32,000 nt of DNA from Pseudomonas aeruginosa (lineage in GTDB: Bacteria > Pseudomonadota > Gammaproteobacteria > Pseudomonadales > Pseudomonadaceae), in the NCBI RefSeq assembly GCF_001457615.1, contig NZ_LN831024.1, positions 360,001 to 392,000 of the forward strand. Reading direction: 5' to 3'. The notes under the pieces were generated by a model, which saw only the letters and a list, made by a program, of their open reading frames with translations, was not told the origin of the DNA and did not search any database. Position 1 is the first letter of the stretch. Each line of letters begins with the position of its first letter. Shown here in pieces: positions 1-32,000 of the stretch. Made by a program: the position numbers and the translations under genes.

Positions 1-839
1 GCCGGGTCGTGCCAGGTTGAGCCGCCGGGAATCGCCGGGTTGTCGGTCTGCTCGTAGCCGTCCAGGTCGCCCAGTTCCCAGTTGGTCGCCTCGATGAACA
101 ACACCGGGATGTCCATCCCGTTGAAGCTTTCGCCGTCGCTGCAGCAGCCGGTACCCGCCGGGTATTCGGCGTTCAGGCCGGGGTTGGTGAACAGCGGGAT
201 GTCCAGCTCGCGGGCGATGCGCAGGATCTGTTCGCGGTAGGCGCCGAGGGCCGGGTTGGACACGCTGTTGGAGCCGGCATGGGCGTACATCTTGTCGCCG
301 GTGACCAGGCTGTCGAGGTTGATCATTCCCAGCAGGTTGGCGCGCTGGCTGGCGTCGAGGGACTCGACGTAGGCACGCGAACCGCGCAGGCCTTCCTCCT
401 CGGCGCCGAAACCGACCACCTCGAGGCCGTTCTCCAGGGCGATGCCGCCGAGGTTGTGGGCGATCTCGGTGAGCACCGCCGCGCCCGAGGCGTTATCGTC
501 CAGGCCCTGCAGGGTCGGGCGACCGTAGTAGGTGTCGTAGTGCGCGCCGAGTACCAGGAACTTCCCGCTGCTACCGGGCGCCGAGGCGATGACGTTCTGC
601 GAACTGCGGTTGCCGGCCCAGGTGAAGTCCTGGCGACTGGTCTGGTAGCCGAAGCCCAGGCGCGACTGCATCAGTTCGCTGGCGCCGGCGAAGCTGGCGG
701 TGCCGCGATAGCGGCCCGGGTAGTCGGTGATCAGGCGCTCCAGGGTCTCCCCGGCGTATTCCCCGTATTGGTAGGCGTTGGCGCCCAACGACAGCGCGGC
801 ACATCCCAGGCCTACAGCGACAGCTAATGGTTTGAACAC
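1..839 (-). CDS. aaaA: M28-family aminopeptidase domain. N-terminal part of an autotransporter arginine aminopeptidase (AaaA-like). The 3' end runs off the left edge.
   Basis: Absent from the ORF track because it is open-ended. Reverse-strand translation from GTG (839-837), with AGAGGAAAG just upstream, gives VFKPLAVAVGLGCAALSLGANA (signal peptide). This is followed by LVLGAHYDTY, LDDNASGAAVL, GFGAEEEGLRGS and INLDS, the metal-ligand motifs of M28 peptidases. The frame stays open to position 1. The symbol rests on remembered P. aeruginosa synteny. Confidence 0.75.
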   Translation of the reverse strand, partial: MFKPLAVAVGLGCAALSLGANAYQYGEYAGETLERLITDYPGRYRGTASFAGASELMQSRLGFGYQTSRQDFTWAGNRSSQNVIASAPGSSGKFLVLGAHYDTYYGRPTLQGLDDNASGAAVLTEIAHNLGGIALENGLEVVGFGAEEEGLRGSRAYVESLDASQRANLLGMINLDSLVTGDKMYAHAGSNSVSNPALGAYREQILRIARELDIPLFTNPGLNAEYPAGTGCCSDGESFNGMDIPVLFIEATNWELGDLDGYEQTDNPAIPGGSTWHDP

Positions 840-1128
840 GGCACTTTCCTCTGTGTCGGTACGATGGTGCATCGAATGATGCTCGCGCCGCGGAAAGCAG
901 GATGCGGACCGTTTCATGTCCCGGTGGCACGAAGTGACGCCTGGTCGACCTGCGGTGTCGCCAGGTTGTAAGAAGCGTCGCTCCTGGCGATGGGCGGGAA
1001 GCTTCGTGCTGGACGTAGTGTTACCGGCGATGGCCGGTACTGGGGCGTGACTTCCCGTTTCGGGGCTTGGTAACCGCGAGCGGTCGATTTACAGTGCTCG
1101 CCCTGCCGATCTCCTGGATACCCGTCGC

Positions 1129-1854
1129 ATGAACATTTTCCGCGAAGCCCTGCTCAACCGTCGCCTGAAGAAGGCCCTGGCACGTCACGGTTGCCGCATG
1201 GCCAGCGGGGTCGAGACGCTGCGCGACGGCACGCAGGTGACGCTGGAGCCGAACGTGAAGCTGGGCAAGGCGAAGATCCATTCGCCGGCACTGGAGGTCG
1301 GCGCCTATACCGACGTGGTCAGCGGCTGCGAGTTCTTGGAGGTGGCCAGCATCGGCCGCTTCTGCTCGATCGCCACCGGGGTGGTGATCGGTCAGCCGCG
1401 CCGCTCGCATCCAATGCACTGGCTGAGCACCCACGCCTTCACCGCCAATCCGAAGCTGTTGCGCAAGCCGTTGCAGCCCGAGCGCGAAGCGACCCCGGCG
1501 CGGATCGGCCACGATGTATGGATCGGGCGCGACGCGCTGATCCTCGATGGGGTGGAGATCGGCACCGGCGCGGTGATCGGCGCGCAATCGCTGGTCAATC
1601 GCGACGTGCCGCCCTACGCGGTGGTGGCGGGCTCGCCGGCGCGGGTGCTCCGCTATCGCTTCGCGCCGGAGCTGATCGAGCGACTGCTGGCGAGTCGCTG
1701 GTGGGAGTTGCCGCTGGACGTGCTTGGCGAATTGCCGCTGGACGATCCGCAGGCCTGCGTCGAGGCGCTGGAGCGTCGGCCGCCGCAGGCGTGCCAGGAG
1801 GCGCGGCGCTTGCGCATCCGGCACAAGCCGTTCGCCATCGAATGGCTGTCCTGA
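1129..1854 (+). CDS. Hexapeptide-repeat (left-handed beta-helix) acetyltransferase of the xenobiotic CatB/Vat-like type
   Basis: 241-aa ORF. The C-terminal half, [53 protein letters not shown] followed by SRWWELP, matches the hexapeptide core plus the WW-containing tail I know from XAT-class acetyltransferases. There is no clear Shine-Dalgarno before ATG 1129. Confidence 0.75.
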
Positions 1855-1896
1855 GGCCCGCAGCCGCCGCCGGTGTCGACGGCGGCCAGGGCTGGG

Positions 1897-2229
1897 TCAG
1901 CTTTCGTCGCTGAGACCGGCTTCCGGCGCTGCGCGCTTCACCGACTGCACGCCGGCTTCGGCGTTGGCCTGGCTGGCATAGAGCTGGCTCTGGCCGACGA
2001 CCTGGCCATTGGTGGCCTTGAGCACGAAGTGGAACTTGCCGTTGTTGGCCGGCTTGACCTCGAAGGCACCGTCGCGCTGGGAGTTCTTGCGCACCGACTC
2101 GATGCCGCCGAGCGCCGAGTCCTTGGCCTTGTACAGTTCGCTGGTGAGAATGATCTCGCCGTTGGCGGCATGCAGGTTGAAGTGGAACTGGCCGTCTTTC
2201 GCTTTCTTCAGATGGAATTTGGCTGCCAT
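1897..2229 (-). CDS. YegP-like small protein (tandem DUF1508 repeats)
   Basis: The ORF track starts at 2247. I prefer ATG 2229-2227 because AAGGAG lies 5 nt upstream. Two internal repeats are visible: FHLKKAKDGQFHFNLHAANGEIILTSELYKAKDSALGGIESVRKNS and FEVKPANNGKFHFVLKATNGQVVGQSQLYASQANAEAGVQSVKRAA. Confidence 0.8.
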   Translation of the reverse strand: MAAKFHLKKAKDGQFHFNLHAANGEIILTSELYKAKDSALGGIESVRKNSQRDGAFEVKPANNGKFHFVLKATNGQVVGQSQLYASQANAEAGVQSVKRAAPEAGLSDES

Positions 2230-2351
2230 GTCTAGCTCCTTGTTCACAGGGTGAGGCGGATCGCAACGGACCAGCCGTCTGCTGAGACACAGCGTAGCCG
2301 CTTTTGTTGCAGTGTCGCCCCGCTCCGGTCATCGGCCTGGGGCGAGCGGGC

Positions 2352-3023
2352 TCAGGCCTTGAGGGTCTTGACGCCGTCGGCGGTGCCGAGCAGCAGCAAG
2401 TCGGCCGGGCGGGCGGCGAACAAGCCGTTGGTGACCACGCCGACGATGGCGTTGATCTTCTCTTCCAGTTCCACCGGGCTGTCGATGCGCAGGTTGTGCA
2501 CGTCGAGGATGATATTGCCGTTGTCGGTCAGCACGCCTTCGCGGTAGACCGGATCGCCGCCGAGCTTCACCAGTTGGCGGGCGACGTGGCTGCGAGCCAT
2601 CGGGATGACCTCCACCGGCAGCGGGAACTGGCCGAGGATGGGCACCAGCTTGCTGGCATCGGCGATGCAGATGAAGGTCTTGGCCACCGCGGCGACGATC
2701 TTCTCGCGGGTCAGCGCGGCACCGCCGCCCTTGATCAGCTCCAGGCGCTCGTTGCTTTCGTCGGCGCCGTCGACGTAGAACTCCAGCTCGCTGACCGTGT
2801 TCAGCTCGTAGACCGGGATGCCATGCTCCTTCAGGCGCTTGGCGGTGGCCTCCGAACTGGCTACTGCGCCGTCGAACTCGGCCTTGTGGCGGGCCAGGGC
2901 ATCGATGAAGAAGTTGGCGGTGGAGCCTGTGCCGACGCCGACGATGCTCTTGCTGTCGAGGTGCGGAAGAATGTGGTCGACGGCGGCCTGTGCCACTGCC
3001 TGCTTGAGCTGATCCTGGTTCAT
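2352..3023 (-). CDS. rpiA: Ribose-5-phosphate isomerase A
   Basis: 223 aa with GVGTGST, DGADE and [11 protein letters not shown] motifs. Colinear with RpiA over its full length. Confidence 0.95.
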
Positions 3024-3144
3024 CCCGGGTGCCTGTCTGGTTGCCTGGCCGGCCGTCCCGGCGGCGCAGGCGGAGGGTGCGCGCGGCCGGGGCGGCCCGG
3101 CGGGTTTCCGGCACGTCCTGTGCCGCTGCGATACGAAGGGACGA

Positions 3145-3150
3145 ATTATA
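3145..3150 (-). promoter_or_regulatory. Perfect TATAAT hexamer facing rpiA
   Basis: The minus strand reads CGCTATAATTCG in the 257-bp rpiA/ilvA divergent spacer, 122 nt upstream of the rpiA ATG. The -35 is weak (CAAGAC at 18 bp). Confidence 0.3.
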
Positions 3151-3280
3151 GCGGCCTGGCGTCCTCCGGTCTTGCCCGGATAACCGGCAGTCGCGGTGTT
3201 TTCCTGCGGCGCGCCGGTAGTCCGCCCGGCGGGCCTGGAGTAGACTCCGGGCTTCCGTGAAGTCCGCCGAACCGCCTCCG

Positions 3281-4795
3281 ATGCTCGAACAATACGTCAA
3301 GAAGATCCTCACCTCGCGCGTCTACGACGTCGCGGTGGAAACGCCCCTGCAACCCGCCCGCCAGTTGTCCGAACGCCTCGGCAACCAGGTCCTGCTCAAG
3401 CGCGAGGACCTGCAGCCGGTGTTTTCCTTCAAGATCCGCGGCGCCTACAACAAGGTCGCGCAGCTCACCGAGGAGGAGAAGGCCCGCGGGGTGATCGCCG
3501 CCTCGGCCGGCAACCACGCCCAGGGCCTGGCCCTGGCGGCCAAGCGGCAGGGGATCAGGGCGGTCATCGTGATGCCCAAGACCACCCCCGAGATCAAGGT
3601 CCAGGCGGTGCGCGCCCACGGCGCCAAGGCGGTGCTGCACGGCGACGCCTTCCCCGAGGCGCTGGCCCACGCGCTGAAGCTGGTCGACGAGAAGGGCTAC
3701 ACCTTCGTCCATCCCTACGACGATCCGGACACCATCGCCGGCCAGGGCACCGTGGCCATGGAGATCCTCCGCCAGCAGCCCGGCCGCCTCGATGCGATCT
3801 TCGTCCCGGTGGGCGGTGGCGGACTGGTCGCCGGCATCGCCGCCTACGTCAAGTACCTGCGTCCGGAGATCAAGGTGATCGGCGTCGAGCCGGACGAGTC
3901 GAACTGCCTGCAGGCGGCCATGGCCGCCGGCGAGCGGGTGGTGCTGGGCCAGGTCGGGCTGTTCGCCGACGGCGTGGCGGTGGCGCAGATCGGCCAGCAC
4001 ACCTTCGACATCTGCAAGGACCACGTCGACGAAGTGATCACCGTCAGCACCGACGAGATCTGTGCGGCGATCAAGGACATCTACGACGACACCCGCTCGA
4101 TCACCGAGCCGGCCGGCGCGCTGGCGGTGGCCGGGATCAAGAAGTACGTCGAGCGCGAGCGCGCCGAGGGGCAGACCCTGGTGGCGATCGACTCCGGCGC
4201 CAACGTCAACTTCGATCGCCTGCGGCATGTCGCCGAACGCGCCGAACTGGGCGAGCGCCGCGAAGCGATCATCGCGGTGACCATTCCCGAGCGGCCGGGC
4301 AGCTTCAAGGCCTTCTGCGAGGCGGTCGGCAAGCGCCAGATCACCGAGTTCAACTATCGCTACCACAGCGGCAGCGAGGCGCACATCTTCGTCGGCGTGC
4401 AGACCCACCCGGAGAACGACCCGCGCGAGGCGCTGGTGGCCTATCTGCGCGAGAAGGGCTTCCCGGTCCTCGACCTGACCGACAACGAACTGGCCAAGCT
4501 GCACATCCGCCACATGGTTGGCGGCCATGCGGTGAAAGTCAGCGACGAGATGGTGTTCCGCTTCGAATTCCCCGAGCGGCCCGGCGCGCTGTTCAACTTC
4601 CTCACCAAGCTCGGCGGGCGCTGGAACATCTCGATGTTCCACTACCGCAACCATGGCGCGGCCGACGGCCGGGTGGTGGCCGGGTTGCAGGTGCCGGAAG
4701 ACGAGCGCCACCTGATCCCGCAGACCCTGGAGGCGATCGGCTATCCGTACTGGGACGAGACCGCCAACCCGGCCTACCAGCTGTTCCTCGGCTGA
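3281..4795 (+). CDS. ilvA: Biosynthetic threonine ammonia-lyase (threonine deaminase)
   Basis: PLP-lysine motif [17 protein letters not shown] and GGGGL, plus two C-terminal ACT-like regulatory repeats ([10 protein letters not shown]...). Colinear with E. coli IlvA. The start is ambiguous: ATG 3281 gives 504 aa and is my preference, GTG 3257 gives 512 aa. Neither has a good SD. Confidence 0.93.
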
Positions 4796-4870
4796 CCCGC
4801 GGCGGCTCGCCGACACGGGCTGCTAAGCTTCACGGGCAGGTGATCTCCTTCCTCGGGAACTGAGCCCGCC

Positions 4871-4893
4871 CCCGGCCCCTCAAACGGGCCGGG
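4871..4893 (+). terminator. GC hairpin downstream of ilvA
   Basis: CCCGGCCC-ctcaaac-GGGCCGGG (8-bp perfect stem), 76 nt after the ilvA stop. No U-tract. Confidence 0.3.
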
Positions 4894-4914
4894 AACACGG
4901 ACAAGGATGCGCTG

Positions 4915-5382
4915 ATGGAACATTTTATCCAGATCAAGATTCTCCACGGAGTCGCCACCGTGCTGCTGTTCGGCGGCCTGCTCGGCCTGGCGTTCTACGC
5001 CTGGCGCAGCTGGCGGACGGGCGACGCGGCTCGGGTCGCGCGCGGTTTCAAGCGGGTCCGCCTGATCGGCTGGCCGCTGCTGGGGCTCAGCCTGCTGGCC
5101 CTGCCGGTCAGCGGCTGGTGGCTGGTGCACCTGGCCGGCTGGCCGTTGGGCCAGAGCTGGCTGCTGTTCGGCGCCTGCCTCTATCTGCTCGGCTGCATCT
5201 TCTGGCTGGTCCTCGCCGGCCGCCTGGCGCGGGTCCAGCACCAGGCCGGCGCCGCCGAGACGGCGGGGGCCGCGCTGGGCGAGCAGGCCCTGCGCGAGAT
5301 CAAGGTGGGCCTGGTCATGGCCCTGCTCGGTGCGGCCAGCTTCATCGCGGTGGCGGTACTGATGGTCAGCAAGCCGCTCTGA
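4915..5382 (+). CDS. Small 4-TM integral membrane protein (DUF2269-like by memory), paralog 1
   Basis: 155 aa with four hydrophobic segments and AAGGA 8 nt upstream of the ATG. Clear paralog of 6701..7168: same length, K8/L10/H11, PxSG..xVHxAGWxLxQxWLL centred on H72, and a C-terminal MVxKP. Confidence 0.7.
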   Translation: MEHFIQIKILHGVATVLLFGGLLGLAFYAWRSWRTGDAARVARGFKRVRLIGWPLLGLSLLALPVSGWWLVHLAGWPLGQSWLLFGACLYLLGCIFWLVLAGRLARVQHQAGAAETAGAALGEQALREIKVGLVMALLGAASFIAVAVLMVSKPL

Positions 5383-5432
5383 AACGCCAACGAAATGGAC
5401 TTCACCGGCCTTCGCCGGTTCTGTAGGAACGC

Positions 5433-6704
5433 ATGCGTATTCTGCTGGTAGGCGCGGGAGGTTTCGTCGGGCGGCACCTGCTCCCGGCGCTGCTCGCCGC
5501 CGGACACGAACTGCTCCTCACCGCGCGCCGCCCGCCGGTCGATGCGCCTGCCGGTGTACGCTGGCTGGCGCTCGACCTGGAGCGGCTTGCGGAAAGGCCG
5601 GACAGCTTCGCCTGGCCCGCCGGGGTCGACCTGCTGATCAATGCCGCCGGCACCATGAGCCTCGACGAGGCGAGCATGGCTCGCGTCCAGGACAGCGGCG
5701 CGCGAACACTCTTCGACCTCGCTGCAGCCCATGGGGCGAAGGTCCTGCAGATTTCCGCGCTGGGCGCCGGTGCGCACCCGGACGTGGCCTTCCTCGCCAG
5801 CAAGGCGGCGGCCGACCGCCACCTGCTGGAACTGGGCATCCCGGCGCTGGTGCTGCGCCCGTCCCTGCTGCTGGGGCCGGGCGGCGCCAGCAGCGCCTGG
5901 CTGGAACGCCTGTCGCCGCTACCGCTGATTCCCTTGCTGGACAATCGCGCGCGCCTGCAACCGCTGCATGTCGAGGACCTGGTCGGCGCGGTGCTGGCCT
6001 TGCTGCGCCGCTGGCCGGAGCGGGCGCAGGTGATTCCGCTGGTGGGTCCGCAGGCGCTGACCCAGGGCGAGCTGCTGGACGAGCTGCGCCGCGCCCAGGG
6101 TTGGCCGCGCGGCCGCTATGCGGTGCCGCCCGCGGCGCTTCTCGATGCGTTGGGCGGGCTTGGCCGGCGTGCTGGCTGGCGGACACTGAGTCCATCGATG
6201 CTGAAGCTGGTGCGCCACGACAACCTGGCCGACCCGGCACTCCTCGATGCGGCCTGCGGCTATCGTTGCGCGCCGCTGGCCAGTCGCCTGCTCGGCTGGC
6301 CGCAGGCGGCACGCAGCCTGGCGGCGCTGATGCGGCCGCTGATGCTGGCGGCCCTGGTGCTGATCTGGCTGGGTACCCTGGTCGCCTGCCTGGGGCCGGG
6401 TTACGGTTGGGGCCTGCGGATCCTCGGCGAGGCCGGCATCCACGGCTGGCCGGCGAGCCTGGCGGTGATCGCCGGGGCCCTGCTCGACGGCGCGCTCGGC
6501 GTCGGCCTGCTGCTCCGCCGCTGGCGCCGGCGCGCGCTGCTGGCACAGTTCTGGCTGATGCTTGGCTACAGCCTGGCGATCAGCCTGATCCTGCCGCACT
6601 ACTGGTACGACCCCTACATGGCGGTCGGCAAGAACATCGTGCTGATGGTGGCCACGCTCTGGCTGCTGGGCGACGAACCTCGAGCCAGGGAGGCCCGTGG
6701 ATGA
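5433..6704 (+). CDS. NAD(P)-binding Rossmann (atypical SDR/epimerase-like) domain fused to a C-terminal 4-helix membrane domain (DoxX-like by memory)
   Basis: The N-terminus MRILLVGAGGFVGRHL is a GxxGxxG Rossmann motif. The C-terminal ~120 aa carry four hydrophobic helices (LMLAALVLIWLGTLVACL, LAVIAGALLDGALGVGLLL, FWLMLGYSLAISLIL, NIVLMVATLWLL). SD is TAGGAA. Confidence 0.75.
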   Translation: MRILLVGAGGFVGRHLLPALLAAGHELLLTARRPPVDAPAGVRWLALDLERLAERPDSFAWPAGVDLLINAAGTMSLDEASMARVQDSGARTLFDLAAAHGAKVLQISALGAGAHPDVAFLASKAAADRHLLELGIPALVLRPSLLLGPGGASSAWLERLSPLPLIPLLDNRARLQPLHVEDLVGAVLALLRRWPERAQVIPLVGPQALTQGELLDELRRAQGWPRGRYAVPPAALLDALGGLGRRAGWRTLSPSMLKLVRHDNLADPALLDAACGYRCAPLASRLLGWPQAARSLAALMRPLMLAALVLIWLGTLVACLGPGYGWGLRILGEAGIHGWPASLAVIAGALLDGALGVGLLLRRWRRRALLAQFWLMLGYSLAISLILPHYWYDPYMAVGKNIVLMVATLWLLGDEPRAREARG

Positions 6705-7168
6705 ACCTTTACCTGCTGCTGAAGACCCTGCATGTCCTTTCCTCGACCATTCTCTTCGGCACCGGCCTGGGGTCGGCCTACTACGCCCTGCGCGCCTGGC
6801 GCAGCGGGCAGTTGCCGGTGATCGCGGTGACCTTCCGCCACCTGGTCGCCGCCGACTGGCTGTTCATCGCCACCACAGCGGTGTTCCAGCCGCTCAGCGG
6901 CCTGGCCATGGTGCATGTCGCCGGCTGGTCGCTGGCCCAGGGCTGGTTGCTGTGGAGCCTGGGCCTCTACGTGTTCGCCGGGCTCTGCTGGCTACCGGTG
7001 GTGTGGTTGCAGATCCGCGTACGCGACATGGCCGAGGCGGCCTTGCGCGAGGCGCGGCCCATCGAACCGCTGGCGTACCGCTACATGAACGCCTGGTTCA
7101 TCCTCGGCTGGCCGGCCTTCATCGCCTTCATGGTCATCTTCTACCTGATGGTCAACAAGCCGGTCTGA
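6701..7168 (+). CDS. Small 4-TM integral membrane protein (DUF2269-like), paralog 2
   Basis: An internal ATG of track ORF 6101..7168. ATG 6701 overlaps the TGA of the upstream gene (ATGA, 6701-6704), with GGGAGG 8 nt upstream. 155 aa: MNLYLLLKTLHVLSSTILFG.... Confidence 0.75.
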   Translation: MNLYLLLKTLHVLSSTILFGTGLGSAYYALRAWRSGQLPVIAVTFRHLVAADWLFIATTAVFQPLSGLAMVHVAGWSLAQGWLLWSLGLYVFAGLCWLPVVWLQIRVRDMAEAALREARPIEPLAYRYMNAWFILGWPAFIAFMVIFYLMVNKPV

Positions 7169-8382
7169 GAGTCCCCTCGGCGCAACCAGAGCAACGCCAG
7201 GACCAGGAGCGCCAGGGAGCCGCCCCAGTACAACCAGGCGAAGCCGCCGGGCCGCTCCAGCAGGAGGAAGGCCAGGGCCGGGCCCAGCGCGGCGCCGAGG
7301 TCCTGGACGATGGAATAGCGGGTCATGAAGCCGACCACGTCGCCGGCGCGGGCGACGTCGGCGGCGAGGGCGTCGGTCAGGGTGGTGAGGGCGGTGGCGA
7401 CCAGCATCACCAGCAGGGCGATGGCCAGCCAGGCGAGAATGGGCAGCCTGCTGGAAAGCAGGCCGAAGCCCATTGCGCCGACCAGTAGCGCAGCCACGTA
7501 GAAGCGCCGACGCCCGCGCGGGCCATCCGACCAGGCACCGAAGCGCCCGGCCAGCCAGGGCTCCCAGGACCAGCGCAGGGCCTGGATGATCCCGGAGAGG
7601 CCGGCGGCGCTGAGCGCCAGGCCGAGCAGGCTGACCTCGGTGCCGAAGCTGCGGGCGATCAGCGCGCTCAGGGTGGCGGCGAGTACGCCCTGGATCAGGA
7701 GCGCGGTGGCGAAGCCGCTGAGGATCACCAGGCCGCGCGGCGGCGGGCGCCTGGCGACGCTGGTGGCTGCCGTTGCGGCGGAGGTCCGCGCATGTCCGGC
7801 GGGATTCTCCGGCAGGTCGAAACCCTTCGCCAGCAGCGGCAGGCCGAGCAGTGCCAGGAACGCGAAGGACAGCGCCAGCGCCGGCAGGCCGAGGACCGGC
7901 ACCAGCAGCCCGCCGAGCAGCATGCCGACCAGGCTGCCCAGGCGGTAGAGGCCATTGTACAGGCCCATGGCGCGGCCGCGCTGGTGGTCGGCGGCGCAGT
8001 AGACCACCGCCGAGAGTCCGCCGATGCGGAAGAACGACCAGCCGATCCCCCACAGTCCGCGCAGCAGCACCCAGGCCAGGAAACCGCTGGCCAGGCCGTA
8101 GCCGGCGGTGCTCAGCACGCCGATGACGACCGCCAGGAGCAGGCCGGTCTTCAGTGCCAGGTGCTTGTACAGGCGGCCGATCAGCGGATTGAAGGGCAGG
8201 CGGATCAGGCGGTTGATCGACAGCAGCACGCCGACCTGCCAGAGCGCCTCCAGGCCGACCTCGTGCCAGTAGATCGGCAAGGCGATATAAAGCATCGAAT
8301 CGCCGGCCAGGCATAGCGCGGTGACCAGGGCGACGATCACGACCGGCCGCAGCGAGCCGGGAGCGGGGGCTGTGTGGGGCAT
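7141..8382 (-). CDS. MFS-type transporter (about 12 TM)
   Basis: 413 aa, hydrophobic throughout, with a central hydrophilic loop (ENPAGHARTSAATAATSVARRPPPRG) splitting two 6-TM halves. The loop motif DHQRGRAMGLYN is typical of MFS. Confidence 0.8.
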   Translation of the reverse strand: MPHTAPAPGSLRPVVIVALVTALCLAGDSMLYIALPIYWHEVGLEALWQVGVLLSINRLIRLPFNPLIGRLYKHLALKTGLLLAVVIGVLSTAGYGLASGFLAWVLLRGLWGIGWSFFRIGGLSAVVYCAADHQRGRAMGLYNGLYRLGSLVGMLLGGLLVPVLGLPALALSFAFLALLGLPLLAKGFDLPENPAGHARTSAATAATSVARRPPPRGLVILSGFATALLIQGVLAATLSALIARSFGTEVSLLGLALSAAGLSGIIQALRWSWEPWLAGRFGAWSDGPRGRRRFYVAALLVGAMGFGLLSSRLPILAWLAIALLVMLVATALTTLTDALAADVARAGDVVGFMTRYSIVQDLGAALGPALAFLLLERPGGFAWLYWGGSLALLVLALLWLRRGDSQTGLLTIR

Positions 8383-8431
8383 CCTGGGGCCGCCGTGGCG
8401 CCGCCCGTCGGACGGCGCGCTTGTCAGTGGG

Positions 8432-9085
8432 TCAACGCAGGGAAATGATCGGCCAGCCGCGTTTTTCCGCCTCGGCGCGCAGGCGAGGATCGGGGTCGAC
8501 GGCCACCGGCCGGCTGACCTTTTCCAGCAGCGGCAGGTCGTTCAGCGAGTCGCTATAGAAGCTGGCGCCTTCCAGGTCCAGGCCGTTCTCGTCGAGCCAG
8601 CGTTGCAGGCGCACCACCTTGCCGCCCTGGAAGCAGGGCACGTCGAAGGTCTGCCCGGTGTAGCGGCCGTCGCGCATCTCGCACTCGGTGGCGATCAGGG
8701 TCTCCACCCCGAGCCGTTCGGCGATCGGGCCGGTGACGAAGCGGTTGGTGGCGGTGATGATCACCAGCCGGTCGCCGGCGGCGCGGTGCTCGGCGAGCAG
8801 CGCCTCGCCCTTGGCCAGCACGATCGGCTCGATCACTTCCTGCATGAACTGGCGGTGCCAGGTTTCCAGCTGGGCCATCTCGGTGCGACCGAGGATCGCC
8901 TGGGTGAAGGCCTGGTAGGCAAGGACGTCGAGCTTGCCGGCGACGTAGTCGGCATAGAAGGCGTCGTTGCGCGCCTGGTATTCGGCGGCGTCGACCAGGC
9001 CGCGCTGGCACAGCCATTCGCCCCAGCTATGGTCGCTGTCGCCGGCGAGCAGGGTGTTATCGAGATCGAAAAGGGCCAGACGCAC
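8432..9085 (-). CDS. HAD-IB family phosphatase (SerB-like fold)
   Basis: 217 aa. Motif I is FDLDNTL, motif II is VIITATN, and motif III is K...[11 protein letters not shown]. The substrate cannot be read from the sequence. Confidence 0.85.
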
Positions 9086-9288
9086 GGGGTGACTCCATCG
9101 GTTGGCGGGTGGCGGAAGGGCCGCGAGAGCCTTTTGCGAAGGCTCCCACCGGGCCTTGGGAAAGCCCCTAGCCTACCGGCTTTTGCCGGCCCTGTATCCT
9201 CCCCGCACGAGTCGCAAAGCCGCGCGTTGCCGCTATCACAAGCTTTATGGAACAATGCGGGCACATGCGATTTCGAGGATGTCCCAGC

Positions 9289-9768
9289 GTGATCGATTCC
9301 GATGGTTTTCGCCCGAATGTCGGCATCATTCTCGCCAACGAGGCGGGGCAGGTGCTGTGGGCGCGGCGTATCAATCAGGAAGCCTGGCAGTTCCCGCAGG
9401 GAGGCATCAATGATCGCGAAACGCCGGAAGAGGCGCTGTATCGCGAATTGAACGAAGAAGTCGGGCTGGAGGCCGGGGACGTGCGCATCCTGGCCTGCAC
9501 CCGCGGCTGGCTGCGCTACCGTTTGCCGCAGCGCCTGGTGCGGACCCACAGCCAGCCGCTGTGCATCGGCCAGAAGCAGAAATGGTTCCTGCTGCGGCTG
9601 ATGTCCGACGAGGCGCGCGTGCGCATGGATATCACCAGCAAGCCCGAGTTCGACGGCTGGCGCTGGGTGAGTTACTGGTACCCCCTGGGACAGGTGGTGA
9701 CCTTCAAGCGCGAGGTCTACCGCCGCGCCCTGAAGGAACTGGCCCCGCGCCTTCTGGCGCGGGACTGA
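9289..9768 (+). CDS. rppH: RNA pyrophosphohydrolase (Nudix)
   Basis: GTG 9289 with GAGGA upstream gives 159 aa: (M)[14 protein letters not shown].... Nudix box is [23 protein letters not shown]. It lies 22 nt upstream of ptsP, the classic rppH-ptsP arrangement. Confidence 0.9.
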
Positions 9769-9790
9769 ACACGGAGACAAGGCCCCGAGC

Positions 9791-12070
9791 ATGCTCAACA
9801 CGCTGCGCAAGATCGTCCAGGAAGTGAACTCCGCCAAGGATCTGAAGGCGGCGCTGGGCATCATCGTGCAGCGGGTCAAGGAAGCCATGGGTACCCAGGT
9901 CTGCTCGGTGTACCTGCTCGACACCGAGACCCAGCGTTTCGTCCTGATGGCCACCGAAGGCCTCAACAAGCGTTCCATCGGCAAGGTCAGCATGGCTCCC
10001 AGCGAAGGCCTGGTCGGCCTGGTCGGCACCCGCGAGGAGCCGCTCAACCTGGAGAACGCCGCCGCCCACCCGCGCTACCGCTATTTCGCCGAGACCGGCG
10101 AGGAGCGCTACGCGTCGTTCCTCGGCGCGCCGATCATCCACCATCGGCGGGTGATGGGGGTGCTGGTGGTGCAGCAGAAGGAGCGCCGCCAGTTCGACGA
10201 AGGCGAGGAAGCCTTCCTCGTCACCATGAGCGCCCAGCTCGCCGGGGTCATCGCGCATGCCGAGGCGACCGGTTCGATCCGCGGCCTGGGCAAGCTCGGC
10301 AAGGGCATCCAGGAAGCCAAGTTCGTCGGCGTGCCCGGCGCCCCCGGGGTCGGGGTGGGCAAGGCGGTGGTGGTGTTGCCGCCGGCCGACCTGGAAGTGG
10401 TGCCGGACAAGCAGGTCGACGACATCGACGCCGAGATCGCCCTGTTCAAGCAGGCCCTGGAGGGCGTTCGCGCCGACATGCGCGCGCTGTCGAGCAAGCT
10501 CGCCAGCCAGCTGCGCAAGGAAGAACGCGCGCTGTTCGACGTCTACCTGATGATGCTCGACGATGCCTCCATCGGCAACGAGGTCAAGCGCATCATCCGT
10601 ACCGGCCAGTGGGCCCAGGGCGCCCTGCGCCAGGTGGTGATGGAGCACGTGCAGCGCTTCGAGCTGATGGACGACGCCTATCTCCGCGAGCGCGCCTCCG
10701 ACGTCAAGGACATAGGTCGCCGCCTGCTCGCCTACCTCCAGGAAGAGCGCAAGCAGAACCTGACCTACCCGGAACAGACCATCATCGTCAGCGAGGAGCT
10801 GTCGCCGGCGATGCTCGGCGAGGTGCCGGAAGGGCGCCTGGTCGGCCTGGTCTCGGTGCTCGGCTCGGGCAACTCGCACGTGGCGATCCTCGCCCGTGCC
10901 ATGGGCATCCCCACGGTGATGGGGGCGGTCGACCTGCCGTACTCCAAGGTCGACGGCATCGACCTGATCGTCGATGGCTACCACGGCGAGGTCTACACCA
11001 ACCCCTCCGCCGAGCTGGTGCGCCAGTACAGCGACGTGGTCGCCGAGGAGCGCGAGCTGAGCAAGGGCCTGGCGGCCCTGCGCGAGCTGCCCTGCGAGAC
11101 CCTCGACGGCCACCGCATGCCGCTCTGGGTCAACACCGGCCTGCTCGCCGATGTCGCCCGCGCCCAGGAGCGTGGCGCCGAGGGCGTGGGCCTGTACCGC
11201 ACCGAAGTGCCGTTCATGATCAACGACCGCTTCCCCAGCGAGAAGGAACAGTTGGCGATCTACCGCGAGCAGCTCAGTGCCTTCCACCCGCTGCCGGTGA
11301 CCATGCGCACCCTGGATATCGGCGGCGACAAGGCGCTGTCCTACTTCCCGATCAAGGAAGACAACCCGTTCCTCGGCTGGCGCGGCATCCGCGTCACCCT
11401 CGACCACCCGGAGATCTTCCTGGTCCAGACCCGCGCCATGCTCAAGGCCAGCGAAGGACTGGACAACCTGCGCATCCTGCTGCCGATGATCTCCGGCACC
11501 CACGAGCTGGAAGAGGCCCTGCACCTGATCCACCGCGCCTGGGGCGAGGTGCGCGACGAGGGCGTGGACATCGCCATGCCGCCCATCGGCATGATGGTCG
11601 AGATTCCCGCCGCCGTGTACCAGACCCGCGAGCTGGCCCGCCAGGTCGACTTCCTTTCGGTCGGTTCGAACGACCTGACCCAGTACCTGCTGGCGGTCGA
11701 CCGCAACAATCCGCGGGTCGCCGACCTCTACGACTACCTGCATCCGGCCGTTCTGCATGCGTTGAAGAAGGTGGTCGACGATGCCCACCTGGAAGGCAAG
11801 CCGGTGAGCATCTGCGGCGAGATGGCCGGCGATCCCGCGGCTGCCGTGCTGCTGATGGCGATGGGCTTCGACAGCCTGTCGATGAACGCCACCAACCTGC
11901 CCAAGGTGAAGTGGCTGCTGCGCCAGATCACCCTGGACAAGGCCCGGGACCTGCTCGGCCAGTTGCTCACCTTCGACAACCCGCAGGTCATCCACAGCTC
12001 GCTGCACCTGGCGTTGCGCAACCTCGGCCTGGGTCGCGTGATCAACCCGGCGGCTACCGTCCAGCCCTGA
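9791..12070 (+). CDS. ptsP: Phosphoenolpyruvate-protein phosphotransferase EI-Ntr (GAF + PEP-utilising domains)
   Basis: 759 aa with an N-terminal GAF domain, the phospho-histidine loop GSGNSHVAILARAMGIP, and a C-terminal PEP-binding TIM barrel (LSVGSNDLTQY, CGEMAGDP). Confidence 0.95.
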   Translation: MLNTLRKIVQEVNSAKDLKAALGIIVQRVKEAMGTQVCSVYLLDTETQRFVLMATEGLNKRSIGKVSMAPSEGLVGLVGTREEPLNLENAAAHPRYRYFAETGEERYASFLGAPIIHHRRVMGVLVVQQKERRQFDEGEEAFLVTMSAQLAGVIAHAEATGSIRGLGKLGKGIQEAKFVGVPGAPGVGVGKAVVVLPPADLEVVPDKQVDDIDAEIALFKQALEGVRADMRALSSKLASQLRKEERALFDVYLMMLDDASIGNEVKRIIRTGQWAQGALRQVVMEHVQRFELMDDAYLRERASDVKDIGRRLLAYLQEERKQNLTYPEQTIIVSEELSPAMLGEVPEGRLVGLVSVLGSGNSHVAILARAMGIPTVMGAVDLPYSKVDGIDLIVDGYHGEVYTNPSAELVRQYSDVVAEERELSKGLAALRELPCETLDGHRMPLWVNTGLLADVARAQERGAEGVGLYRTEVPFMINDRFPSEKEQLAIYREQLSAFHPLPVTMRTLDIGGDKALSYFPIKEDNPFLGWRGIRVTLDHPEIFLVQTRAMLKASEGLDNLRILLPMISGTHELEEALHLIHRAWGEVRDEGVDIAMPPIGMMVEIPAAVYQTRELARQVDFLSVGSNDLTQYLLAVDRNNPRVADLYDYLHPAVLHALKKVVDDAHLEGKPVSICGEMAGDPAAAVLLMAMGFDSLSMNATNLPKVKWLLRQITLDKARDLLGQLLTFDNPQVIHSSLHLALRNLGLGRVINPAATVQP

Positions 12071-12078
12071 TTTCCCGC

Positions 12079-12104
12079 GCGCCGGACGCTTCGTCGTGCG
12101 GCGC
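12079..12104 (+). terminator. Hairpin after ptsP (candidate terminator of rppH-ptsP)
   Basis: GCGCCGGACG-cttcgt-CGTGCGGCGC forms 9 of 10 pairs, followed by TTACGCTTTCC. It starts 9 nt after the ptsP stop. Confidence 0.45.
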
Positions 12105-12188
12105 TTACGCTTTCCCCGCAAGCGTATAGACTGCCTGCCATTCGGTAGAGGCCACTGGCCAGTCGAACGTGCGAGGGATTGCCGCAAA

Positions 12189-13226
12189 ATGGACGAACGG
12201 GCGTCGAAGCCGCCAGGTCTTCTTCCGCTGTCACGCGAAGACCTTGAGAAAACCCTGCGATATGCCCTGGAGATCGTCAGCGACGGGATCTGGGACTGGA
12301 ACATCGCGACCAACCAGGTCAGCCGCAGCGCCGGCTGGTACCTGATGCTCGGCTATCCGCCGCATAGCCTGCCGGAGAGCGTGGAGACCTGGAAGAGCAT
12401 CATCCATCCCGAGGACTATCCGCGGGTGATGGCCAGCTTCCAGGCCTACCTCGACGGCGAAAGCCCGGAATACTGCGAGGAATACCGCTGCCGCACCTAC
12501 AGCGGGGATTACCTGTGGATCAGCGATCGCGGGCGTTTCGTCGAGTTCGACGAGCGCGGCGAGCCGCGGCGGATGATCGGTGCGCACCACGAGATCCATC
12601 AGCGCAAGCTGGTCGAGCTGGAGTTGCAGCAGCGCAACGAGGAACTGTTCGACTGGAACCTGCGTCTCGAGGAACTGGTGGCCGAGCGCACCGAGGCGCT
12701 GCACCGGGTCAACCAGGCGCTGGCCTCGAAGATGGCCGAGGCCCAGCGCCTGAGCGAAATCGATCCGCTCACCGAGCTGTACAACCGACGCAAGTTCGAG
12801 CAGTGCCTGCACCATGAATGGATGCGCCGGCAGCGCCATGGACGCGCCACGGCACTGGTGATGATCGATGTCGATCACTTCAAGCGGATCAACGACCTGT
12901 TCGGCCACTCCACCGGTGATCGCGTGCTGGTCGCCTTCGGCCGCCTGGTTGCCAGCGAGCTGCGCGAGGTCGACGTGCTGGCGCGTTGGGGTGGCGAGGA
13001 GTTCATCCTGCTGCTCCCGGAAACCGGCCTGGAGGCCGCGGCGGCCTTGGCCGAACGCCTGCGCCAGCGGGTTCGCTCGCAGTCCTTCGAGATGGGCGAG
13101 CGGTTGACCGCCAGCTTTGGCGTCGGCGTGCTGAATGATGGCGAGACCCTCGACCTGCTGCTGTGCCGGGTGGACGACGCCCTCTATCGGGCCAAGCAGC
13201 GTCGCGATTGCGTGGCCTGTTGCTGA
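12189..13226 (+). CDS. PAS-GGDEF diguanylate cyclase with intact I-site
   Basis: ATG 12189 with GAGGGA upstream gives 345 aa. It has a PAS fold (DGIWDWNIATN...YRCRTYSGDYLWISDRG), a coiled linker, and a GGDEF domain with active-site GGEEF. RxxD (REVD) sits five residues upstream. Confidence 0.9.
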   Translation: MDERASKPPGLLPLSREDLEKTLRYALEIVSDGIWDWNIATNQVSRSAGWYLMLGYPPHSLPESVETWKSIIHPEDYPRVMASFQAYLDGESPEYCEEYRCRTYSGDYLWISDRGRFVEFDERGEPRRMIGAHHEIHQRKLVELELQQRNEELFDWNLRLEELVAERTEALHRVNQALASKMAEAQRLSEIDPLTELYNRRKFEQCLHHEWMRRQRHGRATALVMIDVDHFKRINDLFGHSTGDRVLVAFGRLVASELREVDVLARWGGEEFILLLPETGLEAAAALAERLRQRVRSQSFEMGERLTASFGVGVLNDGETLDLLLCRVDDALYRAKQRRDCVACC

Positions 13227-13229
13227 AGG

Positions 13230-13985
13230 TCAGCCTGGCGGCAGCACCAGGCTGACCTCGCCGAGCCGGGCGCCGGACGGCCCGAAGCTGCGCTCGATCA
13301 TCTCCCGCGTGCCGTCGGCGTGTACCCGTACGACGCTGCTGGCGCGAGTGCCGTAGCTCGGGCTGGCGATGAACACGCTGGAGAGCAGGCGTTCCGTGGC
13401 CAGACCCACGCCGGTATCCGGCAACTGGCCGTCGGCGGCCGGCGCTGCGTCGGCCAGCAGCTCCATCAGGGCCTGCGGATGCGGCTCGGCAAGCCGCTCG
13501 GCGAGGGCGGCGCGAGCCTTGAGCAGCTTCGGCCAGGGCGTATCGAGGGCCGCGTTGGACAGCCCGTAGATCCCCGCCGGCAGCAGGCGCGGTGGCCCTA
13601 CGCGGGGGTTGTAGTGCCAGAGCTGATGGCGATCGCCAATGAGCAGGTTGAAGCCGGAATAGTCCGCGGCGCGCCCGGCGACCTGCGCCAGGTAGTCGGC
13701 CGGGTTGCCGCCGCCGCGCAGGAAGTCCGCCACCAGTTCGCCACGGGAGCGCTTGCCGAGAGCCTGCGACGGATCGCGGACGTTGGTCAGGGCGGCGAAA
13801 CGGCCGGCCGGGCCGAGCCCCAGCCAGGTGCCGCCGGCCTCCAGGTCGCGTCCGGCGAATACCCCCTCGGCGTCCTCCCAGGCCGCCAGCGGCAGGCTCG
13901 GGCGGGCATAGAATTCGTCACGGTTGGCGGCGACCAGCAGCGGCAGGGCGTGCCCCGGTTGCCAGGCGAAGACGATCAGGCACAT
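13230..13985 (-). CDS. NRDE-family protein (TANGO2/DUF833-like)
   Basis: I start at the internal ATG 13985 (AAGGA upstream), giving MCLIVFAW... with Cys2. The literal NRDE motif is present (LLVAANRDEFY). 251 aa. Confidence 0.75.
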   Translation of the reverse strand: MCLIVFAWQPGHALPLLVAANRDEFYARPSLPLAAWEDAEGVFAGRDLEAGGTWLGLGPAGRFAALTNVRDPSQALGKRSRGELVADFLRGGGNPADYLAQVAGRAADYSGFNLLIGDRHQLWHYNPRVGPPRLLPAGIYGLSNAALDTPWPKLLKARAALAERLAEPHPQALMELLADAAPAADGQLPDTGVGLATERLLSSVFIASPSYGTRASSVVRVHADGTREMIERSFGPSGARLGEVSLVLPPG

Positions 13986-14106
13986 GCGCGATCCTTGGGA
14001 TGGGCTGGCCGTCAGGCTAAAGGCATCCGCCATCGCCGTTCAAGCACGACGCCTGCCGCACGGCGCGCAATTCCGTTACCATGCCGGCTTTCCAACGGGG
14101 GCGTGC

Positions 14107-14910
14107 ATGGAGTTTCTCCTCTATATCGTGCTGGGCGCCTGTGCCGGCGTGCTGGCCGGACTGTTCGGCGTCGGCGGCGGCCTGATCATCGTCCCGGCGC
14201 TGGTCTTCAGCTTCACCGCGCACGGTTTCGGCGGCGACGTCCTGACCCAGATGGCGGTCGGCACCTCCCTGGCGACCATCGTCTTCACTTCGATCAATTC
14301 CATTCTCGAACACCATCGGCGCGGCGCGGTGCGCTGGCCGGTGTTCGCCTGGATGACCCTCGGCATCCTCATCGGCAGTGCCCTCGGCGCGCTGACCGCG
14401 GCGCAGATCAAGGGGCCGCTGTTGCAGAAGATAATCGGGGTGTTCGCCATCCTGGTCGCTTTGCAGATGGTTCTCGACCTCAAGCCCAAGGGTAGCCGCG
14501 AGGTGCCCGGCAAGGGCGGCCTGACCCTGGCCGGCGCGGTGATCGGCTGGGCCTCGGCGATCTTCGGCATCGGCGGCGGTTCGCTGACCGTGCCTTTCCT
14601 CAGTTGGCGCAGCGTGCCGATGCAGCAGGCGGTGGCGACTTCCTCGGCCTGCGGCCTTCCTATCGCCATTTCCGGCGCTCTGTCGTTCATCGCGGTCGGC
14701 TGGCACAACCCGCAGTTGCCGGAGTGGAGCCTGGGCTACGTCTATCTGCCGGCGTTGGTCGGCATCGCCGCCACCAGTATGCTGTTCGCCCGCTTCGGCG
14801 CGCGCCTGGCGCATCGTTTGTCGCCGCGCGTACTCAAGCGACTGTTCGCCCTGCTGCTGTTCAGCGTGGGCATAAGTTTCCTGACCCCCGATCTCGCTTT
14901 TCTGTCGTAG
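14107..14910 (+). CDS. TauE/SafE-family membrane transporter (sulfite-exporter-like)
   Basis: 267 aa, about 8 TM, with two internal repeats each containing the GxGGG motif (LFGVGGGLIIVP and IFGIGGGSLTVP). Confidence 0.8.
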   Translation: MEFLLYIVLGACAGVLAGLFGVGGGLIIVPALVFSFTAHGFGGDVLTQMAVGTSLATIVFTSINSILEHHRRGAVRWPVFAWMTLGILIGSALGALTAAQIKGPLLQKIIGVFAILVALQMVLDLKPKGSREVPGKGGLTLAGAVIGWASAIFGIGGGSLTVPFLSWRSVPMQQAVATSSACGLPIAISGALSFIAVGWHNPQLPEWSLGYVYLPALVGIAATSMLFARFGARLAHRLSPRVLKRLFALLLFSVGISFLTPDLAFLS

Positions 14911-14919
14911 GAGTTATCG

Positions 14920-15720
14920 ATGCTGACGTATCCCCAGATCGATCCGGTTGCGCTGGCCATCGGCCCGCTGAAGATCCACTGGTACGGGCTGATGTACCTG
15001 ATCGGGATCGGCGGCGCCTGGCTGCTGGCGTCGCGCCGGATGAAGCGCTTCGACCCGACCTGGACCAAGGAGCGCCTTTCCGACCTGGTCTTCTGGGTCG
15101 CCTGCGGCGTGATCCTCGGTGGCCGCCTGGGCTACGTGCTGTTCTACAACCTGGACGAGTACATCGCCAACCCGACGCTGATCTTCGAGGTCTGGAAAGG
15201 CGGCATGTCCTTCCATGGCGGCCTGCTCGGCGTGATGCTGGCGGTCTGGTGGTTCGGCAAGCGCCATGGCAAGAGCTTCTTCCAGCTGATGGACTTCATC
15301 GCCCCGCTGGTGCCCATCGGCCTGGGCGCCGGGCGCATCGGCAACTTCATCAACTCGGAACTGTGGGGCAAGGTCAGCGATGTGCCCTGGGCCATGGTCT
15401 TCCCCAACGGCGGCCCGCTGCCGCGGCATCCCTCGCAGCTGTACCAGTTCGCCCTGGAAGGCGTGGCGCTGTTCGTCATCCTCTGGCTGTTCACCCGCAA
15501 GCCACGGCCGACCGCCTCGGTCTCCGGCCTGTTCGTGCTGTGCTACGGGATCTTCCGCTTCGTCGTCGAATTCGTCCGCGTGCCGGATGCCCAGCTCGGC
15601 TACCTCGCCTGGGGTTGGCTGACCATGGGCCAGGTGCTCTGCGTACCGATGGTGCTGGCCGGCATTGCCCTGATGGTCTGGGCCTACCGCCGCGACGCGG
15701 CGCAGCCGAAGGCGGCCTGA
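14920..15720 (+). CDS. lgt: Prolipoprotein diacylglyceryl transferase
   Basis: 266 aa: [49 protein letters not shown] overlaps the stop of the upstream TauE gene, with a 9-nt spacer. Confidence 0.95.
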
Positions 15721-15730
15721 GCCGCTTTTC
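15711..15730 (+). terminator. Small hairpin + T-run overlapping the lgt stop codon
   Basis: GGCGGC-ctga-GCCGCT followed by TTTTC. The short stem makes this only moderately convincing. Confidence 0.4.
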
Positions 15731-15738
15731 GTGCCCGG

Positions 15739-15770
15739 GGCGGATAACGTCGCAGGCGTCATCCGCTCCG
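15739..15770 (-). repeat. REP-like imperfect palindrome, copy R1 (lgt-thyA spacer)
   Basis: Plus strand reads GGCGGATAACGtcgcaggCGTCATCCGCtccg, with stem GCGGATAACG/CGTCATCCGC (9 of 10 pairs). The reverse complement aligns with R3 and R4: CGGAGCGGATGACGCCTGCGACGTTATCCGCC. Confidence 0.6.
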
Positions 15771-15925
15771 GGCAGCCGGCTTTCCGCTCCAGGGCGTGCA
15801 TGGCTTGCGCCGGTCGCGCCGAACTGGCGATGCAGGCTCCGTCGCCGTAGACTTGGCCATCCTTCTGTCATCCCTCGGTGGGAGCCGCCACGTCGGCGCC
15901 GCACCGATATCGATCCGAGCCTCCG

Positions 15926-16720
15926 ATGAAACAGTACCTCGACCTGATGCGCCACGTGCGCGAGCACGGCACCTTCAAGAGCGACCGCACCGGCACCGGC
16001 ACCTATAGCGTGTTCGGCCACCAGATGCGCTTCGACCTGGCCGCGGGCTTCCCCCTGGTGACCACCAAGAAGTGCCACCTCAAGTCGATCGTCCACGAGC
16101 TGCTGTGGTTCCTCAAGGGCTCCACCAATATCGCCTACCTCAAGGAGCACGGCGTCTCGATCTGGGACGAATGGGCCGACGAGAACGGCGACCTCGGCCC
16201 GGTGTATGGCTACCAGTGGCGCTCCTGGCCGGCGCCGGACGGCCGCCACATCGACCAGATCGCCAACCTGATGGCGATGCTGAAGAAGAATCCGGACTCG
16301 CGCCGGCTGATCGTCTCCGCCTGGAACCCGGCGCTGATCGACGAGATGGCCCTGCCGCCCTGCCACGCGCTGTTCCAGTTCTACGTCGCCGACGGCAAGC
16401 TCAGCTGCCAGCTCTACCAACGTTCGGCGGACATCTTCCTCGGCGTACCCTTCAATATCGCCAGCTATGCCCTGCTGACCCTGATGGTGGCGCAGGTCGC
16501 CGGCCTGCAGCCGGGCGAGTTCATCTGGACCGGCGGCGATTGCCACCTGTACGCCAACCACCTGGAGCAGGCCGACCTGCAGCTGACCCGCGAGCCGCTG
16601 CCGTTGCCGAGCATGAAGCTGAATCCCGAGGTGAAGGATCTGTTCGACTTTCGCTTCGAGGACTTCGAGCTGGTCGGCTACGAGGCCCATCCGCACATCA
16701 AGGCACCGGTCGCGGTCTGA
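15926..16720 (+). CDS. thyA: Thymidylate synthase (ThyA type)
   Basis: 264 aa from the internal ATG 15926: [11 protein letters not shown].... Catalytic Cys lies in [12 protein letters not shown], with DRTGTGT and the C-terminal IKAPVAV. Confidence 0.97.
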
Positions 16721-16727
16721 CCCTTCG

Positions 16728-16746
16728 GCGGAGCCGTCGGCTCCGC
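16728..16746. terminator. GC hairpin between convergent thyA and the methyltransferase gene
   Basis: GCGGAGCC-gtc-GGCTCCGC (8-bp perfect stem). There is no U-tract on either strand. It fills the 26-nt gap between the two stop codons. Confidence 0.3.
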
Positions 16747-17544
16747 TCAACCGAACAGGCGACGGTACCAGGGAAGCGCGCGCCAGTCCCGCAAAGCCCG
16801 CTCCGCATCTTCTGCGCGTTGCAGCGCCTGTTCCAGGGCCTGCTCCAGCGGAGCGACCGGATGGCTCATGGCATGGCCATGGCAGAGCTGGAAGTCGTCC
16901 AGCAGGTTCGGCGGTAGCGCGAAGGCGCCTTCCAGGCGGGCCTGTTCCTCCGCCAGGTAATAGCCGTTGAGGCCGTCGAAGTGGACGAAACGGTAGCCCG
17001 CGGCGAGCAGCGGCGCTTTCCACTCGGGGTCGTGGTCGAATGGAGTTTCCGCGAGGATCAGCCACGGGCGCCAGCGGTTCAGGTCGAGGCCGCGGAGCAC
17101 CGCGCCTTCCAGCCCTTCGACGTCGATCTTGAGGAAGTGGATCGGCCCTTCGACATGGGCCGCGCAGATCGCGTCCAGGGTGCTGACCTTCACTTCGCGC
17201 GGGGTGGCCGTGCAGCCCTCGGCCTGGCGCTGGCGGGTTAGCTCGGGGTCCAGGGTGGAGAGACCCGAGGCGGCCATCTCGTAGAGCGTGGCGCGGCCTT
17301 CGCGCTCGCCAATGGCGAGGTTCAGGTTGAGGTCTTCCGGCCGTTCCCGCTCCAGCTCGCGGTGCAGGTGGGGCAGCGGTTCGATGTTGATGCCGCGCCA
17401 GCCGCGCTCGTAGAACGCCAGGGTGACCGAGTCGATCCGCGGGTGGTTGGCGCCGACGTCGATGTAGAACCCCCTGGGGAAGAGTTTCAGGGCCCGCCAG
17501 AGTCGGACGTCTTCCAGGTTCTGCGCGTAGGAAACGAAGGGCAT
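16747..17544 (-). CDS. FkbM-family SAM-dependent methyltransferase
   Basis: 265 aa. YIDVGANHP (glycine-rich SAM loop) and FLKIDVEGLEGAVLRG are the two signature blocks I associate with FkbM/Methyltransf_21. AAGAGG SD lies 7 nt upstream. Confidence 0.7.
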   Translation of the reverse strand: MPFVSYAQNLEDVRLWRALKLFPRGFYIDVGANHPRIDSVTLAFYERGWRGINIEPLPHLHRELERERPEDLNLNLAIGEREGRATLYEMAASGLSTLDPELTRQRQAEGCTATPREVKVSTLDAICAAHVEGPIHFLKIDVEGLEGAVLRGLDLNRWRPWLILAETPFDHDPEWKAPLLAAGYRFVHFDGLNGYYLAEEQARLEGAFALPPNLLDDFQLCHGHAMSHPVAPLEQALEQALQRAEDAERALRDWRALPWYRRLFG

Positions 17545-17578
17545 GGGCCTACCTCTTGGGCGATCGTCGCCCAGTCTG

Positions 17579-18958
17579 TCATTCCCCGCGCCCGCTCTCC
17601 AGCAATTCGGCCAGCGCGTCGATCTGTTCCTGGCGGTCGCTGCCGCCCACCCGCCTGCCGTTCAGCGACGACCACTCCGGATGCGCGCGCGCCTTGCGCA
17701 GCGCTTCCGGCAGCTTGCCTTCGCGCCACTGCTTGTCCTCCGGGGTTTCCAGGCGGATCGCCTCGACCGCCGCGTGGCCGCGCGTTTGCAGGGCTGCCAG
17801 GAGCTGCCGTTGGCGCAGCGCGAGCAAGCGCAGCACGGCGTCGTTGACGGTCAGCTCGCGGGCGCCCTTGAGCTTGCCGAGCAGGCGCGAGCCGTAGTGG
17901 CCGACGGTCTGCCAGGCGCCGCCGGCGAGGGCACCGAGGGCGGCGGCGGCGCCAAGGGTGACGCCGCCCACCAGCAGGTCGATGCCGGCGCCGGCCGCGG
18001 CACCGGCCGCAACCCCGCCGCCGAGGCGGATACCGAGTTGGCGCAGGGTCTCCGGATTGAACAGATCGTCGCCCCAGCGGCCGTCGAGCAGCGGCAGGTC
18101 GGCGGCGCGGGCGTCGTCCCTGGCGAAGGCGTAGAGCCGCAGCAACGCTTCCACGCAGGCCTGCTCGCGCTTGCGCACCTGCTGGTGCAGGTCGCGGGTG
18201 GCTTCCTGCACGGCGCTTTCGCCGCCGGGCACCAGGCGCCGGCAGGCGGCGACGTCGACCAGCAATTCGGCGATCAGCCGTTGCCCGGCGCGCAGGCGCG
18301 CGGCGGCCTGGGTCTCATGGTCGGCGATCAGCCGGTCGAGTTGCGGCCGGGCGCGCTCCAGCAGCAGCGCCAGGCTCTCGTAGAGGCGCCGTTCGCCGTC
18401 CAGCGGCGGCGCCACGCTGTCGAAACGCACCAGGGCGTGCAGGCCCAGGCGAGCGAGGGCGGCGCGCCACTCCTCCTCGCGATGCTGCGGGCTGGCGACA
18501 AAGTTCAGCACCGGCAGCAGCGGCCGGCCGCAGCCGGCGAGCACCGCCAGTTCGTCGCGATACTTGGCCAGCACCGGTTCGCGGGCGTCGATCACGTAGA
18601 GCCCGGCGTCGGAGGCGAGCAACTGGCGGACCACCTTGGCTTCCTGTTCGAAACGCCCGCGCGCTTCGTTGCTGTCCAGCAACCGCGCCATGCGTTCCGG
18701 GCCATCGAGACGCTCGCCGGGGCGCTCCAGGGCGTCCAGGTAGTCGAGCAGGGCGATGGCGTCTTCCAGGCCGGGCGTGTCGTAGAGTTCCAGCAGCGCT
18801 TCGCCGTCCACCGACAGCCTGGCGCCCTCGACGTGGCGGGTGGTGCTGGGGCGATGGGAGACTTCGCCGAATCCGCGGTCGCGGGTCAGGGTGCGCAGCA
18901 GCGAGGTCTTGCCGGTATTGGTGTGGCCGACCACGGCCAGGATCAGCGGCTCAGTCAT
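17579..18958 (-). CDS. Membrane-anchored P-loop GTPase (HSR1/MMR-type G domain + DUF3482-like C-terminal region by memory)
   Basis: The internal ATG 18958 gives 459 aa: MTEPLILAVVGHTNTGKTSLL (G1), STTRH (G2), LYDTPG (G3). A glycine-rich double hydrophobic segment, LGGGVAAGAAAGAGIDLLVGGVTLGAAAALGALAGGAW, is present. The ATG overlaps the upstream stop by 8 nt (ATGACTGA). Confidence 0.8.
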   Translation of the reverse strand: MTEPLILAVVGHTNTGKTSLLRTLTRDRGFGEVSHRPSTTRHVEGARLSVDGEALLELYDTPGLEDAIALLDYLDALERPGERLDGPERMARLLDSNEARGRFEQEAKVVRQLLASDAGLYVIDAREPVLAKYRDELAVLAGCGRPLLPVLNFVASPQHREEEWRAALARLGLHALVRFDSVAPPLDGERRLYESLALLLERARPQLDRLIADHETQAAARLRAGQRLIAELLVDVAACRRLVPGGESAVQEATRDLHQQVRKREQACVEALLRLYAFARDDARAADLPLLDGRWGDDLFNPETLRQLGIRLGGGVAAGAAAGAGIDLLVGGVTLGAAAALGALAGGAWQTVGHYGSRLLGKLKGARELTVNDAVLRLLALRQRQLLAALQTRGHAAVEAIRLETPEDKQWREGKLPEALRKARAHPEWSSLNGRRVGGSDRQEQIDALAELLESGRGE

Positions 18959-20336
18959 GGCCGGTCTCCAGCCAGGCCAGCGGCGAGGTCTCGCCGTGCG
19001 GCAGTTGCAGGCGTTCCAGGGCGGCGTGCCAGTCACCCAGGCGGTCGCTGTCGAGCGCTTCGCCGGGCGGAGCCTGGAGCAGCCAGATGCGGGTGCTGGC
19101 GGCGCAGCGGGCGAGTTCGCCGAGCAGTGCCAGGGTGCCGCGGTCCGGCGAGCGACGCGGGTCGCAGGCGATGGCCAGGCGCGCCGGCGGGTAGCGGGTC
19201 AGTTGTTCGAGCAGGCGACGGCGCTGCTGGCCGTCGTCGAGGATGCCGGCGTCGGCGACGCCTTCGGCGAGCTTCGGCGGCCAGGGCCGGCGATCGTCCA
19301 GCTCCACCGCCACCAGCACCGCTCCGGCGGCTTCCTGGCCGGACTGGCCGCCCTGCGGCTCCGGCAGCCAGTCCGGTGCCGCGTCGCTGACGCCGAGGCG
19401 TTCGCTGGCCGGCATCAAGCGTTCGCGCAGCAGGCTGTAGCCTGGGTCGTCGAGGTCCAGGTCGAGGTGGGCCAGGCCGCGTTTCCAGCGCCACAGGCAG
19501 AGCAGACCGAGCAGCGCGCGCGGCAGGACCCCATAGACCAGCAGTACGCCTACCAGCCAGCCGGCCCAGGCGTGCCGTGCGGCTTCGCTGGCCAGGGCGG
19601 CGTCGCCGCTGGCGCGGATCAGCTCGGCGTCCGGCAACGGGAAGCCAAGCAACGCCGGCAGGGCGCCGAGCGCCTGGGTAAGGGCGATGAAGGTATCGCT
19701 GCCGAGAATGGTGGTTTCCCAGACGAAACCGTAGCGGCGGGTCGCCAGCAGGCCGAGGAGCATGGCCAGCGCGGTCAGCAGGCCGAGCAGCCAGAGCCCG
19801 TGGACCAGCGCGCCGAGGCCCCAGCGCGCCAGCCGGCGCCGGCCGAGCAGGACCAGTAGCGCCGGCGCCAGGTGCGCGGCGCGGGCATCGCGCGCCAGCT
19901 TGCCGCTGAGCCACAGCCAGAGCCGGCCGAGCGCGCCCGCGGCCTCGCCGCCGGCGAGCAGGCCGAGGGCCCAGCCGAGCAGGGTCAGCAGGTGCAGGCC
20001 GAGTAGGCTGGCCAGCGCCCAGAACACGTTGACCGGGCGCTGGCCATCGCCGAGCGCGGCGAAGGCCAGTCCGGCGCCGCTGGCCAGGGCCAGCACCAGC
20101 AGCAGGGCCAGCGCCAGCCGCGAACCCTGGCGCCAGGTCCGCTGGGCGTCGAGCAGGCCCTCGCGGCGGCCCAGCCAGTGGGCGCGGGTGAGAATACGGC
20201 GCGGCAGGGAACCGCCCTGGGCCAGCGCCTGGCGAACCGCCTCGCTGTCTTCCAGCGGACCGGCCTGCTCCTCGCGCAGGCGAACGGCCTCGGTCAGCCA
20301 GAGGGCGTCGAGGCCGGGATGCGTCGTGTGACTCAA
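18951..20336 (-). CDS. Polytopic membrane protein of unknown function (DUF2868-like by memory)
   Basis: 461 aa. TTG start at 20336-20334 with GGAGG 4 nt upstream. There are at least six hydrophobic segments in residues ~75-290, then a ~170-aa soluble C-terminal domain. Confidence 0.7.
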   Translation of the reverse strand: MSHTTHPGLDALWLTEAVRLREEQAGPLEDSEAVRQALAQGGSLPRRILTRAHWLGRREGLLDAQRTWRQGSRLALALLLVLALASGAGLAFAALGDGQRPVNVFWALASLLGLHLLTLLGWALGLLAGGEAAGALGRLWLWLSGKLARDARAAHLAPALLVLLGRRRLARWGLGALVHGLWLLGLLTALAMLLGLLATRRYGFVWETTILGSDTFIALTQALGALPALLGFPLPDAELIRASGDAALASEAARHAWAGWLVGVLLVYGVLPRALLGLLCLWRWKRGLAHLDLDLDDPGYSLLRERLMPASERLGVSDAAPDWLPEPQGGQSGQEAAGAVLVAVELDDRRPWPPKLAEGVADAGILDDGQQRRRLLEQLTRYPPARLAIACDPRRSPDRGTLALLGELARCAASTRIWLLQAPPGEALDSDRLGDWHAALERLQLPHGETSPLAWLETGHD

Positions 20337-20527
20337 GTCACCTCCTGTGTCGATTTCCCTGCCGAGCGTGAATCGTGCCCGGCCAACGGCGTCTGATCAG
20401 CGCCAAACATAGCAAAAAGCGCCCCGGCGGCTCATGCTGGCTTGCCAGCCGGCTGGCGGCGGGGTGTGGGGTTTTGACTGGCGCCGTGGCGAAAGCGTTC
20501 GGCGCCGGTAGCGAGAGGAACACTGAG

Positions 20528-20890
20528 ATGAAGGTAGTACGCCGATACCCCCTGGCGCTGTTGCTGGGGATGGCGGGCGCGCTGGCCGACGAGTTGCCCG
20601 ATGGCTCCTTGCTGCAACGCTATGGCGTGCAGGCCGACCAGTTGCCGACCCTGGCGGCGGATCCGCCGTCGCGCAAGGAGGAGAAGGAAACGCCGTCGCG
20701 CTTCCGGGTGGAGCCGGAGCAGCCCTTGGTGACCTTTGGCGTCAAGGACCACAAGGGCATGGAACCCACTGGCAACCCGTCGATCGACGCCATGCACGAG
20801 CGCGATCGGCGGATCTGCCGGAACATCAGGCGGCAGGCACTGGAGAAAGGCAAGGCACAGCCCTTCGACGGCTACATCGAGTGTCCATGA
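20528..20890 (+). CDS. Small secreted hypothetical protein
   Basis: 120 aa from the internal ATG 20528. Signal peptide MKVVRRYPLALLLGMAGALA/DE. The mature part is charged and low in complexity, with two C-terminal Cys (RRICRN...YIECP). I recognise no homolog. Confidence 0.55.
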   Translation: MKVVRRYPLALLLGMAGALADELPDGSLLQRYGVQADQLPTLAADPPSRKEEKETPSRFRVEPEQPLVTFGVKDHKGMEPTGNPSIDAMHERDRRICRNIRRQALEKGKAQPFDGYIECP

Positions 20891-20918
20891 GGCCGGCGCC
20901 CGCGTACGAGCGCCGGTC
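20891..20918. terminator. GC hairpin between the convergent small secreted-protein gene and glpQ
   Basis: GGCCGGCGC-ccgcgtacga-GCGCCGGTC forms 9 pairs including one G-U. No U-tract. Confidence 0.3.
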
Positions 20919-20926
20919 GGGCTGCG

Positions 20927-22078
20927 TCAGCGCTGCTCGCGCAGGCGCACGGCGACGTCCGGCTGGTCGCTGAACAGGCCGTCGATGCCGGCGTCGAGGT
21001 AGGCCCTGATCTCGCCGGCCAGGTCGCCGCGCGACTGTGGGTTGCCGTCGGCGCTGCGGAACTCCGCCGGAAGGAAGCTGTTTTCCGCGCGGAAGGTGTA
21101 GGGATGCACCTTCAGCCCGGCGGCGTGGGCGTCGCCGACGAAGCGGGTCGGCTGGCCGAGGTTGCCGTTGGCATCGCGGGGAATCACGTAGCTCTTGTCC
21201 GGACCGACCCCGTAGGCGTAGCGCGCCACCTGGCGCAGGCCCTTGGCGGTGGCCATCTCGGCGTAGGTCAGGCTGCCGCCGCTGGCCTGCTGGTCGTAGG
21301 GCTGGCCGCTGCCGTAGAGCTGGACCAGGCGGATGCCGGTGAGGCGCTTGAGTTCCTTCAGGTTGTTCACCTCGAAGGACTGGATGAATACCGGCGCGCG
21401 CGGACCGAGGTAGCCGTTGCGGTGCAGGGTCTTCACCAGCGGGCGTTCCATGGCCAGGCCGAGGCGCTGGAAGTGGGTGCCGTGCTTGATCTCGGGGTAC
21501 AGGCCGATGGTGCGTTGCTGGCTGATCTGCAGGCTTTTCACCAGGTCGATGATCTCCTGCAGGGTGGGGATCTCGAAGGTGCCGTCCAGGCGCGCATTGC
21601 CCGGGCGGATCGTGGGGATGCGCTCGATGGCGCGCAGGGTCTTCAGTTCGGCGAGGGTGAAGTCTTCGCTGAACCAGCCGGTGAGTTCCACTCCGTCGAC
21701 TTTCTGCGTGCGCTTGCGGTCGGCGAATTCCGGGTGCTGGGCGACATCGGTGGTCAGGCCCAGCTCGTTGTCGTGGCGGGCGACCAGCTTGCCGTCGCGG
21801 GTCATCACCAGGTCCGGCTCGACGTAGTCGGCGCCCATCATCACCGCCAGGGCGTAGGCGCCCAGGGTGTGTTCCGGTACGTAACCGCTGGCGCCACGGT
21901 GGGCGATGACCAGCGGCGAGCGTTCGTCGCTGGCCGGGTGGCGAACGGAGGCCTGGCCCTGGGCCCAGTCGATGGCGCGTTGTACGTTGCCGGTGTCGGC
22001 GTGGGCGGCGCTGGCCAGGCCAGCGGCGAGCATCAGGCAGGCGGCGCCGAGGTGGCGGCGCAGGAAGGCTGGTTGCAT
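20927..22078 (-). CDS. glpQ: Periplasmic glycerophosphodiester phosphodiesterase
   Basis: 383 aa from the internal ATG 22078 (GAGGA upstream). Signal peptide MQPAFLRRHLGAACLMLAAGLASAAHA. GDPD motifs: VIAHRGASGYVPEHT, YVEPDLVMTRDG, YPEIK. Confidence 0.9.
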   Translation of the reverse strand: MQPAFLRRHLGAACLMLAAGLASAAHADTGNVQRAIDWAQGQASVRHPASDERSPLVIAHRGASGYVPEHTLGAYALAVMMGADYVEPDLVMTRDGKLVARHDNELGLTTDVAQHPEFADRKRTQKVDGVELTGWFSEDFTLAELKTLRAIERIPTIRPGNARLDGTFEIPTLQEIIDLVKSLQISQQRTIGLYPEIKHGTHFQRLGLAMERPLVKTLHRNGYLGPRAPVFIQSFEVNNLKELKRLTGIRLVQLYGSGQPYDQQASGGSLTYAEMATAKGLRQVARYAYGVGPDKSYVIPRDANGNLGQPTRFVGDAHAAGLKVHPYTFRAENSFLPAEFRSADGNPQSRGDLAGEIRAYLDAGIDGLFSDQPDVAVRLREQR

Positions 22079-22287
22079 GACGGGTCCTCGTCGGCGGTTC
22101 GGGAGTGTTCCAGTCCAGCAGATTGACGCAGCCAGGTGATACTTCTTTGCCCGTTTCGCGACATTCCCGTGACAATCGCCGCCAGCGTGACGACGTCGGC
22201 GTTTTCCCGGCCAATCCAACGAAAGGGGCGGACGGCCGGGGCAGGGTATAGGGTGACGGCGCTCGCATAACAATAAGAGGATCGGTG

Positions 22288-23382
22288 ATGGCTTCCGCGC
22301 AACCTGCCTCCGCGTTTCCCTGCCTGTCGTTGCAACTGGCCTGCCTGTTGCTGGGCGCCTGGCTGGCCTTCGATGCCCACGGCGGCGGCCAGGCCGTGGC
22401 GCCGCCGGCCCGTGTCGAAGCGCGTGTGCCGACGGCCGCTACCGATGACTGGGGACGCCAGCCGGACAGCCTGATGAGCGCCGTGCCGCCGCGCACGCTG
22501 GAGGCGAGCGTCGGCGCCCGCGGCTCGGGATCGGCGAGTTCGCGACTGTGGATCGCCGATACCGACTTCCGCCTGCACGACGACATCGGTTTCTTCATCC
22601 AGCGCATGCTGATCCGCATGGAGCCGACTCGTCCCGGCGCGCCCTTGTCGCTCGACGATCCGACGGCGATGGTGGCGCGGATCCAGGCCGGCGAGATATT
22701 CGTCAGCGACGCCACCCTGGCGACCCTGCTCAACCAGGACCTCGCTGCGTCCCGCGCGGCCGTGCGCAACCTCAGTATGAACACCCGCAAGGACGGCCAG
22801 GAAGTGCGTGGCGAGTTGTTGCGCAAGGGGCGCTGGCGGCCGCTGCGGATGCTCACCGAGATCGAGCTGAGCGGTCCGCTGGAGGTGACCCTGGTACCCC
22901 GGCGGATCTTCGTCGACGGGGTCGAGGTCACTTCGTCGCTGGCGGCGGCCTCGATCGAGATGTCCGAGGTGCTGAAGCTGAAGACCCGGCACATGGAACT
23001 GGTCGGCAACCGCATCCGCGTCGACCTCGACGGTTTGTTCCCGCCGCCGCGCCTGGACTTCCGCGTCAGTCGCCTGGCCCTGGCCGACGGCGGCATGCAA
23101 CTCGCCCTCGGCGACTCCCTGGCCGACCTGCAATGGCCGGCATTACGGGCGCCGGACAGCTACATGTTCATCGAGGGCGGCGATATCAAGATGGCGCGCA
23201 CCGTGCTGGTCAAGGCCTATGCCCTGTTCACCAGCCTCAGCCCGGGGCAGCCGCTGCTGTTCAATCTCTACGACTACCGGCGGCAACTGCAGAACGGCGT
23301 GATCCGCCTGCGCGAGGACGGCATGGTGCAGATCGCCGTGTCGCCGGTGAAGGCGCCGGCGCCGCTGGAGGCACGGCTGTGA
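22288..23382 (+). CDS. Hypothetical exported or membrane-anchored protein, paralog A
   Basis: 364 aa with AAGAGGA 6 nt upstream of ATG 22288. Hydrophobic N-terminus (CLSLQLACLLLGAWLAF). Paralogous to the next gene along most of its length. Confidence 0.7.
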   Translation: MASAQPASAFPCLSLQLACLLLGAWLAFDAHGGGQAVAPPARVEARVPTAATDDWGRQPDSLMSAVPPRTLEASVGARGSGSASSRLWIADTDFRLHDDIGFFIQRMLIRMEPTRPGAPLSLDDPTAMVARIQAGEIFVSDATLATLLNQDLAASRAAVRNLSMNTRKDGQEVRGELLRKGRWRPLRMLTEIELSGPLEVTLVPRRIFVDGVEVTSSLAAASIEMSEVLKLKTRHMELVGNRIRVDLDGLFPPPRLDFRVSRLALADGGMQLALGDSLADLQWPALRAPDSYMFIEGGDIKMARTVLVKAYALFTSLSPGQPLLFNLYDYRRQLQNGVIRLREDGMVQIAVSPVKAPAPLEARL

Positions 23383-24419
23383 GCCGGCGTCCGTGGGGCG
23401 TACTGCTTGGCTGTTGCCTGTTGGCGGCCAGCGCGGCCCAGGCCGAAAGCGCCATCGACCGGCAGCAGCGCGAACTGGCCCTGCTGCGCGAGGGCTGGTA
23501 CCGGCAGGTCCCGCCGGCGCCGGTGCCGCTGCCCATGCGTACGGCCGGGCCGGCGGATTCCGGCCAGGATGGCGTCGGCATACTGCTGCGCAACGTGGAC
23601 ATGTACCTGCGCGGCAACATCGGTTTCCACGTGCCCGAGGTGAAGGGCTGGCTGGTGCCGAACCGGGCCGGCCAGCCGGTGGACTTCGACCGCCCGCAGG
23701 ACATGCATTTCCAGGTGATGGAGGGTGAGGTGCTGCTCAGCCCGCGGCAGCTGGCCAACCTGTTCAACGAGCACATCCTCGCCTACGACGGGACCATGTT
23801 GAAGGACTTCCGCATGAGCAGTGCGGCGGGACGCCTGGAGGTGGAGGGGCGGGTGCGTCCGCTCGGCGTAGGGCCCTGGCTGCCGCTGCGGCTGGGCGGC
23901 GGCGTGGAGGTGGACGCGGCCAGCGGCGCGCTGGTCTATCGGCCCGACCAGTTGAAGGTGATCGGTCTGCCGCTGTACGGGGCGATGAGCCTGGTCGGTC
24001 TGCCGATGTCGGCGCTGGTCAGCCTCGATCGGCCGGGGGCGAGCCTGGTCGGCAGCGCCATGCGCCTGGACTACCGCAAGGTCTTCCCGCTGCTGGGCAT
24101 CGATGGCCACGTACAGGAGGCCTGGCTCGACGACCAGGGGCTGCACCTGCGTTTCTCCCAGGCGCCCGGCCAGCCGTCGCCGGTGTTCAGCCCGCCGGCC
24201 GCGGCGGGCCCATCCTTCCTCTGGCTACAGTCGGGCGACCTGAAGATCTTCGAAATCCTCATCACCTACGCCCAGGTGCTGCTGAAGACCGAGACCCCGG
24301 ACCAGGTGCTGACCTTCAACCTGCAGGACTACCGCAAGGTGCTGGCGACCGGCACCACCCAGGTCAACGAGGATGGCACCTTCTTCATGCAGGTGCCGCC
24401 GTATGCCAATCCCTTGTAG
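23379..24419 (+). CDS. Hypothetical secreted protein (possibly a lipoprotein), paralog B
   Basis: GTG 23379 overlaps the TGA of the upstream gene (GTGA), with GGAGG 8 nt upstream. 346 aa. Signal peptide (M)SRRPWGVLLGCCLLAASAAQA/ES. LLGC could alternatively be a lipobox. Confidence 0.7.
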   Translation: MSRRPWGVLLGCCLLAASAAQAESAIDRQQRELALLREGWYRQVPPAPVPLPMRTAGPADSGQDGVGILLRNVDMYLRGNIGFHVPEVKGWLVPNRAGQPVDFDRPQDMHFQVMEGEVLLSPRQLANLFNEHILAYDGTMLKDFRMSSAAGRLEVEGRVRPLGVGPWLPLRLGGGVEVDAASGALVYRPDQLKVIGLPLYGAMSLVGLPMSALVSLDRPGASLVGSAMRLDYRKVFPLLGIDGHVQEAWLDDQGLHLRFSQAPGQPSPVFSPPAAAGPSFLWLQSGDLKIFEILITYAQVLLKTETPDQVLTFNLQDYRKVLATGTTQVNEDGTFFMQVPPYANPL

Positions 24420-24450
24420 GCCGGCCCGCACAGTTGGCCTGGAGTCCGCC

Positions 24451-24478
24451 GGCGCGAGTGTTTATCCTCGCGCCTTTG
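24451..24478 (+). terminator. Hairpin + TTTGT between paralog B and folA
   Basis: GGCGCGAG-tgtttatc-CTCGCGCC (8-bp perfect stem) followed by TTTGTCC. It ends only about 24 nt before the folA ATG. Confidence 0.45.
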
Positions 24479-24501
24479 TCCTTCCACGATGAGGTAACCC
24501 C

Positions 24502-25008
24502 ATGGCACGACCGCTGGCGATGATCGCCGCCCTTGGCGAGAACCGCGCGATCGGCATCGACAACCGCCTGCCCTGGCGCCTGCCGGCCGACCTCAAGCAT
24601 TTCAAGGCGATGACCCTCGGCAAGCCGGTGATCATGGGGCGCAAGACCTGGGACTCGCTGGGTCGGCCGCTGCCGGGCCGGCTCAACCTGGTGGTCAGTC
24701 GCCAGGCCGGCCTGGCACTGGAGGGTGCGGAAGTGTTCGCCAGCCTGGACGCCGCGCTGGCGCGCGCCGAGGCGTGGGCGCAGGCGGAGGACGCCGACGA
24801 ACTGATGCTGATCGGCGGCGCCCAGCTCTATGCCGAGGCCTTGCCGCGCGCCGCGCGCCTCTACCTGACCCGGGTGGGCCTGGCGCCGGAAGGCGACGCC
24901 TTTTTCCCCGAGATCGATGGCGCGGCCTGGCGCCTGGCGTCGAGCATCGAACACGCCGCGGCTGACGATGCGCCTGCCTACGCCTTCGAGGTATGGGAGC
25001 GCCGCTGA
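24502..25008 (+). CDS. folA: Dihydrofolate reductase
   Basis: 168 aa: MIAALGENRAIGIDNRLPW, VIMGRKTWDS, LIGGAQLY. GAGGT SD. Confidence 0.95.
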   Translation: MARPLAMIAALGENRAIGIDNRLPWRLPADLKHFKAMTLGKPVIMGRKTWDSLGRPLPGRLNLVVSRQAGLALEGAEVFASLDAALARAEAWAQAEDADELMLIGGAQLYAEALPRAARLYLTRVGLAPEGDAFFPEIDGAAWRLASSIEHAAADDAPAYAFEVWERR

Positions 25009-25023
25009 CGGTTCCAGGCGGGG

Positions 25024-25497
25024 TCAGAGGGTGATCAGCTCCGCCTCGATCTTCTTCCCCGCCACTTCCAGCACGCCGATCCCGATCGGCAAGCTGAAGC
25101 GCCGCGGTCCGGCGCTGCCCGGGTTGAGGTAGAGCACGCCGTCGCGCTCTTCCTTCAGCGGCTTGTGCGAATGTCCGGCGACCACCACGTCGATGCCTTC
25201 GGCGGCCGGGTCGAGGTCGAGTCGCTTGAGGTCGTGCAGCACGTAGAGGGTCAGCCGGCCGATCTTCAACAGCAGGCGCTCGGGGATGTCCGCCGCCCAG
25301 TCCTGGGTGTCGTTGTTACCGCGCACCACCGAGAGCGGCGCCAGGCGTTCCAGCTCGGCGAGGATTTCCGGCTTGCCGATGTCGCCGGCATGGATCAACT
25401 GGTCGCAGCCGCGCAACCGTTCCAGCGCCTCGGGCCGGAGCAGGCCATGGGTGTCGGCGATCAGGCCGATGCGCAACGGGCGGCGGGACTGGGGCAT
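25024..25497 (-). CDS. YfcE/MJ0936-family metallophosphoesterase
   Basis: 157 aa from the internal ATG 25497: LIADTHG, HAGDIG, RGNND, GHSH, NPGS. Confidence 0.85.
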   Translation of the reverse strand: MPQSRRPLRIGLIADTHGLLRPEALERLRGCDQLIHAGDIGKPEILAELERLAPLSVVRGNNDTQDWAADIPERLLLKIGRLTLYVLHDLKRLDLDPAAEGIDVVVAGHSHKPLKEERDGVLYLNPGSAGPRRFSLPIGIGVLEVAGKKIEAELITL

Positions 25498-25608
25498 GGG
25501 CGCGGGTCCGGGTTGCGGGACGGAAGAGGGTGGCCGACGGGCATGGCCATGCCGTCGATCATACCCAACCATTGGCCGGGTACGAAAACCCTTCGGCGAA
25601 AACCGCGA

Positions 25609-25626
25609 CGCCACCCGGAGGTGGCG
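25609..25626 (-). terminator. Hairpin just after the NCS2 permease stop
   Basis: CGCCACC-cgga-GGTGGCG (7 bp). On the minus strand a TTTT run follows, but only after a 6-nt spacer. Confidence 0.3.
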
Positions 25627-25635
25627 CCGCGCCTA

Positions 25636-27021
25636 TCAGTGTGCGGCCTTCTGGACCGGGCTTTCCGGCAGGAACCAGTTCAGCAGCAGGGCGCAGATGC
25701 CGCCGGTGGCGACCCCGGACTCCAGCACGTTGCGCAGCGCCGCGGGCATGTGCGCGAGGAACTCCGGCACCTGCGAAACGCCCAGGCCGAGGGCCAGGGA
25801 TACGGCGATGATCAGCAGGGCACGGCGGTCCAGCTGGATGCCGGCGAGGATGTTGATGCCCGAAGCGGCCACCGCGCCGAACATCACCATCGCCGCGCCG
25901 CCCAGTACCGGTTCCGGCACCGCCTGGATGACCCCGGCGACGCTCGGGAACAGGCCGAGCAGGACCAGCATGGCGGCGATCCAGAGGCCGACGTAGCGGC
26001 TGGCCACGCCGGTGAGCTGGATCACCCCGTTGTTCTGGGCGAACACTGAGCTGGGGAAGGTATTGAAGATACCGGCGAGGAACGAGTTGGCGCCGTTGAC
26101 CAGCACGCCGCCCTTGATCCGCTGCATCCACAGCGGGCCTTCCACCGGTTGCTTCGACACCTTGCTGGTGGCGGTGACGTCGCCGATGGCTTCCAGGGAG
26201 GTGACCAGGTAGATCACCAGCATCGGGATGAACAGCGGCCAGGAGAAGTCCAGGCCGAAGTGCAGCGGGGTCGGTACCTGGAACAGCTCGGCCTGGTGCA
26301 TGCCGGTGAAGTCCAGGCGACCGAGGTAGCCGGCCAGCGCGTAGCCGACGGCCAGGGCGATGACGATGGCGCAACTGCGCATCCATACCACCGGGATGCG
26401 GTTGAGCACCACGATGATGCCCAGCACCACGCCGGACAGCAGCAGGTTCTCGCCGTTGGCGAAGGTGCCGTTGGACATCGCCGAGAAGCCGCCGCCCATG
26501 CTGATCAGGCCGACCTTGATCAGGGTCAGGCCGATCATCAGCACGACGATGCCGGTCACCAGCGGGGTGATCAGCCGCTTGACGAACGGCAGTATGCGCG
26601 AGATGCCCATCTCGACGAAGGAGCCGGCGATGACCACGCCGAAGATCGCCGCCATCACGCTTTCCACCGGCGTGCCCTGCTTGACCATCAGCGCCCCGCC
26701 GGCGATCAGCGGGCCGACGAAGTTGAAGCTGGTGCCCTGGACGATCAACAGTCCGGCGCCGAACGGGCCGAAGCGCTTGCACTGGACGAAGGTGGCGATG
26801 CCGGAGATCACCAGCGACATCGACACGATCAGATTGGTGTCGCGCGGCGATACGCCCAGCGCCTGGCAGATCAGCAGGCCGGGGGTAACGATCGGCACGA
26901 TGATCGCCAGCAGGTGCTGGAGGGCGGCGAGCAGGGCGATGGGAGCGCTGGGACGGTCGTCCAGGCCATAGACCAGGTCGTTGCGGGCGCTGGCGTCCGA
27001 CGGGCTTTGCAGGGAACTCAT
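25636..27021 (-). CDS. NCS2-family nucleobase:cation symporter (xanthine/uracil permease type)
   Basis: 461 aa, about 13-14 TM: QHLLAIIVPIVTPGLL, FNTFPSSVFAQNNGVIQLTGVASR (the NCS2 signature region). Confidence 0.9.
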   Translation of the reverse strand: MSSLQSPSDASARNDLVYGLDDRPSAPIALLAALQHLLAIIVPIVTPGLLICQALGVSPRDTNLIVSMSLVISGIATFVQCKRFGPFGAGLLIVQGTSFNFVGPLIAGGALMVKQGTPVESVMAAIFGVVIAGSFVEMGISRILPFVKRLITPLVTGIVVLMIGLTLIKVGLISMGGGFSAMSNGTFANGENLLLSGVVLGIIVVLNRIPVVWMRSCAIVIALAVGYALAGYLGRLDFTGMHQAELFQVPTPLHFGLDFSWPLFIPMLVIYLVTSLEAIGDVTATSKVSKQPVEGPLWMQRIKGGVLVNGANSFLAGIFNTFPSSVFAQNNGVIQLTGVASRYVGLWIAAMLVLLGLFPSVAGVIQAVPEPVLGGAAMVMFGAVAASGINILAGIQLDRRALLIIAVSLALGLGVSQVPEFLAHMPAALRNVLESGVATGGICALLLNWFLPESPVQKAAH

Positions 27022-27037
27022 GGTGGCGGTCCGGGGA

Positions 27038-27054
27038 AAAAGAGCGCGATTTTA
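27038..27054 (-). promoter_or_regulatory. Candidate core promoter of the NCS2 permease (-10 TAAAAT + GC-rich discriminator)
   Basis: The minus strand reads TAAAAT-CGCGCTCTTTTT and ends 16 nt before the ATG. It shares the 14-mer AAAAGAGCGCGATT (plus strand) with 30629-30642. The -35 is poor (TGGGCG). Confidence 0.4.
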
Positions 27055-27098
27055 CTGGGCGAACACGGTCTCGCCCAGGCCTGGCTGCGCCGCATGTC

Positions 27099-27130
27099 GG
27101 CGGATAACGCCGGTGGCGTATGCGCCCTGC
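27099..27130 (-). repeat. REP-like palindrome, copy R2 (left half of an inverted doublet)
   Basis: Plus strand reads GGCGGATAACGCCGGTGGCGTATGCGCCCTGC. The reverse complement GCAGGGCGCATACGCCACCGGCGTTATCCGCC has the same head/tail pattern as R3 and R4, with GCAG in place of GTAG. Confidence 0.6.
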
Positions 27131-27150
27131 GGTTGGAGCGTGGGTGAGCG

Positions 27151-27182
27151 GTAGGGCGAATGACCGCTTGCGATTATCCGCC
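27151..27182 (+). repeat. REP-like palindrome, copy R4 (right half of the inverted doublet)
   Basis: GTAGGGCGAATGACCGCTTGCGATTATCCGCC. It matches R3 at 26 of 32 positions in an ungapped alignment. Confidence 0.7.
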
Positions 27183-27206
27183 ATTCGGCGCGCGTACGCG
27201 TGAATG

Positions 27207-27236
27207 AAAAAGCCCGGCGCGGGACCGGGCTTTTTT
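27207..27236 (-). terminator. Rho-independent, bidirectional terminator ending ilvD
   Basis: AAAAAGCCCGG-CGCGGGA-CCGGGCTTTTTT. A 7-bp GC stem is flanked by an A-run and a T-run, so either strand reads as hairpin + U-tract. It begins 15 nt after the ilvD stop. Confidence 0.8.
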
Positions 27237-27250
27237 CGTCGCTGGACGAT

Positions 27251-29089
27251 TCAGCCGTCCAGCAGCGCCTTGTTGCGTACCGCGCCCTTGTCGGCGCTGG
27301 TGGCGAGCAGGGCGTAGGCCTTGAGCGCGGTGCTGACGCGGCGGGCACGCGGCGCGGCCGGCTTCCAGCCCTTCTTGTCCTGTTCGGCGCGGCGTGCGGC
27401 GAGTTCTTCGTCGCTGACCAGCAGGTTGATCGAGCGATTGGGAATGTCGATCAGCACCTTGTCGCCGTCCTGCACCAGGCCGATGGCGCCGCCGGCGGCG
27501 GCTTCCGGGGAGGCGTGGCCGATGGACAGGCCCGAGGTGCCGCCGGAGAAGCGTCCGTCGGTGAGCAGGGCGCACTGCTTGCCCAGGCCCTTGGACTTCA
27601 GGTAGCTGGTCGGATAGAGCATTTCCTGCATGCCCGGCCCGCCCTTCGGTCCTTCGTAGCGGATGATCACGATGTCGCCGGCCTTCACCTCGTCGCCGAG
27701 GATGCCTTTCACCGCGGCGTCCTGGCTTTCGAAGATCTTCGCGCTGCCTTCGAACACGTGGATCGACTCGTCGACCCCGGCGGTCTTCACCACGCAGCCG
27801 TCGAGAGCGATGTTGCCGTAGAGCACGGCCAGCCCGCCTTCCTTGGAATAGGCATGCTCGACGCTGCGGATGCAGCCCTCGGCGCGGTCGTCGTCCAGGC
27901 TCGGCCAGCGGGTGTTCTGGCTGAACGCGGTCTGGGTCGGGATGCCCGCCGGACCGGCCTTGAAGAAGGTGTGCACGGCTTCGTCGCGGGTCTGGGTGAT
28001 GTCCCACTGGGCGATGGCGTCGGCCATGCTCGGGCTGTGCACGGTGGGGACGTCGGTGTGCAGCAGGCCACCGCGGGCCAGTTCGCCGAGGATGGAGAAG
28101 ATGCCGCCGGCGCGATGCACGTCTTCCATGTGGTACTTCTGGATGTTCGGCGCCACCTTGCACAGTTGCGGCACCTTGCGCGACAGGCGGTCGATGTCGC
28201 GCAGGTCGAACGGCACCTCGGCCTCCTGGGCGGCGGCCAGCAGGTGCAGGATGGTATTGGTCGAGCCGCCCATGGCGATGTCCAGGGTCATGGCGTTCTC
28301 GAAGGCCTTGAAGTTGGCGATGTTGCGCGGCAGCACGCTGTCGTCGCCTTCGCCGTAATAGCGCTGGCAGAGTTCCACGGCCAGGCGCCCGGCGCGCAGG
28401 AACAGTTGCTCGCGGTCGGCGTGGGTGGCCAGGGTCGAGCCGTTGCCCGGCAGCGACAGGCCGAGCGCCTCGGTCAGGCAGTTCATCGAGTTGGCGGTGA
28501 ACATGCCGGAGCAGGAGCCGCAGGTCGGGCAGGCGCTGCGCTCGTACTCGGCGACCTTCTCGTCGGAGCAGGAGTCGTCGGCGGCCACCACCATGGCATC
28601 GACCAGGTCCAGGCCGTGGCTGGCCAGCTTGGTCTTGCCGGCTTCCATCGGCCCGCCGGAGACGAACACTACCGGGATGTTCAGGCGCAGCGCCGCCATC
28701 AGCATGCCGGGGGTGATCTTGTCGCAGTTGGAGATGCAGACGATGGCGTCGGCGCAGTGGGCGTTGACCATGTATTCCACGGAGTCGGCGATGATCTCCC
28801 GGCTCGGCAGCGAATAGAGCATGCCGTCGTGGCCCATGGCGATGCCGTCGTCGACGGCGATGGTGTTGAATTCCTTGGCCACGCCGCCGGCCTTCTCGAT
28901 CTCGCGGGCGACCAGTTGGCCGAGGTCCTTCAGGTGCACGTGGCCGGGCACGAACTGGGTGAAGGAGTTGGCGATGGCGATGATCGGCTTCTTGAAGTCT
29001 TCGTCCTTCATCCCGGTGGCGCGCCAGAGGGCGCGGGCGCCGGCCATGTTGCGGCCGTGGGTGGAGGTTTTCGAGCGGTAATCGGGCAT
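27251..29089 (-). CDS. ilvD: Dihydroxy-acid dehydratase
   Basis: 612 aa: [69 protein letters not shown]. Confidence 0.97.
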
Positions 29090-29375
29090 GACGATTTCCT
29101 GCGGCTAATCAGGTTCGGGTTATGACTGTATCGTGAGCGTCGAAGGAACCGGATGCAAACGGGGAATAGCCGAGTGTACGGAGTTGGCCGGGGTCTGAAT
29201 GGGGTCACCATTGGCGACGGCCTGGGCTCACTGCCCGCCGGGGGATGATTGGCGAGGAATGCCCGGATTCTAAGCCTAGAGCGGGCGAATGGGGAAGGCT
29301 GGCGGTCGGCGGAGCGGCGCGTCGCGACCCGGCTGGCGTCTTGCGCCGCCCGTCGCGCCATGAGCGGCGGTGGCC

Positions 29376-29407
29376 GTAGGGCGGATGAACGCAGGCGCTC
29401 ATCCGCC
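29376..29407 (+). repeat. REP-like palindrome, copy R3 (rlmI-ilvD spacer)
   Basis: GTAG-GGCGGATGA-acgcaggcgc-TCATCCGCC. A perfect 9-bp stem is preceded by GTAG. It lies 9 nt downstream of the rlmI-like stop on the minus strand. Confidence 0.7.
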
Positions 29408-29416
29408 GGGACGGGC

Positions 29417-30613
29417 TCAGCCGTTGGGCAGCAGCCGGCAGGTCAGGCTCTTGATGTAGCGGGTTTCCGCGATCGCCAGGTGCACCGGATGGTCGGGGCC
29501 CTGGCCGCCGCGCTCGAGCAGCTGGATGTTACGGTCGAGATGGCGGGCGCTGCCGATCAGGATGTTCTGCAGGTCGTCCTCGGGCAGGTGCATCGAGCAG
29601 GAGGCGCTGACCAGGATGCCGTCCTTGCTCAGCAGGCGCATGGCCTGTTCGTTGAGACGGCGGTAGGCGGCCTCACCGTTCTTCAGGTCCTTCTTGCGCT
29701 TGATGAAGGCCGGCGGGTCGGCGATCACCACGTCGAAGCGTTCGTCGGCGGCCTTCAGCTCGCGCAGGGCCTCGAACACGTCGCCCTCGACGCAGGCGAC
29801 CTTCTCCGCCACGCCGTTCAGTGCCGCGTTGCGCTCGACGCCGTCGAGGGCGAAGGCGGACGCGTCCACGCACATCACTTCGCTGGCGCCGAAGGCGGCG
29901 GCCTGGATGCCCCAGCCACCGATATAGCTGAACAGGTCGAGGACCCGCTTGCCCCGCACGTAGGGCGCCAGGCGCGCACGGTTCATGCGGTGGTCGTAGA
30001 ACCAGCCGGTCTTCTGCCCGGCCAGCACCGGCGCCTCGAACTTCACGCCGTTCTCTTCCAGGGCGACCCACTCCGGCACTTCGCCGTAGGCATTGGCCAC
30101 GTAGCGCTCCAGGCCCTCGGCGTCGCGCGCGCTGGAGTCGTTCTTCCAGAGCACGGCGGCGGGCTTGAGCACCTGCAGCAGGGCGGCGAGCACCTCGTCC
30201 TTGCGCAGTTCCATGGCTGCGGACGCCAGTTGCACCACCAGCACGTCGCCAAAGCGATCGACCACCAGGCCGGGCAGCAGGTCGGAATCGCCGTAGACCA
30301 GCCGGTAGAACGGCTTGTCGAAAAGCCGCTCGCGCAGGCTGAGGGCGATGTTGATGCGATGAACCAGCAGCGATTTGTCGAGAACGTGCTTGGTATCACG
30401 GGAAATGAGGCGGCCGCAGATGAGATTGTTCGGGCTCAGCGCGACGATGCCCAGCGGCTTGCCGTTGGCCATTTCCAGCACCGCCTGGTCGCCGGCGGCG
30501 AAGGCATTCAGCGGCGTCGCGGCGACATCCACCTCGTTGCTGTAGACCCACAGGTGGCCGGCGCGCAGGCGGCGCTCGGCGTTGGCTTTGAGACGCAAGC
30601 TGGGCAGGGTCAT
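29417..30613 (-). CDS. rlmI: PUA + class I SAM-dependent 23S rRNA m5C methyltransferase (RlmI family)
   Basis: 398 aa, colinear by eye with E. coli RlmI: RLRAGHLWVYSNEV, DRFGDVLVVQL, GQKTGWFYDHR, DVVIADPPAF, ASCS. Confidence 0.8.
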   Translation of the reverse strand: MTLPSLRLKANAERRLRAGHLWVYSNEVDVAATPLNAFAAGDQAVLEMANGKPLGIVALSPNNLICGRLISRDTKHVLDKSLLVHRINIALSLRERLFDKPFYRLVYGDSDLLPGLVVDRFGDVLVVQLASAAMELRKDEVLAALLQVLKPAAVLWKNDSSARDAEGLERYVANAYGEVPEWVALEENGVKFEAPVLAGQKTGWFYDHRMNRARLAPYVRGKRVLDLFSYIGGWGIQAAAFGASEVMCVDASAFALDGVERNAALNGVAEKVACVEGDVFEALRELKAADERFDVVIADPPAFIKRKKDLKNGEAAYRRLNEQAMRLLSKDGILVSASCSMHLPEDDLQNILIGSARHLDRNIQLLERGGQGPDHPVHLAIAETRYIKSLTCRLLPNG

Positions 30614-30628
30614 GGGAAAGGCTCCGGC

Positions 30629-30645
30629 AAAAGAGCGCGATTATA
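30629..30645 (-). promoter_or_regulatory. Candidate core promoter of the rlmI-like gene (perfect -10 TATAAT + GC-rich discriminator)
   Basis: The minus strand reads TATAAT-CGCGCTCTTTTG and ends 15 nt before the ATG, with GGAG SD in between. I see no convincing -35. Confidence 0.4.
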
Positions 30646-30685
30646 GCGCAGCGACGGGATTCGCCGCTGCGCGAACGCGGGCCGT

Positions 30686-31225
30686 TCAGCCGGCGAGGAT
30701 TTCGATGAATCGACGGTTGAAGGCCGGGATGTCTTCGGGTTTGCGGCTGCTCACCAGCTTGCCGTCCACCGCTACCTCCTGGTCCACCCAGTGGCCGCCG
30801 GCGTTGTTGATGTCGTCCTTGAGCGACGGCCAACTGGTCAGGGTACGACCCTGCACCAGGCCGGCGGAGATCAGCAGCCAGGCGCCGTGGCAGATCACCG
30901 CCACCGGCTTGCTCGCCTGTTCGGCGCGGATCGCCAGTTCCTGGGCCTTGGCCAGGCTGCGGATCTGGTCGGAATTGATCACCCCGCCGGGCAGCAGCAG
31001 GGCGTCGTAGTCGTCCAGGCTGGCGTCTTCGAAGGTGCCGTCGACGCGGAAGGCCTCGGCTGGCTGGTGATGGTTCCAGCCGTGCACCTCGCCGGCCTTG
31101 TCGGAAAGAATCCTTACCGTGGCGCCGGCGTCTTCCAGGGCTTTTTTCGGACCGGTCAGTTCGACCTGTTCGAAACCGTCGGTCACCAGGGCGGCGACGA
31201 CCTTGCCGTGCAGGGATTGGGTCAT
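30686..31225 (-). CDS. pfpI: DJ-1/PfpI-family protein (intracellular protease/deglycase type)
   Basis: 179 aa from the internal ATG 31225 (GGGAGA upstream). The nucleophile elbow is VAVICHGAWLL. Confidence 0.9.
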   Translation of the reverse strand: MTQSLHGKVVAALVTDGFEQVELTGPKKALEDAGATVRILSDKAGEVHGWNHHQPAEAFRVDGTFEDASLDDYDALLLPGGVINSDQIRSLAKAQELAIRAEQASKPVAVICHGAWLLISAGLVQGRTLTSWPSLKDDINNAGGHWVDQEVAVDGKLVSSRKPEDIPAFNRRFIEILAG

Positions 31226-31386
31226 GGCATGTCTCCCGATATCAGAAGGGGTATTCATTCCGACCCTGGCGGCTGCGGGAAAAGTTCCATGTCCGTTGCC
31301 TGGCGCCGCTTTTCCGGCAGAAGCCCGCCCCATGGCGGGGTTCTCCGGGTAAACTGCGCGCACCGTCAACTTTCGCCTCCGTCCTC

Positions 31387-32000
31387 ATGGTCCAAGAACT
31401 CACCGCCGAGCAGATCCGCCAGGCCCTGCAAGGCATCAGCGTGCCGCCGCAACCCCAGATCATGGTCGACCTGCAGATGGAGCAGGTCATGCCCAATCCG
31501 GACCTGAAGAACATTGCCAGGCTGATCAGCCAGGACCCGGGCCTTTCCGGGGCTCTCCTGAAACTGGTGAACTCGCCGTTCTTCGGCCTGGCCAATCGCA
31601 TCACTTCGATCCAGCGCGCGGTGAACCTGCTGGGCAGTCGTTCGGTGATCAACCTGATCAACGCCCAGTCGATCAAGGGTGAGATGAGCGACGACACCAT
31701 CGTCACCCTCAACCGTTTCTGGGACACCGCCCAGGACGTGGCCATGAGCTGCCTCAGCCTGGCCAAGCGGATCGGCTACGAATCGGTGGACGAAGCCTAC
31801 GCTCTCGGCCTGTTCCACAATTGCGGCATCCCGCTGATGCTCAAGCGCTTCCCGCACTACATGGCGGTGCTGGAAGAGGCCTACGCCGCCGCCAGCGACG
31901 AACGCCGGGTGGTGGACACCGAGAACCGCGTGCTGAACACCAACCATGCGGTGGTCGGCTACTACACCGCGCGCTCCTGGCGCCTGCCGGAGCACGTCTG
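31387..32000 (+). CDS. HDOD-domain signalling protein. The 3' end runs off the right edge.
   Basis: Absent from the ORF track because it is open-ended. Translation from ATG 31387 gives MVQELTAEQIRQALQGISVPPQPQIMVDLQ...ISQDPGLSGALLKLVNSPFFGLANRITSIQRAVNLLG...GLFHNCGIPLM, which is HDOD-typical. Confidence 0.8.
   Translation, partial: MVQELTAEQIRQALQGISVPPQPQIMVDLQMEQVMPNPDLKNIARLISQDPGLSGALLKLVNSPFFGLANRITSIQRAVNLLGSRSVINLINAQSIKGEMSDDTIVTLNRFWDTAQDVAMSCLSLAKRIGYESVDEAYALGLFHNCGIPLMLKRFPHYMAVLEEAYAAASDERRVVDTENRVLNTNHAVVGYYTARSWRLPEHV

Follow-up and report, generated by a model that had tools for sequence, protein, structure and literature searches.

The window, a stretch of 32,000 nucleotides of Pseudomonas aeruginosa DNA, comprises the ptsP–lgt–thyA–(PA0343-45)–glpQ–folA core region, in which three genes lie in tandem on the minus strand; the features described below are on this strand unless stated otherwise. 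The first gene (PA0345-like, 18951..20336) starts at TTG and encodes a 461-aa membrane protein matching DUF2868 (PF11067; Pfam, E 1e-107, above the curated cut-off). The second (PA0344-like, 17579..18958) starts at ATG and encodes a 459-aa GTPase with matches to DUF3482 (7e-115) and MMR_HSR1 (2e-12), both above the curated Pfam cut-offs. The third (PA0343-like, 16747..17544) encodes a 265-aa protein that shares with FkbM-family methyltransferases the Methyltransf_21 (Pfam, 7e-26) and TIGR01444 (9e-25) profiles, both above their cut-offs. Identical calls of 461, 459 and 265 aa are present in public P. aeruginosa genomes. These profile matches bear out the family assignments that a sequence-only reading of the locus had made. 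That reading also took the DUF2868–GTPase pair to have no described function, and for neither protein did PDB, Pfam, NCBIfam, PADLOC and the literature searched yield one.

The divergent intergenic region 5' of the DUF2868 gene (20337..20527) contains a Shine-Dalgarno (SD) sequence, a -10-like candidate and a near-palindrome. The GGAGG reported earlier is present at 20341-20345, 4 nt 5' of the TTG start. The near-palindrome GGCGCTGATCAGACGCC lies at 20388-20404 and TTTTTGCTATGTTTGG, which includes TATGTT, at 20403-20418. Of 80 other Pseudomonas loci, 64 have a conserved GGTTAT(G/C)CT about 38 nt 5' of the start. No sigma-70 site was detected in this upstream region by consensus scan; TATGTT may represent a promoter element of the DUF2868 gene.

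The two junctions within the cluster agree with their earlier description. The stop of the DUF2868 gene and the start of the GTPase gene overlap by 8 nt in ATGACTGA (18951..18958), while 34 nt (17545..17578) separate the GTPase and FkbM genes, with a small hairpin, GGGCGAcgaTCGCCC (17558-17572), and the AAGAGG SD of the FkbM gene (17552-17557). Compared with shuffled sequences, this hairpin shows no clear gain in stability (z -1.5; 12 of 200 shuffles fold equally well), and as it also has no U-tract, the spacer is not terminator-like. Since the prediction scan returned neither a terminator nor a promoter-like site inside the cluster, the three genes may plausibly share a transcript, and the FkbM gene is probably transcribed with the pair. 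At the convergent FkbM/thyA junction, the GC-rich hairpin GCGGAGCCgacGGCTCCGC (16728..16746, no strand assigned; -21.6 kcal/mol, z -2.2) was missed by the terminator scan because it lacks a U-tract; it is likely the transcript end common to both genes.

Architecture of the two proteins

The AF2 model of the DUF2868 protein is confident (pLDDT 90.8, pTM 0.77) and, combined with hydropathy, gives cytoplasmic N-terminal helices (aa 1-70) and four transmembrane (TM) helices (aa 71-284), followed in the model by a disordered linker (285-338) and an alpha/beta domain (339-461). Both ends of the protein are predicted to be cytoplasmic. The TM helices and the TM3–TM4 loop are the best-conserved parts of the family, and their invariant positions include polar or charged ones, namely H179, R273, E207, T208 and T209. 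This loop (aa 200-256; 19569..19739) carries the motif RRYxFxWETTxL...LGxLPxxLGFxxP, in which Y202, W206, T208, T209, L211, G231 and P235 are fully or almost fully invariant, and the positive-inside count points to a periplasmic location. In Thiodictyon, the abundance of a DUF2868 protein differed between light and dark.

The C-terminal domain (18954..19322) shows the order beta-beta-alpha-beta-alpha-beta-alpha in the AF2 model and contains an invariant TPDRG loop (aa 396-400; 19137-19151). The alpha/beta fold anticipated in the sequence-only reading was thus recovered, but not its length of ~170 aa, as the folded part spans about 120 aa after a disordered linker of about 50 aa. Its top Foldseek matches in the PDB are the G domains of EngB/YsxC and Der (prob 0.97-0.99, E 0.15-0.7). 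Additionally, hhalign aligned it with beta4-beta5 of the partner's G domain (prob 44-46%, P 2e-4), with a score of 30, whereas 30 column shuffles reached no more than 17.5. These comparisons tentatively suggest a candidate G-like domain without a P-loop. All credible Foldseek PDB matches fell on this domain, and no transporter or channel was matched by the TM region.

The GTPase model is also confident (pLDDT 86.4, pTM 0.83). Its G domain (aa 1-185; 18404..18958) is by sequence a P-loop G domain of the Era/Der/MnmE type, with columns that are invariant across 45 diverse members of the family. Conserved elements include G1 (GHTNTGKT, 18905-18928), G2 (T39/T40), G3 (DTPG followed by Leu, 18770-18781) and a non-canonical G4 (N152-F-V-A, 18494-18505), with G11, H12, N14, G16, K17, T18, D60, P62, G63 and N152 invariant. 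A hydrophobic residue follows DxxG and the GxxNxGKT motif holds the first K+-ligand Asn, while a near-invariant Arg (R22) replaces the second K+-signature Asn. Because G4 lacks the guanine-reading Asp, the nucleotide is not necessarily GTP. A 50-aa helical insert occupies aa 67-116.

The nearest PDB sequences to this G domain are Der, Era, MnmE and EngB. Foldseek matches were confined to G domains, with long, poor alignments to GIMAP7, GIMAP2 and EHD2. Weaker profile similarities were observed to LeoA, a dynamin-like protein (PADLOC, 1e-8), to LeoBC (0.003) and to FeoB_N (E 0.0025; score 17.8 vs the Pfam cut-off of 27). Pfam returned no Dynamin_N match at E<=0.01, and the GTPase showed neither a KH domain nor another RNA-binding domain, nor one of effector or regulator type.

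Beyond the G domain, a helical stalk (aa 186-300; 18059..18403) is modelled at pLDDT >90 despite low sequence conservation, with long helices at 201-237 and 247-275. It leads to a Gly/Ala-rich helical hairpin (aa 309-350; 17909..18034), which is conserved as strongly as the G domain (2.5-2.8 bits) at G319, G323, D327 (near-invariant), G332, G336, G342 and G346; AF2 confidence for the hairpin is low in the monomer. Sub-threshold glycine-zipper Pfam matches were obtained for it in 5 of 9 family members. The glycine-zipper hairpin noted earlier stands as a conserved, Gly-rich element, whereas its seating in the membrane is presumed (mean Kyte-Doolittle about 1.0, 50% Gly+Ala). The C-terminal domain (aa 351-459; 17582..17908; AF2) carries conserved RGHA (R393, H395) and ARxHPxWS motifs and R442. 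The protein itself, PA0344, has been recognised among soluble P. aeruginosa proteins separated on a 2-D gel and was less abundant in a small-colony variant (PMC3240657).

Conservation of the pair and position of the FkbM gene

The pair is distributed across beta- and gamma-proteobacteria, including P. aeruginosa and Neisseria gonorrhoeae. The DUF2868 gene lies directly upstream of the GTPase gene in 159 of the 161 non-aeruginosa loci with enough upstream sequence, including 80/80 other Pseudomonadaceae genomes and 76/78 metagenome and Logan loci. This adjacency persists at identities as low as ~25–35%, and the adjacent metagenome and Logan loci include relatives at 35-37% identity as well as long-DUF2868 variants. 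In the sole two exceptions (L149 and L164), the C terminus of the GTPase is also truncated relative to the gonococcal orthologue. Among the loci with both genes, 130 of 163 show an overlap, of -8 in 110 cases (as in the window), -4 in 16 and another length in 4. Adjacency and overlap together support the earlier proposal of fixed stoichiometry, and the two genes form an obligate, probably stoichiometric pair. The neighbourhood comparison yielded no third conserved neighbour.

The FkbM gene does not share this conservation. It is absent beside the pair in every metagenomic locus examined and in 80/80 genomes of other Pseudomonadaceae; at its site in relatives, the GTPase gene converges directly on thyA, with stop codons 8-100 nt apart. 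Its GC3 is 0.853 vs 0.89-0.93 in neighbouring genes, and the nearest homologue found on a plasmid (50% identity) stands alone among the maintenance genes of a Pseudomonas plasmid. Furthermore, the gene is reported to be deleted in P. aeruginosa strain B420 (PMC5167064). On these comparative data, the FkbM gene is a later, P. aeruginosa-specific insertion, an unrelated passenger, and the functional unit is of two genes rather than the three first proposed.

Proposed working of the pair and alternative readings

The general idea of a membrane GTPase machine can reasonably be inferred from the sequences. We tentatively favour an obligate, nucleotide-driven inner-membrane NTPase complex, with FkbM as a bystander, whose output would most likely be local inner-membrane remodelling or maintenance; a GTP-gated conduit comes a close second. 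In this complex, DUF2868 would serve as anchor and regulator of the GTPase. Its G-like C-terminal domain, which may have arisen long ago as a copy of the G domain of its partner, would dock on that domain in a nucleotide-dependent manner, and D398/R399 may work at the active site. The glycine-zipper hairpin would pack into the four-helix bundle, possibly via the invariant R273 of TM4 and D327 of the hairpin, and NTP binding and hydrolysis would then shift both hairpin and stalk against the bundle. The likeness to dynamin-like proteins, atlastin and mitofusin is drawn from the common order of G domain, helical stalk, membrane hairpin and C-terminal helices.

Several observations speak against this account. 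The G domain is small and Era-like rather than dynamin-type, without a Dynamin_N match at the threshold given above; R22 replaces the second K+-signature Asn, and the G4 Asp is missing. The G-like assignment in DUF2868 is weak (Foldseek E at least 0.15, hhalign prob below 50%), and rigid transmission of force through that domain is hard to reconcile with the 50-aa disordered linker. The hairpin is only moderately hydrophobic, and PA0344 ran on a soluble-protein gel (PMC3240657). Finally, the strongly conserved periplasmic loop and the conserved intramembrane polar residues would suit remodelling no better than a transporter, gate or sensor.

A second reading, possible though rather unlikely, takes the pair as a GTP/NTP-gated channel or transporter, a split FeoB-like system. 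Here the four DUF2868 helices and the two-helix hairpin, possibly oligomeric, would build a conduit, and the Era/FeoB-like G domain together with the tethered regulatory domain would control when it opens. The G domain falls in FeoB's K+-type class, in which DxxG is followed by a hydrophobic residue; it has the invariant Asn of GxxNxGKT and matches FeoB_N weakly. The strong conservation of the TM helices and TM3–TM4 loop with their five invariant polar or charged residues, the conserved Asp within the hairpin, and the occurrence of glycine zippers in pore-formers such as a T7SS toxin (PMC12955049) are consistent with a conduit. However, FeoB_N remains under its cut-off with no FeoB_C or gate domain, a heterodimer totals just six membrane helices, the TM region matched no transporter or channel among Foldseek PDB matches, and no substrate-related neighbour genes were found.

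An unlikely third reading is a transmembrane signalling or assembly switch, in which DUF2868 would perceive an envelope cue through its periplasmic loop and the GTPase would act as cytoplasmic output or as a membrane-tethered, Era/Der-like factor of ribosome or membrane-protein biogenesis. The conserved periplasmic motif, the sequence closeness of the G domain to Der, Era and EngB, GTPases of ribosome assembly, and the lowered PA0344 in the small-colony variant (PMC3240657) would fit such a switch, but the GTPase has no KH/RNA-binding, effector or regulator domain, the neighbourhood comparison gave no conserved regulatory gene, and the hairpin and stalk are left unexplained.

Coupling to methylation, as first suggested, would require the FkbM enzyme to modify a lipid or sugar on which the GTPase pair acts. 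Such a three-gene machine accords with the tandem arrangement on one strand, the 34-nt gap and the lack of a predicted terminator or internal promoter; it is largely refuted by the synteny data, namely the absence of FkbM beside the pair elsewhere and the convergence of GTPase and thyA in relatives, and runs counter to the B420 deletion, the lower GC3 and the solitary plasmid homologue, making it highly improbable. A role in defence against phages or mobile elements, in which the GTPase would be a LeoA-like sensor or effector, is barely credible, because the weak LeoA and LeoBC matches to the G domain are opposed by the fixed chromosomal core site (thyA-lgt) in many Pseudomonas with genus-wide presence, by plasmid-search matches limited to two mis-filed gonococcal chromosomes, by one relative on viral contigs among the matches listed, and by the lack of a PADLOC match for DUF2868.

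Comparison with known systems

The third gene, which matches the FkbM-family models, is not linked to the GTPase pair outside P. aeruginosa. The hairpin resembles the Gly/Ala-rich helix-turn-helix with GxxxG spacing of SlyB and YfgH (Gly-zipper_Omp/OmpA/YMGG), which have been described as transmembrane glycine-zipper proteins (bioRxiv 10.64898/2026.06.08.730324, 10.64898/2025.12.22.696046). These are small outer-membrane lipoproteins without an NTPase, whereas the hairpin described here is embedded in a 459-aa cytoplasmic GTPase, has a conserved Asp and matches the corresponding profiles only under their gathering thresholds.

The best sequence matches of the G domain lie in Era, Der (EngA), EngB and MnmE, belonging to the TrmE-Era-EngA-YihA-septin-like superfamily (MMR_HSR1), with which it shares intact G1, G2 and G3, Leu after DxxG and the invariant first K+-binding Asn. 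It differs from them in G4 (N-F-x-x vs NKxD), in Arg22 at the place of the second signature Asn and in the 50-aa helical insert after switch II. It has no KH, RNA-binding or tRNA-modification domain, and these proteins offer no counterpart to its stalk, hairpin, C-terminal domain or obligate membrane partner. FeoB likewise has a polytopic inner-membrane part that works together with a G domain of Era-like, K+-type character, and the pair's similarity to FeoB_N is weak; in the pair, the G and membrane domains are on separate polypeptides, and the membrane part comprises 4 (+2) helices without FeoB_C.

In bacterial dynamin-like proteins and fusion GTPases of the atlastin/mitofusin type, the G domain is succeeded by a helical stalk, then a hydrophobic membrane hairpin and lastly C-terminal helices. 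The GTPase has the same order of parts as BDLP, DynA, LeoA/B/C, IniA and atlastin/mitofusin, and also an operon partner, with further likeness in the LeoA profile match and the long Foldseek alignments to EHD2 and GIMAP. In contrast to dynamin-like proteins, its G domain is small (~185 aa including the insert), structural likeness was detected in the G domain and not past it (TM-score to query <=0.31), and its partner is a polytopic membrane protein rather than a second dynamin-like protein.

Locus anatomy and neighbourhood of the gene pair

The three minus-strand ORFs that the sequence-only reading had joined into one operon were recovered with 461, 459 and 265 amino acids. They correspond to PA0345 (a polytopic DUF2868 membrane protein, 18951-20336), PA0344 (a GTPase/DUF3482 protein, 17579-18958) and PA0343 (an FkbM-type methyltransferase, 16747-17544), respectively. 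The PA0344 assignment was checked against the "PA0344 hypothetical protein" of 50,498 Da listed in PMC3240657. As described earlier, the DUF2868 gene begins with TTG 4 nt after a GGAGG, and its stop overlaps the GTPase ATG by 8 nt (ATGACTGA, 18951-18958). Database products, the family alignment and the conserved stop/start overlap all support the ATG at 18958 as the GTPase start, in preference to that of a longer GTG ORF. In P. aeruginosa assemblies encoding the exact 459-aa GTPase, a sequence indexed in about 20,000 blocks of the assembly collection, the gene order is folA, two unknown genes, glpQ, a small ORF, DUF2868, GTPase/DUF3482, FkbM methyltransferase, thyA, lgt, a TauE gene, a TANGO2 gene, a GGDEF gene and ptsP.

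Gene neighbourhoods were compared in 80 other Pseudomonadaceae genomes (GTPases 71-85% identical), in 80 metagenomic loci picked around distant relatives, and in individual look-ups of relatives at 35-37% identity, of long DUF2868 variants and of N. gonorrhoeae. DUF2868 was located directly upstream of the GTPase, on the same strand, in all 80 Pseudomonadaceae loci, in 76 of the 78 metagenome and Logan loci that extend far enough upstream, and in three further look-up or record loci plus one extra copy of a look-up locus. The adjacency is kept across beta- and gamma-proteobacteria. Among 163 loci with both genes, including four from P. aeruginosa, the ORFs overlap in 130 (110 by 8 nt and 16 by 4 nt), while gaps of 1-21 nt separate them in 9 and gaps of 45-237 nt in 24. 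The sole real exceptions, L149 and L164, are Neisseriaceae-like metagenome contigs without DUF2868, in which the GTPase is C-terminally truncated relative to the gonococcal orthologue, which has a DUF2868 partner; this truncation looks like decay after partner loss. Clustering of the flanking ORFs of the 23 most divergent loci revealed no third conserved neighbour. These comparisons indicate that DUF2868 and the GTPase form an almost obligate gene pair, usually with predicted translational coupling.

The proposed three-gene unit did not withstand the same comparison. No FkbM homologue was observed within ±8 kb in any non-aeruginosa locus, and linkage of the methyltransferase gene to the pair is not kept from lineage to lineage. 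Several Pseudomonas species have 8-100 nt between the stop codons of the GTPase and thyA genes, an arrangement indicating that the FkbM gene was inserted between GTPase and thyA in the P. aeruginosa lineage. The GC3 of this gene is 0.853, compared with 0.89-0.93 in its neighbours, and it has been reported as deleted in P. aeruginosa strain B420 (PMC5167064). Its closest plasmid homologue (50% identity) is a lone gene on pMP-R124 of P. fluorescens R124 (locus L171, 5001-5831), located between partition/toxin-antitoxin genes and a type IV secretion region, a setting that points to spread of this FkbM subfamily on mobile elements. The FkbM gene may well be co-transcribed with the pair by read-through; it lies outside the conserved system.

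A promoter/terminator scan identified no promoter-like or terminator-like site within the three-gene cluster. The 34-nt spacer 3′ of the GTPase gene contains the hairpin (GGGCGAcgaTCGCCC) and the AAGAGG noted previously, the hairpin proving unremarkable in stability against shuffles (z -1.5; 12 of 200 shuffled sequences fold equally well). Because it is not clearly stabler than shuffled sequence and has no U-tract, it was not considered a terminator. Another hairpin, GC-rich and with an 8-bp stem, was observed directly after the FkbM stop (16728-16746), between the convergent FkbM and thyA genes, and in related Pseudomonas the junction between GTPase and thyA is occupied by different REP-like palindromes. 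Upstream of DUF2868, a probable -10 box, GGTTAT(G/C)CT, is conserved in 64 of 80 Pseudomonas loci (L005-L084) at a distance of about 38 nt from the start. In its place, P. aeruginosa and one further Pseudomonas locus (L011) carry TTTTGCTATG(T/G)T about 70 nt upstream, adjoining the near-palindrome GGCGCTGATCAGACGCC (20388-20418, minus strand). A regex search upstream of the gene over the 80 Pseudomonas loci found no AlgU, sigma-54 or RpoH motifs, and an Rfam scan of 16000-21500 returned no RNA family.

Additionally, a 120-aa PA0346-like ORF (20528-20890, plus strand) is divergent from the DUF2868 gene; it has a signal-peptide-like N terminus and no Pfam family, and a homologue (44% identity) at the same position in L011 only. 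Further along, upstream of folA, the PA0348/PA0349-like genes (22285-23382 and 23379-24419, both plus strand; 365 and 346 aa) overlap by 4 nt. Their products are mutual paralogues (29% identity, E 4e-33) with hydrophobic N termini and no Pfam match at E<=0.1, and the genes constitute another uncharacterised tandem pair.

Family assignment and distribution

The domain calls of the sequence-only reading were confirmed by HMM searches. DUF2868 (PF11067) scored 360.6 bits against a gathering cut-off of 26.8 (1e-107, aa 147-444), and DUF3482 (PF11981) in the GTPase scored 383.9 bits against 29.2 (7e-115, aa 165-450). For the FkbM protein, Methyltransf_21 scored 91.8 bits against 22.7 (7e-26) and TIGR01444 scored 87.8 bits against 37.7 (9e-25). 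Pfam searches with isolated N-terminal, C-terminal and DUF3482 segments returned no additional families. Both families of the pair are present in databases solely as DUFs, and no solved structure or curated family name was found for either protein in the PDB and the family databases searched. The literature search for DUF2868/DUF3482 function found no functional study; the two families were mentioned only in an in-silico annotation survey, in two proteomics tables and in lists of phylogenetic markers and of machine-learning features (one of each). Protein expression has been observed in two species.

Searched exhaustively with phmmer, 1.84 billion cluster representatives yielded 1267 matches at E<=1e-3, of which 259 reached E<=1e-30; most of the matches have 440-490 aa. 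The named members are all beta- and gamma-proteobacteria, including purple sulfur bacteria, and comprise Pseudomonadaceae, Alcaligenaceae (Advenella, Pollutimonas, Orrella, Castellaniella, Pelistega), Thauera, Xylophilus, Ideonella and Neisseria. A member is also carried by Thiodictyon (PMC6413534). A profile search of the GTPase family, run for alignment diversity, returned Pseudomonas sequences only.

Plasmids and viral contigs are essentially free of the pair. Matches in the plasmid collection were limited to two 2.17-Mb gonococcal chromosomes mis-filed as plasmids in PLSDB, which carry the DUF2868-GTPase pair (locus L170 of N. gonorrhoeae, NZ_CP119142.1, 2599-3870 and 4001-5320), and the viral-contig scan contained at least one relative among the matches listed. 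A mobile-element reading was rejected on these grounds. A known anti-phage defence system was likewise rejected, as PADLOC gave weak LeoA/LeoBC G-domain matches only (LeoA at 1e-8 over aa 4-143 of the GTPase) and none for DUF2868 or the methyltransferase.

Predicted architecture of the two proteins

The AF2 model of DUF2868, built with database homologues, reached a pLDDT of 90.8 and a pTM of 0.77. Together with hydropathy, it places an N-terminal helical region at aa 9-58 and long hydrophobic helices at aa 61-95, 104-127, 170-199 and 251-289, with two amphipathic helices in a basic loop (aa 128-170) and a loop containing a hydrophobic helix (aa 200-256). The soluble C-terminal α/β domain anticipated from the sequence was present in the model, at a smaller size: its folded part covers about 120 aa (about aa 339-461) rather than about 170 aa, behind a disordered linker of about 50 aa (about aa 285-338; aa 308-338 in the combined layout). 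From the charge distribution, we infer that both termini and the 128-170 loop are cytoplasmic and the 200-256 loop periplasmic. The most conserved parts are the transmembrane helices, including G87, W122, H179, W182 and R273, the last of which is invariant and located inside TM4. Also among the most conserved elements are a motif on the predicted periplasmic side (RRYxFxWETTxL...LGxLPxxLGFxxP) and the cytoplasmic loop T/S-P397-D398-R399-G400, together with W436.

Sequence and profile searches of DUF2868 against the PDB returned nothing. With Foldseek, all credible PDB matches align to the C-terminal domain, the best being the G domains of EngB/YsxC and Der (probability 0.97-0.99, with weak E values of 0.15-0.7 and a TM-score to target of about 0.4). 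A local profile-profile comparison aligned DUF2868 residues ~385-447 with β4, α3, β5 and α4 of the partner G domain, pairing the consensus "rLLivCDarqTPDRG...v.L...R..W...L...Gl" with "LYVIDaRE...LPVLNF....W...La..gLH". In hhalign, this match had a probability of 44-46%, a P of 2e-4 and a score of 30, compared with at most 17.5 in 30 column-shuffled controls. A reasonable lead from the model and the alignments is that the C-terminal domain may be a degenerate G-like domain without a P-loop.

Variation in this region was also observed. In some lineages, DUF2868 reaches ~710 aa through an extra C-terminal region of ~250 aa with its own Gly/Ala-rich hydrophobic stretch (P0440, P0442 and P0445; loci L167, L168 and L169), and the GTPase follows with a 4-nt overlap. 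Homology of this extension to the DUF3482 hairpin region was unsupported (hhalign probability 4%). Furthermore, an 825-aa P. aeruginosa protein (P0282) stems from a natural deletion that joins residues 1-357 of DUF2868, in frame, to the GTPase ORF with its upstream extension. The whole C-terminal α/β domain is removed by this deletion, so that its loss can occur in at least one isolate.

In the GTPase model (pLDDT 86.4, pTM 0.83), the G domain spans aa 1-185 and includes a helical insert of 50 aa that follows switch II. The remaining parts are a helical stalk with two long helices (aa 201-237 and 247-275), a helix-turn-helix that includes the Gly/Ala-rich segment (aa 302-363, pLDDT <50 in the monomer) and a confident C-terminal α/β region (aa 367-459). 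Apart from long alignments of poor quality to the membrane-associated septin- or dynamin-related NTPases GIMAP7, GIMAP2 and EHD2, Foldseek against the PDB retrieved G domains only (IF2, Era, EngB), and it detected nothing similar to a dynamin-like stalk.

The glycine-rich hairpin (aa 309-350) that had been read as a membrane anchor is indeed present. It is as conserved as the G domain (2.5-2.8 bits, compared with ~1.7 for the stalk), contains 50% Gly+Ala and has a mean hydropathy of ~1.0. Five of nine hairpins match Gly-zipper_Omp/OmpA/YMGG below cut-off (E 0.0087-1.9; at most 16.4 bits against 25-29), so the segment may be said to resemble these families only. Two-helix Gly-zipper hairpins are membrane-embedded in SlyB and YfgH (bioRxiv 10.64898/2026.06.08.730324, 10.64898/2025.12.22.696046). 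Its conservation, Gly/Ala content and Gly-zipper-like matches make membrane insertion of the GTPase hairpin plausible. The anchoring itself is kept as a putative feature, given that PA0344 was found among soluble proteins on 2-D gels (PMC3240657), a finding compatible with insertion that is reversible or depends on the partner.

The GTPase is a member of MMR_HSR1 by the Pfam threshold (47.4 bits against a cut-off of 21.9, 2e-12). It carries the G1 (GxxxxGK[ST]), G2 Thr and G3 (DxxG) elements of Era-Der-like TRAFAC proteins, and its nearest PDB sequences are Der/EngA, Era, MnmE and EngB, with the match confined to the G domain. Across 45 members (33-55% identity), the invariant residues are G11, H12, N14, G16, K17 and T18 of G1 (GHTNxGKT), D60, P62 and G63 of G3 (DTPG, then Leu), and D124, N152, F278, G319 and G342. 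Near-invariant positions are T39/T40 (G2), E65, E106, R126, K132, D180, G323, D327, G332, G336, G346, R393, H395 and R442. DxxG is followed by a hydrophobic residue, a trait shared with Era, Der, MnmE and FeoB. At G4, the family consensus is L-N152-F-x in place of NKxD, neither Lys nor Asp being conserved. Base specificity is known to change when the G4 Asp is mutated (PMC3466195). Because G4 is without the Lys and the guanine-reading Asp, "GTPase" is used here as a family label for a putative NTPase.

In the K+-dependent GTPases MnmE, FeoB and EngA, the first Asn of GxxNxGK[ST] contacts K+, and a second signature Asn, five residues after the P-loop Lys, stabilises the K-loop (PMC3466195). The first of these is N14, invariant in the family, but the second is replaced by a near-invariant Arg (R22), so K+ dependence of hydrolysis is considered only possible.

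Mechanistic readings and comparison with known systems

The pair can be classed among membrane-coupled G-domain machines. The reading ranked first, which we favour over the others while holding it at somewhat less than probable, is a membrane remodelling or maintenance machine, its structural claims included. The two proteins would form a stoichiometric inner-membrane complex, in which the tethered G-like domain, the DUF2868 N-terminal helices or both would bind the G domain in a nucleotide-dependent manner. The Gly-zipper hairpin would pack on the four-helix bundle, with R273 of DUF2868 TM4 and D327 of the GTPase hairpin as a candidate intramembrane ion pair, and the nucleotide cycle would shift stalk and hairpin relative to the bundle. 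Inter-protein covariation (mutual information with APC, 148 pairs, effective number ~52) links DUF2868 395/396 with GTPase 15, 127 and 133; this is a hint on which the model does not rely, since even the top within-protein pairs are implausible as contacts and phylogenetic signal therefore dominates. Atlastin, mitofusin and bacterial dynamin-like proteins have a G domain, a stalk, a hairpin and C-terminal helices in that order, and the predicted parts of the GTPase follow the same succession, which is why remodelling was ranked first. Membership in the dynamin family itself was rejected, as no Dynamin_N match was found in the GTPase at E<=0.01; the weak LeoA match in PADLOC is the sole signal of a dynamin-type G domain.

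Close behind remodelling we keep a FeoB-like gated conduit, unlikely as it stands, because of the conserved periplasmic loop and the intramembrane polar residues. Identity with FeoB was rejected, given that FeoB_N scored 17.8 bits against a cut-off of 27 and no FeoB_C was found in either protein. A sensor or biogenesis switch appears rather improbable.

A more specific, joint version of the claim describes the pair as a GTP-powered transmembrane actuator for envelope maintenance, undescribed and distinct from both dynamins and FeoB; taken as a whole, it is doubtful. According to this version, the Era-like NTPase and the P-loop-less G-like partner domain would form a heterodimer, the Gly-zipper hairpin and the four-helix bundle would lock the proteins in the membrane, and nucleotide hydrolysis would drive a change reaching the periplasmic YxFxWETT loop.

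The pair is real and conserved, and now has a concrete structural hypothesis. It is a core-genome module of P. aeruginosa that is also found in N. gonorrhoeae, and thus in two major pathogens. The analysis narrows the focus to two genes and names candidate residues, namely K17, N14, R22, N152 and D327 in the GTPase and R273, D398/R399 and the WETT loop in DUF2868. The pair is still one of many uncharacterised DUF pairs; it overturns no expectation and resolves no standing question. If it is a nucleotide-driven device, it would offer a tractable two-gene system for the coupling of G domains to membrane helices, and an Era-type member would join the short list of bacterial membrane-remodelling or membrane-gating GTPases.
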